Source: Candidatus Omnitrophota bacterium (lineage in GTDB: Bacteria; Omnitrophota; Gorgyraeia; Tantalellales; Tantalellaceae). Taken from it: DNA of 64,000 nucleotides. A program made the translations under genes and the position numbers. The notes below the pieces were generated by a model. That model was not told where the DNA came from. It saw nothing but the letters and a program-made list of their open reading frames with translations, and did not search any database. How positions within the stretch are numbered: position 1 is the stretch's first letter; each line of letters begins with the position of its first letter. The stretch spans positions 77,368 through 141,367 of the forward strand of contig JAQUQS010000002.1 in NCBI GenBank assembly GCA_028715965.1, read 5' to 3'. Positions 1 through 64,000 of this stretch are shown piece after piece.

Positions 1-212
1 ACCTCTCCTCGTGCCCGATAGTATCTCGATCCGGGAACCGTCATCCTCTATTTTCATCCGTCCGCCGCGACCATATCCATGCATCCGCTTTCTCATCTCA
101 TTGCGTATGAACGTATCGGCCTCACCGTCCAGCCTCAAGCCCGACGGCATACCGTCCATTATGGCTACCAGGCCTTTACCATGGGATTCCCCGGCGGTAA
201 TATATCTGAGCA
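1..212 (-). CDS. aroC: Chorismate synthase, N-terminal fragment. The gene runs off the left edge.
   Basis: Hand translation of the minus strand from the ATG at 210-212 gives MLRYITAGESHGKGLVAIMDGMPSGLRLDGEADTFIRNEMRKR... The TAGESHG N-terminus is characteristic of chorismate synthases. An SD-like GGAGGAAAG lies 6-14 nt upstream. The gene is absent from the supplied ORF track because no stop codon falls in the window. Confidence 0.75.
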
Positions 213-249
213 TACTTTCCTCCTATCCCGTACCTTGTGAAGATACGGT

Positions 250-1020
250 TCAGAAACCGAAATAGAACCCTATTATCCTCTCCCCGAATATAAGGCTAAT
301 GATCGCCGCAAGCGCCAGGTATGGCCCGTACGGGATTATGTCCTTCTTGAACTTGAACTTCATTATAAGCCCCGCCACCGACCCGAAAAAAGGCGCCATG
401 AAGAACGTTACTATGACCAATTTCCATCCGAGAAAAGCGCCTATCATGGCCATTAATTTTACGTCGCCTCCCCCGAGGGCCTCTTTCCTGAATATAAGTT
501 CCCCTATGACCCCCAAAAGGAACATGCTTCCGCCTCCCGCCAGTATTCCAAGGAGGGAATCAAAGAATGACCCGGCGTACGTCGCCGAACCGTCCAGTCT
601 CAAGACGGTCATCAGGATAAGTCCGACGACCACTCCCGGCAGGCTGACAACATCGGGTATTTCCTGGTATTCTATGTCCACAAAGACCACGATTATGAGC
701 ATCGCGGAAAATATCCAGTAAACGAAGAACTCCGGGGTGAGGGAAAAGATGGAAAGAAGCCCCATACCCGTAAACGCGGTCAGGAGCTCCACTATAGCGT
801 ATCGCGGCGAGATCGGGTGGCCGCACCCGCGGCATTTCCTTCCAAGCGCCAGGTAGCTCAACACAGGGATGTTATCATACCACTTTATCTTTTCCTCGCA
901 GAACGGGCACGCGGACGGAGGCCACACGATGGACCTGTTGAGCGGTATACGGTATATACATACGTTAAGGAAGCTTCCGAGTATAAGCCCGAAAAGGAAA
1001 ACAGCCGGATATTCCATCAA
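250..1020 (-). CDS. pilD: Type IV prepilin leader peptidase / N-methyltransferase (A24 family)
   Basis: N-terminal CxxC...CxxC zinc-binding cluster, several TM helices, and the GGGDVKL motif typical of prepilin peptidases. Overlaps the aroE stop by 4 nt. Confidence 0.85.
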   Translation of the reverse strand: MMEYPAVFLFGLILGSFLNVCIYRIPLNRSIVWPPSACPFCEEKIKWYDNIPVLSYLALGRKCRGCGHPISPRYAIVELLTAFTGMGLLSIFSLTPEFFVYWIFSAMLIIVVFVDIEYQEIPDVVSLPGVVVGLILMTVLRLDGSATYAGSFFDSLLGILAGGGSMFLLGVIGELIFRKEALGGGDVKLMAMIGAFLGWKLVIVTFFMAPFFGSVAGLIMKFKFKKDIIPYGPYLALAAIISLIFGERIIGFYFGF

Positions 1021-1955
1021 CTCCTCCCCAATTCCTTCATTAAAGCGTCTTTCATTATTTTCTTCGTCAAGATAAGGTCATCGTCATCTCCATCGGTCCA
1101 TATGTTGAACGATAGGGCCGCCTGGTTGGAAAGCATACTCTCACCGTTGTACGCCCTGAGCCCCCGGGCCCTGGCCCTGGACACGAGTTCCGTCTGACGG
1201 GCATAAACAAGGTCGTATACGACAGCCCCGTCCCTTATGTCGTCCACGGGAAGAGGACATCTATCTCCCTCTTTGGTCCCAAGTGGTGTCGCGTTTATGA
1301 CAAGATCACATTCGACTATCCTTGACGGGACATCTCCCGCGGAGGTTATCCCCGAGAACACTTCCGACATCCGTTCCATATGCCCGAGGTACCTGCCAAA
1401 ATCCTCAGCCAGGCTTTCGACCCTTTCCTTGACCACGTCATATACATATATCCGGCTCGGTAGTACCATATGCGCCAGAAAAAGGCATATTGCCCTTCCG
1501 GCGCCGCCGGTTCCGGCTATGAATATCTTCCTTGCCGAGACCGGGTCGAAATCCGGGATGTCAGATATCGCGTCATAGAACCCCTGGACATCCGTGTTGA
1601 ACCCCCTGAGCTTATCTCCTTCCACCTTGACCGTGTTGACCGCGCCTGTCACGGCGGCCCATTCGTGGAGAGGTTCGGGGTGTTTGGAGAACATCTGGAT
1701 CATCTCCTTGAAATCCATTTTATACGGGACCGTGACGTTGAACCCTTTTATGTTGCCCGTAGGCGATATCACATCCTGGTAAAAGACCTCAAGATCGCTC
1801 TTTTCCACATCGAATATCCTGTATTCGGCGGGAATGTTAAAGTGCCTGAACGCCGCGTTATGCATGACAGGTGAAAGCGAATAACTTATCTTCCTGCCCA
1901 GAAGACCGTATATCATCTTGCCGTTACCGTTGCCATTACCGTTGTCGTTGTCCAT
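1017..1955 (-). CDS. aroE: Shikimate dehydrogenase
   Basis: GLLGRKISYSLSPVMHNAAF substrate-binding motif and AGTGGAGRA Rossmann motif. The ORF begins MDNDNGNGNGNGK- before the conserved MIYGLLG. A G-rich SD-like GGCGGGGGGCGC sits just upstream of the ATG at 1953-1955, so the repeat-encoded extension may be translated. The alternative start is the ATG at 1914-1916. Confidence 0.85.
   Translation of the reverse strand: MDNDNGNGNGNGKMIYGLLGRKISYSLSPVMHNAAFRHFNIPAEYRIFDVEKSDLEVFYQDVISPTGNIKGFNVTVPYKMDFKEMIQMFSKHPEPLHEWAAVTGAVNTVKVEGDKLRGFNTDVQGFYDAISDIPDFDPVSARKIFIAGTGGAGRAICLFLAHMVLPSRIYVYDVVKERVESLAEDFGRYLGHMERMSEVFSGITSAGDVPSRIVECDLVINATPLGTKEGDRCPLPVDDIRDGAVVYDLVYARQTELVSRARARGLRAYNGESMLSNQAALSFNIWTDGDDDDLILTKKIMKDALMKELGRS
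1917..1955 (-). repeat. In-frame hexanucleotide microsatellite (AAC-GGN x5-6) encoding DN-DN-GN-GN-GN-GN at the 5' end of the aroE ORF
   Basis: The plus strand reads ccgttaccgttgccattaccgttgtcgttgtccat. The minus strand reads atg gac aac gac aac ggt aat ggc aac ggt aac ggc aag. Confidence 0.7.
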
Positions 1956-1971
1956 GCGCCCCCCGCCAGTT

Positions 1972-2014
1972 AAAAAACCAAAGGGGCTGAGGCTTATTAG
2001 TTCGCCCCGGCCCC
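1972..2014 (-). terminator. Putative intrinsic terminator after leuA
   Basis: On the minus strand, GGGGCCGGGGCG...GCCTCAGCCCC (GC-rich stem GGGGC/GCCCC) is followed by TTTGGTTTTTT. It lies 50-90 nt downstream of the leuA stop and upstream of the aroE start. Confidence 0.4.
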
Positions 2015-2062
2015 TTTTAAATCGGTATTGGATAGTTTATCATCCGCTCTCGATCCCGTTCT

Positions 2063-3619
2063 TTATTTGTGCTTTTTTCTTTTTTCTTTCACTGATAACT
2101 TTTTTTCCCTCAGCAAGTGCCGATTAACGGCGTTCATGAACGCGAGAACGCTCGCCTCTATGACATCCGTACTGGAAGCTCTGCCTATGACTATATCCCC
2201 TTTAAAGGAAAGCTTGATGCTGGCTTCGCCCAGGGCGTCCTTGCCGCTCGTTACGGCGTTCACCTTATAATCGATAAGGCGCCCCTTCAATCCCGTAGCT
2301 TTTTCTATGGTCTTGAAACACGCGTCTATCGGGCCGTCGCCCTTGGCCACGGCTTTTATCTTTTGTTTGTCTTTCTCCAGTTCAATAGCCGCTTCGGGTT
2401 CGGTGTTGTTCCCGCTGGTGACCCTGAAGTCTATCAGTTTATACGCCTCGGGTACCATGGCGAGCCCATCTTCCACTATCGTCGCGATATCCTCGTCGTA
2501 TATCTTGCTCTTCTTGTCGGCAAGCTCCTTGAACCGCGCGAAGGCCTGGTCGAGTTCTTTCACCGACATGGAATACCCCAGGTCTTTAAGCCTCTCGCTG
2601 AAAGCGTGCCTGCCGGAAAGCTTGCCGAGTATGATCCTGCTACCCTTGAAGCCTACGTCCTGCGGACGTATTATCTCATACGTGATCCGCTTCTTCAGCA
2701 CACCGTCCTGGTGTATGCCGGATTCGTGGCTGAAGGCGTTCTCTCCGATTATGGCCTTGTTGGGCTGCACCGGGATACCCGTCAGCTTGCTCACAAGTTT
2801 GCTGGTCTTATACAGTTCCCTGGTCTTGATATTGGTCGAAAGGCCCTTGAAAGCGCCCTTCTTCATCTTTATGGCCATCACTATTTCTTCAAGGGCGGCG
2901 TTCCCGGCCCTCTCCCCGAGTCCGTTCACCGTACACTCCACCTGTCTGGCGCCGTTCTGAACAGCTGCCAGTGAATTGCTGACCCCAAGACCCAGGTCGT
3001 TGTGACAATGCACGCTGATGACCGCGTCACCGATATTCGGGACGTTATCGTACAGGTACTTGATCACGCCACCGAACTCGGTAGGCACGGCGTATCCTAC
3101 CGTATCAGGTATGTTCACCGTACTGGCCCCGGCCTTTATCACGGATCCTACCACCTGCGCCAGGAAATCCAGTTCCGTCCTGGACGCGTCCTCCGGGGAG
3201 AACTCCACGTCGTCGAACCTGCTGCGAGCGTATTTCACGGACTCGACCGCGATCTTCAGTATCTCTTCCTTTGCCTTGTTCAACTTATACTGCCTGTGTA
3301 TCCTGGATGTCGCCAGGAACACATGGACCCGTCCCCTGCGGGCCTTTTTCAGGGCCTCATAGGCATCGTCTATATCGTTCTTGGTCGCCCGGGCAAGACC
3401 GCATATTACGGGACGGCGTACATGACGCGCTACCGTTCTTACCGCCTCAAGGTCTCCGGGACTGGTCCTGGGAAAACCTGCCTCGATCACATCGACACCA
3501 AGTTCTTCGAGTTGATACGCCAGTTTCAGTTTTTCATTGGCGTTCATGCTCGCGCCGGGGGTTTGTTCCCCGTCCCTTAAAGTAGTATCGAAGATAATGA
3601 CCTTGTCGTCTTTTTTCAT
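2063..3619 (-). CDS. leuA: 2-isopropylmalate synthase (the related citramalate synthase cannot be excluded)
   Basis: N-terminal IFDTTLRDGEQ, HCHNDLGLGVSNSLAAV, and a C-terminal LeuA-dimer regulatory region. The start was moved to the internal ATG at 3617-3619, which has AGGTGGGAAC as SD. The ORF-track start at 3694 adds 25 unlikely residues. Confidence 0.8.
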   Translation of the reverse strand: MKKDDKVIIFDTTLRDGEQTPGASMNANEKLKLAYQLEELGVDVIEAGFPRTSPGDLEAVRTVARHVRRPVICGLARATKNDIDDAYEALKKARRGRVHVFLATSRIHRQYKLNKAKEEILKIAVESVKYARSRFDDVEFSPEDASRTELDFLAQVVGSVIKAGASTVNIPDTVGYAVPTEFGGVIKYLYDNVPNIGDAVISVHCHNDLGLGVSNSLAAVQNGARQVECTVNGLGERAGNAALEEIVMAIKMKKGAFKGLSTNIKTRELYKTSKLVSKLTGIPVQPNKAIIGENAFSHESGIHQDGVLKKRITYEIIRPQDVGFKGSRIILGKLSGRHAFSERLKDLGYSMSVKELDQAFARFKELADKKSKIYDEDIATIVEDGLAMVPEAYKLIDFRVTSGNNTEPEAAIELEKDKQKIKAVAKGDGPIDACFKTIEKATGLKGRLIDYKVNAVTSGKDALGEASIKLSFKGDIVIGRASSTDVIEASVLAFMNAVNRHLLREKKLSVKEKRKKHK

Positions 3620-3700
3620 GTTCCCACCTTTATTGCCATATGCGCTATCGAACGTTGGATCGCTATAGATCCGTCCGGGACACTTGCCCGCCACACAGAC

Positions 3701-4687
3701 CTACATCCAGGGCATCATGCCTCTCAGCTCTTTGCCCACCTTCTCTATCATATGGTTCTTTTCCTCTTCTGTTATCTTATTGTAGTTAGGACGCCCGTCC
3801 TTGTTCTCTTTTATCCATTCTTCGGCGAATTGGCCGCTCTGCACCTCTTTGAGTATCTTCTTCATCTCTTTGCGTGTTTCCTGGTTGATGACCCTTTTGC
3901 CTCTTGTTATGTCACCATATTCCGCGGTATCCGACACCCTTTTCCTCATACCGTATATGCCTTCACGGTAAATAAGGTCGGTTATGAGCTTAAGTTCGTG
4001 AAGGCACTCGAAATAAGCTATCTCCGGCTGATATCCGGCCTCGACCAAAGTATCAAAACCGGCTTTTATGAGTTCGGACGCGCCTCCGCACAGAACGGCC
4101 TGTTCTCCGAAAAGATCTGTCTCCGTCTCTTCTTTGAACGTGGTCTCTATTACACCGGCCCTGGTCCCGCCTATGGCTTTAGCGTACGCGAGGGCTTTGT
4201 CCCGGGCCTTTCCGCTATGGTCCTGATAGACCGCGATAAGACATGGAACACCCTTACCCTGCTCATACATTTCACGGACAAGCGCGCCGGGCCCTTTCGG
4301 GGCGACCATGTACACATCAACGTTCTTGGGCGGCACTATCTGCTTGAAATGTATATTGAACCCGTGCGAGAACACCAGGGAATTACCCTCCTGGAGGTTC
4401 TTTTCTATGGTCGTGGTATAGACCATGGCCTGGACATGGTCCTGCGTAAGCACCTGGATCACATCAGCCTGTTTGGCCGCCTCATTGGACGAATACACCG
4501 TGAAACCGTCCTTTACCGCCTGCGTGTGGTTAGGCGTTCCTTCAAGCTCGCTCACCAGGACCTCTACCCCACTGTCCCTCAGGTTCAGGGCCTGACCTCG
4601 CCCCTGTATACCATACCCTATTATCGCTACCTTAAGATCCTTGATGTTGTTCATGTCAGCGTCTTTGTCATAATACATCTTCGCCAT
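3701..4687 (-). CDS. ilvC: Ketol-acid reductoisomerase
   Basis: [27 protein letters not shown]-binding motif and an overall IlvC-like sequence. The start was moved to MAKMYYDK (ATG 4685-4687), which has a GGAGGAGAG SD. Confidence 0.9.
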
Positions 4688-4770
4688 CTCTCTCCTCCTT
4701 TTATGCCCTATGGCCTCCACCTTCCAGGGACGCGCTCAACACTGATATACACGCCCGCGGCAGGTCATTT

Positions 4771-5262
4771 TTACACATTTTCCATGTCCGACTGTAAAGC
4801 TATCTTTCCCGTACGTACTATTTCCACTATCCCGTAAGGCCTCAGGAGCTCGACAAGAGCCCCCACCTTATGCGCATCGCCTGATTCCTCGACAGTAAGG
4901 GTCTTCCTGCCTATATCTATGATCTCGGCTCCGGTGGAGTCGACCACCTGCACTATCTTCTCCCTTACACCGGTATTCTCCGCTTTTACTTTTATCAATA
5001 TGAGCTCGCGATCGACATATTTCCCGCCGGTAAGGTCCTGTACCCTTATGACGTCTATGAGCTTATTGAGCTGCTTTTTGACCTGCTCGAGTATCTTTTC
5101 ATCCGCGTCCACCACTATGGTCATACGGGACGTGTCCGGGTCCTCGGTCTCCCCTACCGCCAGTGAATCAATGTTGAACCCACGGGCGGAAAAAAGACCC
5201 GCCACCCGGGCCAACACACCGAACTTGTTCTCGACAAGCGCCGAGATAATGAATCTGGGCAT
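4771..5262 (-). CDS. ilvH: Acetolactate synthase small (regulatory) subunit
   Basis: N-terminal ACT domain (ISALVENKFGVLARVAGLFSARGFNIDSL). It lies between ilvB and ilvC. Confidence 0.85.
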   Translation of the reverse strand: MPRFIISALVENKFGVLARVAGLFSARGFNIDSLAVGETEDPDTSRMTIVVDADEKILEQVKKQLNKLIDVIRVQDLTGGKYVDRELILIKVKAENTGVREKIVQVVDSTGAEIIDIGRKTLTVEESGDAHKVGALVELLRPYGIVEIVRTGKIALQSDMENV

Positions 5263-5283
5263 TTCTTTTCTCCTGCTTTTTTG

Positions 5284-6981
5284 TTAGGCCAGACCATGCA
5301 ACATATTGCTTATGGTCTCCCCGGCCGGGACCATCGGGAAAACGTTCTCTTCCCGCTCGATAATGAAATCCATTATCACGGGTCCCTTTTCCTTAAGCGC
5401 TTCTTTTATCGCTTTTTTCACGTTCTTTTTCTCTGAAATCCTTATACCTTTAGCGCCATAGCTTTCCGCCAGTTTGACGAAATCGGGGCATACGGTCGCC
5501 GCCTTTTCCGACAGCACCGTCCATGCGTATCTTTTGTCATAGAACAGTTCCTGCCACTGCCGGACCATACCGAGATATCCGTTGTTCAATATGGCTATCT
5601 TGACCGGTATCTTCTCGATAACGGCCATAGCGAGTTCCTGGATGTTCATCTGGATACTGCCGTCACCGGCTATATCAAAAACGATATGGTCGGGTTTCCC
5701 TACCTGCGCGCCTATGGCCGCGGGGAACCCGAATCCCATCGTCCCGAGACCGCCGGAAGATATCCAGGTCCGCGGTTTCGTGTATGTATAATGTTGCGCC
5801 GCCCACATCTGGTTCTGCCCGACCTCCGTAGCGATTATGACATCCTTATCTTTCGTGATCTCACATATCTGCTCGATGATATACTGGGGCCGGAGCTTGT
5901 CATCGTTCTTGTATTTAAGCGGGAAATCCCTCTTCCACTCCGCTATCTTGCCTCTCCACGCGGCATAATCACCCTTCCTGGCATGCGCGTTAAGTTCCTT
6001 AAGAACAAGCCGCGCGTCGCCGATTATGGGGATATCTACACTGACGTTCTTGCTCACGCTGGACGGATCTATATCTATGTGCGCAATGGTCGCGTTCGGG
6101 GCGAACGTATCTATACGACCCGTGACACGGTCATCGAACCTCGCTCCGACCGCTATGATAAGGTCCGCCTCCTGCACAGCAAGGTTAGCGTAAGCCGTCC
6201 CGTGCATACCCAGCATACCGAGGCTGAGCGGATCATCCCCGGGGAATGCCCCCAGGCCCATCATCGTGGTAGTGACCGGTATTTCCATCTTCCTGGCCAA
6301 TTTCGTGATCTCTACATTCGCCCCATCCGAGAGGACGATGCCGCCACCCGCATATATCAGCGGTTTCTTGCTCCTGGTCATGGTCTTAGCCAGTTTTTTT
6401 ATCTGGCCGATATGCCCTTTATACGTCGGCTTGTATCCTTTCAGGTCCACCGTTTTCGGATACCTGAATTCGGCCTGCTGAAGCTGCACATCCACAGGAA
6501 GATCTATGAGCACCGGACCGGGGCGACCCGTCCGCGCTATATGGAAAGCTTCCTTGACCACCTTTGCCAGTTCGTTGACATCCTTTACAAGATAGTTATG
6601 TTTTGTTATCGGACGCGTTATGCCGACCATATCGGCTTCCTGAAAAGCGTCATTACCGATAAGCGCGCACTTGACCTGGCCGGTTATCGCGACTATCGGT
6701 ATGGAATCCATATGTGCCGTAGCTATACCCGTAACAAGGTTAGTGGCTCCAGGCCCCGAAGTGGCCACGCAAACGCCTACTTCCCCGGTAGCGCGAGCGT
6801 ATCCGTCAGCGGCATGTACAGCTCCCTGCTCATGTCGCGTGAGATGGAAGGTTATGTCCTTATTCCCGAACATCTTATCCGCAAGCGGGATGACAGATCC
6901 GCCGGGATAACCGAAAATATGCTTCACACCTTCTTCAACTAGACTTTTAATAAGTATCTCAGCCCCGGTCACCTTAGACAT
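5284..6981 (-). CDS. ilvB: Acetolactate synthase large (catalytic) subunit
   Basis: ThDP-enzyme architecture with the GYPGGSVIP... N-terminus, a central FAD-binding region and C-terminal ThDP motifs (GDGSIQMN). The ATG at 6979-6981 has a GGAGAAGAG SD. Confidence 0.9.
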   Translation of the reverse strand: MSKVTGAEILIKSLVEEGVKHIFGYPGGSVIPLADKMFGNKDITFHLTRHEQGAVHAADGYARATGEVGVCVATSGPGATNLVTGIATAHMDSIPIVAITGQVKCALIGNDAFQEADMVGITRPITKHNYLVKDVNELAKVVKEAFHIARTGRPGPVLIDLPVDVQLQQAEFRYPKTVDLKGYKPTYKGHIGQIKKLAKTMTRSKKPLIYAGGGIVLSDGANVEITKLARKMEIPVTTTMMGLGAFPGDDPLSLGMLGMHGTAYANLAVQEADLIIAVGARFDDRVTGRIDTFAPNATIAHIDIDPSSVSKNVSVDIPIIGDARLVLKELNAHARKGDYAAWRGKIAEWKRDFPLKYKNDDKLRPQYIIEQICEITKDKDVIIATEVGQNQMWAAQHYTYTKPRTWISSGGLGTMGFGFPAAIGAQVGKPDHIVFDIAGDGSIQMNIQELAMAVIEKIPVKIAILNNGYLGMVRQWQELFYDKRYAWTVLSEKAATVCPDFVKLAESYGAKGIRISEKKNVKKAIKEALKEKGPVIMDFIIEREENVFPMVPAGETISNMLHGLA

Positions 6982-7023
6982 CTCTTCTCCTAATATTAAT
7001 AGTTATTTCCTATTTATATATAT

Positions 7024-7047
7024 AAAAAAACACGCATAGCTATGCGT
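7024..7047 (-). terminator. Hairpin plus U7 tract in the 5' region of ilvB. It is either the alr terminator or a leader terminator/attenuator.
   Basis: On the minus strand, the perfect palindrome ACGCATAGCTATGCGT is followed by GTTTTTTTATATATA. It lies 35-65 nt upstream of the ilvB ATG and just downstream of a consensus -10. Confidence 0.5.
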
Positions 7048-7053
7048 TTAATA

Positions 7054-7081
7054 AGTATAACACAACGAAAACCTTTGTCAA
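7054..7081 (-). promoter_or_regulatory. Sigma70-like promoter of the ilvBHC-leuA operon
   Basis: Minus strand TTGACA-N16-TATACT. The -35 reverse complement is at 7076-7081 and the -10 reverse complement at 7054-7059. Confidence 0.5.
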
Positions 7082-7174
7082 GATTATGCTTATAGGCACC
7101 CGGAAAGGCGCCCGGGCGGCATACATATCAGTATAGACAACTTTTCCGGGAGGACCACTGCATATGATATCCGG

Positions 7175-7197
7175 ATATAACCGCCGGTAGCCGGCGG
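7175..7197 (-). terminator. Putative alr terminator hairpin
   Basis: Palindrome CCGCCGG-TAG-CCGGCGG (7181-7197) lies 8 nt after the alr stop. On the minus strand it is followed by TTATATCCGGATAT, a weak U tract that is itself a palindrome. Confidence 0.4.
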
Positions 7198-7204
7198 AGC
7201 ATCT

Positions 7205-8350
7205 TTAACTTTGATCTATATATATGCGCGGCACACGATCGGTGACGGAAGCAAGTATCTCATACGGTATGGTCCCGGAATGTTTGGCGATCTTTTCTAT
7301 CGGTATTTCCGAGAAACCCTGCCTTCCGATAAGAACGACCTCATCCCCGACCTGCACTCCCCCTATATCACCCACATCCAGCATGGTCTGGTCCATGGTC
7401 ACGATACCGACAACTTTCACGAATTTGCCCTTGATCAGGGCTTCCGCCTTGTTGGAAAGTATCCTTCCGTATCCATCCGCGTAACCTATCGGGATGGTCG
7501 CTATCTTGGTCTCCTTCTGGGTTATATAAGTACGTCCATAGCTTATGGAACGACCAACGGGCGCGTCTTTTAGATATACGATCTTCGTTTTAAGGCTCAT
7601 CACCGGACGCAGCTTGAAACTTTTCCGGAAAGCTTCTTTAGGATATACGCCATAAAGCAATATCCCGGTCCTCACCAGATTGAGGTGCGATCTCTTCCAG
7701 TCGACCACCGCTACGCTATTGGCGGCGTGTTTATACCTGACATTGATACCCGCCGCCTCGATCCCGGAAAGCACTTTCTCGAAACTTTCTATCTGCATTG
7801 TCGTGAACACCTTATCCCGCGCCGCGGACGAGAAATGCGTATATATGCCTTCGAGCTCTATGGACCCTTCTTCCCTGACATTTTTTATGAACTCCACGGC
7901 TTCCTCGTGCCACACTCCTATTCTTCCCATCCCGGTGTCGACCTCTATATGCACTTTGGGCCTCACACCCGTTCCCGCGGCGATATCCTTCAACAGGGAA
8001 AGTACGCCCAGATCGCATAATGTGACCGTTAGATCGTTCTTTACCGCTATGACCGCCTCTTCCCTCAGTATCGACCCCATTACCAGGACAGGCACCGTCA
8101 TCCCGGCCTTCCTTATCCTCAGGCCCTCGTCTACCGTGGCCACGCCAAGATAGTTTATCCCGGCATCGACCAACGCGCGACTGGTCTCGACTATCCCGTG
8201 TCCGTATGCGTTAGCTTTTACTACCGCCATTATCGCGGTGTCCTTGTCCACAAGCTTACGTATACTCGCGAGGTTCCACCTGAGCGCCCTTAGGTCTATC
8301 TCCGCCCATGTAGGTCTGTAACTTTTCCTCTCCATCGTCATGCTATTCAC
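7205..8350 (-). CDS. alr: Alanine racemase
   Basis: AVVKANAYGHG PLP-lysine motif and an alanine-racemase-like length and C-terminal domain. Confidence 0.85.
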   Translation of the reverse strand: MNSMTMERKSYRPTWAEIDLRALRWNLASIRKLVDKDTAIMAVVKANAYGHGIVETSRALVDAGINYLGVATVDEGLRIRKAGMTVPVLVMGSILREEAVIAVKNDLTVTLCDLGVLSLLKDIAAGTGVRPKVHIEVDTGMGRIGVWHEEAVEFIKNVREEGSIELEGIYTHFSSAARDKVFTTMQIESFEKVLSGIEAAGINVRYKHAANSVAVVDWKRSHLNLVRTGILLYGVYPKEAFRKSFKLRPVMSLKTKIVYLKDAPVGRSISYGRTYITQKETKIATIPIGYADGYGRILSNKAEALIKGKFVKVVGIVTMDQTMLDVGDIGGVQVGDEVVLIGRQGFSEIPIEKIAKHSGTIPYEILASVTDRVPRIYIDQS

Positions 8351-9026
8351 CTTTTTTCAGGGTAATATTGCATTCTTTCGCGTGCAGATACATGGGGTCC
8401 ACATCTTCGGGTGGATCGAACTCGCCAGCAGCCGCCTTTGCCGCCCCCATCTCTCCGATATGTATAGCTTTGGGATACCAGTCCGCGTCCGGCGACACGT
8501 CCTTTATCCCGTTACTATCCAATATATCCCGGTATTTCTCCACGGCATCACCGTAAATGAATACATCCTTATCCACCGTACGGAGAACATCCTCCGCTTT
8601 CGCCAGAAGATACCCGGTCACCCTGGTGGACGCGGTGTTTTTCCTTTCATACAAAGCCGTATACACCTTTTCTTTCCTGGCGTCCAGGAAAGGCATTATT
8701 TTCTTCTTGCCGGACGGAGCGTTCATCGCGATAGCGTCCATACTGGACACACCGGCTATCTTTATACCGATCGCGGCTGCCAGGCCTTTTGCCGTTGATA
8801 TGGCTATGCGAAGCCCGGTGAAAGAACCGGGCCCCAGCCCAACGCTCACCAGTTCCACATCCCTTATGTTCCATCCGGACGAGGCCAGTATATCCTTTAT
8901 GCAGGGTACCAGTATCTCGCTGTGTTTAATACCAACGTCCTCGTGCATGGAGGAGACCACTTTCGCGCCCTCCATGAGCGCAATACTAAGGAACTTGGTG
9001 GATGTGTCAAAAGCTATTTGCCGCAT
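8343..9026 (-). CDS. tsaB: tRNA threonylcarbamoyladenosine biosynthesis protein TsaB (YeaZ)
   Basis: GPGSFTGLRIAISTAKGLA motif of the inactive Kae1/TsaD paralog. Adjacent to tsaE. Confidence 0.8.
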   Translation of the reverse strand: MRQIAFDTSTKFLSIALMEGAKVVSSMHEDVGIKHSEILVPCIKDILASSGWNIRDVELVSVGLGPGSFTGLRIAISTAKGLAAAIGIKIAGVSSMDAIAMNAPSGKKKIMPFLDARKEKVYTALYERKNTASTRVTGYLLAKAEDVLRTVDKDVFIYGDAVEKYRDILDSNGIKDVSPDADWYPKAIHIGEMGAAKAAAGEFDPPEDVDPMYLHAKECNITLKKGE

Positions 9027-9493
9027 ATCTCCTCTATCCTGCGAGCGGGGAATTTGCCCGAAACCTTAAAAGTGAACCGCCGTCCTTCCGTGCCGGCATG
9101 TTCTATCAGTATCTCCAGCCTGTCCTCGGGAAGCAGGCCCGGGATCTTATCCGCCCATTCCACCACGGTTATGCCGTCACCATAAAAATAACTTTCATAA
9201 TCAAGCGTATCGACAAGCGCGTCTTCTTCCAGCCTGTACACGTCAAAATGGTAAAGCGCCGTCCGCCCGTAATATTCTTTCATTATGACGAACGTAGGAC
9301 TGTTGACATAAACATACCCATCCACTCCAAGCCCTTTGGCCAGCCCCTTAACGAACATGGTCTTGCCGGCACCCAACTCTCCCGTAAGCGCGATGAAGTC
9401 CCCTTTTTCGAGGACGGACCCTATGCGCGAACCCAGTTCTATGGTATCTTCCGGCGTCTGTGTCTGTCTGGTATACATGAACCCCGCCTTCAC
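9014..9493 (-). CDS. tsaE: tRNA threonylcarbamoyladenosine biosynthesis ATPase TsaE (YjeE)
   Basis: Walker A GELGAGKT and a YjeE-like size. Overlaps tsaB. Confidence 0.8.
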   Translation of the reverse strand: MKAGFMYTRQTQTPEDTIELGSRIGSVLEKGDFIALTGELGAGKTMFVKGLAKGLGVDGYVYVNSPTFVIMKEYYGRTALYHFDVYRLEEDALVDTLDYESYFYGDGITVVEWADKIPGLLPEDRLEILIEHAGTEGRRFTFKVSGKFPARRIEEICGK

Positions 9494-9501
9494 GGCCCTT
9501 T

Positions 9502-10398
9502 CTAGATATGCCGGTACCCTTCCATGGCAAGAGGCGAGAAACCGCCCTTATCATCCTTTACGCGCATACCTTCTTTTTTCGCGACCACGCGCCCTATCCT
9601 GAAAACACGGCAATTGCCGTATTTCCCCTTTTTCCCGGCCTCCAGTCTGGCCGCGTCATTTTCGGGCACGGTGAACAGCAGCTCAAAACTTTCCCCGTAA
9701 TACAACGCGTCGGCCAGGTCCAGTCCAGCGGATAACGGTATATCTTTTCCGTCCAGGACCACCCCCACGCCGCTTTCCGCGCATATCCTGCCCATATCCA
9801 TGGCTATTCCGTCGGAGGTATCTATCATGGCGGTCACCCCGCAAACGGATGTTATGGCCCTGGCTTCTTTGACCCGTGGAATAAAGTCAAGATGCGTCCT
9901 CCTGCCGTTCCTGACCGGTCCGGTTATCATCACAACGTCACCTTTACGCGCGCCGGAACGCAAGGTCAATCTTTCTTTTTCCACCTCGCCCAGTATCGAC
10001 ACATCTATAACAAGCCTGCCTGCCCGGTTAGTATCCCCGCCAAGCACGATCACTCCATATTCCTTACACATATCCAGTATACCGTCGTATAAAAGGTCCA
10101 ACGATCGGGCGGTGGTCCCGCGTGGTATCCCCAGGCTAACAAGCACATATTTAGGGATCCCGCCCATTGCCGCTATATCGCTAAGGTTCACCGCTACGGC
10201 CTTCCTGCCGGCCTTTCCGTAACCGCACTCCCTCAAACGGAAGTGCGTACCGTCGACGAGCATGTCCGCCGCCCATAGGATATACTTCCCATCATGTCCC
10301 TCGATCACGGCGCAATCGTCACCGATGCCGGCGCGGATACCGCGAGGCGGCCTGCCCGCGCGGGAACGTATACGCTCTATGAACGCGAGTTCTTTCAT
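9502..10398 (-). CDS. thiL: Thiamine-monophosphate kinase
   Basis: AIR-synthase-related fold, GIGDDCAV N-terminal motif, ThiL-like length. Confidence 0.8.
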   Translation of the reverse strand: MKELAFIERIRSRAGRPPRGIRAGIGDDCAVIEGHDGKYILWAADMLVDGTHFRLRECGYGKAGRKAVAVNLSDIAAMGGIPKYVLVSLGIPRGTTARSLDLLYDGILDMCKEYGVIVLGGDTNRAGRLVIDVSILGEVEKERLTLRSGARKGDVVMITGPVRNGRRTHLDFIPRVKEARAITSVCGVTAMIDTSDGIAMDMGRICAESGVGVVLDGKDIPLSAGLDLADALYYGESFELLFTVPENDAARLEAGKKGKYGNCRVFRIGRVVAKKEGMRVKDDKGGFSPLAMEGYRHI

Positions 10399-11471
10399 GC
10401 TTTACCCGGCTTTTTTTCGCGGCCCGCCGCCAGTGTTCTTTTTATCTTTTCGGCGTCTGGTCTCTTTATCAGGCCCAGTTCCGTTATTATCGCCGTTATA
10501 AGCTTTGCGGGGGTCACATCGAACGACGGATTATGGACATCTATACCCGGAACAGATATATGTTTTCCGCATATTTTCCTCACTTCGTCCGGATGCCGCT
10601 GTTCTATCTTTATCCCCCTGCCGGTCCTTGTGGACAGGTCGAAAGTAGATGCCGGCGCGGCGACATAGAACGGCACTTTATGATAAGCGCAAAGTACCGC
10701 AAGATTATACGTCCCTATCTTGTTGGCCGTATCACCGTTAGCCGCTATCCGGTCGGCGCCGACAATGACCGCGTCTATCTCTCCGGTCGCCATGACGGAC
10801 GCAGCCATATTATCCGTTATAAGCACGGCCGGGATACCGGCACTCGTGAGTTCCCACGCGGTAAGCCGTGCCCCCTGGAGCACCGGACGCGTCTCATCGA
10901 CGTAGACCTTCTTTATCCTGCCCTTGGAGGAATACATCACTCCCAGGGCAGTGCCATATGATGCCGTGGCAAGTCCACCGGCGTTACAATGCGTAAGAAG
11001 CGTTGACCCACGGCGTATAAGGACCGCCCCGTTCCTGCCTAACGCCCGGCAGATCCGGTCATCTTCCCGCAATATATCGTGCGCCTCTTTCAGCAGCATC
11101 TTTTTTATCGTCCCGACCCCGCGGCCGCTGTTCCTGACGGCCACTCGCTCCATACGCTCAAGCGCCCAGAAAAGGTTCCTGGCCGTAGGCCTGGACCCGG
11201 CAAGTTCGGCCACCGCTTTTTTCACATCTTTAAGGAAACCCTCCCCGCTTGACGCCTTACTTCCCCTAACGCCAAGGTATACGCCGTAAGCTCCCGCCAC
11301 ACCTATGGCTGGGGCCCCCCTGACTTTCATCTTCGTTATCGCTTCATATATGTCTTTCAGCGTTCCGCATCTAACATAACGCAATCGAGCGGGCAGAAGC
11401 CTCTGGTCCACCAACTCCACATTCCCGTTCTTCCATCGTATGGTCTCAACACACATCCCTGTCCCCTTCAC
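10395..11471 (-). CDS. mtnA: S-methyl-5-thioribose-1-phosphate isomerase (eIF-2B alpha/beta/delta family)
   Basis: VRGAPAIGVAGAYGVYLG and general MtnA/eIF2B-like features. Overlaps thiL by 4 nt. Confidence 0.7.
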   Translation of the reverse strand: MKGTGMCVETIRWKNGNVELVDQRLLPARLRYVRCGTLKDIYEAITKMKVRGAPAIGVAGAYGVYLGVRGSKASSGEGFLKDVKKAVAELAGSRPTARNLFWALERMERVAVRNSGRGVGTIKKMLLKEAHDILREDDRICRALGRNGAVLIRRGSTLLTHCNAGGLATASYGTALGVMYSSKGRIKKVYVDETRPVLQGARLTAWELTSAGIPAVLITDNMAASVMATGEIDAVIVGADRIAANGDTANKIGTYNLAVLCAYHKVPFYVAAPASTFDLSTRTGRGIKIEQRHPDEVRKICGKHISVPGIDVHNPSFDVTPAKLITAIITELGLIKRPDAEKIKRTLAAGREKKPGKA

Positions 11472-11483
11472 TTCCCCCCCTCG

Positions 11484-12581
11484 TCACACTCCAAGGCTCC
11501 TGACCACGAACACCAGAAGCAGCATCACCAGGTTATGCGTAATATGCACGGTTATCGACGGTATGATGGATCCTGTCCTCTCATACAGGTATGACAATAG
11601 CATACCCAGGGCCAGTATGGGCAACAGCCCCACGAGGTGCGCGTGTAATACCGAAAATATCGACGCCGTGACCAGCATCGACGGCAACATACCGAACCTG
11701 TTCCTCAAGGCGCTGTACATGAACCCCCGGAAGAACACCTCTTCCGCCACCGGGCCGAACACAGCCGCGAAGACCACCGTGAACCAGAGGATGTAATCGG
11801 CCTTCTCCTCCAGGAAAAGCTCTACAATGGGCTGTACCGGCGGCTGGTATCCGGTGATCTTCACCACAACATAAGTTATCATGATCACGACAACAAGTAC
11901 CGGCAGCAAAGCGACATACCCTGCCAGCCCGTACATCACGGAAACGAACCCATGGCCCGGGGATAACCCGATGGAATCCATCGCCTGGCCGTATTTCTTC
12001 CGGATAAAACAATATATGACACCTATCCCGATGATGTTCATGGCGAAGGTATCGAACACCATGCGGAAGTTCTCGTTGGCCAGTACCGGCAGCCATCTCG
12101 ACAAAAAGCCCAGAAGGATCACTATGGCATATCCCGACGACAGGAATATAAGACCTACCCGCAGGATATCCGATATAGCCCATTTCGCGCGGGGCCTTCC
12201 CATGATCTCGATGTCGACCGCCTCGCCCCTGGCCTTCCTGGACAATAAATAGACATCAAGAACAACACCTATGAGTATTATCACCATTATTAAGAGGTTG
12301 AGACTGGCGATGAACAGGAAAAGATGCGGGTTATCCCCCGCCAGCGTTTCCAGTTTCCGCTGTCTTTCCTCAACTTCCGCGTCGTCGAAGATACCCTTCT
12401 GCCGGGTGGACGACACATCAGCCCCTTCGCTTTCCGCGGGAGCATAAGCCTCTTCAGCCGTCGCGGCCGGGCCCTGCCGGTCCTTTCCCAAAAAGACCAG
12501 GATATTGACGGAAAGTATGAACAGGACAAGCAGCACATAGATCCTGTTCTTTCTTATGGCCTCGATCATGCGGGGCATCAT
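11484..12581 (-). CDS. CPBP (CAAX protease / Abi) family intramembrane glutamic metalloprotease
   Basis: Polytopic membrane protein with the EEVFFRGF ... FSVLHA ... HITHN motif set of the CPBP family. Confidence 0.7.
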   Translation of the reverse strand: MMPRMIEAIRKNRIYVLLVLFILSVNILVFLGKDRQGPAATAEEAYAPAESEGADVSSTRQKGIFDDAEVEERQRKLETLAGDNPHLFLFIASLNLLIMVIILIGVVLDVYLLSRKARGEAVDIEIMGRPRAKWAISDILRVGLIFLSSGYAIVILLGFLSRWLPVLANENFRMVFDTFAMNIIGIGVIYCFIRKKYGQAMDSIGLSPGHGFVSVMYGLAGYVALLPVLVVVIMITYVVVKITGYQPPVQPIVELFLEEKADYILWFTVVFAAVFGPVAEEVFFRGFMYSALRNRFGMLPSMLVTASIFSVLHAHLVGLLPILALGMLLSYLYERTGSIIPSITVHITHNLVMLLLVFVVRSLGV

Positions 12582-12582
12582 G

Positions 12583-13959
12583 TCATCCTACTACGTTCAT
12601 TCTTCTCAATCTGAATCTCGCGCCATGTTCCCCGGCTATACGCCGGCAGGCGCCCACCTCTTCCTCACTTATCACATCCACGCACGTAAGCTCCACTTCC
12701 AGGCCTTCGGCCAGGCATTCGTCCGCGAATTCCAGAATGGCCCGGTATGTCCCATCCCCAAAAACAGGTTCGCACAACTTCACGTATGTTCCGGCATCGG
12801 GCGCGTTAAGGCTTATGGACACCGAGTCCACCAGGCCCTTGAGTTCCGGGGCTATCTTCCTTGAATTTATCAGGTCTCCCTCCCCGTTGGTGTTCAGCCT
12901 TACCTTCTTGCCTTTTTTCTTTATCTCCGCGGCCACATCCTTGATCACATCCAGCCTCAAAGTAGGCTCGCCGTACCCGCAAAAAACTATCTCATCGTAC
13001 CCGGAAATATCACCCATGGCGCTTATCACCTCTTCCGCGGGCGGTTCCGACGGAAGAGCGAGCTTGTGCCCTTTTACATAATCGGAATACTGCCGGGTGC
13101 AGAACGAACACCGGTTAGTACACCGGTTCGTTATGTTCAGGTAAAGGGATCCTCTTATTGGATAGGCTATGGAAAAACTCTCCTCCAGGCCAAGTCCGAA
13201 CAAGCTGTTGGCGTTATGCGATGTTATCCTGGCCATATCAAAGGCGGTATGTCCGTATATTTCGGCATATACGTCGACAAGATACCTGACGTTCGCGGGT
13301 TCGTTCCTCTTTCCCCTGTGCGGGACTGGAGTGATATACGGCGCGTCCGTTTCCAGTAAAAGCCTGTCCATGGGGACCACTTCTATGGCCTCGCGTGCCC
13401 CTCCATTTCCCGGGAACGTTATATACCCCGCGAAAGAGACATGTAGCCCGAGGGAAAGAAATCCCCTGAGGACATCGATCTCCTCCGAAAAGCAATGCAC
13501 TACCCCGCCGGCGGCCGGCATCCCCTCAGACCTCACCATCTCCAGCAGTTCCCTCCCGGCGGCACGACTGTGCAGTATCACGGGCCTTTCATACTCCCTG
13601 GCCAGGTCAAGACACTCTGACAGAAGCTTCCTCTGGGCTTCCGGCGACGAATAGTGCCTGTAGTTATCCAGGCCTATCTCTCCTATCGCCACTATCTTGG
13701 CCTTATTGCCCAGGAGTTCACGCAGGCCGGATATATCATTCGCGGTATATTTGTCCGCGTCATGCGGGTGTATCCCGACCGCGCAGTATATATCGTCGTG
13801 CTCAGAGGCAAGCTTGACGGCCTTCCTCGAGCTTTCAAGGTTTATTCCCGGGACCACCATCCTTACCACTCCGGATCCAGCCGCTCTCGCGATAACGGCT
13901 TCCAGGTCGTCCTTGTATTCGGGAAGGTCAAGATGGCAATGCGTATCAACCAGTCTCAT
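12583..13959 (-). CDS. Fusion protein: TatD-family metal-dependent hydrolase (N-terminal) plus radical SAM domain (C-terminal)
   Basis: The N-terminal part begins MRLVDTHCHLD (TatD signature), with further HxH/E/D metal ligands up to about residue 260. The C-terminal part has LYLNITNRCTNRCSFCTRQ (a CxxxCxxC radical SAM cluster). The start was moved to the ATG at 13957-13959, which overlaps the upstream stop as ATGA. The ORF-track GTG extension to 14163 overlaps the upstream gene. Confidence 0.75.
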   Translation of the reverse strand: MRLVDTHCHLDLPEYKDDLEAVIARAAGSGVVRMVVPGINLESSRKAVKLASEHDDIYCAVGIHPHDADKYTANDISGLRELLGNKAKIVAIGEIGLDNYRHYSSPEAQRKLLSECLDLAREYERPVILHSRAAGRELLEMVRSEGMPAAGGVVHCFSEEIDVLRGFLSLGLHVSFAGYITFPGNGGAREAIEVVPMDRLLLETDAPYITPVPHRGKRNEPANVRYLVDVYAEIYGHTAFDMARITSHNANSLFGLGLEESFSIAYPIRGSLYLNITNRCTNRCSFCTRQYSDYVKGHKLALPSEPPAEEVISAMGDISGYDEIVFCGYGEPTLRLDVIKDVAAEIKKKGKKVRLNTNGEGDLINSRKIAPELKGLVDSVSISLNAPDAGTYVKLCEPVFGDGTYRAILEFADECLAEGLEVELTCVDVISEEEVGACRRIAGEHGARFRLRRMNVVG

Positions 13960-14285
13960 CTTATCATGCGGCCACCGCCGAATTTCACCCCTTCCTTCAG
14001 TAAAAGTTCTTTCTTTCGGGCCACGCCGGACGCGTACCCCCCTATACAGCCGTCGGACCTTATCACCCTGTGGCACGGTACCATGGGAGCGTACGGGTTC
14101 GCCGAAAGCGCCCCCCCTACGGCCCGCGTGGCCTTGGGCGATCCTATCCTGCGAGCCACCCACGAATAGGACCGGACCTCCCCGGCCGGTATGTCCATGA
14201 TAGCCGTAAGCACTTTTTTCTGGAATCCGGTAAGGTAGTTATTATTCTTTATTTTGGCTATATATCCGGTACGACCGTGCGCCAT
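13956..14285 (-). CDS. O6-alkylguanine-DNA alkyltransferase, single C-terminal-domain type (MGMT/Ogt family)
   Basis: IPAGEVRSYSWVARRIGSPKATRAVGGALSANPYAPMVPCHRVIRSDGCIGGY carries the PCHRV active-site cysteine motif. The start was taken at MAHGRTG (ATG 14283-14285). It is translationally coupled (ATGA) to the TatD-radical SAM gene. Confidence 0.75.
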   Translation of the reverse strand: MAHGRTGYIAKIKNNNYLTGFQKKVLTAIMDIPAGEVRSYSWVARRIGSPKATRAVGGALSANPYAPMVPCHRVIRSDGCIGGYASGVARKKELLLKEGVKFGGGRMIR

Positions 14286-14290
14286 GGGTT

Positions 14291-15859
14291 TTATTTTATC
14301 CTCATAAAAAGCGGTTCGCCTTTCGCGACCTTGACACCCGCCAGCTTGTCCGGTTCCCACTTATCGTATACGGACGGTGAGATATCAGCTTTTATGTCGT
14401 CCCCCGCGCCAAGCTGCCGCCACATCTTATCCGCGGTTGCCGGCATGAAAGGCGCGATAGCTATGGCGGTCACGCGAAGCGCCTCCACAAGGTCCGCCAT
14501 TATAAGTTTTATGGCCTCCATATTTCCCTGTTTGGAATAGTTCCACGGCGCGGACGCCTCGATATATTTATTAGCGCGTCCCACTACGGTCTGCATGACC
14601 GTTTCCAGCGCTTCCTGGAGAAGCAGGTCACGCGACAGCATTTTCCCTTTCACGAGCGGTAATATCCCCTTTATCCCGGACCTTAGCTCATTGCTGCGCG
14701 CGAGTTGCGCGGGGTCACCCGGGTCCCGTGGCGCCGCCGGCACTACACCGTCGAAATATTTCTCGACCATGGTAAGAGTACGGTTAAGGAGGTTCCCCAG
14801 GTCATTGGCCAGGTCACTGTTGTACGTGGCAATGAACGCGTCCTCACTGAAAGACCCGTCCATACCCAGTTTCACGGCCTTTATCAGGAAATACCTCAAT
14901 GGGTCCACACCGTATTTCTCGATGAACGCGAGCGGATCGACCACATTGCCTTTGGACTTTGACATTTTGTCGGCGCCCATTTTCCACCATCCATGCGCGA
15001 ACACGGTCTTCGGCAGCTCAAGCCCCATAGCCTTCAACATTATCGGCCAATACACAGCATGGTGGCGAATTATGTCCTTCGCGATCAGATGGAAGTTCGC
15101 GGGCCAGAACCTCTCCCGCTCCCTGCCCGAGGCGCCTATCCCCGATACATAGTTGAGCAGGGCATCGAACCACACATACACCACGTATCCCTTATCGAAA
15201 GGAAGTTCTATCCCCCAGGACATGCGTTCCTTGGGACGGGATATGCAAAGATCCGTTAATTCCTCCCTCAGGAAACCCAGGACCTCGTTCCTGCGGAATT
15301 CCGGCATTATGAATGTCGGGTGCTCATTTATATATTCCAAGAGCCATTCACGGTATTTGCCCATCTTGAAAAAATAATTCTTTTCTTTTATCCTGCCCAG
15401 CGGCCTATTGCATTCGGGGCATACGCCGTTCTCGGCCTGTGTATCGGTCCAGAACGTCTCACACGGCGTACAGAACCATCCGTCATACTCGCCTTCCTCT
15501 ATCTCCCCTTTGTCCCACAATCCCTGGAGCATGTCCTGCACGAGTTTCCCGTGACCCGGATCCGTGGTACGGATAAAATAGTCATTACTTACGTTCAATG
15601 ACCCCCACGCCTCCCGGAACTTCACGACTATGGAATCCACGAATTCTTTCTCATGGCCCTTTTCCCCGTATTTCGCCAGGCTTACTTCCTCTATTTTCTC
15701 ACCATACTCATCCGTACCCGTCAGGAAGAATACATCCTCTCCGAGTATCCTGTGGAACCGGGCCAGGGTATCGGCCACTACCTGGGTATAAGCGTGCCCT
15801 ATATGCGGTTTCGCGTTAACATAATAGATCGGTGTAGTCACATAAAAAGTGCCGGACAT
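14291..15859 (-). CDS. metG: Methionyl-tRNA synthetase
   Basis: Class I HIGH motif (PHIGHAYT), KMSKS (KMSKSKGN) and zinc-knuckle cysteines. Confidence 0.9.
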   Translation of the reverse strand: MSGTFYVTTPIYYVNAKPHIGHAYTQVVADTLARFHRILGEDVFFLTGTDEYGEKIEEVSLAKYGEKGHEKEFVDSIVVKFREAWGSLNVSNDYFIRTTDPGHGKLVQDMLQGLWDKGEIEEGEYDGWFCTPCETFWTDTQAENGVCPECNRPLGRIKEKNYFFKMGKYREWLLEYINEHPTFIMPEFRRNEVLGFLREELTDLCISRPKERMSWGIELPFDKGYVVYVWFDALLNYVSGIGASGRERERFWPANFHLIAKDIIRHHAVYWPIMLKAMGLELPKTVFAHGWWKMGADKMSKSKGNVVDPLAFIEKYGVDPLRYFLIKAVKLGMDGSFSEDAFIATYNSDLANDLGNLLNRTLTMVEKYFDGVVPAAPRDPGDPAQLARSNELRSGIKGILPLVKGKMLSRDLLLQEALETVMQTVVGRANKYIEASAPWNYSKQGNMEAIKLIMADLVEALRVTAIAIAPFMPATADKMWRQLGAGDDIKADISPSVYDKWEPDKLAGVKVAKGEPLFMRIK

Positions 15860-15860
15860 T

Positions 15861-16829
15861 TTACTTCCCTTCTCCTTTTCTTTCCCTGCGAGAGTTCCTA
15901 TCCCTTTTTCCTTTGTTCTCTTTCTCTCCGGCAGTGGTGTTCCTGTCCCTTTTTCCTTTGTTCTCTTTCTCTCCTGCGGGGGCGTTCCTGTCTTTTTCTC
16001 TTTCCCTTTTCACCTGGTCAGCCCTGACATCGCGTATGATACCGTTCTCAAGCGATACGGTAACGGACCGCTGGAGCGGATTGACCGTTATCACCTTCCC
16101 TCTCCCGAACTCCGTATCTACTTCTTTTCCCGCCTTGGGCAGCCCCTTGGCGCACTCCTTATAGCACTCATGCTCATACGCCAGGCAACACATCAGCCTG
16201 CCGCAGAGACCGGATATCTTGGACGGGTTAAGCGGCAGGTTCTGTACTTTCGCCATCCTTATGGTCACCGGCTCAAAATCCTTCAGGAAGGATTTGCAGC
16301 ACAACTCCCGTCCACACGGCCCGCACCCACCCAGCATACGGGCTTCATCCCTCACGCCTATCTGTTTGAGCTCTATGCGCACCCGGAAAATACTCGCCAG
16401 GTTCTTCACGAGCTCCCTGAAATCCACCCTGCTTTCCGAAGTGAAATAAAAAATTATCTTGGACCTGTCGAATGAATATTCCGCGCCGACCAGCTTCATG
16501 GGCAGATTATGCTCACGTATCTTGTTCTCGCATATGTTCAAAAGGTCCTTGGTCTTTTCCCTGTTCTTGGCGATCTGTTCCTCATCCCACGGATTGGCCT
16601 TGCGTATGACCTTGCGTAACGGTTGCTCGAGCGACGAGATATCCTCGACGTTCTCATTGGGACAAACTATCTCGCCGTAATCCAGGCCACGATCCGCCTC
16701 TACTATCACCCGGTCCCCCGATTCGAACTTCATACCGTTAGAGATAAAGACCTTGATCTCACCGGCTTCCCTTAACTGTACCTGTACTATATCATGCATC
16801 AGTAAATCCTCCCGAAGATGAAGCTCCAC
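15861..16829 (-). CDS. ricT: PSP1-domain protein RicT/YaaT-like
   Basis: PSP1 C-terminal domain with a conserved Cys cluster (GGCGPCGRELCCKSF...CGRLMCCL). It lies between holB and metG, as in Bacillus. The start is a GTG. The C-terminal tail carries a charged tandem repeat. Confidence 0.75.
   Translation of the reverse strand: MELHLREDLLMHDIVQVQLREAGEIKVFISNGMKFESGDRVIVEADRGLDYGEIVCPNENVEDISSLEQPLRKVIRKANPWDEEQIAKNREKTKDLLNICENKIREHNLPMKLVGAEYSFDRSKIIFYFTSESRVDFRELVKNLASIFRVRIELKQIGVRDEARMLGGCGPCGRELCCKSFLKDFEPVTIRMAKVQNLPLNPSKISGLCGRLMCCLAYEHECYKECAKGLPKAGKEVDTEFGRGKVITVNPLQRSVTVSLENGIIRDVRADQVKREREKDRNAPAGEKENKGKRDRNTTAGEKENKGKRDRNSRRERKGEGK
15894..16010 (-). repeat. 45-bp tandem repeat (about 2.5 copies) at the 3' end of ricT, encoding AGEKENKGKRDRN x2
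   Basis: The plus-strand unit gttcct[a/g]tccctttttcctttgttctctttctctcc... recurs at 15894, 15939 and 15984 with period 45. Confidence 0.75.
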
Positions 16830-17030
16830 GTGTATACCCGTGGCTCCTAAATTATCCTCTTTCGCCTACTCTCTGTATACTATCCAGCTACGGAGGATCA
16901 TCCGCCGTTCCAACTTATAGCGAGATCCGCCGAAGCAATAGTCTCGCGAAGGCGGATAAACACCGTACGGCCTTTTCCATAGACCGTCGGTCGGTTATCG
17001 ATCTGTCCATCACTGGCCCGAAGGCCGATA

Positions 17031-18011
17031 TTACCCCTTCACCATACCCGGCAAGACCTGTGCCGCTATTTTCGGGTTGGCGTTCCCCATAAGGGCCCTG
17101 CGCACATTTACAAGACGTGCCATAAGAGCGTAAAGCTTGTCGGGCGAACTTTTCCCGAACATGGACATGAGTTCCCCGGCTGAAAGAGCTGTATCGGTCA
17201 TCCTGCTCTCCGCGCCGCTGACGACAAGTGCCGTATCCCTGACAAGCATGAGGACAAGCTCGATGTCTTCCGCCATCTGGAGCTTGTCCTCGACATCCCA
17301 ATTCATGCACCAGACGTTCTCTCCGGCCGCTATATCCTTAAGCAGTCTCATGACATCTTCCCGCCTCGCGACCACTCCCGTACGCGCTATTTCCAGGGCT
17401 TTTCCGGGCGACCCCTGGGAAAACCCGGCGAGAAAGGACAATTCACTTTCCCCTGTACCGTCAAGCTTGGAAGATATCACTTCTTTCGCGACGGGAATAG
17501 GCAGAGAGAAGAACCTTACCTCGCTGCACCTGGATACTACCGTGCGAGGCAATAGTTCCTTCTTATCCGTTATCAGGATAAGCATCGACCCGCCCGGCGG
17601 TTCCTCCAGTATCTTCAGCAGGGCATTAGCCGCGGATACCGTCAAAAGATGGGCGTCCTCTATCACACACACACTGGAGACGGCTTCAAAAGGCTTGAGA
17701 TTGAGCTTTTCCCGCGCCTGGCGTACCTCTTCTATCTTTATGGCTTTACCTTTTTCCGGCTTGATCCACAATACATCCGGATGTTCAAGCGCCTCTACAC
17801 GCCTGCATGTCGGGCATACGTCACAAGCTCTAGCCTCTTCAGGCTTTCCCGGGCACATTATCGCCCTGATAAAAGCCCTTGCGCATGAGGATCTTCCCAC
17901 GCCATCCGGTCCGGTAAAAAGATAGCTTGATGAGACCCGTCCCGCCGCGAGGCATCTGGTTAGGTATTTTATGGCGTTAGTCTGTCCCTTTATATCCGCG
18001 AATGACAGCAT
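17031..18011 (-). CDS. holB: DNA polymerase III delta-prime subunit
   Basis: AAA+ clamp-loader fold, zinc module CDVCPTCRR, SRC motif (TVVSRCSEVRF). Confidence 0.8.
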   Translation of the reverse strand: MLSFADIKGQTNAIKYLTRCLAAGRVSSSYLFTGPDGVGRSSCARAFIRAIMCPGKPEEARACDVCPTCRRVEALEHPDVLWIKPEKGKAIKIEEVRQAREKLNLKPFEAVSSVCVIEDAHLLTVSAANALLKILEEPPGGSMLILITDKKELLPRTVVSRCSEVRFFSLPIPVAKEVISSKLDGTGESELSFLAGFSQGSPGKALEIARTGVVARREDVMRLLKDIAAGENVWCMNWDVEDKLQMAEDIELVLMLVRDTALVVSGAESRMTDTALSAGELMSMFGKSSPDKLYALMARLVNVRRALMGNANPKIAAQVLPGMVKG

Positions 18012-18630
18012 ATACTTCTTCCCTGACCTTCCGGTAAATATCTTCTATATCACCTGAGGCATCCACGACCTTTATCCTTTCCCTGTTACGGGATGCTATT
18101 TCAAGATACCCCGTTCTTACTTTCTCGTGGAATTCCAGGCTCCTTTTCTCCACCCTGTCAGCCGACCTAGTGTTCGAGGCCCTCCTCAGGCCGGTCGCCA
18201 CTTCTATATCAAGTATGACCGTAAGGTCAGGGATCATCCCGCCCGTAGCCGCCAGGTCTATCGTACTGATAAGGTCCCTGGACATACCCAACCCGTATCC
18301 CTGGTAGGCCATGGTAGCAGTATTGAACCTGTCGCAAAGCACTATCCTGCCGGCCTTGATCGCCGGTCCTATCACCTCGATAACATGTTGCGCTCGGTCG
18401 GCCTCAAAAAGAAAGAGTTCCGACTCGGGAGAAAGCGCCACCTCGTCCTTCATAAGGAGTATTTCCCTTATCTTTCCACCCAGGCCGGTACTCCCGGGCT
18501 CCGCGGTGTGTACAACGTCGTATCCGTCAGAGACAAGCTCCTCGGCAAGACGACAGGAATGTGTACTTTTTCCGCTGCCTTCCGGCCCCTCAAATGTTAT
18601 AAAAACGCCTTTTTTCATTTTTTTCTCCAT
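17977..18630 (-). CDS. tmk: Thymidylate kinase
   Basis: P-loop FITFEGPEGSGKST plus DRF/lid region. The likely start is at MKKGVF. Confidence 0.85.
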   Translation of the reverse strand: MEKKMKKGVFITFEGPEGSGKSTHSCRLAEELVSDGYDVVHTAEPGSTGLGGKIREILLMKDEVALSPESELFLFEADRAQHVIEVIGPAIKAGRIVLCDRFNTATMAYQGYGLGMSRDLISTIDLAATGGMIPDLTVILDIEVATGLRRASNTRSADRVEKRSLEFHEKVRTGYLEIASRNRERIKVVDASGDIEDIYRKVREEVYAVIRGYKGTD

Positions 18631-20081
18631 ACGGGCCCATCGGGCGTATCCTCGACCACGATACCCATGCCGTTCAACCTGTCCCTTATGCTATCAGCTG
18701 CCGCGAAATCCTTCTTTTTCTTGGCCTCCGCTCTTTCCTCCAACAGACCTTCCACCTCGCGGGCAACCCCTTCATCATGGTCCTCTATTTTCATGTTAAG
18801 GCCGAAAAGCCCTTCGGCATACTTCCGTATGAACCCTGTTATCTGTCCCAGCGCGTGGGCTCTGGCTTCGGCGGGCATCGCTTCATCGGCCATACGTTCA
18901 TTCCCGGTCTTAACCGCCTCAAAAATAACGGACATGGCCACCGGCGTATTAAAATCATCATCCATGGCCTCAAGTATCTTTTTTTCCGCGTCAGCAATAT
19001 ACCCGTCCATCACCATGGTCTTCGGGCGTGTGCCTTCACCTGAGAGATACTTGTCCGCCATTTCGGAAGCTTTGGTCATGAACACGGTTATCCTCTCCTT
19101 GGCGCGCCGCATCTCCTCGATCTTTTCGCCGCTGTAATCCATCGGGCTGCGGTACACACTCACCAGAAAAGCCAGTTTCAACAGGTCCGGGTCCTCATAT
19201 GCTTCCAGGAAATCCGCTATCGTTATATAGTTTCCCAGCGATTTCGACATTTTTTCGCCATTCACCGTAAGTAGCCCGTTATGTATCCAGTAATTGGCGA
19301 ATCTCCTGCCCGTATACGCTTCGGCCTGCGCTATCTCGTTCTCATGATGCGGAAAGATAAGGTCAAGCCCGCCACCGTGTATATCGAACCCGGTCCCGAG
19401 CATTTTCGTGCTCATCACGGAACACTCTATATGCCATCCCGGGCGTCCGCGTCCCCAAGGACTTTCCCAATACGGTTCCCCGGGTTTTACACCTTTCCAC
19501 AAAGCGAAGTCCAGCGGATCACGTTTGTTCTCGTCCTTTTCCACCCTGGCCCCGGCCAGGAGCTGTTCTTTGTCTCGGTTGGACAATCTGCCGTAGTCCT
19601 TGAAACTGTCCACGCTGAAATAAACGCTCTCGCCGGAAACATACGCGTTACCTTTTTTGATAAGCTCCCCGATGAACCCTATCATTTCCTTTATGTTATC
19701 CGTGGCCCTGGGCTCAAGTGTGGGTTTTTTTATCCCCAGCATATCAAGCTCATCATGGTACACTTCCAGGTACCTGAGGGCGACCTCTTTGACCTTTTCA
19801 GCCAGGCCATCACCCGTTGGTTCGTCCCCGGATTCCGTCATTTCCTGTACGGCTTTCCTGATTATCTTATCGTCTATGTCGGTCACATTACGCACAAAAG
19901 TGACATCGAGGCCGCCGAACTCCATGTATCTTCTTATCACGTCGAACACATAAGCGCTCCTCGCGTGCCCGATATGCGGGACATCATATACGGTCGGACC
20001 GCACACATACATCTTTACTTTTCCATCATCTATCGGGCGGAACTCGTCTTTTTCCCTTGTGAGCGTGTTATATATCCTCAT
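18615..20081 (-). CDS. cysS: Cysteinyl-tRNA synthetase
   Basis: [16 protein letters not shown] (HIGH) and KMSKSLGN. Confidence 0.9.
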
Positions 20082-20818
20082 GCGGTCTCGCCTTCCGTAT
20101 CCCCGTTATCGGGGCCATGGTGGTATTCCCCCAGTTCCCCCTCAATATGGTCTATCTCATGCTGCAGCCTTTCCAGGGCCTGCTGGAGCGGATCGGGCAG
20201 TGATGTATGATCGAGGTTTATCCCGCCCGGAAGACGTTTCCCCTTCCGTCTGGCTATCCTGCCCGGCACACCTACCACCGTGGAATCATCAGGCACATCA
20301 CGCAGGACCACGGCGTTACTTCCTATCATGACATTGTTACCGACAGTGATGTTACCCAGCACTTTAGCGCCAGCGCCCACGACCACATTATCTTTCAGTG
20401 TGGGATGCCTTTTTCCCGTTTCTTTCCCCGTACCCCCCAAAGTGACCCCCTGAAAAAGCGTCACATTGTCACCTATAACGGTCGTTTCACCTATGACCAC
20501 TCCCATCCCGTGGTCTATGAAGAAACCTTTGCCGATAGCCGCTCCGGGATGTATCTCTATACCGGTTATCCACCTGGCGAACTGGGATATGAACCTGGGG
20601 AGGAAAGGCACCTTCATGCCTGCCAACACGTGCGATATCCTGTAGAGCACCAGGGCGTGCAGTCCAGCATACGTGAATATTATTTCCGCGTATGAACGCG
20701 CCGCCGGGTCCCTGTCCTTGGCGGCCTTCAGCTCTCCCGAGAAAAAGACCCTGACAAGGGCATAGAACAGTATAAGCGCCGCTACCAAGAGCAGCATGAA
20801 CTGTAAAATGCAATCCAT
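20078..20818 (-). CDS. cysE: Serine O-acetyltransferase
   Basis: [10 protein letters not shown]...[11 protein letters not shown] plus hexapeptide repeats and GKRHPTL. The hydrophobic N-terminal 22 residues are probably an over-extension, and the true start may be the GTG near 20752. Overlaps cysS by 4 nt. Confidence 0.85.
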
Positions 20819-20840
20819 TTCATCCCCCGTATTATACTCG

Positions 20841-21314
20841 TCACTCTTTAATTAGCGTTACCACGACGTACGCGGCCATCGCTTTTTTCTCTCCGATATC
20901 CCCCATAGCCTCGGATGTTTTACCCTTGATATTGACGTCATCCTGCCTTATCCCCAAAGCAACGGATATATTCTTCTTCATCCCGTCCCGGTAAGGCCCC
21001 AGCCTGGGTTCTTCCGTTATAACGATACAATCCACGTTGCCCGGCTTGAACCCTTTCCCGCGCATGGACCCCGCGACCTCGTCCAGGAACCCCATGCTCG
21101 AGGCGTCCTTATATCTGGGGTCCGTGTCCGGGAACTTCATCCCGATGTCCCCTTCCCCCATGGCTCCCAGGATAGCGTCGCATAAGGCATGAAGCAGCAC
21201 ATCCCCGTCGGAATGTCCGATCGGACCTCGGTCGCATGGTATTTTCACCCCGCCGATGACCATTTGCCGTCCCTTATCCAGCCGATGGATATCATAACCT
21301 ATACCTATCTTCAT
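20841..21314 (-). CDS. ispF: 2-C-methyl-D-erythritol 2,4-cyclodiphosphate synthase
   Basis: [10 protein letters not shown]...[12 protein letters not shown] zinc-site motifs. Confidence 0.9.
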
Positions 21315-22384
21315 GCCGCCGGCCCTTGCTCGCTCCGGTCTTCGTCCCCCCCGGACCTGCCGTTACCATTACTTTTTCTGGGTTCGTTCTTCTCCATTAT
21401 GTTGGCGAATATCATGCGTCCGGCCGATGTCTGGAGTACGCTGGACACGGCCACTTTGGCCGTCCTGCCCATGAATCTCCGGCCATTGTCCACCACTATC
21501 ATCGTTCCGTCGTCCATGAACGCCACGCCCTGGTTCTTCTCCTTGCCTTCTTTCTTGATATGAACGGTCATTTGTTCCCCCGGGAACACCACCGGCCGCA
21601 TGGCGCCCGCAAGGTCGTTCAGGTTAAGGACCTTGACACCGTCAAGCTTGGCCACCTTGTTAAGGTTCAGGTCGTTCGTGAAGATCGGGCAGTTGAGTAT
21701 CTTCGCCAGCCTTACCAGCTTAGCGTCGACCTCTTTTATCTCAGGGAACCTTTCCTCATGTATGATCACCTCAATGCCGTTCACGCTCTTCAGGGCGTCA
21801 AGGATGTCAAGACCCCTTCTTCCGCGAGAACGTTTACCGTCATCCGTGCTGTCGGCCACCTGCTGGAGTTCCTGCAACACGAACCTTGGGACAATAAGCT
21901 TGCCCTCCATGAAGCCGCTTTCGCACACTCCCGCGATACGACCGTCGATTATAACGCTCGTATCCAGTATGAATATCTGGTCCCTGCGGTCTTCCCGCGA
22001 GAACCTAACGTACGGGATGACCAGGTTGAACTCATCCTTACCCTTGATAGATATCACCATTCCCAGGTAACAAAAAATAAGAGTGAATACCATCTGCGCT
22101 ACGGAACGGAACTCATCCCCCATCGGCAGTATCCTGAGCACTATCCCGACCATCCATGACATGAATATACCGAACATGAGCCCGAACGCCGCCACGGAAA
22201 GATTACGCAGCGATACCCTTTTCAGGCTGCTTTCCACAAGGATCACAACGATACTCCACGCGAAACCCAGCACCGCCCCCATATAGGCCTTTTCCGGAGT
22301 AAAATCCGGGACCAGTGGCCATAGGTAATATCCGCACATCGTGCTTATTATTACGAAAAAAATACGTATTAACCTTATCGTCAT
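21311..22384 (-). CDS. yacL: PIN/TRAM-domain membrane protein (YacL-like)
   Basis: N-terminal TM helices, a PIN core (IFILDTSVIIDGR) and a C-terminal TRAM-like beta domain. It lies upstream of ispF-cysE-cysS, as yacL does in Bacillus. Confidence 0.7.
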   Translation of the reverse strand: MTIRLIRIFFVIISTMCGYYLWPLVPDFTPEKAYMGAVLGFAWSIVVILVESSLKRVSLRNLSVAAFGLMFGIFMSWMVGIVLRILPMGDEFRSVAQMVFTLIFCYLGMVISIKGKDEFNLVIPYVRFSREDRRDQIFILDTSVIIDGRIAGVCESGFMEGKLIVPRFVLQELQQVADSTDDGKRSRGRRGLDILDALKSVNGIEVIIHEERFPEIKEVDAKLVRLAKILNCPIFTNDLNLNKVAKLDGVKVLNLNDLAGAMRPVVFPGEQMTVHIKKEGKEKNQGVAFMDDGTMIVVDNGRRFMGRTAKVAVSSVLQTSAGRMIFANIMEKNEPRKSNGNGRSGGDEDRSEQGPAA

Positions 22385-22474
22385 CTTTCCCTTCCTTTCA
22401 CTTTCATGGTAATAACAAAAATATGGAAATAACCGTGGGACCAGCGCCGGGGCGCGCTTTCCCGTTACGTGTTA

Positions 22475-23179
22475 TCATTTATCACGTTTCCTCTTATCCG
22501 GGGTCTTGTGCAGGAGCTTCCATGGATTTGCCTTTATATCCCCAGTGAACCCCGAAACATCCTCGTATACTTTCTCTTCCACAAGAAGCCGGCCTATAGT
22601 ACCTTCACCCCTCCTGAGCCGCCCGGATATGGCGGTAAGATCATCATAGAAGGTACTGTCGGATATGAACTTGCCCAAAGTACCTTCTCCCGCGGCCACA
22701 CGTTCCATGACATCTTTGGAAAGGCTGATAAATTCCGTCATGTTCTCCATCTGCTGGCCGACACTCACGGGGTTACGGCCATCCATTACGGTCCCCTGCG
22801 TAATGAGATCACTCCCCCCGGTCCCCGGACTTATCTCCAGGTATTGTTCACCCAGAAGGCCGAGCGAGTTTATCCTGGGCACGGCGTCGACCTCTATGTT
22901 CGTGCCCTCATCGACCTTCACGTCCAGTTTTACACGGGTCCTCTGCTTTTGCTCGTCATAATATATGGCTATACCGGTCACTTCCCCGACATCGACACCG
23001 GCATACCTTACAGGAGAGTTCTTGTTTATCCCGTTCACGTAATCGAACACGACATTGAAGGTATATCCCTTTTCGAACTTGTATATGTCCCCTATCGAAA
23101 AGACTATGAAGAACATCAGGAATATCCCCAGCCCCATAAAGAGCCCTACCTTGAGTTCCAGCTTGTCGTCCCTTATCAT
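22475..23179 (-). CDS. mlaD: MCE-domain protein, MlaD-like
   Basis: N-terminal TM anchor plus MCE domain. Downstream of mlaE and mlaF. Confidence 0.75.
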   Translation of the reverse strand: MIRDDKLELKVGLFMGLGIFLMFFIVFSIGDIYKFEKGYTFNVVFDYVNGINKNSPVRYAGVDVGEVTGIAIYYDEQKQRTRVKLDVKVDEGTNIEVDAVPRINSLGLLGEQYLEISPGTGGSDLITQGTVMDGRNPVSVGQQMENMTEFISLSKDVMERVAAGEGTLGKFISDSTFYDDLTAISGRLRRGEGTIGRLLVEEKVYEDVSGFTGDIKANPWKLLHKTPDKRKRDK

Positions 23180-23209
23180 TTATCTCTCCCCTCGCTCGTT
23201 CATATTTGA

Positions 23210-23968
23210 TCAGACACTAGGGCCATCCTGTGTTATCGGACCCTTGGCGTTCCCGCTAATGAATTGTCGCACCAGCTCGTTATCCGAGTTCTTTATCTCA
23301 TCCGGGGTCCCGACCGCTATTATCCTCTTTCCGTACAACATGGCTATCCTGTCCGCCACCCTGTACGCGCTCTTCATGTCGTGCGTAACGGTAACGGACG
23401 TGACCTTCATCCCCTCATGAAGATCGCGTATGAGGCCGTTTATGATATCCCCCGTGATCGGGTCCACCCCCGTCGTGGGCTCATCAAAAAGCATTATCTC
23501 CGGAGGCATACACACGGCCCTGGCCAGGCCCACCCTCTTACGCATACCGCCTGAAAGTTCCGCCGGCTTGACGTGGTTGATCCCGCGGAGCCCCACCATG
23601 GCCAGGCATTCGTTCACCCTTTTCTCTATATGTTCCACCGGAAAGGACGTATACTCCAGGTGCCGGAACCCCACGTTCTCGAACACAGTAAGGGAATCGA
23701 AAAGCGCCGCCCCCTGGAAGAGCATGCCGAACTTCATCCGCATCTCGTTGAGTTCCCTGCTGTCCAGGCCAGCTATATCCACCCCGTCGATCAATATCTG
23801 TCCCTCATCCGGCTTGAGCAGCCCTATTATGTGTTTCAACAGGACGCTTTTCCCGCAACCGGAGCGTCCGATTATCACCATGGATTCACCCGTATTTATC
23901 GTAAGGTCCAGGCCGTCGAGCACCTTGCGCCCACCGAAAGATTTACTTACGTTCCTGATCTCTATCAT
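23210..23968 (-). CDS. mlaF: ABC transporter ATP-binding protein, MlaF-like
   Basis: Walker A GRSGCGKS, LSGGM signature, Walker B. Confidence 0.8.
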   Translation of the reverse strand: MIEIRNVSKSFGGRKVLDGLDLTINTGESMVIIGRSGCGKSVLLKHIIGLLKPDEGQILIDGVDIAGLDSRELNEMRMKFGMLFQGAALFDSLTVFENVGFRHLEYTSFPVEHIEKRVNECLAMVGLRGINHVKPAELSGGMRKRVGLARAVCMPPEIMLFDEPTTGVDPITGDIINGLIRDLHEGMKVTSVTVTHDMKSAYRVADRIAMLYGKRIIAVGTPDEIKNSDNELVRQFISGNAKGPITQDGPSV

Positions 23969-23985
23969 CCGCTGTTACCGCCACC

Positions 23986-24765
23986 CTATCTCATAAAATA
24001 AAAAAGAGCCGTGAAAAAACAATCCGCCACTATGATAAGTATGAAACTTCTCACTACGCTCGATGTAGTGGACCTGCCTACGCCTTCCGCGCCGCCCGCG
24101 GCGTTGACCCCCTCGAAACACGCTATCACACATATGATAACGGCAAAGGAAAGGCTCTTTATCAGCCCCGTAATAACATCCTTGAGCGCAAGCGGGGTGA
24201 ATGTCATTTTCGTATACATCGCGTGCGTTATATTTAGCTTACCCACCCCTATGAGGTATCCTCCCGCTATACCGAAAAAATCAGCGCATATGGTCAAAAG
24301 CGGCACCATTACCAGGAGCGCGATAAAACGCGGCACCACCAGATACTGCACCGGGTTCGCGGACAGGGTCTCAAGGGCCTCTATCTGCTCGGTCACCTTC
24401 ATTGTCCCGAGTTCCGCCGTGATCGCGGCACCACACCTCCCGGCCACTATGAGGGCCGTGAGGACCGGACCCAACTCGCGGGTAAGGGAAAGCGCAACAA
24501 GAGAAGCGATATACATCTCAGCGGACACTTTCTGCATCTGGTACGCGCTTTGCAGCGCGAGCACTATACCCGTGAAAAAGCTTATGAGAAGCACTATGGG
24601 CAGACTTTCCACACCTATCTTGTTCATCTGCTCAAGCGTCTGTCTTTTCCTTGATCCGGGCGCGAACAGCCAGAACACCGTCTTAGCCAGTAGCACGGAT
24701 AACCCGCCCATATACGCGAAGAATCCCAGTACCCTGCCCTTTATGTATGAATACGCCCCGTTCAA
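23986..24765 (-). CDS. mlaE: ABC transporter permease, MlaE-like
   Basis: MlaE/YrbE-type permease with a conserved central region (LTRELGPVLTALIVAGRCGAAITAELGTMKVTEQIEAL). Confidence 0.8.
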   Translation of the reverse strand: MNGAYSYIKGRVLGFFAYMGGLSVLLAKTVFWLFAPGSRKRQTLEQMNKIGVESLPIVLLISFFTGIVLALQSAYQMQKVSAEMYIASLVALSLTRELGPVLTALIVAGRCGAAITAELGTMKVTEQIEALETLSANPVQYLVVPRFIALLVMVPLLTICADFFGIAGGYLIGVGKLNITHAMYTKMTFTPLALKDVITGLIKSLSFAVIICVIACFEGVNAAGGAEGVGRSTTSSVVRSFILIIVADCFFTALFYFMR

Positions 24766-24838
24766 CTGACCTTTCCCCTCCGGCCACGGACATACCTGCC
24801 CTCAAGACAGGCCTTACGCGAACATCCATGACACATCA

Positions 24839-27319
24839 TCATTTGCCGCTTTTCTCCGGAACGGATTCCGTCACCCCTTCAAGGACGAACTCGAGTTCCT
24901 GTTTATTCTCCGGCAGAGTGACCTTTATCCGCGAACCGTCCTTGAAGGTCCCGGCGAGGATCTCTTCAGAAAGCGGGTTCTCCAGATAACGCTGTATGGT
25001 CCGCTTGAGCGGACGGGCGCCATAGGTCACGTCAAAACCTTTTTCTATCAAGAAGTCCTTTGCGGCGTTGTCCAGCACTATTTCCAGATGTTTCTCCCTC
25101 ACCCGGATCTGGACCTCCCTGACCTCTATCTCGACTATATGTTTCAGGTCTTCCCGGTTAAGGCTGTGGAACACTATCACGTCGTCCACCCTGTTCAGGA
25201 ACTCCGGTTTGAACGTTTTCTTCACCTCTTCCAAGAGCCTGCTTTTCATGTCCTTGTAGGTCTCGACCTCTTCCTGCGGCTTGAACCCGATAGACCCTGT
25301 CTTCTTCAAAAGTTCCGCTCCTATGTTCGACGTCATAATAAGTACCGTATTCTTGAAGCTGACCTTCCTGCCGTAGGAATCCGTAAGCCTTCCCTCGTCC
25401 AATACCTGCAGAAGTATGTTAAAGACATCCGGATGGGCCTTCTCTATCTCGTCAAGAAGCACCACCGAATAAGGTTTCCTGCGCACCCTTTCAGTAAGCT
25501 GTCCGCCTTCGTCATACCCGACATACCCGGGAGGCGCTCCCACAAGACGCGACACGTTGAACTTCTCCATGTATTCGGACATGTCTATCTGTATGACGGC
25601 GTCCTCGTCCCCGAACATCACTTCGGCAAGTTTGCGGCCAAGCAGGGTCTTGCCGACCCCGGTCGGGCCCAGGAATATAAAGGTGCCTATCGGCCTGTTC
25701 GGGTCCTTGATCCCGGCGCGCGAACGCCTGACGGCATGGGCTATAGCTGTTATGGCCTCATCCTGCCCCTGTACCCTTTTCGTGAGATGCTCTTCCAGTT
25801 TCAGGTATTTGTCGGACTCGGTCTCTTCCACCCTCACGAGAGGTATCCCGGTCCAGTTGGACACTATGTTCGCTATCTCTTCTTCCCCCACAACGATCTC
25901 CTGGTGCATCTGTCCGTTCTTCCACTTCTGCTGCTGCTCATCCAGCTGCTGGCGCGTAAGTCTTTCCGAGTCACGGAAACGCGCGGCTTTTTCAAAGTCC
26001 TGGGCCTTGACCGCGGCCTCTTTCTCAAGACGATATTTTTCGATCTGGTTCTCTATCTCCTTCATGTCCTTTGGCATGATCATCCTGGAAAGCTTTGCCT
26101 TAGAACCCGCTTCGTCGATAAGGTCTATGGCTTTATCGGGAAGGAACCTTCCGCTTATGTATTTATCGGAAAGTTTGGCCGCCGCCTCCAGCGCCTTGTC
26201 GGAAAAATTCACTTTATGGTGCGCCTCATATTTATCCCTTAAACCCCTCAATATCTGTATGGTCTCCTCCACCGTGGGAGGATCCACCATTACCGGCTGG
26301 AACCGTCTTTCCAGGGCCGGGTCTTTTTCTATGTTCTTCCTGTATTCGTCGAGCGTGGTGGCGCCTATGCACTGTATCTCCCCGCGTTGCAGTGACGGTT
26401 TCAGTATGTTGGACGCGTCTATGGCCCCTTCGGCCCCGCCCGCCCCCACAAGAGTGTGTATCTCGTCAATGAACACAATGACGTCGGGGGAGTCCTTTAT
26501 CTCCTTCATTATCGCTTTTATGCGTTCCTCGAACTGCCCCCTGTATTTGGTGCCCGCTATCATCATGGCAAGATCGAGGATAAGGAGCCTCCTGTCCTTC
26601 AATATTTCCGGCACATCTCCCGAATTTATCTTCTGGGCCAGTCCCTCCACGATAGCCGTCTTGCCTACCCCGGCTTCACCTATCAATATGGGGTTGTTCT
26701 TTTTTCTGCGGCCAAGTATCTGTATGACCCTCTCTATCTCCTTGTCCCGGCCTATTACAGGGTCCAGCTCGTCATGTCTGGCCATCTCCGTGAGGTCCCT
26801 CCCGAAAGAATCCAGAGCGGGCGTCTTTGTCTTTTTCTTGCGTTTCGCGTCCCCCGCCATGGAATAACCGGGGACAGACGAGCCCAGGAGGTTAAGCACC
26901 TCATCCCTCACGGTCTTAAGGTCAAGCCCCACGTTCAGGAGAACCTGGCTCGCCACGCCGTCACCCTCACGAATGAGCCCCAGGAGCAGGTGTTCCGTCC
27001 CTATGTAGTTGTGCCCGAGCGTCCTGGCCTCATCCATCGCCAGCTCAATGACCTTCTTGGCCCGCGGCGTGAAGGGGATATCCTTCTCGGCGCCGCCTTC
27101 GGTCCCGGGCTGCACGAGCTTTTCAACTTCCTGCCGAATATTGTCAGTGTCAAGCCCCAGGCTCGTGAGCACCGCGGCCGCGACACCTTCCCCTTCTTTT
27201 ATGAGCCCGAGAAGTATATGCTCGGTACCGATATATTCGTGGTTGAACCTTTTGGCCTCATCCTTGGCCAGAAGTATGACCTTTCTGGCGCGTTCAGTAA
27301 ATCTGTTAAAAGCGGGCAT
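24839..27319 (-). CDS. clpC: ATP-dependent Clp protease ATP-binding subunit ClpC
   Basis: Two Clp_N repeats, two AAA+ modules with Walker A/B, a UVR-like linker, and a ClpP-docking loop. Confidence 0.9.
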   Translation of the reverse strand: MPAFNRFTERARKVILLAKDEAKRFNHEYIGTEHILLGLIKEGEGVAAAVLTSLGLDTDNIRQEVEKLVQPGTEGGAEKDIPFTPRAKKVIELAMDEARTLGHNYIGTEHLLLGLIREGDGVASQVLLNVGLDLKTVRDEVLNLLGSSVPGYSMAGDAKRKKKTKTPALDSFGRDLTEMARHDELDPVIGRDKEIERVIQILGRRKKNNPILIGEAGVGKTAIVEGLAQKINSGDVPEILKDRRLLILDLAMMIAGTKYRGQFEERIKAIMKEIKDSPDVIVFIDEIHTLVGAGGAEGAIDASNILKPSLQRGEIQCIGATTLDEYRKNIEKDPALERRFQPVMVDPPTVEETIQILRGLRDKYEAHHKVNFSDKALEAAAKLSDKYISGRFLPDKAIDLIDEAGSKAKLSRMIMPKDMKEIENQIEKYRLEKEAAVKAQDFEKAARFRDSERLTRQQLDEQQQKWKNGQMHQEIVVGEEEIANIVSNWTGIPLVRVEETESDKYLKLEEHLTKRVQGQDEAITAIAHAVRRSRAGIKDPNRPIGTFIFLGPTGVGKTLLGRKLAEVMFGDEDAVIQIDMSEYMEKFNVSRLVGAPPGYVGYDEGGQLTERVRRKPYSVVLLDEIEKAHPDVFNILLQVLDEGRLTDSYGRKVSFKNTVLIMTSNIGAELLKKTGSIGFKPQEEVETYKDMKSRLLEEVKKTFKPEFLNRVDDVIVFHSLNREDLKHIVEIEVREVQIRVREKHLEIVLDNAAKDFLIEKGFDVTYGARPLKRTIQRYLENPLSEEILAGTFKDGSRIKVTLPENKQELEFVLEGVTESVPEKSGK

Positions 27320-27357
27320 GTTGTTCCTCCTTGGGTTACAACTGTTGTATTATCACG

Positions 27358-28410
27358 TTATTTCTCACTAAGTTTCATACGCACGAAATCCGCGCGTTTA
27401 ATATCCCTTTCGAACGGCTCTATCTTGTCATCGTTCATCATCTGCAGGTGCGCCGGCTGGGCATACACCAGTATACCGTTTATCTCCGACGGGCCTATCC
27501 CTTTTATGATGCCAAGGTCCATTCCCAACCGCACCGCGGAAAGAAGTTTTATGGCCTCGCGCGACGTTATTATCCTGACATCCTTGAGCGTGGAATACGA
27601 TAGGTTGATCTTTTCCGTAAGCTCGTTCTTCTTGTTCTTGATGAGCGCCTCTCTGGTCTCCCTTTCCTTTTCCACGATCTTCTTTATGACCCTCTCAAGG
27701 TTGCCCAGTATCCCCATCTCGGAATACCCCAGCGCTACCTGGTTGGATATCTGGAAAAAATCCCCCAGCGCTTCCGTTCCTTCGCCGTAAAAACCGCGTA
27801 TGGTCATGCCCAGCTTGGATATGGCGTCGAACACGTTCTCTATCTGCCCGGTCATGACAAGCCCCGAAAGATGGAGCATTACCGACGCTCTCAATCCCGT
27901 TCCCGTATTCGTCGGGCATGAAGTAAGATACCCGTACTTGGCGGAGAAATCGAACGGTATGTATTTCCCCAGGTCATTGTCTATTTCGTCGGCTATCCTC
28001 CACGCTTCCATGAGATCGAACCCCGACTTCAGGACCTGCATCCTGATATGGTCCTCCTCATTCAGCATTATGCTCGTTATCTCTTTGTCATCCACGACAA
28101 GGCCCTTGCTCTCGGCGTTCATGACGTGTTCCCGGCTTATAAGGTGCCTTTCGACAAGGAAATCCCTTTCCAGGGGAGAAATATCCCTCATCTTCAGAAA
28201 AAGAGAGTTACTCAAGAAGGCGCTTTTTTTCATCGCCCCCATCATCTTGTTCAGAATAGCTTCCCGCTGGTCCGCACCCGCTCTCGTGAAATATACCTCT
28301 CCTTTCACGTTACGCGCGAGCCTTATCCTGGTGGATATGGCGATATCCGACCCCGGGCCTTCGCCCCGCAGCCATTCACTTCCTCTTTTAAGCATTGTGT
28401 CAAGTTTCAT
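27358..28410 (-). CDS. mcsB: Protein-arginine kinase (ATP:guanido phosphotransferase)
   Basis: Phosphagen-kinase catalytic-domain motifs (CPTNTGTGLRAS) and an McsB-like length. Confidence 0.85.
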   Translation of the reverse strand: MKLDTMLKRGSEWLRGEGPGSDIAISTRIRLARNVKGEVYFTRAGADQREAILNKMMGAMKKSAFLSNSLFLKMRDISPLERDFLVERHLISREHVMNAESKGLVVDDKEITSIMLNEEDHIRMQVLKSGFDLMEAWRIADEIDNDLGKYIPFDFSAKYGYLTSCPTNTGTGLRASVMLHLSGLVMTGQIENVFDAISKLGMTIRGFYGEGTEALGDFFQISNQVALGYSEMGILGNLERVIKKIVEKERETREALIKNKKNELTEKINLSYSTLKDVRIITSREAIKLLSAVRLGMDLGIIKGIGPSEINGILVYAQPAHLQMMNDDKIEPFERDIKRADFVRMKLSEK

Positions 28411-28417
28411 ATCCCCG

Positions 28418-28930
28418 TCATTCCCTGAAATCGAGTTTGTTCTCTATCTCTTTTATCTGATCACGGACAAGAGCGGCCTTCTCGAACTCTTCGGCCCGCA
28501 CCAAACGGTCGAGTTCCGTCTTTAACTGCCGGTAGAGCTTCTGTTTGCCGACCATAGCCTCCCCTTTGAACGGAAGCTTCCCCACATGGTTATCGGAACC
28601 ATGGATCTTCCTGAGGAGGTCGTTCAGGTTCTTGCTGAACGCGGTATAACATTCCCCGCATCCAAGCCTGCCTGTCCCCTGGAAATCATAATACGTCATC
28701 TTGCACCTGGGGCATTGCACCATCATGCCTTCGGACATCTGTCCGTCAGGCAGTACAGCACCGAAATCCATAAGCCCGGACAAAAGGTCCGTAAGCCCGA
28801 AATGCGACTGCATCTCCTCGCTTTTGAGCTTGGCGCACTTGTCGCAAAGGTGCATCTTCGTCACCTTGTCGTTAACGACCTCGGTCAAATGTACCGTGGC
28901 GTTGGGAGCTCCGCAACTATCACATTTCAT
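28418..28930 (-). CDS. mcsA: McsA-like activator of McsB (zinc fingers plus UVR domain)
   Basis: Two CxxC...CxxC zinc modules and a C-terminal UVR motif (LDRLVRAEEFEKAALVRDQI). It lies immediately upstream of mcsB. Confidence 0.75.
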   Translation of the reverse strand: MKCDSCGAPNATVHLTEVVNDKVTKMHLCDKCAKLKSEEMQSHFGLTDLLSGLMDFGAVLPDGQMSEGMMVQCPRCKMTYYDFQGTGRLGCGECYTAFSKNLNDLLRKIHGSDNHVGKLPFKGEAMVGKQKLYRQLKTELDRLVRAEEFEKAALVRDQIKEIENKLDFRE

Positions 28931-28956
28931 GGCATTTCCTCTTTCCGCTCACGTGA

Positions 28957-29829
28957 TCAGTAAATCGTCCCTTCCTTGCCGGTAAGGTCGTGGTACGCCG
29001 CGCGCAGGTCTTTAGTGACCTGTCCCGGTTTACCGTCACCGATGACCTTATCCCCGATCTTCACGACCGGTATTATCTCGGCGGCCGTACCCGTAAGGAA
29101 ACATTCCTCGGCGTTATAAAGCGTCTCGGGCTTCATCTCCCGGAACCCCGTGGATATCCCCAGCGATGACGCCAGTTCCATGACGGCTTTCTGCGTTATT
29201 CCCGCGAGCGCCCCCATTTCCGAAGGAGGAGTCGAAAGCACACCGTCCTTTACCGTGAATATATTGTCCCCCGTACATTCCACGACGTAGCCATCAATGC
29301 TGAGCATCAGGGCCTCCATGGTCCCGGCATCTATCGCGTCGATCTTTCCCAGGATGTTGTTCAGGTAGTTCAAGGATTTCACCCGCGGGTCTATGGAAGA
29401 CGGGTGGTTCCTTCTTACTCCCGCTATGATGATCGGCAACCCGTTCTCATAGAACGATTCTGGGTACAACGTGATCTTGTCGGTTATGATAAAGACCGTA
29501 GCCTTCTTGCATTTTCTCGGGTCAAGGCCCAGGTCTCCCACACCACGGGTAACGACAACACGTATATACGCGTCGTTCAGGTCGTTGGCCTTAAGCGTAT
29601 CAAGTATGTGGTCACGCAGTTCCTCTTTAGTATACGGCACATCCAGCCTTATGACCTTAGCCCCCTGGTACAGCCGGTCAAGGTGTTCATCCAGTCTGAA
29701 CACCTTCCTGTTGTACGATCTTATCCCCTCAAAGACACCGTCGCCGTACAAAAGCCCATGATCGAAAACGGACACGACAGCCTTTTCTTTTTCCACTAAC
29801 GCCCCGTTCAAAAAAATCTTAAGCCCCAT
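28957..29829 (-). CDS. ilvE: Branched-chain amino acid aminotransferase (fold-type IV)
   Basis: Class IV aminotransferase motifs (LLYGDGVFEGIR, EcFlTGTAAEI). Confidence 0.75.
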   Translation of the reverse strand: MGLKIFLNGALVEKEKAVVSVFDHGLLYGDGVFEGIRSYNRKVFRLDEHLDRLYQGAKVIRLDVPYTKEELRDHILDTLKANDLNDAYIRVVVTRGVGDLGLDPRKCKKATVFIITDKITLYPESFYENGLPIIIAGVRRNHPSSIDPRVKSLNYLNNILGKIDAIDAGTMEALMLSIDGYVVECTGDNIFTVKDGVLSTPPSEMGALAGITQKAVMELASSLGISTGFREMKPETLYNAEECFLTGTAAEIIPVVKIGDKVIGDGKPGQVTKDLRAAYHDLTGKEGTIY

Positions 29830-29855
29830 ACATTTCCTTTCTTTTCCCGATACTT

Positions 29856-30581
29856 TTACTCTGACCGCCCCGCCGGGACCTTAGTATCCCCCTCTTTGGG
29901 ACACACGTCACCGACAGGCGCCAGTTCACCATCTTTCATCATATATTCCTTATCCACGAACCCATCAGGCACATCCTGATGCGATACTATCACCACACTC
30001 ATGTTCTCCTCTTCGCTCAGTCCCTGGAGCATTCCATATATCACGCCGCTCATCACCGAATCCATGTTCCCGGTAGGTTCATCACAAAAAAGCATAGCGG
30101 GCGAATTTATAAGAGCCCTGGCTATGGCCGTTCTCTGGGCTTCCCCGCCGGATATCTCGGACGGCCTGTGCCTGAGCCTGCCCGTCATCTCGACCGCGTC
30201 GAGAAGTCCTTCCGCCCTTTGTCTTATCCTCCGCGTTCCTATCCCCCTGCTTATGATGGCCGGGAGCATCACGTTCTCGAGCACCGTAAGTTCCGGCAGG
30301 AGATGGTAGAACTGGAACACAAAACCGAATGATCTGTTCCTCTGGCGGCTGCGTTTTGCCTCTCCCATCTTATAAAGGTCTTCTCCGCGAAAAACAACAT
30401 TGCCTTCCGTAGGCCTCATCAGTCCGCCCATCATATGCAATAACGTCGACTTCCCGGCACCCGACCGACCGTGGATGTATACCCTTTCCCCGGCGGAGAT
30501 ATCCATACAGACGCTTTTCACGGCCCTCACGGCGTTCCGTCCCCGGCCGAACCGTTTCTCGACTTTTATCACAGATAACAT
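29856..30581 (-). CDS. lolD: Lipoprotein-release ABC transporter ATP-binding protein
   Basis: Walker A GRSGAGKST, signature ISGGEAQR, and a LolD-like partner for the adjacent FtsX-type permease. Confidence 0.75.
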   Translation of the reverse strand: MLSVIKVEKRFGRGRNAVRAVKSVCMDISAGERVYIHGRSGAGKSTLLHMMGGLMRPTEGNVVFRGEDLYKMGEAKRSRQRNRSFGFVFQFYHLLPELTVLENVMLPAIISRGIGTRRIRQRAEGLLDAVEMTGRLRHRPSEISGGEAQRTAIARALINSPAMLFCDEPTGNMDSVMSGVIYGMLQGLSEEENMSVVIVSHQDVPDGFVDKEYMMKDGELAPVGDVCPKEGDTKVPAGRSE

Positions 30582-30599
30582 TCCGTCTCCGTTCGATCA

Positions 30600-31811
30600 T
30601 CACTCATATCTTATGGCGTCCACGGGATCCAGCCTGGCGGCTTTCCATGCCGGATATAATCCCGCGCAAAGCGTAAGGGCAAGAGCCACTGTTATTATAG
30701 CCGTAACATCCGGCATACTTATCCTGGACGGTATCTCCGTAAAGTAATATACATCGCTCGGAAAGAACGTCCAGCCGGTGATATCCTCTATGAACTTCGC
30801 GGCGGCGTTTATGTTATCCGAAAGAGCTACCCCGGCCACACCGCCAACCATGACGCCCAATACACCGATGATGGCCCCTTCCACCAGGAATATCAGTCCT
30901 ATACCGCGCGGGTTAGCCCCGAGGGCCCTGAGTATCCCTATATCCCGGGTTTTTTCCATGACCATCATCATCAGCGACCCCGCTATATTGAAACACGCCA
31001 CTGTTATTATGAGCGTAAGGATTATGAACATCATTTTCTTTTCCAGGGCCACGGCCTTCACGAGATTGGAATCCATATCCATCCAGCTCTTTATCACATA
31101 GGTCCTGCCAAGCGCGTCCTGGAGCGAATCCCTCGCGTAGTTGGCCTTCATCTCGTCTTCCACCCTGAACCCGACACCGGAGACCCGGTCCCCCATGCGA
31201 AAAAGTTCCTGCGCCTCCCTGAGCGGCACTATCGCCATATTCGCGTCGTAGTCATACCTGCCGGAAGAGAACACCCCACTGACCTCGAGCTTTACTTTCT
31301 CCATATCGACAGGGGAATACGGCACCATGAGCTCGATAGTATCGCCGACGTTTATGTCCATGTCCCGCATAAGCTCCCTACCCAGGATTATGGCCCCGTC
31401 CGACATGGCCCCGGTGGAATTGCCGGTGAACTCCACGAGCTTCGTGACCCGGGCCTCTTCGGCGGGATCTATCCCCTTCAGGAGTATCCCGGATACGGCC
31501 TTGTCCTTGCGAAGGACCGCCTGGCCCGTGACGAACCCAGCGTGATCCAGAACGCCTTTACTGTTCTTCAGTACCTCGAAAACATCGTCACCCGGAGAGA
31601 TCCCTCCCTGCTTGAGGACCATACCGTGCGCGTAAGTCCCGATTATCTTGTCGCGTATCTCCAGGTCAAATCCGTTCATCACCGAGATAACGGTTATAAG
31701 CGCCGCGACCCCCAGCGCGACTCCCAGCACGGATATCATCCCTATGAAAGAGATCATACCCTCCTTCTTCCTCGAGAAAAAATACCTGATGGCTATGAAA
31801 AGCGGCCACAT
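30600..31811 (-). CDS. lolC: LolC/LolE-family lipoprotein-release permease (FtsX/MacB-like)
   Basis: N-terminal TM helix, a large periplasmic domain, and three C-terminal TM helices of the FtsX type. Adjacent to lolD. Confidence 0.75.
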   Translation of the reverse strand: MWPLFIAIRYFFSRKKEGMISFIGMISVLGVALGVAALITVISVMNGFDLEIRDKIIGTYAHGMVLKQGGISPGDDVFEVLKNSKGVLDHAGFVTGQAVLRKDKAVSGILLKGIDPAEEARVTKLVEFTGNSTGAMSDGAIILGRELMRDMDINVGDTIELMVPYSPVDMEKVKLEVSGVFSSGRYDYDANMAIVPLREAQELFRMGDRVSGVGFRVEDEMKANYARDSLQDALGRTYVIKSWMDMDSNLVKAVALEKKMMFIILTLIITVACFNIAGSLMMMVMEKTRDIGILRALGANPRGIGLIFLVEGAIIGVLGVMVGGVAGVALSDNINAAAKFIEDITGWTFFPSDVYYFTEIPSRISMPDVTAIITVALALTLCAGLYPAWKAARLDPVDAIRYE

Positions 31812-31843
31812 ATGGTCTACCGGTCCTCCGTGTCGTTACATGG

Positions 31844-33286
31844 TCATTCCGGCCGCATATGAGGGAAGAAGATGACTTCCCTGATATTCGCCGAATCCGT
31901 TAATATCATCGCCAGGCGGTCCAGGCCGATACCGAGACCCCCCGCCGGCGGCATACCGTACTCAAGGGCGCGTATGAAATCCTCATCCACCATGGCGTCA
32001 GGGTCGGCCTGGGCCTGTTCCTCGAACCTGCGCCTCTGGTCCATAGGATCGTTGAGCTCGGAATACGCGTTCGCTATCTCCATGCCGCCTACATACAGCT
32101 CGAACCTGTCCACAATACCGGGTGACCCTTTTTTCTCCTTGGCCAGCGGACTTATCTCTTTGAACATATCCACGACGAATACCGGGTGGTTCTCCGCCTG
32201 GGGCTCCACCATCTCTCCCACTATATTTATGATCTGTGTCTTACTTACCTTTTCGCCCTCTATCGCTATGCCTTTGGCCTTCAGCTTCTTCACCCAGTCC
32301 TGCAAGCTGTCCTCGACCTTTATGCCGAAATTGGTCTCCATGAGTTCCGCGAAAGACACTTTTTTCCAGACCGAAAGATCTATCTCCTTACCCTGGTACA
32401 TCAATTTCTCGCCGCCTGTTATGGCCCTTGCCGCCGACCTCACCAGCTCTTCGGTCAATCTCATCATGCCTTCACAGTCGGAATAAGCCTCGTACACTTC
32501 CATCATGGTGAATTCGGGATTATGCCTGGCGGAGATGCCTTCGTTCCTGAAACAACGGTTTATCTCGAATATCTTCTCAAACCCGCCGACAAGGAGTTTT
32601 TTCAGGTATATCTCCGGGGCTATCCTTAGGTACAGGTCCATATCCAGCGCCTCGTGATGCGTCTTGAAAGGTTTTCCCGCGGCCCCGCCCGGTATGGGGT
32701 GCATCATGGGCGTCTCGACCTCAAAGAATCCCCGCTTCGCCAGTTCTTCCCTTATGTGTTGTATCAACCTGAGCCGCGCCTTGAACTTCTCACGGGTATC
32801 GTCATTGACGATAAGGTCAAGGTACCTTTGACGGTACTTCGTTTCCACGTCCTTAAGCCCATGCCATTTCTCTGGCAGGGGAAGAAGTGACTTCGAGAGA
32901 AGCTTATACTCGGTCACCTGTACCGTGTCTTCCCCCGTACGCGTACGGAAAAGCTGTCCTTTAACCCCGACTATATCCCCTATATCGAACTTTTTCGACA
33001 CTTCGAACGCGCCATCTCCCACTATATCCTTGCGTAGATACGCCTGTATCCTGCCAGTGAAGTCCTTTATATCGAGAAAAGCGCTTTTTCCATGCTCTCG
33101 CCGGGCCATTATCCTGCCGGCCACGCTTACTTCACGCCCTTCCTCGAACGCCTGTTTGACCACGGATATGCTTTCCATGCCCTTCATGCTCTCCATGAAA
33201 GGATCAATACCGGATTCTTTTATCTTGTTAAGGTTTATGTGCCTCTGTTCTATCAGCTCATTACGTTCTTCTATGCGTTCTTCCAT
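31844..33286 (-). CDS. lysS: Lysyl-tRNA synthetase (class II)
   Basis: N-terminal OB-fold anticodon-binding domain plus class II motifs 1-3 (FRNEGIS; GGLGIGLDRL). Confidence 0.9.
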   Translation of the reverse strand: MEERIEERNELIEQRHINLNKIKESGIDPFMESMKGMESISVVKQAFEEGREVSVAGRIMARREHGKSAFLDIKDFTGRIQAYLRKDIVGDGAFEVSKKFDIGDIVGVKGQLFRTRTGEDTVQVTEYKLLSKSLLPLPEKWHGLKDVETKYRQRYLDLIVNDDTREKFKARLRLIQHIREELAKRGFFEVETPMMHPIPGGAAGKPFKTHHEALDMDLYLRIAPEIYLKKLLVGGFEKIFEINRCFRNEGISARHNPEFTMMEVYEAYSDCEGMMRLTEELVRSAARAITGGEKLMYQGKEIDLSVWKKVSFAELMETNFGIKVEDSLQDWVKKLKAKGIAIEGEKVSKTQIINIVGEMVEPQAENHPVFVVDMFKEISPLAKEKKGSPGIVDRFELYVGGMEIANAYSELNDPMDQRRRFEEQAQADPDAMVDEDFIRALEYGMPPAGGLGIGLDRLAMILTDSANIREVIFFPHMRPE

Positions 33287-33374
33287 AGATACACCTTTAC
33301 CCCTCTTTTCGCTAATATGTATTTATAATTATAATTTTAATAAGTCGAGCGGAAAATAATATATATGTAGTTGG

Positions 33375-33403
33375 ATTATAACTATAATACTCCCGCATGT
33401 CAA
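33375..33403 (-). promoter_or_regulatory. Consensus sigma70 promoter for lysS
   Basis: Minus strand TTGACA-N17-TATAAT. The -35 reverse complement is at 33398-33403 and the -10 at 33375-33380. An AT-rich leader of about 80 nt follows, with AGAGGGGTAAAGGTG as SD. Confidence 0.55.
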
Positions 33404-33505
33404 ACATATTAAGACCTTTATGGTAGTTCTCGCGGGTTATCCGGGCTTCACCTGAAGGGGGGGGCTACGCTTGGTTCCCGGTAAGCTGCTGGTATAGAAG
33501 AACGT

Positions 33506-36500
33506 TTACGCCTTGATTTCTATCTCACGCTCATGCCTGTCATACCTTCTGGACATCTTTTCGATCATATCCCTGTCTATCGGCACAAGCTCCACGGGGA
33601 ACTTCCTGAACCCCGGGTTCTCGCCGCCAAAAGCCTCTTTTACGGCTTCATCTATTACCTTGACGATATCAATATCCATGCAATAGGCCGGAGGTATCTT
33701 TTCAGGCACTTCGAGCTCGGCGAAGAACGCGCCGGGAGCGTCTTTCTGTTCCCGAAGAGGAGTGAACTCCCCGGCCCTGAGCACCCTGCCATCTCCCACG
33801 ACTATCATGTTCCTCAAAGGATTACGGGCGCGGTCCTTACGGTTCCTTTCGATGAGGGTGCCAGCCAATGCCGGGCCTTTATCCACGACCGTCACCACAT
33901 TGGTAAGACCTTTTTTCCTCCACACTCCTTCCCACCATGACTGGTTCGTCAATTTTCCCATACTGGCAAGTTCCGCCGGTGGTATCCAACTGGTATCTAT
34001 GCCTATAACTATGTTCTCGCCTTTTTCCGTCCTTGCGTACGCGTCCTCCGCGGCCGCGAAAACGCGCATCATCATGCCTCTTACACGTTCGGTATCGGCG
34101 TCGGGCTCGTCGGTAACGGCTTCCGCGGACTTATCTGCTGCGGCTGACACCCTATCCTGGACGGGTTCGCCCGTTCTCCTTCGGACCTCGTCTATAGCTA
34201 TCTCATATATGCGCCTGCGGGGCAATCTTGCGGTATCCCTGCCGGCGTCCCTTTCATCCTGGCCGAACACCAAAGCGCATCCCCTGATGATCTTATCCAG
34301 GTCCACGATCCTTTCCCTCGTGCTGAACGCCTTTTTGCCCCGCCTTATCTCCCCGAAATCCGACACATGCCTTATGTTCCCATCAGCGCAAAGCTTGAAA
34401 TTCCCTATATGCATCTCCGTATGCAATTTTCCGTCGTCGGCCTTCCTGAGCCCGTAATACCCGCTGTCGTGCATGTTCTCACATATCTCGAACACCTGCC
34501 GTACCATTCTTTCGGTAAAAGCGGCCGGGTCCATCCCCATACGTCCGGCGTAATATTTAAGATGTTCGGGACCGACATTGTCGAGTCTTACACCGTCATG
34601 ATATTCGTATACGATCATCCGGAAAGGTTTATCCGCGGTGTATTCAATATCGCCTTCCCACGCGTAATTCCTATAGGTCCCCGGCGGCAGGTCGACCACG
34701 CACACAACCCTTTCCACCCCTGACCGTTCACCGTAAGAACGCCACAGGTCCCGTGCTATATCGAAATTCGCGTACTGTATGTTCTGCCTCTGGTGCCCGG
34801 CCTCACCGGGTATCTTAAGCTCCAGGCTGAAAATACCGTTCGTAGCTATGTGCCGGCGGAACGACTGCGTGAACGACGTCCACCTGCATCCCGCCATTTC
34901 CCTGAAAAGACCTTTTCTCTCAGAATATGTGAGCGGCGTGTCCTCGGCAGTTTCCATGAGGTCATGTACCAGCGCGTACTCATAATATCCCATACCGGGC
35001 TTACGCGCGGCGAAAAGCGGGGCTAAAAGTCCGGCCACGCTGTCCTTCGTTGCCAGGGCCCTCAAAAGGCCCGGGAACTCCATTCGCATGAACGCGGAAG
35101 ACGCTGTGTCGAAGAACTCTATCACGACTTCTTGTGAACCGGTAACGGCCAGGCGCGTATCCTCGCTGGACCGTGCCTCTTCCACGGGAGGAGATAATGC
35201 CGTGATGACCGCCGGCAGGGCGGTCTTGATCCTGTCCTCATATTCCGGGCCAAGGTTGACCAGCCTGCCTTCGCGTATATGTTCGTTATGCAGGTACGTT
35301 CTATAAGCGACAAGGAACGGATGTTCCGTACCGTTGCTTTCCTCCAGTTCCCTCAGTTCATGTACGCGTTCCCTCAGTCTTTCCGGGGTAACCTCCTCAG
35401 GAGCGGTCTTAAAATGTATCCGCACGGCATCACGGAACAGGTCCCTCCCGTCCCGGAGAGAAAGCGTCCGCATCATTTCATCGTGATCCCCGCATACTAC
35501 ACGACCCTCATAAGCCAGATCGAACTGCCCGTAAGAAGCGTCCACCAGGAGCGCGGGGTGCTGCCCAGTGCCGTCATACACTGCCACCCAGTGGTGTGTT
35601 ATGATGCGTCCCGGAGCGTAAAAGGCGCCCGGCACCACTTCTATGCGCGCGCCTTTTTCTCCCCCTATGGGAAGACCGGATACATTCGAAAGCGCCAACG
35701 CCATTAATTTCGACGCGGCCACGCACCTCTGGCCGTTGGTCTCGGTAAAACCGTATCTTTCCAGTTCGGCATATATTTCCCGTGTATGTTTCGAAATGAT
35801 ATCAATGATGGACGCGGCAACGTTCCCGCTATCCGTGGAAGACACCTCATCCGGAATGTCCGCCGCTTCCCTGCCGAGTTCCTCTATCTTCCTGTTGTCG
35901 AACTTGTCCGTACCCAGGATGCTTATCGTCCCGTCATCGGCTATTTCGAGATAAAGCACTATGTTATATTCCCCGCGTATTACTCCCCTGGAACGACCGG
36001 CCAGGCGGTGTCTTATGTTAGAGGCAAGTTTCTCGTACGTCCCCGCGTCCAGCGCGTATCCCGTAGCCTCCACGCTTGTGGGCGCCTCTCCCATATCAAC
36101 CACGTTTATCCTCGACATGCCGCTTACCGGCCGCATTATCCTGACCCCGGTCGAGAACGTTTTAAGTGACATATACGCGAAAAGGTATAACATCTCCGGA
36201 AGGTCGGCAAGCGACGGCTGCACATATACCCCGCCCTCACCCCTGGGGCCGTGAACAACGTCATAAATGCTTACCCGCTCCGTAGCGCGTTCCGTACTTC
36301 CCGTCGCCCGGGTCCTGGCCACACGCGCCGGCCTGGGAGCCAGCTTGGGTTCGGTGATAACACGTACCCGGTCACTGCTGCCAGCCTTCCTCGATATTTT
36401 GCCCCGGGCCTCGACCGGGTCATCTTCCGCCAGGTAATATCTAAGAAGACATCCGGCCCCATCCTCTCCGTCGTACGGGATAAGCACCGTCTTCCCTTCC

Positions 36501-36883
36501 TTACGCAATCCGTCGATGTTATAACCGAATCTGTGTTCTCCGGGAAAAGCTCTATTGATCATTCCCTTGAGGATATATGGCGGTCTCCTCACGCCATGCT
36601 TTTCCAGTACACGTGCTATACGCGACTCCACACTTTCCCCGCCCCACTTTTCCCTGAAAACCTGTCTGGCGGCATCTGTCATTTCCGGGGTCCCGTCCAC
36701 TTCGAGACGCGTGCCCCGGTCTGTTACAACAGCTATCGGGGTGTCAGTACGTATGTTAGGCGACAATGACATGTTCCCGGCATAAGACACACTTATCCCG
36801 GGTGCGACCTGTGAAGTTTCCGTCAGGATGGATATGGACATCACAACGGAAATGATGGTTTTTCTTAATGTTATATGCGCCAT
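33506..36883 (-). CDS. Large secreted or membrane-anchored multidomain protein of unknown function (transglutaminase-like cysteine-protease motif set plus a kinase-like motif)
   Basis: The 1125-aa ORF has an N-terminal signal or anchor (TIISVVMSISILTETSQVAPG). A C...H...D set (GQRCVAASKLMALAL ... ITHHWVAVYDG ... LLVDASYGQFD) resembles the transglutaminase-like or papain-fold triad. LHTEMHIGNFKLCADGNIRHVSDFGEIRRG resembles a catalytic HxGN ... DFG loop. The gene has its own promoter and is flanked by AT-rich intergenic regions. Confidence 0.7.
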   Translation of the reverse strand: MAHITLRKTIISVVMSISILTETSQVAPGISVSYAGNMSLSPNIRTDTPIAVVTDRGTRLEVDGTPEMTDAARQVFREKWGGESVESRIARVLEKHGVRRPPYILKGMINRAFPGEHRFGYNIDGLRKEGKTVLIPYDGEDGAGCLLRYYLAEDDPVEARGKISRKAGSSDRVRVITEPKLAPRPARVARTRATGSTERATERVSIYDVVHGPRGEGGVYVQPSLADLPEMLYLFAYMSLKTFSTGVRIMRPVSGMSRINVVDMGEAPTSVEATGYALDAGTYEKLASNIRHRLAGRSRGVIRGEYNIVLYLEIADDGTISILGTDKFDNRKIEELGREAADIPDEVSSTDSGNVAASIIDIISKHTREIYAELERYGFTETNGQRCVAASKLMALALSNVSGLPIGGEKGARIEVVPGAFYAPGRIITHHWVAVYDGTGQHPALLVDASYGQFDLAYEGRVVCGDHDEMMRTLSLRDGRDLFRDAVRIHFKTAPEEVTPERLRERVHELRELEESNGTEHPFLVAYRTYLHNEHIREGRLVNLGPEYEDRIKTALPAVITALSPPVEEARSSEDTRLAVTGSQEVVIEFFDTASSAFMRMEFPGLLRALATKDSVAGLLAPLFAARKPGMGYYEYALVHDLMETAEDTPLTYSERKGLFREMAGCRWTSFTQSFRRHIATNGIFSLELKIPGEAGHQRQNIQYANFDIARDLWRSYGERSGVERVVCVVDLPPGTYRNYAWEGDIEYTADKPFRMIVYEYHDGVRLDNVGPEHLKYYAGRMGMDPAAFTERMVRQVFEICENMHDSGYYGLRKADDGKLHTEMHIGNFKLCADGNIRHVSDFGEIRRGKKAFSTRERIVDLDKIIRGCALVFGQDERDAGRDTARLPRRRIYEIAIDEVRRRTGEPVQDRVSAAADKSAEAVTDEPDADTERVRGMMMRVFAAAEDAYARTEKGENIVIGIDTSWIPPAELASMGKLTNQSWWEGVWRKKGLTNVVTVVDKGPALAGTLIERNRKDRARNPLRNMIVVGDGRVLRAGEFTPLREQKDAPGAFFAELEVPEKIPPAYCMDIDIVKVIDEAVKEAFGGENPGFRKFPVELVPIDRDMIEKMSRRYDRHEREIEIKA

Positions 36884-36917
36884 ATATTATTGTGGTCCGG
36901 AATTATAATAATTTTGA

Positions 36918-36947
36918 ATTATACCATAAGAAAGTTAGTTAGGTCAA
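36918..36947 (-). promoter_or_regulatory. Sigma70-like promoter for the 1125-aa protein gene
   Basis: Minus strand TTGACC-N18-TATAAT. The -35 reverse complement is at 36942-36947 and the -10 at 36918-36923. It lies about 35 nt upstream of the ATG at 36883. Confidence 0.5.
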
Positions 36948-36987
36948 TGGAGATCTATATCGTCGGTACGGACAGCTGTGTGACCGT

Positions 36988-37018
36988 AAAAAAAAAGGGA
37001 GGGTTTTAAACCCTCCCC
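36988..37018 (-). terminator. Rho-independent terminator of the small basic protein gene
   Basis: Minus strand GGGAGGGTTTAAAACCCTCCC (perfect 7-bp GC stem) is followed by TTTTTTTTT. It lies 25 nt after the stop of the 37043..37315 gene. Confidence 0.85.
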
Positions 37019-37042
37019 TTCGTACATGTTTTCCGCAAGACC

Positions 37043-37315
37043 TTACTTCTTTTTAGGTGACACCTTTTTCGTCTTGGTGACAGCCTTCTTCTTCGCGGCC
37101 TTGGCCGTTTTCTTGATAAGGTCCCTTATCTCAACGACGTTCAGCTTCTTGAGTTTCTTCTCTTCCATCCCCGACGCTACCAATCTCTTCTTCTGCGCTT
37201 TTATGCGCTGTCTTTTCTTGGCACCCGTCTTTTTGGGCCTGGTCCTGTAATTTTTACGGGGTTTCATCTGTATATCCTCCCTGTTGGACTTAATTACCGA
37301 TAACGAATAGTTCAA
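37043..37315 (-). CDS. Small lysine-rich basic protein (Rho_N / histone-H1-like DNA- or RNA-binding motif)
   Basis: The 74-90-aa product is about 35% Lys/Arg. The core LKKLNVVEIRDLIKKTAKAAKKKAVTKTKK resembles the Rho-N/SAP-like motif L..L.V.ELR.LAK found in H1-like bacterial nucleoid proteins. The probable start is MKPRKNYRTR. A strong terminator lies immediately downstream. Confidence 0.55.
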   Translation of the reverse strand: MNYSLSVIKSNREDIQMKPRKNYRTRPKKTGAKKRQRIKAQKKRLVASGMEEKKLKKLNVVEIRDLIKKTAKAAKKKAVTKTKKVSPKKK

Positions 37316-37361
37316 TTATTATACATAAAACACCGTTGTTTGCAACTTATTTGTTGCCACC

Positions 37362-38777
37362 TCATGCCTTTCCCAGGATACGATCGATAACATGTTTCTC
37401 TTCTTTGAGCGTTATACACATTATGCATATGTCATCCTTGAACGGGCCCGACTTGAAAGATTCCAGCTCGCCTATAAGAGCGCTGTTGAGCTCTTCAGAT
37501 GTGGACCTCGAATGCGCGGCCAGAAGGTCGCGCAATCTTTGTTCCCCGTACTGCTCACCTTTGGCATTGAACGTTTCGGTCACCCCATCGGTATATAAAA
37601 GTATCCTTTCCGAATGCCCTATATTTACCGAGTCCTGGTAAATACCATCGTCAACATACGGCAACCCCAGAAGTGACGTCTGCGCGGCCAATTCCCTCAT
37701 CCCACCCGTCGCGGGATCGATAACATACTGGGGAGGATGTCCATGGTTCGAATATTGCAGTTCCATTTTTTTCATGTCCAGAAGCCCGCAGAACGCGGTA
37801 AGGTACATATCCGAACCGGCGAAATCCTCTTTTATGAACTCATTGAGGTCCCTCATAAGGACACCGGGCTCCTTCCCCTCCTTTGCCATGCGTTCGAACT
37901 CGGCATGTATCCTGTTGACCAGAAGCGCCGCCGGCACGCCATGGCCTGTTATGTCGCTTATAACAAAGAGGAGCCTTTCCCCCGGAAGGAGCACATATTT
38001 CACATAATCCCCCCCGATATAATAGACCGGCACATAGTCAATGGAAACATCGAACTTACGGGTGCTGACGGAATGGGAGATGATGCTCTTATGTATCCTG
38101 GACGCGAGTTCCAGCTCCCTGTTCACCTGCTCGTTCCTGGACTCCACCTCTTTCAGGAGGAGAAAATTCTGTATGTCCCTGTTCATCTCATAACGACGCA
38201 CGGTGAAACAGATGATGAACGACATGAGAAGAAAGATGATACCGTTGAAATAAAGCTCGAATTCCGCCTCCGCTCCCTCGATCTGGAAAAGGAACATGCT
38301 GGTCATGAAATGCAACGTATATGCCATGAAATGCATGAAGCCGAGCACCACTGTCTCTGAAGGACGCCATGGTATCGTCACGGAGACAAGAAAGAAGGAA
38401 AAAACGAATAACGGCCCTATACCGGCCAGCATCGCTTCCTTGCCGGACTCATCGCCAAAAACAAGGTTGAGCTGGACCATGAGCGCCAGGAGGAAAGCCG
38501 TATACAGATAAACACTGAGCTTCGCCGAGAACAGCGACTTCGCCTTATTGCTTATGAAAAGCATTACCGCGCCGCCCAGGGCCAGCAGAAGACCCACCAA
38601 TATCTCTTCCGGTTTATACCCTTCGGGAAAGAACATGTAGTAGAGCGCGTCGACCACCAAATAGATACTTATCGTCAACCGGCACAAGAGGCCCATCCGG
38701 GACCTGATGAGACTGATATATCCCTGGATGAACTCATCCCTGAACTCAGCGGGTATCTCTTTTTGGAACGCCGGCAT
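37362..38777 (-). CDS. Membrane sensor PP2C-type (SpoIIE/RsbU family) serine phosphatase
   Basis: N-terminal multi-TM region followed by a PPM domain (IGGDYV ... ISDITGHGVPAALL ... YTDGVTE). Confidence 0.8.
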   Translation of the reverse strand: MPAFQKEIPAEFRDEFIQGYISLIRSRMGLLCRLTISIYLVVDALYYMFFPEGYKPEEILVGLLLALGGAVMLFISNKAKSLFSAKLSVYLYTAFLLALMVQLNLVFGDESGKEAMLAGIGPLFVFSFFLVSVTIPWRPSETVVLGFMHFMAYTLHFMTSMFLFQIEGAEAEFELYFNGIIFLLMSFIICFTVRRYEMNRDIQNFLLLKEVESRNEQVNRELELASRIHKSIISHSVSTRKFDVSIDYVPVYYIGGDYVKYVLLPGERLLFVISDITGHGVPAALLVNRIHAEFERMAKEGKEPGVLMRDLNEFIKEDFAGSDMYLTAFCGLLDMKKMELQYSNHGHPPQYVIDPATGGMRELAAQTSLLGLPYVDDGIYQDSVNIGHSERILLYTDGVTETFNAKGEQYGEQRLRDLLAAHSRSTSEELNSALIGELESFKSGPFKDDICIMCITLKEEKHVIDRILGKA

Positions 38778-38972
38778 CCTGCTCCTTTTATTGATATGGG
38801 ATCACGCGAATATGGCTTTGTTAAATGAAAATAGCACAATAATCGCCTTATTTCAAGCTTATGCGTGATTTCCTTTCCCCAAAATCTCTTGCTTTTGGCC
38901 CCTGTTTGAAATATGATTACTTAAGCACCGTCTTCACCCGTTAGTGTTCTCATAAGACGTAATGATGCGGAC

Positions 38973-39872
38973 ATGTCAGGTATGCATATAAATGACCACA
39001 TATTCGGAGGCGTTGCCGCACTTATATCCGCGGCGGCATGGGCTTACGGTCCGATACTGTTCAGGGGATTGAGCGGTCGCTTCACTCCCGCGAGCCTCAA
39101 CCTGGCAAGATGCGTTCTCGGCGCGCTACTCCTGTCGGCCGTCATGCTGTTCTTCGGCGTCCAGCCATTATCCGCCCGTTCGGTCCTTTTCCTGGTCCTG
39201 AGCGGCGTATTCGGCATAGCCCTGGGTGACACCTTCTTCTTCAAGGGACTATTCCATATAGGACCCCGTATGGCCGTCGTTATGGAAACACTTTGCCCGG
39301 CCGTGACCGTTATCCTGGCGGTCATATTCCTTGGTGAGCGGCCCACCATACAGGCCTGGACCGGTATATTGCTTATAATCTCCGGCGTCAGCTGGGTGAT
39401 ATGGGAAAAAGGGCCGAAAGAACTCCTTAAGGAGAACTGGGCGAAAGGGGTCAAATTCGGGGTGCTTTCGGTGTTCTTCACTTCCATCGGCATAATACTC
39501 ACGAAGATCGGCGTCACTTCGTCCGGCCCGGTGACCTCGACAGTAATAAGGCTTATTTCGGGCGGGACCGTGTTATTCATCTTCGCCATACTGAGGCAAG
39601 AGCCTCTGGGATGGATAGCCCCGTTCAGGGAAGGCCGGGTATGCCTCCGGTTCTTCTCCGCCGTCATGATAGGTACTTGTATCGGGTTGCTCTTCTCTGT
39701 TATCGCGTTAAAATATACGGCGGCGTCCCTGGCGGTACCGCTTAACTCCACAAGCCCGATATTCGTTATTCCCATGGCGTACCTGGTGTTCGGGGAAAGG
39801 ATCTCACAGAGGTCCATGGTCGGAGCTTTCATGACCGTAGCGGGCGTGACCCTGGTCTTGCTTTTCAGTTGA
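38973..39872 (+). CDS. EamA/DMT-family transporter
   Basis: Ten TM segments and two EamA repeats. Confidence 0.8.
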   Translation: MSGMHINDHIFGGVAALISAAAWAYGPILFRGLSGRFTPASLNLARCVLGALLLSAVMLFFGVQPLSARSVLFLVLSGVFGIALGDTFFFKGLFHIGPRMAVVMETLCPAVTVILAVIFLGERPTIQAWTGILLIISGVSWVIWEKGPKELLKENWAKGVKFGVLSVFFTSIGIILTKIGVTSSGPVTSTVIRLISGGTVLFIFAILRQEPLGWIAPFREGRVCLRFFSAVMIGTCIGLLFSVIALKYTAASLAVPLNSTSPIFVIPMAYLVFGERISQRSMVGAFMTVAGVTLVLLFS

Positions 39873-40705
39873 AGGATGATGTGTATATGGACCATATGAT
39901 CGATATTGAACATGTCTCAAAAGATTATTGCGCGGGCGACGAACGCATAAGCGCCCTGGCTGACGTTTCCATGTCCATACCGGCAGGAAGCTTTTCCTGT
40001 ATCATCGGCCCATCCGGCTGCGGCAAGACCACGCTGCTCAGGATAATATCCGGCCTGGAAAAGCCTTCATCCGGCCGGGTCATGTTCTCCGGGGACAAGA
40101 ACGCCCAGTTCGCTTACGTTTTCCAGGACACACTTCTTTTCCCGTGGCTCACCGTATATGACAACGTGGAAGTCGTATTGAAGCATGCCGACGTATCCGT
40201 AAAAAAGGACCGCGCAACTATCGAAGAAAGCCTCGACAGGGTCGGCCTCCTCAAGTTCAGGGACCTTTATCCTTCCGAACTCTCCGGAGGCATGCTTAAA
40301 CGATTATCCATTGCGCGGGCCATAGCGGTCAGGCCTGCCGTGATACTCATGGATGAACCTTTCGTGTATCTTGATTTCCAGACCAGGGAATCGATGCACA
40401 ATCTTGTACTCGACCTGTACTCACAGGAAAAGACCACCGTGCTTTTCGTTACGCATGACATACGCGAAGCGATAATATTGAGTTCTCATATATACGTCAT
40501 GTCCTCGTCCCCGGGCCATATAAAATCAGGCCTAGACGTCCCGTTCGGATACCCGCGCGATATCGGCGACCTGTTGCATGCCGACGGTTTCCATGACATA
40601 TACTCTTCGGTAGATTCGCTGCTCAGGGAAGAGGTCAAAAAAACTTTCAGGAAAGAGGAGGAATACCTGTTGGAACACCGGGTCGGGAGGAAAAGGATAA
40701 GATGA
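39869..40705 (+). CDS. ABC transporter ATP-binding protein (NitT/TauT SsuB/TauB-like)
   Basis: Walker A GPSGCGKTT, LSGGMLKR signature, Walker B ILMDEP. ATGA overlap with the EamA gene. Confidence 0.85.
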   Translation: MKDDVYMDHMIDIEHVSKDYCAGDERISALADVSMSIPAGSFSCIIGPSGCGKTTLLRIISGLEKPSSGRVMFSGDKNAQFAYVFQDTLLFPWLTVYDNVEVVLKHADVSVKKDRATIEESLDRVGLLKFRDLYPSELSGGMLKRLSIARAIAVRPAVILMDEPFVYLDFQTRESMHNLVLDLYSQEKTTVLFVTHDIREAIILSSHIYVMSSSPGHIKSGLDVPFGYPRDIGDLLHADGFHDIYSSVDSLLREEVKKTFRKEEEYLLEHRVGRKRIR

Positions 40706-41469
40706 GGTTCGCACGCGGATTGAAACATATGCTCATGAACACATACTCCCCGCTCATACTCCTGGTACTGTGGGAAGTGTCCGTAAGATGTGGATTCGTG
40801 AACAGCATATTCATCCCTACCCCTTCTTCCCTCTTCTCCGAGTTCTCCCGTCTCGTCCTTGCTGGCACATTGGCAAAAGATTGCGGCATAAGCCTTATGC
40901 GCATACTCGCGGGACTCGTAGTGGGCGGCCTGCCCGGCCTTATCCTCGGCGTTTTCATGGGCCGGAAAAGGTCCGTATATCTCTTCATGAACCCGCTTGT
41001 GAACATGGCCTATCCGGTACCCAAAATAGCCTTGATCCCGTTCATAATACTCATGCTTGGCATCGGGGAAGCTTCAAAGATAACCGTTATCGCCCTCGGG
41101 GCTTTTTTCATAATGCTTATAAATACATGCCACGGCGTATCCTCTATTGATCGCCGGTATTTCGATGTGGCCCGGGTCTATAAGTTCTCCGCCATGGACA
41201 GATGGCTGGATATCATCATTCCCGCGTCCATGCCTTCCATGTTCAACGGGATAAGGCTCTCATCCGGGCTGTGCTTTTCACTGGTAGTGGCCGCTGAGTT
41301 CATCGGCGGGTCATCAGGGATAGGCTACAGGCTTTGGACATCATGGGAGGCTTTTGATATAAAACGCATGTTCGTCTCGCTAATAGTGATATCCCTTATG
41401 GGATGGGCCTTCAACGCGATCATAGACATGATCGGAGAGCGCGCCATGCCCTGGAAGGCCCGGACTTAG
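40702..41469 (+). CDS. ABC transporter permease (SsuC/TauC-like, BPD_transp_1)
   Basis: Six TM helices with a conserved EAA-like loop. Overlaps the ATPase gene by 4 nt. No substrate-binding protein gene lies nearby. Confidence 0.8.
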   Translation: MRFARGLKHMLMNTYSPLILLVLWEVSVRCGFVNSIFIPTPSSLFSEFSRLVLAGTLAKDCGISLMRILAGLVVGGLPGLILGVFMGRKRSVYLFMNPLVNMAYPVPKIALIPFIILMLGIGEASKITVIALGAFFIMLINTCHGVSSIDRRYFDVARVYKFSAMDRWLDIIIPASMPSMFNGIRLSSGLCFSLVVAAEFIGGSSGIGYRLWTSWEAFDIKRMFVSLIVISLMGWAFNAIIDMIGERAMPWKART

Positions 41470-42377
41470 CGGAACTCGCCGCGTTCCCTGCCCTCAAGGT
41501 ATCTTCTTCTCACAAGCCAGTTAAAAATGATGTAGAACGGGGCGAAGATCATTCTCAGGCACAACGCGGTCCTTGATACGGTCTTTACCTCGGCATCTGA
41601 TGGGACATATTCCTCCTCAAGAAGGTCTGCCGGGCACCTCTTTTCCCCGCCAGGGGCCGCAATATCCATTCCTCTTTTCTTTATTCCATCCTCCACTACG
41701 CCCCTTATCACCGGCATCATCATCTCTACATACTTCGCGACCGTCCCTTCACGCGTAGCCGCCGGGCTCACGCGCTGTCTTAAGTTCGAAAAGAACGTGA
41801 ACCAGCACAACGGCTGTATGTATTTAGTGCTAAAGACCTCGAACCCGGTCCTGTACCCTTTATCCTTGAGGTATTTCCTGGTTTTGACATTGAGATCATA
41901 TATCGGATTGATGAACTCCAGCCCATATCCGTGATACAGTCCCCTTATGGCGTTTATGAACCCGACCTTATGGGAACTATGGTGATACTCCGCCCTTGTG
42001 GCCCCGTCCGCGCATACCGTGATCCCGTGTTCCAGGCAGTACAATATTGACGCGGCGCGCATGGAAAGCTGGCAGGTACAGCACCACATCCCCAGGGGGG
42101 ACCATTCACTCCCGAACGAAGCGCAGTTCTCAGGATATTTTTCAAGCAGTTTTTTCTGCACGCCCCTTATGTCCACTATTTTGTGCACGAACTTAGTATC
42201 CGGGTGTTCCCGTTCGAGATGCGCCAGGTTGCTCCGGGAAAGTCCCAGGAACACCTCCGTCAGCACCCTGAATGTGACAAGATGTACTTCTTTTGCCTTG
42301 CCGGCCAGTACGGTGGCCGCGGTGAGGGAATCGTATCCTCCTGAAAAATTAAGCATGACCTTATCTATATTTCGCAT
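41466..42377 (-). CDS. PP-loop ATP pyrophosphatase superfamily protein (adenine nucleotide alpha-hydrolase-like)
   Basis: N-terminal VMLNFSGGYDS (SGGxDS PP-loop) in a QueC/TtcA-like arrangement (KEVHLVTF). Internal Cys cluster WCCTC...C. C-terminal hydrophobic helix. The 5' end overlaps the upstream radical SAM gene by 17 nt. Confidence 0.65.
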   Translation of the reverse strand: MRNIDKVMLNFSGGYDSLTAATVLAGKAKEVHLVTFRVLTEVFLGLSRSNLAHLEREHPDTKFVHKIVDIRGVQKKLLEKYPENCASFGSEWSPLGMWCCTCQLSMRAASILYCLEHGITVCADGATRAEYHHSSHKVGFINAIRGLYHGYGLEFINPIYDLNVKTRKYLKDKGYRTGFEVFSTKYIQPLCWFTFFSNLRQRVSPAATREGTVAKYVEMMMPVIRGVVEDGIKKRGMDIAAPGGEKRCPADLLEEEYVPSDAEVKTVSRTALCLRMIFAPFYIIFNWLVRRRYLEGRERGEFR

Positions 42378-43800
42378 AAGGGTTCAATTCTCCTTCCGCG
42401 TACACTTCACGCGGAAATGGGATATATTCCATCTGGTAAAAGTACTCACAAACCTCATCAGCTATAAAACGTCCTTTTCCCGTAAGGTAGATCTTTTTAT
42501 CGTCCACCCCGATGAGCCCGTATCCTTCGAGCGTCTTTATCCCATCGGCGAAACGTTCCGATATGTCGATGCCTGTCCGGGTCCTGTACATCTCTTTATA
42601 TACTTTGCCCCAGCATTTGAGAGGCATTACAAGGGCCCTTATGGCATCCTCTTCTTGTGTGCGTTCCTTTCCCGATACGATAGGCATCCTACCCGCCGCT
42701 ACACGCGCGCAGTATTCCTTCATATCCTTTCGCACGTTCCACGCGATCTTCCTGGCGTATCCGCTCCAGGAAGAAAGCCCTACTCCCATAACGTCATGCA
42801 ACAAACAGCTGAAATCCCTGGCGTATCGCGACATCGCCGCGACGTCCCTCGCAAAAACCCTCGTAAGGTTCTCCTTATACCCCTTCTGCCCGCTGATCAC
42901 TATGCCGAGGGCCTTCATCAACCTTATGTCATTTATATGTCCCTCTTCCGCCACAAGCCCGGGATACAGCGTCTTTATCGCCCCCTCTTCCGGGCCGTAA
43001 GGCTTGACGCGCAAACGATATAACTGAAGCTCCTCGGGCTCAAGGCCCACGGCCTTCCCCATATCGTCCATCCATCCCTTGACCGTTTGCCCCGGATAAC
43101 CGTAAATAAGTTCGATACATATGTTATTGAAGCCGGCCACGCGTGCCTGTTCGAACGCGCGGACCGCGTCGGCGGCGTTATGCGCCCGTCCCATGCCTTC
43201 CAGTATCCTGTCGTCAAAGGACTGCATCCCGATAGTCAACCTGTCCACACCATATTCACGCAGTATCCTGAGTTTTTCAGAACCCTCAGGCCCGAGCAAA
43301 GTGGTCGGGTCCACGTCGAACGAGAGCTGAGAACAGGAGGAAATGTCCACGCGGTCCATGAACCCAGCCATAAAGAACGACAAGAGCTCCGGGGACATAT
43401 CGGTCGGGGTCCCTCCCCCCACCAGTATGGACCTGGCCTTGACCCTCTCCACCCCGGTAGCCGCCATATACATATCCATCTCTCTCAACATGGACCTTAT
43501 ATATGTTTTTTTCTCCTCCTCAGGACAATTGACACATACCGCGAAATGGCAGAACACGCATTTCTTCCGGCAAAAAGGTATATGCGCGTATACGACCACC
43601 TTGCCGTCCCCTTCAGGACGATAACCGCTGAAATACCCTTCCGGCGTGATTTCCGGATATGTTTCTATCGGGGGATAGTGTATGGACGGGGCGAACATAT
43701 CCCCGGACGCGATCATCCCGGCCCCCTGGAGCGCGTTAAGATCAAAAGCCTCAAGCATGGCTACGGCGTGATCTATCTGGTCATTTTGCGCGCTTTTCAT
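42361..43800 (-). CDS. HemN-like radical SAM protein (coproporphyrinogen dehydrogenase / class C radical SAM methyltransferase family)
   Basis: HIPFCRKKCVFCHF (CxxxCxFC), GGGTPT, and a HemN-like length of 479 aa. The start overlaps the upstream methyltransferase stop (ATGA). Confidence 0.8.
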   Translation of the reverse strand: MKSAQNDQIDHAVAMLEAFDLNALQGAGMIASGDMFAPSIHYPPIETYPEITPEGYFSGYRPEGDGKVVVYAHIPFCRKKCVFCHFAVCVNCPEEEKKTYIRSMLREMDMYMAATGVERVKARSILVGGGTPTDMSPELLSFFMAGFMDRVDISSCSQLSFDVDPTTLLGPEGSEKLRILREYGVDRLTIGMQSFDDRILEGMGRAHNAADAVRAFEQARVAGFNNICIELIYGYPGQTVKGWMDDMGKAVGLEPEELQLYRLRVKPYGPEEGAIKTLYPGLVAEEGHINDIRLMKALGIVISGQKGYKENLTRVFARDVAAMSRYARDFSCLLHDVMGVGLSSWSGYARKIAWNVRKDMKEYCARVAAGRMPIVSGKERTQEEDAIRALVMPLKCWGKVYKEMYRTRTGIDISERFADGIKTLEGYGLIGVDDKKIYLTGKGRFIADEVCEYFYQMEYIPFPREVYAEGELNPYAKYR

Positions 43801-44687
43801 ATATCGCCATCCCCGCTAGCCGCTGGTTTCTCAAAAATAAAGAAGAACATATACCTTCCATGGAAGAACCTTTGTTTTTCGCTCATCATCCTGTACATAT
43901 CCGTATCCTTGAATCTTCCCATTTGCCGGCCATGTTCCGCGGAAAGGTAAAGATCCTGCTCCTCTACGAACCGCAATCCTATACTCTCAAAATTCCGTTT
44001 CACGATATCCAGGTCACGCGCTATCACCAGCATTCCGTACGCGCTGCCGCCGGGCATACTTATCTCTTCCTGTCTTGGATCATCCACAAGATCTATCACG
44101 GCTATCCTGCCGCCGGGTTTCAAGGCCTTATACACGCTTTTCATGAATATACGCTGGTCGTTGAACGTGCTCCTCAGGTCATATGGTAACGCTTCGTCAT
44201 TCGGGTCAAAGAGGAAAATAGCGCTCAAGAGGAAAAAAGCCATGTCAACGGAGTTTTCCGGCAAGGTTATATCCCTGACCTCATTCTTTACAAGCGTAAT
44301 GTTGTCGTAAGGGTTGGCCTTTCTGTCAGACATGCGCTCCTCAAAATAATTCTTGAGGTCGTACGGCCACCTTATATCCACCGCGTATACCCTTCCGGCC
44401 GGGCCTACGGCCCTGGCCAGAGGGAAAGTGAAATACCCGGCGCCCGCCCCTACATCCGCCACCACATCTCCCTGTCCAAGAGCCAGCAAGCTGACGGCCT
44501 TCTCCGGATAGAACACCATATCCCGATCGGGCATCACCCAGTATTCCCAGTATCTGTAGGCATTCTCGACCTCCCGGTCACCCTGGATATCCGGCGTCTT
44601 TTCCCCGGCGCATCCAATGAACATGGATACGCACAGGAGCACCAAAAACGAACACACGCATGGATCCTTCCGGGACACGCCGCTCAC
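43797..44687 (-). CDS. Class I SAM-dependent methyltransferase with an N-terminal signal peptide or lipobox-like anchor
   Basis: Signal-like CSFLVLLCVSMFIGCAGE and the methyltransferase motif I VADVGAGAGYFTFPLA. Confidence 0.7.
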   Translation of the reverse strand: MSGVSRKDPCVCSFLVLLCVSMFIGCAGEKTPDIQGDREVENAYRYWEYWVMPDRDMVFYPEKAVSLLALGQGDVVADVGAGAGYFTFPLARAVGPAGRVYAVDIRWPYDLKNYFEERMSDRKANPYDNITLVKNEVRDITLPENSVDMAFFLLSAIFLFDPNDEALPYDLRSTFNDQRIFMKSVYKALKPGGRIAVIDLVDDPRQEEISMPGGSAYGMLVIARDLDIVKRNFESIGLRFVEEQDLYLSAEHGRQMGRFKDTDMYRMMSEKQRFFHGRYMFFFIFEKPAASGDGDI

Positions 44688-44702
44688 AGGTAAATTCCTT
44701 TC

Positions 44703-44730
44703 TTGCTAAAACGGTCTTATGGTTTATAAT
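44703..44730 (+). promoter_or_regulatory. Sigma70-like promoter for the polyprenyl synthetase-ispH unit
   Basis: Plus strand TTGCTA-N16-TATAAT (44703-44708 and 44725-44730). It sits in the AT-rich divergent intergenic region. Confidence 0.4.
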
Positions 44731-44824
44731 GTATGATGTGCCGACAAGGGATCATTCCCCTTAGAGTAATATTATACATATAGTATCTCATTAAGACACA
44801 TAATTATAGCAGAAAGACCTGGTC

Positions 44825-45907
44825 ATGCCGTATTATCCGATAGACCACCTCAGAAAAGATATCAACGACACTCTCGAAGGGATATTATCCGGCTCTTCCG
44901 GCTTTCCCGAAATGAAATCCACCTCTCCGGAACTGGCGAAGAACCTGCATGGTTTCATCACCCGTAAGGGTAAACGTATCCGCCCGCTCCTTTTCCTCAT
45001 AAGCTATCTGGGATATACTCCCAGGAGAAAAATGAATTATCCGGGGCTCTTGAGGTCCGCCGCCTCGATAGAATTGCTGCACGATTTCCTGCTGGTACAT
45101 GACGACGTTATCGACAATTCGGACCTGAGGCGCGGAAAACCGTCGCTGCACAGGGTGTTCAACAAGACGTTCCGCGTAACAGCCCATGACAGGCTGGGGT
45201 ATGACCTCAGCATAGTGGCCGGCGACATACTTTACGCCCTCGCGATCGAGAACTTCCTGTCCGTGGACGAGGACCCCGAACTCAAGGAAAAAGCCCTCCG
45301 TATCTTCACGGGTTCGGCCGTACTGACCGGCATAGGCGAATATATCGACGTGGTGAACAACACAAGGAATATCGACAAGCTCTCCCACAACGATATCGCG
45401 AGCACCTATATACTCAAAACAGCAAAATATACCTTCGAGGGCCCCATGCTGGCGGGATCCGTACTCGCCGGCGTAGGCGTAAAAGAACAGGAACGGATAT
45501 CGGAAATGGCCCTTTCCCTTGGCCAGGCCTTCCAGATACACGACGACCTTATCGATATCTTCTCCACTTCGGGAGACACCGGGAAACCCATGTTCTCAGA
45601 CCTAAATGAATCAAAAAAAACGCTGATCGCGTGGAGAACATGCCATTCCCTCAGGGGAAAGGACCGGGATTCCTTCAGGAAGGTCCTGGGAAAAAAGAAC
45701 AAAACAGCCGCCGACCTCAAAAGGCTTTACAACATGATAACGGGCACAGGAGCCGGGGAATTCTGCCGCGGGGAGACTATCGCCCTGTTGGACAAAGCGA
45801 TGGACTCCTGCCTTGAACTGAAAATAAACGCCAGATACAAAGAGGAACTCGTTTCCATGATAATCCGTTTGGCGAAAAAGACCGAAAAACTTCGCATACC
45901 TTCTTGA
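44825..45907 (+). CDS. Polyprenyl diphosphate synthase (trans-isoprenyl diphosphate synthase)
   Basis: First DDxxD motif (LLVHDDVIDNSDLRRGKPS) and second motif (FQIHDDLIDIF). Confidence 0.85.
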   Translation: MPYYPIDHLRKDINDTLEGILSGSSGFPEMKSTSPELAKNLHGFITRKGKRIRPLLFLISYLGYTPRRKMNYPGLLRSAASIELLHDFLLVHDDVIDNSDLRRGKPSLHRVFNKTFRVTAHDRLGYDLSIVAGDILYALAIENFLSVDEDPELKEKALRIFTGSAVLTGIGEYIDVVNNTRNIDKLSHNDIASTYILKTAKYTFEGPMLAGSVLAGVGVKEQERISEMALSLGQAFQIHDDLIDIFSTSGDTGKPMFSDLNESKKTLIAWRTCHSLRGKDRDSFRKVLGKKNKTAADLKRLYNMITGTGAGEFCRGETIALLDKAMDSCLELKINARYKEELVSMIIRLAKKTEKLRIPS

Positions 45908-45911
45908 ACAC

Positions 45912-46787
45912 ATGAAAATAAACATCGCTAAAAGTTCCGGGTTCTGTTTCGGGGTCAAAAGGGCCATAGAGATCAGCAGTTCCCTGGCCTGCCCGGGCAA
46001 AAAAGTATATGTGCTGGGCGATATAGTACATAACAGCTTTGTAGTCGAGGACCTTAGGAAAAAAGGCATCAAAAAGATCGAACAGATACGCCCCATGAAG
46101 AACGCGACCCTCATTATTCGGGCCCATGGTGCCGGAAAGAGCACTTTCCTCAAAGCTGAAAAATGTGGGTTCAAGATAGTCGACGCTACCTGCCCCAAGG
46201 TAAAAGAGATATACAAGATAGCCCGCCAGCTGGAGAAGTCCCACAGGATAATAATCATAGGCGATGCCGGGCATGACGAGGTCAAGGGCATAGCCGGACA
46301 GTTGGAGCATAAACCCATAGTGGTCGAATCCCCCGGGACCGTCCCCTTCGGCAAGTTGAGGAATTTCAGGAAGGCAGCGGTAATAACACAATCCACACAG
46401 ACATTGGACAACATAAACAGCACTATGGACGTTCTCAGGTCGGTCCTGCCTGATGTGGAACTTTATAATACGACCTGCCGGACGACCCACATAAAACAGG
46501 AGGAGATCAATAGACTACCACGCAACAATGACGTCGTCCTGATAATCGGCTCCAAGACAAGCGCGAACACAAAAAGACTGTTCCAGATATCACGTAAGAT
46601 CAACAATAAAACATACTGGATAGAGTCTTCCAGGGGCCTGCGTTCCTCATGGTTGACCGGAGCGCGAAGCGTAGGCATAATGGCCGGGGCGTCCACACCC
46701 GACAAGATAACGGATGCCGTGGTCAAAAAGCTCAAGTCATTCGGGAATAGCACCGGTAAGCGGCCTTCCCGGCAGAGCGCGAAATAG
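45912..46787 (+). CDS. ispH: 4-hydroxy-3-methylbut-2-enyl diphosphate reductase
   Basis: N-terminal SGFCFGVKRAI plus three conserved Cys (C12, ...ATCP..., ...TTC...) and a LytB fold. Confidence 0.9.
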   Translation: MKINIAKSSGFCFGVKRAIEISSSLACPGKKVYVLGDIVHNSFVVEDLRKKGIKKIEQIRPMKNATLIIRAHGAGKSTFLKAEKCGFKIVDATCPKVKEIYKIARQLEKSHRIIIIGDAGHDEVKGIAGQLEHKPIVVESPGTVPFGKLRNFRKAAVITQSTQTLDNINSTMDVLRSVLPDVELYNTTCRTTHIKQEEINRLPRNNDVVLIIGSKTSANTKRLFQISRKINNKTYWIESSRGLRSSWLTGARSVGIMAGASTPDKITDAVVKKLKSFGNSTGKRPSRQSAK

Positions 46788-46804
46788 TTCCATCCCGATA
46801 CGCC

Positions 46805-48220
46805 ATGGACAAACTTTTTCCCGACATTAAAGAGGAGCTGCTTCAGGAGGACATCTCAAGCCCATACCGTCCTGACGAGATCTATGCCTTGTTCTCCGGC
46901 GAGATGGATACCGCGATCCTGGACAGTTCCCTCACATCGGACGCCGGGAGGTTCTCCTTTATAGGCCTTCATCCTTTTGCCAAGATCACCGGCCGCAAGG
47001 ATAGGACAGTTCTCTCGACTAAAAGCGAAACGCGCAATATCGGGGAACCACCCCTGGAGGTACTTGACCACCTGATCTCATCGACCCGCGTTATCAACAC
47101 AACGGACTCGCCCCTGGCCGCTGGCTGTATGGGGTTCTTCTCTTACGGCCTCAAGAACTCGATCGAGCTGCTCCCATCTAACGCCATGGACGACACTTCG
47201 ATCCCCGACATCTATTTTGTGTTCTACCGGGTGATACTTACCTTTGACGCGACAAGACCCGGCAGGATACGAATATCCGTTCTTGACATGAAAGATAACG
47301 GCCGCCTCGACCCCGCCGAGCTGCTTGAGGACACCAAGCTCAAGATAATGGCATACCGGGGAGGGCGCATATCCCTCAGGGGCTTTTCCCGCGGGAAAAT
47401 AGCTTCCAATTTCGCCAAACAGGACTACATCGCATCCATCAACAAGGCCCTTGAACATATACGCGCGGGCGACATCTACCAGGTCTGCCTGGCCCAAAGG
47501 TTCTCCTCATCTTTCAGTGGCGAGCCATACGATCTGTTCCTGCGGCTTAACCGCGATAATCCCTCACCATTCGCGGCTTATCTTAACTTCGACAGGATAA
47601 AAGTGGTCTCGTCCTCCCCCGAACTTTTCCTCAGGGTCCGTGGACGTTCGATAGAAACACGGCCGATGAAGGGAACAAGACCCATAGGCGGCACAGAGGA
47701 AGAGACCCGCCGAATGATACGCGAACTCACAGAGAACGAAAAAGAAAAAGCCGAACTTTCCATGATAGTGGACCTTGAACGCAACGACCTGGGAAAAGTA
47801 TCTGAGCACGGCAGTGTGATCCTGAAGGAACACCGGCGGATAGAGACCTATCCGACCGTCATACAGAGCATCTCGATCGTACAGGGCACATTGAGAACAG
47901 GAACTTCTACCTCCGACATCATCAAGGCATGTTTTCCCGGAGGATCGATCTCTGGCTGCCCCAAGATCCGGGCCCTCCAGATGATCGACGAGCTCGAACC
48001 GCATGCAAGAGGCGTTTATACCGGGGCTATCGGGTATCTGAGCTTCCATGACACCCTGGACCTCAATATCGCCATCCGCACGATAACGATAAGGAATGGA
48101 TACGCTTATTTCCACGCGGGTGGAGGGATCGTGGTCGATTCCGATCCTGAAAAGGAGTTCGAGGAGACCCTTATCAAGGCAAAAGCCCTTATCAACGCCG
48201 TTCGTCCAGTGAACGATTGA
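46805..48220 (+). CDS. Chorismate-utilising enzyme, component I type. Aminodeoxychorismate or anthranilate synthase is the default call, but given the quinone context it could be an isochorismate synthase.
   Basis: C-terminal chorismate-binding domain motifs (PELFLRV, PMKGTRP, FPGGSISGCPK, GVYTGAIGY). Confidence 0.75.
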   Translation: MDKLFPDIKEELLQEDISSPYRPDEIYALFSGEMDTAILDSSLTSDAGRFSFIGLHPFAKITGRKDRTVLSTKSETRNIGEPPLEVLDHLISSTRVINTTDSPLAAGCMGFFSYGLKNSIELLPSNAMDDTSIPDIYFVFYRVILTFDATRPGRIRISVLDMKDNGRLDPAELLEDTKLKIMAYRGGRISLRGFSRGKIASNFAKQDYIASINKALEHIRAGDIYQVCLAQRFSSSFSGEPYDLFLRLNRDNPSPFAAYLNFDRIKVVSSSPELFLRVRGRSIETRPMKGTRPIGGTEEETRRMIRELTENEKEKAELSMIVDLERNDLGKVSEHGSVILKEHRRIETYPTVIQSISIVQGTLRTGTSTSDIIKACFPGGSISGCPKIRALQMIDELEPHARGVYTGAIGYLSFHDTLDLNIAIRTITIRNGYAYFHAGGGIVVDSDPEKEFEETLIKAKALINAVRPVND

Positions 48221-49499
48221 ACATCCTGGCTTTCTCTTTTATCCTCGAGACCTTGTCCCACTCCTCCGGCGCGAAGGAAGGGAACACGCTGTTATTCTGG
48301 AGAAGCGGCTCATTTATACGTTCACCTGAAATACCCGCGAGCCTGGTCCCCGGCACCGGAGAGAACTCGCTCAACGATATCCTGGCTCCGAGAGAGTTTA
48401 TGTACGCGATGCTTCCCTCTACGTCAGAGAAAGTGCTTCCTGGCACCCCGAGCATGAGATATACCGTGATGTCCCCACGCCGGTACCCCGCGTCATAGAG
48501 ATACCGCACGGCCCCCTCCAGCTCGTCTTTCGTCACCTTCTCATGCCATCCCGCCCCTTTAATGTCATCCGCCGTTTCCAGGCTGAGTATTGGACGGACA
48601 AAGCCCGCCCCGCGCATTTTACGCGCTATTTCATCCGTCATAAACCGGGCATGAAGGCCGTTGGGCGTGTAAAAGTCCGCCTTTATCCCCCCTTTTTCAA
48701 GCAGGTCCAGATATTCGCAGAAATGCTGTCCGTCCGAGAGCAGGGCGTCGTCATAAAAAGCGAACTTCCTTATGCCTTTTTCATAAAGACCTTTTATCTC
48801 GGCAAAAGCCCTGCTCGCGGTTTTCCTCATAAGCGGCGGCGATAGCCTCCTCTGGGCGCAATACGCGCAGTCAAAAGGGCACCCCAGCGAAAGCCTGAGC
48901 ACGGCGTACGGCGTGTTCGGATAGTAGCTGTAATCCAGGTCCTCGTCCAGTATGCGCGCGAAGGATATCTCTTCCCCTCCACCCGTTATACTGCCAAGTT
49001 CCCGTATATCCTGACTGGCTATGACATGATCGGCGCCGCTGTGCCTTACAGCATGATCATGACAAAGTGTGGCATACACGCCCCCCAGCACTATTACCGC
49101 TTTATCGTATCTCTCCCTGGCCATGCGAATAACCCTGAATACGCCCGGATACCAGTATGTCATGCCGGAAGAAACAAGAACGATATCCACGTCGGTATCC
49201 GGCAATACCCGCTCGAACACCTCATCAGGCATACCATACCTCTTATAGGCCCTGGGGACATCGCGGAGGACATCCGGTTTTTCGACCTCCTCTGAAAAGA
49301 ATTTACCCGTACCGTCCCCATGTTCCTTGAGGAAAGTGGCCATTTCGGGCGCGTGCCGGTCCATGGCATCAGCCATATACAGCTCATGACCGCCCTTTTT
49401 AAGTATGGATGAGAGCTTCAGGAGTCCCCATGGTTTCATCCATAGGTCATACGCGGCAAAATCATATATCCATGGATTTATGAGGAGTATTCTCTTCAT
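48192..49499 (-). CDS. B12-binding-domain radical SAM protein
   Basis: N-terminal MKRILLINPW with a B12-binding-like Rossmann segment, then LRLSLGCPFDCAYCAQ (CxxxCxxC). The start was taken at the ATG at 49497-49499 rather than the 44-codon extension of the ORF track. It overlaps the upstream LOG-family gene by about 37 nt. Confidence 0.7.
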   Translation of the reverse strand: MKRILLINPWIYDFAAYDLWMKPWGLLKLSSILKKGGHELYMADAMDRHAPEMATFLKEHGDGTGKFFSEEVEKPDVLRDVPRAYKRYGMPDEVFERVLPDTDVDIVLVSSGMTYWYPGVFRVIRMARERYDKAVIVLGGVYATLCHDHAVRHSGADHVIASQDIRELGSITGGGEEISFARILDEDLDYSYYPNTPYAVLRLSLGCPFDCAYCAQRRLSPPLMRKTASRAFAEIKGLYEKGIRKFAFYDDALLSDGQHFCEYLDLLEKGGIKADFYTPNGLHARFMTDEIARKMRGAGFVRPILSLETADDIKGAGWHEKVTKDELEGAVRYLYDAGYRRGDITVYLMLGVPGSTFSDVEGSIAYINSLGARISLSEFSPVPGTRLAGISGERINEPLLQNNSVFPSFAPEEWDKVSRIKEKARMFNRSLDERR

Positions 49500-49968
49500 G
49501 TTCGTGTCTGTCCGGGTGTTCATGACCTGAAAGTATCGCCCGAAGTTCCTCGGGTGACACCAACTCATGCACACCGTCGATCTTCCATCCTCCGAACGTA
49601 TAGACCGGCTTCTTGGCCCCAAGGGCAAAACCTATTTCCGAAAGTGTCCCGCATTTACCCGGCAGGGCGACCACCACATCCGGTCCTCCGGCGACAAGCG
49701 TATTACGTGAATACCCCATGCCGGTAGTGATAGCTATATCCACATACCTGTTGGCGTCATGTTTGTCGTCACCCGGCAACATGCCTATGGTCAGGCCGCC
49801 AACCGATTTCGCGCCTTTACACGCGGCCTCCATCACACCGGAGAGTCCGCCGCACATGAGCACCGCTCCCTCTTCCGCTATGATACGCCCCGTCTTTTCG
49901 GCCATCGCGTATACGGACGCGCCGCACTCGTGCCCTCCTACGACCGACACGACCAGTCTACCTGCCAT
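49462..49968 (-). CDS. LOG/TIGR00725-family Rossmann-fold nucleotide-binding protein
   Basis: GGLSGVMEA and PGKCGTLSEI motifs (the PGGxGTxxE signature of the LOG family). Confidence 0.7.
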   Translation of the reverse strand: MAGRLVVSVVGGHECGASVYAMAEKTGRIIAEEGAVLMCGGLSGVMEAACKGAKSVGGLTIGMLPGDDKHDANRYVDIAITTGMGYSRNTLVAGGPDVVVALPGKCGTLSEIGFALGAKKPVYTFGGWKIDGVHELVSPEELRAILSGHEHPDRHEHEENTPHKSMDI

Positions 49969-49992
49969 AACTAACCTCCCGAGGTAACTTTC

Positions 49993-50385
49993 TTATTCCG
50001 ATATAATGACTTCGACAGAAGGGTGTTCCCTCAATGTATTGTGGATCAGGCATTTGTCCATCGCGGCCATGAGAGCTTTCTTGCGTCCCCCAAGTTCAGT
50101 ACCCGCCAGGCCTACCATCACCTTGATCGAAGATATCTTTTTATGGTCCTCACTCTCGGACCAATCCACATCCATCTTGAGCGCCGCCGGGTCTATGCCG
50201 GCCGTATTAAGATAACTTACGGCATACACGCCTATGCACGTACCCAGTGAAGCGATAAAGAGCTCGGGCGGGGTCATCCCCTCATCCGATCCGCCTTTTT
50301 CCGGAGAAAGGTCCACCGTAAGTTCATGACCCCTGGTCCTTACCTCGAACTTCTTACCTCCCCTGAAACTTATCTCCATCCCCAT
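49993..50385 (-). CDS. OsmC/Ohr-family peroxiredoxin-like protein
   Basis: Two conserved Cys (SLGTCIGVY and AAMDKCLIHNTL) in an OsmC-like arrangement. Confidence 0.8.
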   Translation of the reverse strand: MGMEISFRGGKKFEVRTRGHELTVDLSPEKGGSDEGMTPPELFIASLGTCIGVYAVSYLNTAGIDPAALKMDVDWSESEDHKKISSIKVMVGLAGTELGGRKKALMAAMDKCLIHNTLREHPSVEVIISE

Positions 50386-51034
50386 ATCGCCCCCCTTGCC
50401 GGACTATCTTACATATGTCAGAAAATTCATCCACGATAAAATCCGGGTCGGCATCAATCATCTTCCCCTTATCCCCGATGCCGTAAGTGACCCCGCACGT
50501 CATTATCCCCGCGGCTTTCCCGGCTTTGATATCTACATCCATGTCCCCCACCATAAGACACTTTTCTTTCCGCATGCCGCCGACCAGAGCCTTATTTATG
50601 GGGCACGCGGAGGGTTTAAGGCAGTTCTCGTCATCTCCGCCGATAATATCCGAAAAATACTCTCCAACCCCCAGCGTTCTCAATGTCTTTTCCGCCGAGG
50701 CTCTTGACCTGTTGGTAACTATGACCCTGTGACGACCCAAAAGAGGCAACGTATCCCTGACCCCCGGATATAACGCGGTAGTATCTAGGCAATGCCGACC
50801 GTAATATTCCCGGAAAACGTTTCTCGCCTCCTCCAGCCTTTGTCCATTCCCATCCCCCAGGGCATCCGATAGAAGCTCGACCACGCCGCCGCCTATATAC
50901 GATATCACTTCGTCATATGGCCTTTCCGGAAGCCCCATAGAGGACAACATGTGATTCACCGAAGAAACGATATCCCGGCTTGAATCTACGAGAGTACCGT
51001 CAAGGTCGAAGAACACTACCTCTAGTCCTGCCAT
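50354..51034 (-). CDS. HAD-superfamily hydrolase (phosphoglycolate phosphatase-like)
   Basis: FFDLDGTLVDS motif I plus MVGDMDVDIKAG motif IV. Confidence 0.75.
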   Translation of the reverse strand: MAGLEVVFFDLDGTLVDSSRDIVSSVNHMLSSMGLPERPYDEVISYIGGGVVELLSDALGDGNGQRLEEARNVFREYYGRHCLDTTALYPGVRDTLPLLGRHRVIVTNRSRASAEKTLRTLGVGEYFSDIIGGDDENCLKPSACPINKALVGGMRKEKCLMVGDMDVDIKAGKAAGIMTCGVTYGIGDKGKMIDADPDFIVDEFSDICKIVRQGGRYGDGDKFQGR

Positions 51035-51086
51035 CTTGCACCTATGCCTGTAAGAAGTTATTGTTCTTGCCGCGGAATAGAGCCTG

Positions 51087-52172
51087 TCAGGGATCTTTAC
51101 GGTCCGTTCTTATAGGGTCCGAACCCGGATTCCAGTCAAGCGTCCTTATAGGATAAGGTATCACGATACCTTCCTCTTTATATCGCTTATGAAGCCTTTT
51201 TATGAATTCATGTTTGATCAGGTAATTATCCACGAACTCCCTGGCCCTCAGTATGACCGAGAAATCTATCCTGAAATCGTTAAAGGTATGGTAACGTATG
51301 AAAGGCTCGAATTCGGGCACACCGCCCTGGACGGTCCTAAGTACGTCCCTGCCGACCTCTATGGTCACCTTCTCCACCTGTTCCAGGTCGGAATCATAAT
51401 GCACCCCTACCTGCACAAGCACGGCAAGTTCCGTCTCCGGGTAATAATAGTTGAGCACCCTAGAGTTCACCAGCACCTTGTTCGGTATGACCACGGTATT
51501 ATTCGGGAGCATCCTTATCCATGTCGACCGCCACCCTATTTTAGTGACATACCCTTCTTCCCCCGTATCCAGCTTTATGAATTGTCCTAGAGATATGGGC
51601 TTGTCCATCACTATCTGAACACCCGAAAAGAAATTCTCAAGGGTAGGTTGCAGCGCGAGAGCTATCGCCAGGGATCCTATGCCCAGTGAAGCGAGAAGCG
51701 GCGTTATGGATATCCCGAAGCTGTCCAGTAATATAAGTACGCCTATACCGATAACAAGAAAACGGACCAGACCGGAGAACACCCCTTTTGAGGTCTTCAG
51801 GACCGGTATTTTTTCCGAATATATCGCTATGAGGCCCTTGAACATACGGTCCAGGAAAAGTATGATGGCCACTACGGCGGTAGCCTTGAACGTTATGTCC
51901 ACGAACTTGATTATGTCCCCGCCTTCGCCCCCAAAGTCGAATACGTTCTCGACGAACGCTATGCCGGAAACGAATATAAGGAGAATGAGCGGCGTATCAA
52001 GAGATTCCAGCAATACGTCATCCAGTTTGGTCTTGGTCTTACGCGCGACGCTCACCACTTTTATATAGAATACCTTCTTGACCAGGAGGAATACGGTTAT
52101 CCACAGGAAATAGATCACGGGCACATAAATGGATCCCGGTATCTCCAACCCCATAAGGACGATATTCTTCAC
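51087..52172 (-). CDS. Small-conductance mechanosensitive channel (MscS family)
   Basis: N-terminal TM helices followed by an MscS beta and alpha-beta domain. Confidence 0.8.
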   Translation of the reverse strand: MKNIVLMGLEIPGSIYVPVIYFLWITVFLLVKKVFYIKVVSVARKTKTKLDDVLLESLDTPLILLIFVSGIAFVENVFDFGGEGGDIIKFVDITFKATAVVAIILFLDRMFKGLIAIYSEKIPVLKTSKGVFSGLVRFLVIGIGVLILLDSFGISITPLLASLGIGSLAIALALQPTLENFFSGVQIVMDKPISLGQFIKLDTGEEGYVTKIGWRSTWIRMLPNNTVVIPNKVLVNSRVLNYYYPETELAVLVQVGVHYDSDLEQVEKVTIEVGRDVLRTVQGGVPEFEPFIRYHTFNDFRIDFSVILRAREFVDNYLIKHEFIKRLHKRYKEEGIVIPYPIRTLDWNPGSDPIRTDRKDP

Positions 52173-52221
52173 TTCCTACCTCCGTGACCGGTTCTTGGGC
52201 CCCATTTACCGGGACGCATTG

Positions 52222-52250
52222 AAAAGGGGGGGCGGTCTTTCCGCCCCCCC
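52222..52250 (-). terminator. Rho-independent terminator of fba
   Basis: Minus strand GGGGGGGCGG-AAAGA-CCGCCCCCCC (perfect 10-bp stem) is followed by TTTT. It lies 18 nt after the fba stop. Confidence 0.85.
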
Positions 52251-52267
52251 GCTTATCCATAACGGGC

Positions 52268-53275
52268 TTAAGCCTTGCCGGCGCTGCCTAGAACATGCTC
52301 GTTCTTATGTTTGTACATAGCTATCAGGGCGTCCCTTGCCGGACCGAGATACTTGCGTGGATCGAATTCCGCCGGCTTTTCGTTGAATAGCTTACGCACA
52401 GCCGCGGTCATCCACAGGCGACCGTCGGAATCTATGTTGACCTTGCATACCGACGACTTCGCGGCTTTACGGATCTGTTCCTCGGGTATGCCGACGGAAT
52501 CCTTAAGCGCGCCGCCGTTCTGGTTTATTATTCTTACCGCCTCTACCGGCACCGAAGACGACCCATGCAGGACTATGGCGAACCCGGGTATCCTTTTTTC
52601 CACTTCCTCGAGGATATCAAACCTGAGTTCCGGCGGGATGTACACTCCATCGGCGTTCTTGGTGCATTGTTCCGGCTTGAACTTGTTGGCGCCATGCGAT
52701 GTCCCTATCGATATCGCCAGCGAATCCACCCCGGTGCGTTTAACGAAATCCTCGACCTCTTCAGGCTGGGTATAGGTCGACTTCTCGGCCGAGACCTCGT
52801 CCTCTATGCCCGCCAGTACCCCAAGCTCACCTTCCACGGTAACGTCATATTTATGCGCGTACTCGACCACCTGCTTGGTGAGTTCGATATTTTTCTCGTA
52901 TGGGTGATGTGATCCATCTATCATGACCGAGGAAAAACCGCTTTCTATACATGACACACAAAGCTCGAACGTATCGCCATGGTCAAGATGCAGGGCTATG
53001 GGAATATCCTTAAGCCCCTTCGCCTTGGCGTGTTCCTTCATCATCTCCACGGCACCCTGCCCCATATACCTCAAAAGCGTCTGGTTGGCGTATTTACGCG
53101 CGCCGCTCGACACCTGCAGTATCACCGGTGACTGTGTTTCCACACAGGCCACGATTATAGCCTGGATCTGTTCCATATTATTAAAATTATACGCCGGTAC
53201 GGCATATTTGCCTTTCATGGCCTTGGCGAACATATCTTTGGTATTTACCAGCCCTAGATCTTTGTAACTTGCCAT
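52268..53275 (-). CDS. fba: Fructose-bisphosphate aldolase, class II
   Basis: Class II aldolase motifs (PVILQVSSGARKY, HLDHG, GSSSVP). Confidence 0.9.
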   Translation of the reverse strand: MASYKDLGLVNTKDMFAKAMKGKYAVPAYNFNNMEQIQAIIVACVETQSPVILQVSSGARKYANQTLLRYMGQGAVEMMKEHAKAKGLKDIPIALHLDHGDTFELCVSCIESGFSSVMIDGSHHPYEKNIELTKQVVEYAHKYDVTVEGELGVLAGIEDEVSAEKSTYTQPEEVEDFVKRTGVDSLAISIGTSHGANKFKPEQCTKNADGVYIPPELRFDILEEVEKRIPGFAIVLHGSSSVPVEAVRIINQNGGALKDSVGIPEEQIRKAAKSSVCKVNIDSDGRLWMTAAVRKLFNEKPAEFDPRKYLGPARDALIAMYKHKNEHVLGSAGKA

Positions 53276-53463
53276 TTTACTCCCTTTCTTTATGTTTGTT
53301 GGTAATATCCGGGGAAACCACCGGGATCTTTTTAAGTGACTATTGTATCAATTTCGGCACACAATACAAGGGAAAAATCGGATAACTCCTCCTCCTGGCC
53401 GGACATCACCCGATCCTGGATATTTCCGTAACTATCGCCACAGTAAAGTGTTAACGCTCACGC

Positions 53464-53994
53464 TCACCTGTTCCATATAGTAGCCCTGAACGCGCCAGCC
53501 AGCTTCCTTATGGCCTGCCCGCGATCCTTTTCCGCGGCAGCTATCAGTTCCTTCGCGGCCCGGTATTCCGGGATATCGTTCAGCATCTTCTCCACATAAG
53601 CGTCTATATCCCGGTCACTCATGTATGAGTCCCTTATTTCCTTGAGCTCTCCCGGGTCCAGGAAGAACCCGCCGCAACTATAGCATTCATCCACGTTGAC
53701 TTCCTGGGACCTTTTGTACTTATGTATGTGCATGGGCATCTGGCACTTCGGACACGGGATCTGTCCCCTGTTCTCGTCATTGGTACGCGGCATCTTAAGG
53801 GCTTCTTCCAGGGCCCCGCCAAGCCCTTCGGAATGTTCATCAAGCATCTTTAGCTCCATATTATCGAACCAGATACCCTTACAGTTCTCGCACACATCGA
53901 CCTTTACCCCGAAATTCTTTTCTACCATCTTCCCAGAGCATACCGGGCAATTCATGACGTCTCCTTTCATTATGACATTAGAACGAACCCACAA
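53464..53994 (-). CDS. Tandem zinc-ribbon (TFIIB-type) domain protein
   Basis: Two CPxC...CxxCxGxWFD modules (NCPVCSGKM...CENCKGIWFD and PCPKCQMPM...CYSCGGFFLD) plus a helical C-terminus. Confidence 0.6.
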   Translation of the reverse strand: MWVRSNVIMKGDVMNCPVCSGKMVEKNFGVKVDVCENCKGIWFDNMELKMLDEHSEGLGGALEEALKMPRTNDENRGQIPCPKCQMPMHIHKYKRSQEVNVDECYSCGGFFLDPGELKEIRDSYMSDRDIDAYVEKMLNDIPEYRAAKELIAAAEKDRGQAIRKLAGAFRATIWNR

Positions 53995-54886
53995 GCGACG
54001 ACGTTATGCGTATATCGTTCTTTTCCGTCGACGGCGGCGGGGACGCGTTGTACTCATCCACGACACTTAATCTTACCGAAACGCCCTTATACAAAGGCGC
54101 TGTCAGGCTCCCTTTATATTGCAGCCTGTAAGAATCCATATCCTCGAGTTCCTGGTACAGGACAAGGTCATTGGTGAAGGTCAGTTTGTCCAGGATCTTG
54201 TTCTCCAGGAATATCCTGGGCCTTATTATGGCCGCGTCATCATCTTTTTTCGCCGTGTTATACTCCGTGTGTTGCCAGCCGATACCGATCTCAGCGAAAA
54301 GTCCCAGGGTTTCCAGGTCGTAGAACCAGTATCCGACACCCGTGGACGGGGTGTACCTTATGTCGATCTCGGCGAACTTATCATGGTCCGAGTCGAACCG
54401 GTAGAACTGGTACCATTTCCTGGTCCGGCCGAAGCTGTAAGCGTAACGCCCCATCGCGCTCCACTTCTGAGCATCCGGTTTCCCATCGACCGCGGAATAA
54501 TAGATATCCCCCGCGGCGGTCATCTCATCCTCGTGTTCTATCTTACGGTTCACAAGCACGCTCCCGCTGAACTCATCCGTATCAGTATTCCCCCTTGCGG
54601 CGTTGTACCCCGCGCTGATCTCCCTTTTCCACCGGGCCGCGGGCTTGCCGGCGGGAGCTTCCTCCTCCGCTGGCCGAGCCCCGGACCTTTTCATGCTCTT
54701 TATCGCCGAGCTATCTATCTCCACTTCCCCCATATATCCGGTCCTCACCGTAACGCCGCTATCACTTTCCTCCAATATCTCCCCGGTGATCCTGTCCCCG
54801 TTATTCAGGACGAGCTCATCCCCGCGAACGGTGCCGGATATGGCCAGCGTGAACAAGATAGTTGTCATAAAAAACACAGTTTTCAC
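53978..54886 (-). CDS. DUF481-family outer-membrane beta-barrel protein (YdiY-like)
   Basis: Signal peptide, alternating amphipathic beta-strands, C-terminal aromatic residue (SLVGSF). Confidence 0.65.
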   Translation of the reverse strand: MKTVFFMTTILFTLAISGTVRGDELVLNNGDRITGEILEESDSGVTVRTGYMGEVEIDSSAIKSMKRSGARPAEEEAPAGKPAARWKREISAGYNAARGNTDTDEFSGSVLVNRKIEHEDEMTAAGDIYYSAVDGKPDAQKWSAMGRYAYSFGRTRKWYQFYRFDSDHDKFAEIDIRYTPSTGVGYWFYDLETLGLFAEIGIGWQHTEYNTAKKDDDAAIIRPRIFLENKILDKLTFTNDLVLYQELEDMDSYRLQYKGSLTAPLYKGVSVRLSVVDEYNASPPPSTEKNDIRITSSLVGSF

Positions 54887-54917
54887 TATTACCTTCCGTT
54901 TAATTTCGCCCCGCCGT

Positions 54918-55685
54918 TCACCCTTCTATCACCGGGGACGCGTCCGGATCAAAAGGATTAGTCCTTACCGCCAGCGAGAACAGGTAGGGATAATTTTTCT
55001 TGAGATGCCGCATATAATCCAGCCATTGATGCACAAGCAGCGCATAAGCCCGCTTTATATCACCGGCGATATGCTCCATATCCGCTTTGGGCAACGCCTC
55101 GAACGACGGCCGGGCCATCGATTCCCCCATAAGGTGGAAAACACCCCACAACAGTCCGGTGAATTTGTCATGTTCCAGCAAGTTAGGGTTAGCCAGGAGC
55201 TCGAGAAGCAGGAACTGTTTTACTTTAAGGATGTCCCTGGCTCTTTCAAAACCCGCGACGTCGGGCTCGATGCTGTACCCGTAGTTCCTCAGGAACAGCT
55301 CGATCCTCTCCCATTTGTCATCAGGCCAATCCGTGTCGATCTGGAGCTTGGCCCTGAGTTTATGTACATCCGGGTCCATAGCGGCGAATGTCCTGATAAG
55401 ATCGGTACCGATCTCGCTAAAAAAAACACCGATAAGCATGTTGAGCTTTTCCAGGAAGATACGTTTCTCCCTGGAACTCAGGAACCGGTGTACTATCAGG
55501 GTCACTATGAGCACTTCAACGGGAACGAACGCGATATCCCCCAACAGGTAGATATAGATATGGTGCGCGTCATGGAAAATTAGGTAATGCAGGCCATATA
55601 GCAGTGCCGATAACAGGACAAGGGCTATCCCCAGCACCGTTTTCCACCCGAATAATCTTTTGAGTCGTGTTCCAGGCCATTTCAC
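54918..55685 (-). CDS. Hypothetical membrane protein (two N-terminal TM helices plus a cytoplasmic domain)
   Basis: ORF with plausible codon usage. No recognisable motif. Confidence 0.5.
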   Translation of the reverse strand: MKWPGTRLKRLFGWKTVLGIALVLLSALLYGLHYLIFHDAHHIYIYLLGDIAFVPVEVLIVTLIVHRFLSSREKRIFLEKLNMLIGVFFSEIGTDLIRTFAAMDPDVHKLRAKLQIDTDWPDDKWERIELFLRNYGYSIEPDVAGFERARDILKVKQFLLLELLANPNLLEHDKFTGLLWGVFHLMGESMARPSFEALPKADMEHIAGDIKRAYALLVHQWLDYMRHLKKNYPYLFSLAVRTNPFDPDASPVIEG

Positions 55686-55692
55686 GCCCGCA

Positions 55693-56019
55693 TCACCCCT
55701 TTATCATTATGAGCAACATCTTGAACCTGTCCATGGCCTTAAGCGCATGGGGTTCCCCCGCGGGTATGATTATGGCCTCCCCGGAACTGACCTGATGTTC
55801 CCCTCCAGATATGGTGACGGCCGCTTTTCCCTCGAGCACATATACAATGGCATTGAAAGGCGCGGTATGTTCGCTGAGCCCCTCGCCCTTATCGAACGCG
55901 AACATGGTCACGTTCCCCGCCGGCTCCTTGGCGATCACCCTGCTTACTATCGATGATTCCCCAAAACTGACCATGTCCGAAAGTGAAAATACTCTTGCCG
56001 GTTCCATATCCCTCCACAT
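55693..56019 (-). CDS. Cupin-domain protein
   Basis: 108 aa with a double-stranded beta-helix pattern and His/Glu ligands (GLSEHTAPFNAIVYVLEG...GEPHAL). Confidence 0.7.
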   Translation of the reverse strand: MWRDMEPARVFSLSDMVSFGESSIVSRVIAKEPAGNVTMFAFDKGEGLSEHTAPFNAIVYVLEGKAAVTISGGEHQVSSGEAIIIPAGEPHALKAMDRFKMLLIMIKG

Positions 56020-56050
56020 GTTATCGCGCCATGATCTCCTGGCGCGCGCC

Positions 56051-56455
56051 TTATTTCTTCTTCAATAGGGACGTTATACTTATCGCCTTGAACTCACCGG
56101 TCAGGTAAGATTCGATCGCGTCCAGTTTGTCCTTGAAGACACATTCCGCTATATGCGGACAGACCTTTCCCTTGAACATATGGTCGTTCAGGTGCATGGT
56201 ACCCTGGAACGTTTCAAGGATATCAAATATGTTGATATCATCCGGGCTCAAGACCAGGGAAAACCCCCCACCCTTGCCCTTGCATGACTTGAGGACACCT
56301 TTTTTATTGAGGCGTTGGAATATCTTCCTGAGGAACGGCCTGGGTATTTCAAGTTCCTCCGCCAGCTCCTTAACGGAAACTATCTTTTTCCCCGAGCCGG
56401 CGATACACACCAGCGCCCTTACCGCGTAATCCGTGTCCCTGGTCATGAATTTCAC
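56051..56455 (-). CDS. Rrf2-family transcriptional regulator
   Basis: N-terminal wHTH (TRDTDYAVRALVCIA...VSVKELAEEL) and a conserved C-terminal Cys. Confidence 0.8.
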   Translation of the reverse strand: MKFMTRDTDYAVRALVCIAGSGKKIVSVKELAEELEIPRPFLRKIFQRLNKKGVLKSCKGKGGGFSLVLSPDDINIFDILETFQGTMHLNDHMFKGKVCPHIAECVFKDKLDAIESYLTGEFKAISITSLLKKK

Positions 56456-56477
56456 TTTATCCTCCTCGATTTGCGAA

Positions 56478-57425
56478 CTACCCGTTCCAGGTCAGCGTCG
56501 ACACTAGTACGGACACTATAAGACAAACTCCAACAATATTATACATCAAAATCGTATTTGCGCCAGCTTCCACCAGGCCTTCCGGGTCCCCGGACCTTTT
56601 CTTGAGCACCTTCCCGGCCCTAAGGGCCGGGAAATACAAAAGCACGCATGAAAGTACCAGCGGCGGCAATATCCCGGATAACACATCAATGATAAGGCTG
56701 GCCACGGAAAGAACGGCCAGGGTCCAGAACAACTTATATCCATTATCCGGTCCTATCAGGCTGATAAGGTTCTTCTTTCCCGCCACCACATCCATTCCAT
56801 GATCCGGTACCTCATTGCACACTATAACGGAAGTTATCAGGAACGATAACGGGAGCGACATGGCGATAGCGCTACCGGTGACAGTACCCGTTACCACGTA
56901 AAAAGCACCGCATATCAGCATAGGCCCGAACAGGAGGAATATCACGAGTTCCCCATAGTACCTGTAAGCTAATTTCATCGGTGGCATGCTGTAGGCTGCC
57001 GTAAGCGCGCCTCCGGCCAACATGAACATGAGAACGCCGATACCGGCCGTCATGATATACACGGCTATGCCCGCTCCCAGCGCCAGGACCATCAAAAAAG
57101 CCCCCGTCATCAGGCAAAGTGCCGGAGCCGCGCTGCCGCTAACGATGACCTTGCTCCCCCCGAAGAAGGGACTTGTATGAACGGAAAGGCTATCCGCTCC
57201 CATCCTGTAGTCAAAATAGTTATTAAGCGCGTTCCCTCCGGCATGCGCCGATATGACCCCCAGGAACCCGGCAACAACAGGCATCACGGATACCTCATAT
57301 CCTTTATACACGGCGAACATCACCCCGGCCAGGAAAGGTAATATACTGGCCGGGATAAAGTTGAACCGCGTCATCTCCAGGAAGACCTTGAGCCCTTTCC
57401 GTACCCGCGCACCCGTGCTCATCAT
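56478..57425 (-). CDS. UbiA-family aromatic prenyltransferase (MenA-like)
   Basis: Eight to nine TM helices with GNALNNYFDYRMGAD (the NDxxDxxxD-type motif of MenA/UbiA). Confidence 0.75.
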   Translation of the reverse strand: MMSTGARVRKGLKVFLEMTRFNFIPASILPFLAGVMFAVYKGYEVSVMPVVAGFLGVISAHAGGNALNNYFDYRMGADSLSVHTSPFFGGSKVIVSGSAAPALCLMTGAFLMVLALGAGIAVYIMTAGIGVLMFMLAGGALTAAYSMPPMKLAYRYYGELVIFLLFGPMLICGAFYVVTGTVTGSAIAMSLPLSFLITSVIVCNEVPDHGMDVVAGKKNLISLIGPDNGYKLFWTLAVLSVASLIIDVLSGILPPLVLSCVLLYFPALRAGKVLKKRSGDPEGLVEAGANTILMYNIVGVCLIVSVLVSTLTWNG

Positions 57426-57928
57426 ATCTTTATCTTTTTTTCCATATCCACGATATCGTGTCCTTCATACAAAATGTTCATATCCCCGTCTAACGCTATT
57501 ATCGTGGGAATGCTCCTTACCCCGTAGCTATTGGCGACCTCACCGTCAGCATCGAGAAGCACGGTGTAGTTTATTTTCTTACTTTCGGCAAAACTCGAGA
57601 CCTTTGCCGGGCTTTCCTGTATGTTCACACCCAGCACAGCGATATCCGCGCCCTTGCGGGTATTGAGATCATTCACATACGGGACCTCCCTCTGGCACGG
57701 CGGGCACCATGTCGCGAAGAACACGAGGACCGCTTTTTTCCCGGGCCCGAGCTTGTCCGAAAGCCTGACCTCGCTGCCGTTGAGGGCCTTCAGTGAAAAA
57801 TCAGCGCCTTTGCCCGCCGGGCTTACAGGTTCATTTCCGGCCCTGGCGCAGGAACAGAACAAAAGTACAGGCAAGAGCACGAACGCGGTGAGGTTTCTCC
57901 TTAAGAACATTAAAGGTCCCATATCCAT
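57422..57928 (-). CDS. TlpA/ResA-like periplasmic thiol-disulfide oxidoreductase
   Basis: Signal peptide plus WCPPC thioredoxin motif. Confidence 0.8.
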   Translation of the reverse strand: MDMGPLMFLRRNLTAFVLLPVLLFCSCARAGNEPVSPAGKGADFSLKALNGSEVRLSDKLGPGKKAVLVFFATWCPPCQREVPYVNDLNTRKGADIAVLGVNIQESPAKVSSFAESKKINYTVLLDADGEVANSYGVRSIPTIIALDGDMNILYEGHDIVDMEKKIKI

Positions 57929-57948
57929 ATCCTTTCCGGCCCCGGCGC

Positions 57949-58650
57949 TTATACGCTCAGCATCCCGGCCTTGAAAATGAAATATTCACCCAATAATATC
58001 ATCACGAACGCGAAGACCTTCTGCAACACTTCCAGGGCCTTACCGGACTTCGGCAGGCCGGTCACTATACCCGCGAACGTCCCGACCACGACCAGCATGG
58101 TGCCCAGCCCTATGGCGTAGACAAAAAGCAGAGAGAACCCGGCAACTATGCTCCTTGTGGTGGCCACAAAGGCCAGCACGGCCCCCAGCACCGAAACGGA
58201 ACAAGGTGAAGCGATAAGCCCCGATACTATGCCCATGAAGAACACCGAGAGCCCGCTGCCGCCACTTATCACTTTTCCCGCGCCGGCCTTATTGAGCAGG
58301 AACGCCGGTATCGGGACCACACCAAGAAAAGAGAGGGCGAAAAATATCATTATGTTGCCCACGATAAGATGCGCTATCGGGCTGGACTGCACCCCACCGA
58401 AAAGCTGTCCCGTATACGCCGCCACCATGCCCAGGACCGAAAATGTCAATGCCATCCCCAGGACATAAAGACACGATAACGCCAGGTTCGCGAGCTTGGA
58501 CCTTTCTTTGTTTATCCCGATAACGCTTACCGTAACAGGTATCAGCGGATAGATACACGGAGTAAGGGACGTGATAACACCGCCCGCGTATACGACAAGA
58601 TATGTCAAAAGCGAGACCTGGGTTATCTCGTAAGATATATTCCCTATCAT
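57949..58650 (-). CDS. ccdA: Cytochrome c-type biogenesis protein CcdA (DsbD beta-domain family)
   Basis: Six TM helices with two conserved Cys (LTPCIYPLIPV, ASPCSV). Confidence 0.8.
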   Translation of the reverse strand: MIGNISYEITQVSLLTYLVVYAGGVITSLTPCIYPLIPVTVSVIGINKERSKLANLALSCLYVLGMALTFSVLGMVAAYTGQLFGGVQSSPIAHLIVGNIMIFFALSFLGVVPIPAFLLNKAGAGKVISGGSGLSVFFMGIVSGLIASPCSVSVLGAVLAFVATTRSIVAGFSLLFVYAIGLGTMLVVVGTFAGIVTGLPKSGKALEVLQKVFAFVMILLGEYFIFKAGMLSV

Positions 58651-59708
58651 GAACTTCTCCTTTCCCGTTCTTTACCCTTTATCATCCCATATAACTTGCT
58701 GCATGATATAGCGGCCACAAGTATGCCGCTCGAGACCGAGCCCAGCCACGCCGGCACCATATCATGCGCGCCGGAAGCGGTAACTATATCCAGGCTCATG
58801 GATCGTCCGTAAAGAACGTCCATTCCGGTACCCAAAAAAAGAGCGCATGCCACAATGGACCCTATGTATACCGCGAGCGCCTTGTAGCCCATATTAGTGC
58901 ATACGACGGACATCGTGACTATATTGGTCGCCGGCCCGGCCATCAGGAATACCAGCGCCGCCCCGGGTGACATGCCCTTGATGATAAGGGCCGCCGCTAT
59001 GGGGATAGAGGCTGTCGCGCACACATACATGGGGATCCCCGCTAAAAGCATTATGACCATGGACATAAGCCCATGCCCTAGATATTTTGAAATGATGTTC
59101 TCCGGCATGAAATAGGTTATGATCCCTCCCACCAGTATACCGATAAGTATCGCTCCACCCGTATCCTTCATGAGCTCGCCGAAAGCGTACGTGAAAATAT
59201 GCCGGACACGTTCGCCGATAGTATGAGGGTGTTCCTTACGCGCGTCGCACAAAAGACACTCGGCATGTTCGACCTGGTCGCGGCCATCATCCTTCCCGGC
59301 CGGGATAAGGTCCATGACCGTACCGGCCAGCACGCCACTTATGAACGCCGCTACCATCCTGAACACGGTAAATATACCCCCCATGAGGGAATATGTCGCG
59401 AAGATGGAATCCACGCCGGTCGTAGGCGCCGAGATAAGGAAAGACAGGACCGCCCCCCTGCTGGCCCCGGACTTGCGGAGGGCCATGGCCGTGGGTATGA
59501 CAGAGCACGAGCACAGAGGCAGGGGGATCCCGAATATCGAGGCCTTCACGGACGACAGGAACCCTTTCCCCCCCAAGCGCCGGGCTATAAAACGCGGGTC
59601 CAGGAACCCTCTCAGGAGACCGGCGAAAAGGAACCCGAACAAAAGATACGGAGCCATCCGGTTAAGCAGTAGATATGATTCCCTGAACACGCCCATTATC
59701 ATGGCCAT
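58647..59708 (-). CDS. DUF318/ArsP-like permease with a Cys-x-Cys motif
   Basis: Polytopic permease with the GIPLPLCSCSVIPTAMAL motif, reminiscent of the ArsP/COG0701 family. Overlaps ccdA by 4 nt. Confidence 0.65.
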   Translation of the reverse strand: MAMIMGVFRESYLLLNRMAPYLLFGFLFAGLLRGFLDPRFIARRLGGKGFLSSVKASIFGIPLPLCSCSVIPTAMALRKSGASRGAVLSFLISAPTTGVDSIFATYSLMGGIFTVFRMVAAFISGVLAGTVMDLIPAGKDDGRDQVEHAECLLCDARKEHPHTIGERVRHIFTYAFGELMKDTGGAILIGILVGGIITYFMPENIISKYLGHGLMSMVIMLLAGIPMYVCATASIPIAAALIIKGMSPGAALVFLMAGPATNIVTMSVVCTNMGYKALAVYIGSIVACALFLGTGMDVLYGRSMSLDIVTASGAHDMVPAWLGSVSSGILVAAISCSKLYGMIKGKERERRSS

Positions 59709-59766
59709 CTATATCCTCATCCTTTCCAGCCGTTCCACTGCCGCGACCGGCTGTCTACCGGCCTTA

Positions 59767-60399
59767 TCACTTGAATATCTCGCCCGTCTCCCTTGACCAG
59801 AACAATATGTCCAGTTCATCCATGGCTATACCGATATCGCGGGAAAAACACCTGAGCCGGGCCTCTAATTCAGCATACCTCTGTACGGTAATATTCGAAG
59901 GTATCTCCTTTACCAGCCCCAACCTCTTCATGTTCCTGAGTATATGGACATCTAATATGGCCAGGTCCCCGCCGAAACCGATATTCCGCAGGAAGTGACT
60001 GGCCTCCTTATACCCGACACCTTTTATATTGTCCGCAAGCCACTTCCGAGACGAAAGAACGTCCTTTCCGTCTATCCTGGACCTTATCTCTATCTTTCCG
60101 CCTTTCGAAAGGAGATCGCGGTCATACACAATGAAACGGGCCTTGTTGTTGGGGAACCTCACGCCTACAAGGTGTTCTCTGATCTCATCTTCATTCCCGG
60201 TATAAAGCACACGTGTCCCGACAAGGGTTCTTATGGCCCGGTCGCATACCACAGCCTTGGACTGGGGGGTACATACACAGAAACAAAGTTCGGCGAAGAT
60301 CTCCTCATCACCCAGCGCCCATATCTTCTTGAATTCGGAAAGACGGCGCCGGATGCTCTTTTTCTTGGCCGCGTATTCGGCCTTCAGTTGATGTTTCAT
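59767..60399 (-). CDS. 8-oxoguanine DNA glycosylase / AP lyase (Ogg, archaeal-type 2)
   Basis: IFAELCFCVCTPQSKA and KGVGYKEASHFLRNIGFGGDLAILDVHI (HhH-GPD with the catalytic Lys/Asp). Confidence 0.7.
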   Translation of the reverse strand: MKHQLKAEYAAKKKSIRRRLSEFKKIWALGDEEIFAELCFCVCTPQSKAVVCDRAIRTLVGTRVLYTGNEDEIREHLVGVRFPNNKARFIVYDRDLLSKGGKIEIRSRIDGKDVLSSRKWLADNIKGVGYKEASHFLRNIGFGGDLAILDVHILRNMKRLGLVKEIPSNITVQRYAELEARLRCFSRDIGIAMDELDILFWSRETGEIFK

Positions 60400-60584
60400 T
60401 TCACGTAATCTATCAATTGTTCCACGAGTTTTATATGGACGATCTCGTCATCCCTTATCGCGGTGAGCTCTTCCTTTATCTGGGGATCTTCCAGCTGGCT
60501 GATGTAATGCTCATAGAAGTTCTTGGCTCTTTTCTCATGTTCCAATATCTCCCGGAATTCCTTCCTCATCACGTCAATATTCAC
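60396..60584 (-). CDS. Small ferritin-like helical protein (two ExxH-like motifs). It may be the 3' half of a split gene.
   Basis: 62 aa: EILEHEKRAKNFYEHY ... DDEIVHIKLVEQL. Confidence 0.4.
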   Translation of the reverse strand: MNIDVMRKEFREILEHEKRAKNFYEHYISQLEDPQIKEELTAIRDDEIVHIKLVEQLIDYVK

Positions 60585-60816
60585 TGCGCCCTCCCGCCTC
60601 TACGCGACGCGCTATGCCCTCTACCGCGGCCTTATGGCGCGTTGAATCACTATGTAGCTTGTGGAGTATCTTCTTTATTTTTCCCTTGGTCACATCGTCG
60701 ATATCCTCGGCATGGGCCAGAAGCCCTTCGGAGAACTTCGTGAACATAGTGACCATGCCTTCTTCGACATATATGACCTCCTGAAGCCCCGCTATGAGCC
60801 TTTCCCGGCTTATCAT
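60574..60816 (-). CDS. Small hypothetical protein. It may be the 5' half of a split ferritin-like gene.
   Basis: 80-aa helical ORF that overlaps the next small ORF by 11 nt in a different frame. Confidence 0.35.
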   Translation of the reverse strand: MISRERLIAGLQEVIYVEEGMVTMFTKFSEGLLAHAEDIDDVTKGKIKKILHKLHSDSTRHKAAVEGIARRVEAGGRSEY

Positions 60817-60820
60817 ACGC

Positions 60821-61735
60821 TCATCCTTTCATCCTCGACACATAGCGGAACGCGCCAAGCGCCGCCTTTGCGCCTTCTCCCGCGGCTATCACGATCTGTT
60901 TTTCCGGTACATTGGTCACGTCCCCCGCCGCGAATATCCCCGGGATATCGGTCTCGCAAGCACAGTTGATCTTGATCTCTCCAAGCTCATTCTTCCCGAC
61001 GATCCCGGCGAACTCCGCATTAGGTGTAAGCCCGACCTCGACGAACACGCCTTCAGCGGGCACTTCTTCCTCTTTGCCCGAAACGTCGACCAGTATACCG
61101 GTCACGAACCTGTCACCCTTGATCTCCTTCACGACGCTCCGGTTCATCACTTTTATCCTGCCATCCGCTTCGATCTTCTCTTTCAGGATCGCGTCTCCCG
61201 TAAGGGCCGGGGCCACATTGACAATGGTGACCTCACTGGCTATCCTGACAAGCTGCAGAACGGCCTCAAGCCCGGAATTCCCTCCTCCTACCACGACCAC
61301 CTTTTTCCCGGAGAAGATCGGGCCATCGCAGGTAGCGCAATAAGCTACGCCCTTGTTCCTGTATTTCTCCTCGCCCGGTACGCCTAGCTTGCGGGAATGT
61401 TTTCCCGACGCAATTATCAAGGTTCTCGCGCTGTATTCCCCCTTATCGCTCCTGACGGTCACGACCCGGTCCCCGGAGGAGATATCCGATACGGATTCAG
61501 GCATATGGATGTCTACATCGTATTTTCTGGCGTGTTCCTCGAACTTGGCGGCAAGGTCCGTCCCCGATATGAATTGATACCCGGTATAATTCTCTATATC
61601 CCCGCTCCAAGCTGTCTGCCCGCCGATATCCAGGGTTATAACGACAAAGTCCATCCTTTTTCGGGCGGCGTAAACCGCAGCCGTTATGCCGGCCGGGCCG
61701 GCCCCTATGATGATCAGGTCACGAACTCTGGACAT
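60821..61735 (-). CDS. trxB: Thioredoxin-disulfide reductase
   Basis: GAGPAG FAD motif, CATCDG redox-active disulfide and GGGNSG NADPH motif. The start was taken at MSRVRDLIIIGAGPAG (ATG 61733-61735). Confidence 0.85.
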   Translation of the reverse strand: MSRVRDLIIIGAGPAGITAAVYAARKRMDFVVITLDIGGQTAWSGDIENYTGYQFISGTDLAAKFEEHARKYDVDIHMPESVSDISSGDRVVTVRSDKGEYSARTLIIASGKHSRKLGVPGEEKYRNKGVAYCATCDGPIFSGKKVVVVGGGNSGLEAVLQLVRIASEVTIVNVAPALTGDAILKEKIEADGRIKVMNRSVVKEIKGDRFVTGILVDVSGKEEEVPAEGVFVEVGLTPNAEFAGIVGKNELGEIKINCACETDIPGIFAAGDVTNVPEKQIVIAAGEGAKAALGAFRYVSRMKG

Positions 61736-61769
61736 AATGGACTTTCCGTGAACGGAACATGAGTTTCGC

Positions 61770-62012
61770 TTATATCCCAAGCGCTTGGGAGATCCTGGCC
61801 CTATCAAACCCGACTATTATCTCACCGTCTATATCCGCAACAGGCACACCCATCTGGCCGGACCTTTCTACCATTTCCTTCGCCTTTGCCTGGTCGGCGG
61901 ATACATCTATGTTCTCGAACTCAACGTTGTTGGATTTCAGGAAATCCTTGAGCCTGATACAATACGGACATGTTGGAGTGCTGTATATTTTGACCGTCTT
62001 CATATGGCACAT
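61770..62012 (-). CDS. Glutaredoxin-like / NrdH-like small redoxin
   Basis: 80 aa, VKIYSTPTCPYC active site, Grx fold. Confidence 0.75.
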   Translation of the reverse strand: MCHMKTVKIYSTPTCPYCIRLKDFLKSNNVEFENIDVSADQAKAKEMVERSGQMGVPVADIDGEIIVGFDRARISQALGI

Positions 62013-62482
62013 CCTCCTTTCATCTCACAAAGCATAGCAACATGCTTTTTCTCCTCGCTTATAAGCTTGTCCACCAGATCACGGTTATTCTCAGGCACCA
62101 TCTTCCTCATCTCTTCATAGAATAGGATGGAATCCTTCTCGAATTTCAGGGCGACATCAATACCGTCTATATAATCCCTGACATCACGGGCGATCTGGGC
62201 GCCGCTATCCTTGCGCGTAAAAACGTTCTGGCTGGCCATCTGGTTCATGTACACGAAATACTCATCCGGATAGGCGCCTTCCGGCTCGTAATCGCACGCG
62301 GCGGCGGATATCTCCCTGAAAGCGGCGATATGTTTTTTCTCTTCATCCGAAAGGAATTCGAACATCGCCGCGGCTTTCTGGTTACCCGCCTTTTTTGCCA
62401 TTTCGGAATAGAAGGCCCTGCCGTTCTTCTCTATCTGGACCCCCAGCTCCACGACCTCGCACGCAGAGAATCTCTTGTCCAT
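62000..62482 (-). CDS. Rubrerythrin-like ferritin-domain protein (no rubredoxin domain)
   Basis: Four-helix diiron motif set (E...EEKKH...E...EEKKH). Confidence 0.7.
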   Translation of the reverse strand: MDKRFSACEVVELGVQIEKNGRAFYSEMAKKAGNQKAAAMFEFLSDEEKKHIAAFREISAAACDYEPEGAYPDEYFVYMNQMASQNVFTRKDSGAQIARDVRDYIDGIDVALKFEKDSILFYEEMRKMVPENNRDLVDKLISEEKKHVAMLCEMKGGCAI

Positions 62483-62503
62483 ATGTGCTCCTGTCGTTTG
62501 CCG

Positions 62504-63079
62504 TCAATAATTCTCACAGAAAAGCTCGAAATACGCCATGGGATGAAGGCACGACGGGCATTTCTCAAGCGCGCTATCGCCCGTATGCACATACCCGCAA
62601 TTACGGCACTTCCACATAACGGGCGCGTCCTTCTTGAACACCTTGGACTTCTCGATATTCTCTATGAGCTTGCGGTACCTGGCCTCATGCCTTTCCTCGA
62701 CCTTGGCGATATTCAGGAAACACGCCGCGATATCTTCAAATCCTTCTTTTTTAGCTGTTTCCCCGGCTTCCTTATAGAGTTTCGTCCATTCCTCATGCTC
62801 CCCGGACGCCGCCTCCTTGAGGTTCTCCAACGTAGTGCCGATGATACCCGCCGGGTACGAGGCCTGTATCTCCAGCATGCCTCCCTCGAGATACTTAAAG
62901 AAACGCTTGGCGTGTTCTTTCTCGTTATCGGCGGTTTCCAGGAATATCGCCTCTATCTGCATGTAGCCCTCTTTACGCGCCACACTGGCGGCAAAGGTAT
63001 ACCTGTTCCGGGCCTGCGACTCGCCCGCGAATGCCGCCAAAAGGTTCTTTTCCGTCTTTGTTCCTTTTACACTTGCCAT
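62504..63079 (-). CDS. rbr: Rubrerythrin
   Basis: Diiron ExxH helices plus a C-terminal rubredoxin-like CRNCGY...CPSC. The start was taken at MASVKGTK (ATG 63077-63079), which has an AAGGAGGAGAA SD. Confidence 0.85.
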   Translation of the reverse strand: MASVKGTKTEKNLLAAFAGESQARNRYTFAASVARKEGYMQIEAIFLETADNEKEHAKRFFKYLEGGMLEIQASYPAGIIGTTLENLKEAASGEHEEWTKLYKEAGETAKKEGFEDIAACFLNIAKVEERHEARYRKLIENIEKSKVFKKDAPVMWKCRNCGYVHTGDSALEKCPSCLHPMAYFELFCENY

Positions 63080-63129
63080 TTCTCCTCCTTCGATACAGCC
63101 GTGACAACTTCCCACGGCATTTTCCATGT

Positions 63130-63507
63130 TCACGCTTTCCAAAGATCATGTATTATGCAATATTCCCGCACCTTCCTTATCTTCCCTTTATCCACGCAAA
63201 AAACAGCTTCCGGCGCCTGCCCCGGTTTAAGCTCGGAACGCAGCACTTCCGTATCCGTCTCCACCTCTATGAACTTTATATAATGTTTTTCCTCCATGGG
63301 ATGCGCGACGCTTCCCACCTTCACCTTCACTCCACCCGAGGCGTCCTCCACGACAGGTACATGTTTTTCCAGGCCCTGGTCGGCGGTCTTTTCCTCGAGC
63401 TTCACCATGGGCTGCCCGCAACATACCAGCGTCGGTTGTCCCTCATTAACGATCTCGACCACATGCCCGCACACATTACATTTATAAACGTCCCTGAGTC
63501 CCGTCAT
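63130..63507 (-). CDS. dfx: Desulfoferrodoxin (2Fe superoxide reductase)
   Basis: N-terminal desulforedoxin CNVCGHVVE...CCGQPM and the centre-II motif (HVPVVE...CIIHDLW). Confidence 0.9.
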   Translation of the reverse strand: MTGLRDVYKCNVCGHVVEIVNEGQPTLVCCGQPMVKLEEKTADQGLEKHVPVVEDASGGVKVKVGSVAHPMEEKHYIKFIEVETDTEVLRSELKPGQAPEAVFCVDKGKIRKVREYCIIHDLWKA

Positions 63508-64000
63508 GATAACGCTCCTTCCATTTTTTTCTGTAATCCCACTAGTTCGTCCGGGGCGGGTATATAATTCATCTTTGCGCTTTCCATCATGTCGAACCCC
63601 ATCCCCTTCAATATTCCCTCTATCTGGGGGACACTCTGCCCTCCCCAGCCGAAAGACCCGAACGCGAGACCTTTCCTGCCCTTAGGCGCCAGGCCTTTCA
63701 GGTATGTAAGAAAAGCCCCGACCGGCGGCATCATGCCGTTATTAAGCGTCGGCGACCCTACACATATATATTCCGCGGTAAGCGCTTTTGTCATTACATC
63801 CGAAATGTCATTGGTCTTGAGGTCCATAAGGTATGCCTTGTATCCCCTGGCGGTAAAAGCGTCGTGTATCACCCCAGCCATCTTCGCGGTAGATCCCCAC
63901 ATGGTCGAGTAAACAATAACGGCCGCTTTCTCGGTCGCGTTGTCCGACCATTTCACGTATTCCGAAATTATCTCCTTAAGGTGTTCCCTCCATATGATAC
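63504..64000 (-). CDS. Flavodiiron protein (FprA/ROO-type), C-terminal flavodoxin domain only. The gene runs off the right edge.
   Basis: VIVYSTMWGSTAKMA ... GSPTLNNGMMP flavodoxin-like FMN motifs. The minus-strand frame stays open to position 64000 (...IIWREHLKEIISEYVKWSDN...), so the M shown in the ORF track is a GTG codon inside a longer gene. Confidence 0.7.
   Translation of the reverse strand, partial: IIWREHLKEIISEYVKWSDNATEKAAVIVYSTMWGSTAKMAGVIHDAFTARGYKAYLMDLKTNDISDVMTKALTAEYICVGSPTLNNGMMPPVGAFLTYLKGLAPKGRKGLAFGSFGWGGQSVPQIEGILKGMGFDMMESAKMNYIPAPDELVGLQKKMEGALS

Follow-up and report, generated by a model that had tools for sequence, protein, structure and literature searches.

The gene at 12583..13959 in the 64,000-nucleotide stretch of Omnitrophota DNA analyzed here (the window) encodes a TatD hydrolase joined to a radical SAM domain. 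The protein is probably an ordinary fused member of the TIGR04038 family, and the adjoining alkyltransferase (MGMT) gene an inherited syntenic neighbor rather than a dedicated partner. All catalytic motifs are present in both halves of the fusion, which has been conserved in several phyla. The only new detail in the window is the stable insertion of a one-domain MGMT upstream of the fusion in one Omnitrophota clade. The family itself belongs to a housekeeping locus, tmk-holB-metG-tatD, that is deeply conserved, and the fusion provides a "Rosetta stone" link, indicating that the TatD and radical SAM activities belong together. Because the two are linked in this way, solving one would clarify the other.

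Domains and family of the fusion protein

The fusion gene has the following parts.

12583..13959, minus strand: TatD–radical SAM fusion open reading frame (ORF), 458 aa in a single reading frame
13195..13959, minus strand: TatD (YcfH/YabD-type) metal-dependent hydrolase/exonuclease domain, aa 1-255 (PF01026, TIGR00010)
13171..13194, minus strand: inter-domain linker of ~8 residues (aa 256-263), the gap separating the Pfam and NCBIfam envelopes
12586..13170, minus strand: TatD-associated radical SAM domain, aa 264-458 (TIGR04038, PF04055)
12583..12585, minus strand: stop codon of the fusion gene

The preliminary description had read this gene as a TatD hydrolase fused in frame to a radical SAM domain, and both domains are indeed complete within the one ORF. 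Both of the profile families that it named, PF01026 and the TatD-associated radical SAM model TIGR04038, match the protein. The TatD half matches PF01026 over aa 4-255 with 265.8 bits (cutoff 27) and TIGR00010 with 253.1 bits (cutoff 206). Its metal ligands H7, H9, E94, H130, H155, and D205 make up the complete HxH, Glu, His, His, Asp set and are invariant across 89 fused homologues. The radical SAM half matches TIGR04038 over aa 264-454 with 241.4 bits (cutoff 129.7), spanning positions 2-191 of the 192 in the profile, and PF04055 with 66 bits. This half is a minimal core of ~195 aa without a SPASM or twitch extension. Residues 280-287 (nt 13099-13122) form its CxxxCxxC cluster motif, CTNRCSFC, and residues 326-332 (nt 12964-12984) its GGEP-type SAM-binding motif, FCGYGEP; RLNTNG and SVSLNA are present as well. 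CxxxCxxC was found in all 133 full-length matches to the radical SAM domain, while FCGxGEP, TNG, and SxN are invariant in the family alignments, so that the cluster and SAM motifs are complete in the fusion and unvarying among its relatives. Overall, the radical SAM half is better conserved (61-70% identity to relatives) than the TatD half (51-57%).

The AlphaFold2 (AF2) model of the whole fusion has a pLDDT of 95.2 and a pTM of 0.87, and that of the radical SAM domain alone, with a pLDDT of 95.9, has the partial TIM-barrel fold of a radical SAM core. In Foldseek searches, the TatD half matched TM0667 (1j6o), the S. aureus structures 6l25 and 2gzx, E. coli YcfH (1yix), and also 4p5u with TMt of 0.90-0.96; it shares the TIM-barrel amidohydrolase fold of these solved TatD structures with an rmsd of 1.2-2.2 Å, and is 36-37% identical to 1j6o, 6l25, 2gzx, and 1yix. 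The folds nearest to the radical SAM half were, at 15-23% identity, those of BlsE, SkfB, NifB, PFL-AE, TYW1, and viperin, with TMq of 0.63-0.76 to PFL-AE, NifB, viperin, SkfB, and BlsE. The sequence of this domain had no match in the PDB at E≤0.01, and a profile search of the PDB gave weak matches to RlmN, CteB, MoaA, and NifB, of which RlmN was the best (E 1.6e-4). The structural matches of the modeled radical SAM half are only those of the generic radical SAM core.

By its sequence, the fusion, which NCBI already lists under a family name, is a member of TIGR04038, in which fused forms are common. The preliminary description had regarded the radical SAM proteins associated with TatD as a recognized family that is biochemically uncharacterized, and this agrees with what was found. 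A search of the accessible literature for TatD-associated radical SAM proteins or TIGR04038 returned no biochemical or genetic study, the co-mentions being unrelated list entries, and searches combining TatD with 4Fe-4S or with D-aminoacyl-tRNA deacylase returned nothing on the fusion family.

The family is widespread in anaerobes, with 259 clusters at 50% identity that score E<1e-30. An NCBI entry from an Omnitrophica metagenome-assembled genome matches the fusion protein with 100% identity, and independent contigs encode this identical sequence. PF01026 and PF04055 are combined at 455-460 aa, as in the fusion, in more than 120 protein clusters, and a metagenome scan found the fusion within one ORF in 73 of 80 loci. 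When the best 150 representatives of the radical SAM domain at 50% identity were divided by length, 74 were at least 430 aa long (fused) and 51 were at most 230 aa (stand-alone). By this survey, fused and split forms are about equally common among family representatives. Named fused forms come from Planctomycetota, Magnetococcales, Auribacterota, and Omnitrophota, and stand-alone forms, named "TatD family nuclease-associated radical SAM protein", from anaerobic Firmicutes and Saganbacteria. In a Clostridiales bacterium, metG, TatD, and the radical SAM protein are encoded by separate adjacent genes, with an intergenic gap of 36 nt at the position of the linker in the fusion. Some stand-alone members have no adjoining TatD gene, as in Anoxybacter fermentans (L091) and at loci L061 and L076. 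A search of genome contigs with the fusion protein returned one locus, a plain Bacillota TatD (L002).

The one-domain MGMT and its operon

The features surrounding the fusion are as follows.

8343..18630, minus strand: housekeeping gene block, from ORF coordinates and the Pfam labels of the identical contig
14291..15859, minus strand: metG, directly upstream, 5 nt from the MGMT start
13956..14285, minus strand: one-domain O6-alkylguanine-DNA alkyltransferase (MGMT/Ogt C-terminal domain), ATG at 14285, 109 aa
13956-13959, minus strand: ATGA overlap of the MGMT TGA with the fusion ATG, read from the sequence
11484-12581, minus strand: CPBP/Rce1-like protease, starting 1 nt past the fusion stop
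10395-10398: ATGA overlap joining mtnA and thiL, a junction of the same type as MGMT/fusion

The gene preceding the fusion encodes the C-terminal MGMT domain alone with an intact PCHRV cysteine, as had been proposed. It matches TIGR00589 with 101 bits (cutoff 46.4) and, as its only Pfam domain, PF01035 with 111 bits. The Pfam and NCBIfam profiles detected no N-terminal MGMT domain, and the 18 residues ahead of PF01035 match nothing. The active-site PCHRV lies at aa 70-74 (nt 14064-14078), and its cysteine is kept in the window MGMT and in seven aligned relatives (L003-L089). The protein aligns with residues 95-175 of Ada-C (1sfe) with an E-value of 1.5e-20, and its relatives are likewise short, at 96-136 aa. 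From these features it is predicted to be a normal stand-alone suicide alkyltransferase. A 526-aa ORF that begins at the GTG at 14163 is a mere upstream extension of the fusion frame across the MGMT gene.

The block reads tmk, holB, PSP1/yaaT, metG, MGMT, TatD-rSAM (the fusion), CPBP protease, mtnA-like, thiL, tsaE, and tsaB. The fusion lies downstream of metG in the yabD/tatD position, as had been noted, with MGMT between the two, and the described ATGA overlap of the MGMT stop with the fusion start is present. Nine of the ten junctions in the block overlap or are separated by no more than 12 nt. Between 8000 and 19000, promoter-like sites were no more numerous than in shuffled sequence, and 16 terminator-like hairpins were counted, somewhat more than the shuffled mean of 8.8 ± 2.9. 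No operon boundary was assigned from these elements, and the MGMT/fusion junction holds none of them. MGMT and the fusion are probably co-transcribed and translationally coupled, like most genes of this operon.

The same block order is found in Omnitrophota relatives, where CPBP, mtnA, thiL, tsaE, and tsaB are as syntenic as MGMT. MGMT lies between metG and the fusion in eight of nine sampled relatives, which are 52-66% identical (L003, L083/84, L085/86, L087, L088, L089, L094, and L095, with L090 lacking it), and the MGMT/fusion junction in relatives ranges from -10 to +79 nt. No MGMT was detected in the other 79 family-bearing metagenome loci (L004-L082), many of which have the order PSP1-metG-fusion, and it is also absent at the split Clostridiales locus. 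The search of the 79 loci used an HMM built from seven MGMTs against all ORFs of at least 40 aa at E<0.1, and a diverged MGMT hidden in the metG–TatD gaps of the other loci was rejected, as the HMM found none. The adjacency of MGMT to the fusion is limited to one Omnitrophota clade. Identities to the window copies are 56-71% for MGMT, 62-66% for metG, and 54-62% for the fusion, and by this measure MGMT is diverging in step with the whole syntenic block. Its adjacency in eight of nine relatives is compatible with a clade-specific functional link as well as with general synteny.

Proposed function and alternatives

The fusion and adjacency of TatD and radical SAM proteins suggest that their two activities act on one substrate or pathway, and the shared substrate would most likely be a nucleic acid or nucleotide. 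In the radical SAM domain, C280, C284, and C287 would bind a [4Fe-4S] cluster, and reductive cleavage of SAM would generate a 5'-deoxyadenosyl radical for H-atom abstraction. The TatD domain would catalyze metal-dependent phosphoester hydrolysis as a hydrolase or 3'-5' exonuclease. MGMT was probably inserted once into the interval between metG and the fusion, in the ancestor of the Omnitrophota clade, and thereafter inherited with the entire syntenic housekeeping operon.

A role in tRNA or rRNA processing, in which the TatD half trims or deacylates RNA and the radical SAM half modifies a nucleotide, seems unlikely, even though several observations point in that direction. The locus is conserved beside metG, and tsaE and tsaB belong to the same block. 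In Firmicutes the locus adjoins yabE-rnmV-ksgA (PMC1084345), and phylogenetic profiling links yabD/ycfH to the translation genes metG and ksgA (PMC3814617). Additionally, the best PDB profile match, although weak, is the RNA methyltransferase RlmN, and TYW1 is among the fold matches. However, the likeness to RlmN and TYW1 goes no further than the generic radical SAM core. In addition, DNA-metabolism genes (tmk, holB, and MGMT) belong to the block, and the NCBIfam name of the TatD subfamily is that of a DNA exonuclease.

The preliminary description had suggested from the fusion and its coupling to MGMT a nucleic-acid repair or modification module, in which the radical SAM half might repair lesions without oxygen, as spore photoproduct lyase does. 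A dedicated DNA-lesion repair module of this kind, with MGMT and the fusion enzyme working together on DNA that is alkylated or damaged in another way, is improbable. The order of MGMT and the fusion is kept in most sampled Omnitrophota relatives, in most of which the MGMT stop codon overlaps or lies very close to the fusion start, and PCHRV is kept in the aligned MGMT copies; tmk and holB are in the same block. E. coli TatD, a 3'-5' exonuclease, has been implicated in the repair of peroxide damage, and a DNA-repair theme is therefore common to it and MGMT. Against this, the 79 other loci, the Omnitrophota relative L090, and the Clostridiales locus with split genes all lack MGMT, and the remaining genes of the block are equally syntenic. 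Neither the fusion, which occurs in about half of the family representatives, nor the ATGA overlap marks out a special unit, as unrelated genes here usually overlap by four bases or lie no more than 12 nt apart. The resemblance to spore photoproduct lyase also found no support, the similarity being that of the generic radical SAM core only: this enzyme is absent among the 25 of 38 NCBIfam matches listed, the 50 best PDB folds, and the PDB profile matches. The clade-limited insertion of MGMT is weak evidence for a repair role. There is little likelihood that the fusion carries out an undescribed form of anaerobic nucleic-acid repair or modification, by radical H-abstraction and metal-dependent hydrolysis of one lesion or nucleotide in succession, with MGMT acquired in this Omnitrophota clade as a true partner in one damage-processing unit.

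It is very improbable that the radical SAM domain instead serves as an activase or maturase of the TatD half or of another protein, in the way of PFL-AE or NrdG. The minimal core has the size of an activating enzyme, the top folds include PFL-AE (3c8f), the HMM matches include NrdG2, and the pTM of the two-domain model suggests a defined domain arrangement. However, TatD enzymes without a radical SAM partner are active hydrolases, and TatD is not known to carry a glycyl-radical or other modification motif. Moreover, the match to PFL-AE is no better than those to NifB, viperin, SkfB, and BlsE, and some stand-alone radical SAM members have no TatD nearby.

Finally, an assembly or sequencing artifact, by a frameshift or missed stop between two genes, is rejected with near certainty on the evidence of the identical protein on independent contigs and of the uninterrupted ORF of the same length in the >120 clusters and 73 loci, nothing having been found in its favor beyond the occurrence of split forms in other lineages.

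Comparison with known systems

The window MGMT has both the DNA-binding domain and the PCHRV active site of Ogt and Ada-C, but the N-terminal domain present in Ogt, Ada, and human MGMT is missing. At 109 aa it is similar in length to 3gva and 2kif, which are alkyltransferase-like (ATL) proteins, but their cysteine is replaced; its retention in the window protein led to the rejection of MGMT as an ATL protein.

Spore photoproduct lyase is, like the fusion, a radical SAM enzyme with CxxxCxxC, and a link to nucleic acids is possible for both. In contrast, the radical SAM domain of the fusion is a bare core that lacks the added substrate-binding elements of the lyase. The closest sister model is TIGR04100 (rSAM_pair_X), which scores 212 bits over the same 191 residues of the fusion, under its 262-bit cutoff. 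By its NCBIfam name, that family is paired with a different partner protein and not with TatD.

The TatD/YcfH/YabD hydrolases (PF01026, TIGR00010; 1j6o, 2gzx, 1yix) have their fold, length, and metal ligands in common with the fusion, as well as the position after metG or holB (PMC3814617, PMC1084345). The fusion differs in its C-terminal radical SAM domain, which the characterized and crystallized TatD proteins do not possess. The closest correspondence is with TIGR04038 itself, the "TatD family nuclease-associated radical SAM protein" (tatD_link_rSAM). The fusion is likewise physically linked to a TatD hydrolase and possesses both CxxxCxxC and GxGEP. There is no essential difference between them, and the window protein represents the fused form, as do about half of the representatives.

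The fusion gene and its family

By its profile matches, the fusion gene is assigned to TIGR04038 ('TatD family nuclease-associated radical SAM protein'), a catalogued but uncharacterised family, and represents its common fused form. The preliminary description had placed TatD and radical SAM domains in one frame downstream of metG and had referred them to a recognised, uncharacterised family. Both statements are borne out, the first by the ORF and its HMM matches and the second by TIGR04038 and the names used in NCBI and IMG. A literature search found no experiments on any TIGR04038 member. The minus strand carries every gene of this part of the window, and the fusion is organised as follows.

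12583-13959, minus strand: fusion ORF, 458 aa
Residues 4-255, minus strand: TatD domain (PF01026, 266 bits; TIGR00010, 253 bits, cutoff 206)
About 8 residues between the domains, minus strand: linker
Residues 264-454, minus strand: radical SAM domain (TIGR04038, 241 bits, cutoff 129.7; PF04055, 66 bits)
Residues 280-287, minus strand: CTNRCSFC
Residues 326-332, minus strand: FCGYGEP

The radical SAM domain covers positions 2-191 of the 192 in the TIGR04038 profile. A 526-aa ORF from a GTG at 14163 is a mere in-frame upstream extension of the fusion across the MGMT gene. Inside the CxxxCxxC codons lies a perfect 6-bp palindromic hairpin, ACCGGT-loop-ACCGGT (13110-13127, both strands), which a terminator scan flagged on both strands and which probably arises just from the codons present there.

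The fusion is real, not the product of a frameshift or missed stop. Its sequence is matched at 100% identity by an NCBI protein from a Candidatus Omnitrophica MAG, and independent contigs carry the fusion with the same neighbours. Moreover, more than 120 protein clusters (90% identity level) were returned, all of 455-460 aa, with PF01026 and PF04055, and 50-63% identical to the fusion. A metagenome scan with the family alignment as query yielded 80 loci; both matches fall within one ORF in 73, while four are cut by a contig end and three are stand-alone. When the radical SAM half alone was used as a HMMER query against 1.84 billion representatives, 259 clusters were obtained at E<1e-30, and the best 150 comprised 74 of at least 430 aa (fused), 51 of at most 230 aa (stand-alone) and 25 intermediate or partial. 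Named sources of fused proteins are Planctomycetota, Magnetococcales, Auribacterota and Omnitrophota. Stand-alone proteins, named 'TatD family (nuclease-)associated radical SAM protein' in NCBI or IMG, occur in Thermosediminibacter, Fuchsiella, Thermovenabulum, Syntrophothermus, Clostridiales, Christensenellales and Saganbacteria.

In a Clostridiales bacterium, metG, TatD (255 aa) and radical SAM (196 aa) are separate genes in that order, with yabE and ksgA beyond, and in the metagenome locus L071 a stand-alone radical SAM gene precedes yabE-like, rnmV and ksgA genes. These orders correspond to the classical Firmicutes locus tatD(yabD)-yabE-rnmV-ksgA (PMC1084345); yabD is the ycfH orthologue (PMC3814617). 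The stand-alone member of Anoxybacter fermentans (CP016379.1; locus L091, 5001-5585) is flanked by glycosyl hydrolase 18 and transaldolase genes, with no TatD gene within 5 kb, so the 'TatD-associated' label is not universal.

The MGMT gene and its operon

NCBIfam and IMG annotation already include the family, its name and the TatD link, and NCBI has this very protein. The sole new detail is that, in one Omnitrophota clade, a one-domain, cysteine-bearing MGMT is stably inserted ahead of the fusion.

13956-14285, minus strand: MGMT ORF, 109 aa, PCHRV at residues 70-74
13956-13959, minus strand: ATGA overlap of the MGMT stop (TGA) and fusion start (ATG), read from the sequence
11484-12581, minus strand: CPBP/Rce1-like intramembrane protease gene (PF02517), 365 aa, starting 1 nt past the fusion stop
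10395-11471, minus strand: mtnA-like gene (PF01008)
9502-10398, minus strand: thiL
10395-10398, minus strand: ATGA overlap of mtnA-like gene and thiL
15861-16829, minus strand: PSP1/YaaT-like protein, 322 aa

The MGMT start is 5 nt from the upstream metG. As first described, the protein has one domain and an intact active-site cysteine: the C-terminal domain, PF01035, is its sole Pfam match (111 bits), TIGR00589 scores 101 bits (cutoff 46.4), and the protein aligns to 1sfe, the Ada C-terminal domain, over residues 95-175 of that structure (E 1.5e-20).

Nine Omnitrophota relatives were compared, their fusions being 51-66% identical to that of the window. A PF01035-only gene of 96-136 aa lies between metG and the fusion in eight (L003, L083/84, L085/86, L087, L088, L089, L094, L095), and PCHRV is kept in all seven aligned copies (the window and those of L003-L089). 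Among the loci compared, the MGMT linkage is confined to one Omnitrophota clade. In the ninth relative, L090, the fusion directly abuts metG; an HMM of the seven copies found no MGMT gene among all ORFs of at least 40 aa in the 79 other metagenome loci (E<0.1), at least 22 of which have a metG match, usually after PSP1, upstream of the fusion; and the split Clostridiales locus has none. Within the MGMT-bearing clade, the whole block tmk-holB-PSP1-metG-MGMT-fusion-CPBP-mtnA-thiL-tsaE-tsaB is syntenic, and MGMT diverges from the window copy (56-71% identity) in parallel with metG (62-66%) and the fusion (54-62%), a pattern pointing to one insertion event that was then inherited vertically.

The ATGA overlap, also noted previously, indicates co-transcription, and the two genes are probably translationally coupled. 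Spacing at the MGMT/fusion junction varies: -4 nt in the window and in L089, -10 in L083, +1 in L085 and L087, +7 in L003 and +79 in L088. From tmk to tsaB in the window, nine of ten junctions are at most 12 nt and four overlap; mtnA/thiL share exactly the same ATGA, and tmk/holB and tsaE/tsaB overlap as well. The overlap therefore reflects operon style rather than a specific two-gene link. In addition, the CPBP protease gene follows the fusion in every relative sampled, MGMT-less L090 included, so conservation of its linkage equals or exceeds that of MGMT. Although otherwise rigid, the block can accommodate the insertion of single genes, as L090 shows with a DUF362 + Fer4 (iron-sulfur) gene (6445-7548) between the protease gene and mtnA. 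The PSP1/YaaT-like C-terminus (15861-16010, minus strand) holds a short tandem peptide repeat, RDRN..AGEKENKGK, in 2-3 copies in translation; PSP1 is 262-274 aa in the relatives, so this tail appears specific to the window genome.

Catalytic potential and comparison with known enzymes

Both halves look functional, judging from conserved motifs and models. CxxxCxxC is present in 133 of 133 full-length domain hits, and a diverse alignment shows no variation at Y5, Y12, N14, T16, the three cluster cysteines, C-G-x-G-E-P, T-N-G or a C-terminal Arg. Nor do the TatD metal ligands H7, H9, E94, H130, H155 and D205 vary among 89 fused homologues. The AlphaFold2 models of the fusion (pLDDT 95.2, pTM 0.87) and of the radical SAM domain alone (pLDDT 95.9) are confident. 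Against L003 and L083-L089 (window 12586-13959), identity is consistently higher in the radical SAM half (61-70%) than in the TatD half (51-57%).

That the radical SAM domain is recurrently fused or adjacent to a housekeeping YcfH/YabD-type TatD argues that both activities would serve one pathway, and the finding points to the question of what TatD/YcfH and its radical SAM partner do. The proposed chemistry is phosphoester hydrolysis by the TatD domain and formation of a 5'-deoxyadenosyl radical by the radical SAM domain, with a nucleic acid or nucleotide as the most likely substrate. The genomic context (metG, rnmV, ksgA and tsaE/B) suggests that the fusion may instead act on RNA. An activase-like role of the radical SAM domain on a protein is also suggested, by its small core and similarity to PFL-AE. 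Against the dedicated MGMT-TatD-radical SAM repair module first proposed stand the few lineages in which MGMT is linked, the close junctions that are operon style, and the lack of specific likeness to spore photoproduct lyase, named as a speculative analogue of the radical SAM half, among the HMM and fold matches listed.

The radical SAM half gave generic-core fold matches only, to BlsE, SkfB, NifB, PFL-AE, TYW1, viperin, QueE and MoaA (15-23% identity, TMq 0.63-0.76), which did not reveal its substrate. A profile search of PDB sequences gave only weak matches, to RlmN, CteB, MoaA and NifB. On this evidence the domain is a minimal core that lacks SPASM and other extensions. The TatD half can be superposed on TM0667, S. 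aureus TatD and E. coli YcfH (TMt 0.90-0.96, 36-37% identity).

Follow-up and report, generated by a model that had tools for sequence, protein, structure and literature searches.

The 1125-aa protein encoded in the window (the whole stretch of 64,000 nucleotides that was analysed) shares its two terminal modules, N and E, with mosaic proteins of the Omnitrophota and can therefore be placed as a compact member of their mosaic long-protein class. We propose, with modest confidence, that it is a multi-enzyme of 1.1 kaa with constant ends, which is exported and whose cargo modifies proteins outside the cytoplasm of the producing cell. The N...E 'bookend' mosaic family to which it belongs is a definition made in this analysis. 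The constant head would comprise a Sec-type signal peptide, an LSPxSR motif and a domain of ~130 aa, and the constant tail an alpha/beta domain of ~200 aa whose last helix almost always terminates in Ala or Ala-Ala. Here the cargo between them would be the module at residues 196–344, a Cys387-His430-Asp448 domain and a kinase-like domain (K690, E823, N828, D842).

The gene and its surroundings

The gene is real: its product was recovered, with 0–2 substitutions, from four assemblies, two of them NCBI MAGs and two from Logan. As the first-pass annotation had recorded, no ORF of the window is longer, ClpC (826 aa) being the runner-up, and the motifs GQRCVAASKLM, ITHHWVAVYD, LLVDASYGQFD, LHTEMHIGNF and DGNIRHVSDFGEI were all located where that annotation had put them (Table 1). 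A protein of an Omnitrophota MAG matches the LysS of the window at 100% identity. Searches of Pfam, NCBIfam, PADLOC and PDB sequences with the 1125-aa protein gave no match and a word-indexed search returned only the protein itself, as might be expected if the motifs were fortuitous or the ORF an artefact of assembly or annotation; this explanation is ruled out by the four independent assemblies, which likewise dispose of the earlier worry about an assembly fusion, by 180 relatives with invariant motif residues and by the AF2 models. Two PGAP annotations differ on the start (M1 versus M15), and a Shine-Dalgarno sequence was not found before the ATG.

Table 1. Features of the 1125-aa gene and of the DNA 5' to it (coordinates in the window)
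Feature	Coordinates	Strand	Details
Whole ORF, 1125 aa + stop	33506..36883	-	ATG start; MDD5487660.1, NCBI hypothetical protein, Candidatus Omnitrophota MAG
Predicted Sec-type signal peptide, residues 1–35	36779..36883	-	n-region HITLRK; h-region TIISVVMSISIL; long c-region ending VSYA|GN
N module, residues 36–195	36299..36778	-	LSPxxR motif (MSLSPNIRT) + ~130-aa domain; extreme N-terminus of homologs
Module B, residues 196–344, uncharacterised	35852..36298	-	Only two internal homologs
Module C, residues 345–575, papain/transglutaminase-like Cys-His-Asp domain, then helical subdomain	35159..35851	-	
Cys387, candidate nucleophile	35723..35725	-	First turn of helix 384–402; GQRCVAASKLM at residue 384
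His430, invariant	35594..35596	-	Within beta-strand, H-x-W motif; ITHHWVAVYD at 428
Asp448, invariant	35540..35542	-	End of next beta-strand, LLVDxSYGQF; LLVDASYGQFD at 445
Module D, residues 585–880, atypical protein-kinase-like	34244..35131	-	Family alignment, PDB profile matches, hhalign
Catalytic-loop equivalent E823-M-H-I-G-N828	34400..34417	-	LHTEMHIGNF at residue 820
DFG equivalent D842-F-G844	34352..34360	-	Within DGNIRHVSDFGEI, starting at residue 834
Module E, residues 905–1125, alpha/beta (Rossmann/flavodoxin-like)	33509..34171	-	GIDTSWIP motif; terminal helix ...EIEIKA-COOH
Sigma-70-like promoter TTGACC-N18-(TG)TATAAT	36918..36947	-	34 nt 5' of ATG; 11/12 consensus matches, consensus match only
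Intrinsic terminator of upstream 74-aa gene	36993..37021	-	13-bp stem; terminator scan

The promoter and the neighbour's strong terminator described in the first-pass annotation were both recovered by scanning, and the terminator of the 74-aa gene marks the 1125-aa ORF off as a separate transcription unit. The neighbours, too, are as had been described, a Lys-rich protein of 74 aa and, two genes upstream of the ORF, a SpoIIE/PP2C protein (PF07228, E 3e-42) in which Pfam recognised nothing over the N-terminal half; the gene downstream is lysS. Neighbours in the window and in the related loci examined are housekeeping genes, and secretion-system genes were found neither in the window nor beside the related loci examined. 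In particular, there were no T1SS genes within the 64 kb and no T2SS-like locus adjoining the ORF, and no small partner gene was conserved across 19 related loci.

Constant ends and a variable interior

An exhaustive HMMER search gave 180 matches, every one to separate parts of the query only. When the modules were re-mapped on 149 matched proteins, E was present in 72, N in 50 and both in 47. The N module (query residues ~10–195) matched 18 proteins by phmmer and 50 by HMM, the match beginning ≤22 residues from the target start in 48 of these 50; for 70 of 72 proteins, the match to the E module (query residues 905–1125) left at most 8 residues at the C-terminus. The re-mapping shows both the modular homology and a positional rule for the two end modules. 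Most E-bearing proteins terminate in Ala (59/69), many of them in Ala-Ala (30/69); the same tendency towards a C-terminal Ala was seen at 19 genome loci, and the query itself ends in ...IEIKA. We note that the N and E modules, which the first-pass annotation did not remark on, are the features that best classify the protein.

Members with both end modules range from 589 to 6685 aa, and the enzyme cargo between the ends varies in length, from some hundreds of residues up to about 6,000. In other members it includes HATPase_c, methyltransferases, GNAT, PAS, GGDEF/EAL, PPDK_N, patatin and GDPD. Much of the family's cargo is classically cytoplasmic (PAS, GGDEF, EAL, HisKA/HATPase, REC, PTS-EIIA and metabolic enzymes) and needs ATP, GTP, SAM or acetyl-CoA, and internal hydrophobic segments are rare in members with both ends (0.6 per 1000 aa). 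With one exception, a partial protein with C and D modules only that is labelled Elusimicrobia, all named homologs are labelled Omnitrophota, including every one that bears E or N. The 19 genome loci carry the labels Omnitrophota (11) or 'uncultured Planctomycetia' (8), and two of the latter (L012 and L018) are syntenic with Omnitrophota loci, with PurB 73–80% identical. The family is therefore restricted to Omnitrophota.

AF2 gave confident models for two modules, the Cys-His-Asp module and the terminal one. The model of the latter shows its fold class to be Rossmann-like and, as modelled, module E is a new Rossmann-like terminal domain. Any role for it is a guess, because its structural neighbours are generic Rossmann-like folds only and the family has not a single invariant polar residue. 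The N module, which matched nothing in Pfam or PDB, takes the form LSPxSR at its first motif across the family, followed in the domain by KEGKT..IPY and LRYYL..D.P.EA.GK.

The Cys-His-Asp and kinase-like modules

The transglutaminase-like Cys-His-Asp core noticed in the first-pass annotation holds up. C387, H430 and D448 were kept in all complete rows of a 20-homolog alignment at 15–30% identity, and the AF2 model of module C (pLDDT 91.8) has C387, its residue 43, at the first turn of a helix (40–58 in model numbering), H430 within strand 82–93 and D448 at the end of strand 101–104. A Cys at a helix N-terminus followed by His and Asp on consecutive strands, in this order and at this spacing (C-x42-H-x17-D in the query), is the arrangement of the papain-like/TGc superfamily, and the module was structurally similar to solved members. 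Comparators are APC5867/Atu2299 (PDB 2HLY), LapG (BTLCP), the SseI/PMT deamidases, TglA, PeiW and arylamine N-acetyltransferases. A Foldseek search of the model against PDB gave no significant match and module C had no sequence-profile match to PDB chains; Pfam, including Transglut_core PF01841 and the Peptidase_CA clan, matched neither the query nor the 20 homologs, save for one LRAT at E 0.1. Whereas 2HLY has Ser at the nucleophile position, the module C family has Cys, and it differs from the rest of the superfamily in its own signature (LPIGG, RIEvvPG, HxWxAvY, lliDxSYGQF) and in its C-terminal helical subdomain. The model and the alignment show the fold and its conserved triad, and module C as modelled is a new branch of the papain/transglutaminase superfamily.

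Profile evidence likewise puts the kinase-like HxGN...DFG block of the first-pass annotation in register with the kinase catalytic loop and DFG, with Glu823 at the position of the catalytic Asp. The consensus of the family, T-D-x-H-x-x-N, falls on HRDxxxxN. Glu replaces Asp in the query and in 2 others of 27 homologs, all of which keep N828 and D842, while F843 is nearly invariant. In a PDB profile search, 57 of the top 60 matches were protein kinases aligned on HRD..N..DFG, each at an E of 0.1–0.9. An hhalign comparison of module D with six kinase sequences entered by hand gave a probability of 82.6% (P 9.6e-6) over 134–175 collinear columns; the controls against kinases gave P 0.93 (module C), 0.48 (E) and 0.70 (N). 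Pfam ABC1 matched weakly (E 0.02–0.07), and module D did not reach the threshold of any Pfam kinase model. The profile collinearity with the protein-kinase-like superfamily (eukaryotic-type Ser/Thr/Tyr kinases, and weakly ABC1/UbiB, PF03109) takes in beta3, the hinge (YEYxDGxRL; YEYHDGVRL in the query), alphaE, D/E-x-x-x-x-N and DFG, and hhalign sets ELK690IPG on VAIK. These comparisons show a relationship of module D to protein kinases at the profile level. Unlike kinases, the family lacks the Gly-rich loop (GxGxxG), a near-invariant SFRRH (674–678 in the query) preceding the strand instead, and the Lys is not universal, some members having V, I or F in its place.

These departures bear on another possibility, a largely non-catalytic role for the protein as scaffold or adhesin, in which module D would be a pseudokinase and the protein would serve mainly as a binding or coat component like giant Omnitrophota proteins. 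Coat or adhesion roles have been proposed for giant ORFs, and the Glu at 823, the missing Gly-rich loop and the varying beta3-Lys position would fit. However, the metal ligands N828 and D842 never vary in the family and the SFRRH arginines hardly do, while strict retention of C387, H430 and D448 at such low identity is typical of active enzymes, and we consider a scaffold improbable. As part of the exported multi-enzyme that we favour, the two cargo enzymes would covalently modify proteins outside the producer's cytoplasm, perhaps by proteolysis, deamidation or cross-linking in the one case and by phosphoryl or nucleotidyl transfer in the other.

Possible export, and the relation to giant proteins and toxins

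Export would proceed through Sec, with cleavage of the signal peptide after Ala35, and the constant ends may serve export, anchoring or delivery. 'Secreted' is plausible on the family's N-terminal n-h-c/AxA pattern, which is weak in the 1125-aa member. A hydrophobic N-terminal segment is present in 38 of the 47 both-end members, and N-module homologs keep the n-h-c pattern with a positively charged n-region, an h-region of ~12 residues and an A/S-x-A site; in the family alignment the query's VSYA falls on the homologs' NN[IF][ST][FY]A site. The query's own hydrophobic stretch is weak, with a best 19-residue Kyte-Doolittle mean of 1.41 and a 15-residue maximum of 1.63 that is the second lowest when ranked with the 47 both-end members, and the alternative annotated start M15 falls inside its h-region.

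The weak h-region and the alternative start would also suit a cytoplasmic or inner-membrane-tethered regulatory multi-enzyme, the hydrophobic stretch being an uncleaved anchor or non-functional and modules C and D acting on the cell's own proteins, perhaps together with the membrane PP2C phosphatase encoded nearby. The dominance of cytoplasmic signalling and metabolic domains in the family's cargo, the SpoIIE/PP2C gene two genes upstream and the setting amid housekeeping genes with no secretion genes found nearby are consistent with this, and a membrane-anchored cytoplasmic reading of many long Omnitrophota proteins is discussed by Nielsen & Lui 2026. We nevertheless think it unlikely, since the charged n-regions, short h-regions and A/S-x-A sites of the homologs point to cleaved Sec signals with the bulk of the protein outside. 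No PP2C neighbour turned up at the 19 related loci or next to lysS in three related genomes, and in the window a gene with its own strong terminator separates the PP2C gene from the 1125-aa ORF.

Omnitrophota, which are uncultured and ultra-small bacteria and probably live as predators or parasites, are known for giant mosaic proteins. A predatory or episymbiotic lifestyle has been described for the phylum (PMC10066038), and the cargo of an exported multi-enzyme would most likely act on or inside the cell, host or prey, that such episymbiotic bacteria bind. The 'Archaeovorin'-type giant and long mosaic proteins (West-Roberts et al. 2023, 10.1101/2023.11.21.568195) and the 'multi-enzyme' class of long proteins with Pfam module 1 (Nielsen & Lui 2026, 10.64898/2026.06.07.730766) resemble the present family in phylum, in a beads-on-a-string enzyme architecture and in the cargo of its members (HATPase_c, methyltransferase, GNAT, PPDK_N, GGDEF, HEAT), and N-terminal signal peptides are common in long Omnitrophota proteins (10.64898/2026.06.07.730766). 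The proteins covered in those studies are of 10–147 kaa and mostly have many TM helices (10.1101/2023.11.21.568195; 10.64898/2026.06.07.730766), whereas the query has 1.1 kaa and its relatives, in which internal hydrophobic segments are few or absent, have 0.6–7.6 kaa. The passages of the two studies that were consulted or term-searched do not describe the conserved terminal modules or the Ala C-terminus.

Two kinds of toxin invite comparison. MARTX toxins have conserved N- and C-terminal regions that flank a variable array of effector domains, and the likeness is one of logic only, without homology: constant ends with exchangeable internal enzyme cargo. By this analogy, the need of the cargo for cytoplasmic cofactors would imply action inside another cell. 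In contrast to MARTX, the family's ends consist of a Sec signal and globular domains; glycine-rich RTX-type repeats, an inositol-phosphate-activated CPD and T1SS genes were not detected, and the Pfam search was empty. Polymorphic toxin systems (Zhang, Aravind et al. 2012) reportedly carry C-terminal toxin modules followed by immunity genes. The first-pass annotation drew this analogy, and a secretion-related constant part, a modular architecture with swappable enzymes and the presence of papain-fold toxins in the set of structural neighbours lend it some appeal. In detail it does not fit: the variable modules are internal rather than C-terminal, both termini are constant, and the next gene is lysS rather than an immunity gene, nor was an immunity-like neighbour found. 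As none of the 19 loci has a small conserved partner gene and PADLOC and toxin Pfam models gave no match, a classical polymorphic toxin or contact-dependent effector with a cognate immunity protein seems very improbable.

More tentatively, the N and E modules may be a phylum-specific chassis for export or delivery, into which stepwise insertion of cargo builds multi-kiloresidue, perhaps even giant, Omnitrophota proteins. Any enzyme module could then be spliced between the signal-peptide head and the alpha/beta tail with its terminal Ala, which a PDZ-type or secretion component may recognise, the tail acting as its handle. If so, the 1.1-kaa protein would be a minimal, tractable version carrying two previously undescribed families of effector enzymes.

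For the giant Omnitrophota proteins, sheer size and poor annotation have stood in the way of work on function, localisation and evolution. The family presented here has their building logic at ordinary size, a fixed head and a fixed tail with swappable enzymes between, and this one gene supplies four sequence-dark modules, two of them confidently modelled and a third with a profile-level link to kinases. A member of 1.1 kaa can be cloned, localised and assayed, so that export, the role of the terminal modules and the targets of the cargo become directly testable.

Constant ends and exchangeable cargo

The 1125-aa product of the gene under study (MDD5487660.1, annotated 'hypothetical protein' on a 214-kb contig) gave zero matches as a whole against Pfam, NCBIfam, PADLOC and PDB sequences. 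It was the sole match of a word-indexed search of 5.8 billion clusters, and a genome scan with its whole-protein peptide patterns found zero relatives. When 1.84 billion representatives were searched exhaustively with HMMER, 180 proteins were recovered at E <= 1e-3, each covering the query only in part. Local re-mapping of the best 149 of these set the borders of five successive modules, N, B, C, D and E (see the table), none of N, C, D and E recurring elsewhere within the window. With module HMMs, E was found in 72 proteins, N in 50 and both in 47, the last ranging from 589 to 6685 aa. The N match begins no more than 22 residues from the protein start in 48 of 50 proteins and the E match stops no more than 8 residues from the C-terminus in 70 of 72. 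The last residue is Ala in 59 of 69 E-bearing proteins (Ala-Ala in 30) and is preceded by a conserved Y-x-x-Q-x-x-x-[IL]-x-x-A helix; the query ends in ...EIEIKA. These profiles show that the query carries the constant head and tail of a phylum-restricted family. Between the two ends, family members carry HATPase_c, several methyltransferases, GNAT, PAS, GGDEF, EAL, REC, PTS-EIIA, PPDK_N, GDPD, patatin, DOT1 and HEAT repeats, a repertoire that is the one reported for the giant 'Archaeovorin' or multi-enzyme proteins of Omnitrophota.

When GTDB species genomes were scanned with an 8-row alignment of module E, 19 loci were obtained. In 18 of them E closes the ORF, whose length runs from 683 to more than 3495 aa; the contig end truncates the remaining one. 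Two MAGs hold two E-bearing genes apiece. Eleven loci are labelled Omnitrophota and eight 'uncultured Planctomycetia' (L002, L004, L006, L012, L013, L014, L016 and L018). Since L012 and L018 share their gene order with Omnitrophota-labelled loci, and their PurB is 73-80% identical, the Planctomycetia label is probably a taxonomy artefact. Other named homologs are from Omnitrophota, the sole exception being a partial protein whose bin is labelled Elusimicrobia. LysS, encoded beside the query, is 100% identical to an NCBI MAG protein labelled Candidatus Omnitrophica/Omnitrophota, and its next-best named relatives (64-80% identity) are Omnitrophota without exception. The single match of a word-indexed search with the E profile was P0152, a 254-aa JGI protein that is an E-module fragment and bears the name 'stalled ribosome alternative rescue factor ArfA'; this name is probably a misannotation, which could spread to other family members.

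Homologs of module N open with a K/R-rich n-region and a hydrophobic core of ~12 residues, followed by a conserved NN[IF][ST][FY]A site whose -3 and -1 residues are small, a trait of signal-peptidase I sites; after it come the motif T-L-S-P-x-S-R-F and a domain of ~130 aa. The equivalent site in the query is VSYA35|GN, behind a nine-residue insertion. The N-terminal hydrophobicity of the query is weak (best 19-residue Kyte-Doolittle mean 1.41) and ranks second lowest when set with the 47 members carrying both ends, 38 of which have an N-terminal hydrophobic segment; no lipobox Cys is present in the query N-terminus. Internal hydrophobic segments are rare (0.6 per 1000 aa among the 47 members, zero in the query). 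Module N has no relatives in the PDB or Pfam. Module E gave zero matches to Pfam and PDB sequences. Hydrophobic residues or Gly occupy most of its conserved positions (G-I-D-T-S-W-I-P, N..LG, AFFA), and the Asp of the first motif is not invariant, a pattern that favours structure or recognition over catalysis as its role.

The gene and its neighbourhood

The first-pass annotation had described the ORF as the largest in the window, and at 1125 aa it is the longest. A fusion created by assembly is excluded as its origin because copies with 0-2 substitutions recur in a second NCBI MAG and two Logan assemblies. A signal scan recovered the TTGACC-N18-TATAAT promoter claimed just upstream, as a promoter-like site, together with the strong terminator belonging to the 74-aa gene that lies upstream; it found no Shine-Dalgarno sequence before the query ATG. 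Two PGAP annotations differ in the start codon: MDD5487660.1 begins at M1, MDD4956424.1 at M15. The latter start would strip the putative signal peptide of its n-region and half of its h-region, and alignment with homologs favours M1. Downstream, lysS is preceded by a perfect 12/12 sigma-70 consensus, and no terminator-like site lies between the query stop codon and this promoter.

Coordinates of the features discussed (positions in the window; module rows in residues of the query)
Feature	Position	Strand	Basis or remark
Query ORF, 1125 aa	36883 down to 33506	-	ORF call
Promoter-like TTGACC-N18-TATAAT	36947..36918	-	signal scan
M1/M15 start region	36841-36883	-	two PGAP annotations
74-aa Lys-rich gene	37043-37267	-	strong Shine-Dalgarno sequence
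Promoter-like site, 74-aa gene	37345..37318		
Terminator, 74-aa gene	37021..36993		13-bp stem
lysS promoter, TTGACA-17-TATAAT	33375-33403	-	
Synteny break	~33290-38780		
McsB-type kinase and ClpC	24839-28410 and flanks	-	PF00217 (kinase)
303-aa ORF	41466-42377	-	
Module N	~10-195		re-mapping, best 149 of 180 relatives
Module B	196-344		two matches among best 149 of 180
Module C	345-575		20 matches among best 149 of 180; up to three copies per protein
Module D	585-880		70 matches among best 149 of 180; up to four copies per protein
Module E	905-1125		69 matches among best 149 of 180

Annotation of the 64 kb gave housekeeping content throughout (lolC/E-lolD, an aminotransferase, McsB, ClpC, MlaEFD, cysS, holB, and menaquinone, isoprenoid and redox genes), with no tRNA or Rfam elements near the query or in the window. 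Three related contigs of Omnitrophota, whose LysS is 77-80% identical, keep the lysS-lolCE-lolD-aminotransferase-McsA-McsB-ClpC-Mla block. Upstream of lysS, the related loci L022, L023 and L024 carry polX and ligA without the query ORF; in the window, synteny breaks exactly at this point and the query ORF, the 74-aa gene and a SpoIIE/PP2C phosphatase gene are found instead. As related contigs have polX and ligA at that place, these three genes are lineage-specific and lie at a synteny breakpoint. A purine-biosynthesis neighbourhood is common to four other E-bearing genes, which represent orthologous loci, and a conserved-neighbour search of the 19 loci found no recurring secretion, immunity or PP2C partner beside E-bearing genes.

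The extremely Lys-rich 74-aa protein had no Pfam match, and the only records of exact copies come from the two NCBI MAGs with the 1125-aa gene. Elsewhere in the window, genes for a McsB-type protein-arginine kinase and ClpC are located between the Lol and Mla genes, and a UVR-motif gene at the matching position in relatives is presumably McsA; stress-degradation modules of this type are best known from Firmicutes, which makes this one notable in a diderm lineage. A 303-aa ORF between radical-SAM (HemN-like) and ABC transporter permease genes also had no Pfam match.

The Cys-His-Asp and kinase-like modules

All five motif strings given in the first-pass annotation were located in the query translation, which places the key residues at C387, H430 and D448, the loop at E823..N828 and DFG at 842-844. 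The claim of a transglutaminase-like or papain-fold core was borne out in module C. Its 20 homologs (15-30% identity to the query) show no variation at G419, H430, W432 or D448, and all complete rows keep C387; the signatures are LPIGG, RIEvvPG, HxWxAvY and lliDxSYGQF. An AlphaFold2 model built from the homolog alignment (pLDDT 91.8, pTM 0.88) puts C387 within the opening turn of a long helix; the beta-hairpin after it contains H430, and D448 closes the strand that comes next. This predicted layout is the papain/transglutaminase arrangement. Foldseek comparison of the model with the PDB gave no significant match, the weak ones including vasohibins, PeiW, TglA and staphopain. Module C had zero matches to curated sequence models, searches of single members against Pfam gave no consistent match for either module C or module E, and profiles of C, E and N found nothing meaningful among PDB sequences. 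As the triad and the modelled layout fit and no curated model matches, module C is placed in the papain/TGc superfamily as a new branch, distant from the others, whose triad is intact; it may be a protease, deamidase, transglutaminase or acyltransferase.

The kinase-like reading of HxGN...DFG held at the level of profiles. In 27 module D homologs, R627, R677, G693, Y740, R766, N828 and D842 are invariant and S674, F675, R676, H678 (an SFRRH motif) and F843 nearly so; the loop consensus is T-D-x-H-x-x-N, then V-x-D-F-G, with Glu replacing the loop Asp in the query and two other members. Protein kinases made up 57 of the 60 top PDB matches of the module D profile, each at E 0.1-0.9, and in these the module D D/E, N and DFG fall on the kinase HRD, N and DFG. 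Local hhalign against a profile of six kinases (PKA, CDK2, p38, PknB, Src and ERK2, with hand-entered sequences) gave a probability of 82.6% (P 9.6e-6, 134 collinear columns), and all 71 module D sequences gave 80.5% (P 1.3e-5, 175 columns); ELK690IPG falls on the VAIK strand, YEYHDGVRL matches the hinge, and both catalytic loop and DFG are in register. In control runs with this kinase profile, modules C, E and N returned P 0.93, 0.48 and 0.70, and a thin two-kinase profile reached 24% probability with module D. A two-sequence kinase HMM detected no canonical kinase domain in the HMMER match set, and the HMM of module D fell short of the canonical Pfam Pkinase segment of P0004, a family homolog, leaving no transitive HMMER link; Pfam ABC1 was touched weakly by three members (E 0.02-0.07). 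The N-lobe is atypical, lacking the Gly-rich loop and having a Lys that is not universal among members. We infer a kinase fold from this register, and by profile module D is related to protein kinases, with the metal-binding residues kept; given Glu823, predicted catalytic activity in the query is uncertain. Module D also recurs ~50 residues from the C-terminus in a distinct group of ~900-1100-aa proteins without E (P0035, P0036, P0040, P0052, P0068, P0077 and P0083), so that two recurrent architectures are seen for it.

Proposed export and site of action

We propose that the head would direct Sec export and then be cleaved, that the head and tail domains may handle retention, recognition or delivery, and that the cargo would act on proteins outside the producer's cytoplasm; in the query, this cargo includes one intact papain/TGc-like module of predicted catalytic activity. 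Another possibility is that proteins with both ends remain on the cytoplasmic side, for which the main argument is the cargo list, much of it requiring ATP, GTP, SAM or acetyl-CoA. The n-h-c/AxA architecture speaks for export, and because it is conserved we regard export as the likelier of the two, without great assurance. If such cargo is exported, its cofactor needs would leave another cell's cytoplasm as the sole workable site. A similar logic applies to MARTX toxins, where cofactor-needing cargo is at work in another cell. It is also possible to speculate that the conserved Ala terminus might bind a PDZ-type protease or a secretion component.

Mosaic long proteins of Omnitrophota are already known as a class. 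In the literature searched, no description was found of the N/E bookend rule, of the Ala C-terminus, of ~1-kaa members of the class, or of the papain/TGc-like and kinase-like cargo families. An attached, predatory or parasitic lifestyle has been proposed for Omnitrophota (PMC10066038), which action in another cell's cytoplasm would fit. The query brings no new principle; what it offers is a tractable way into an open problem.
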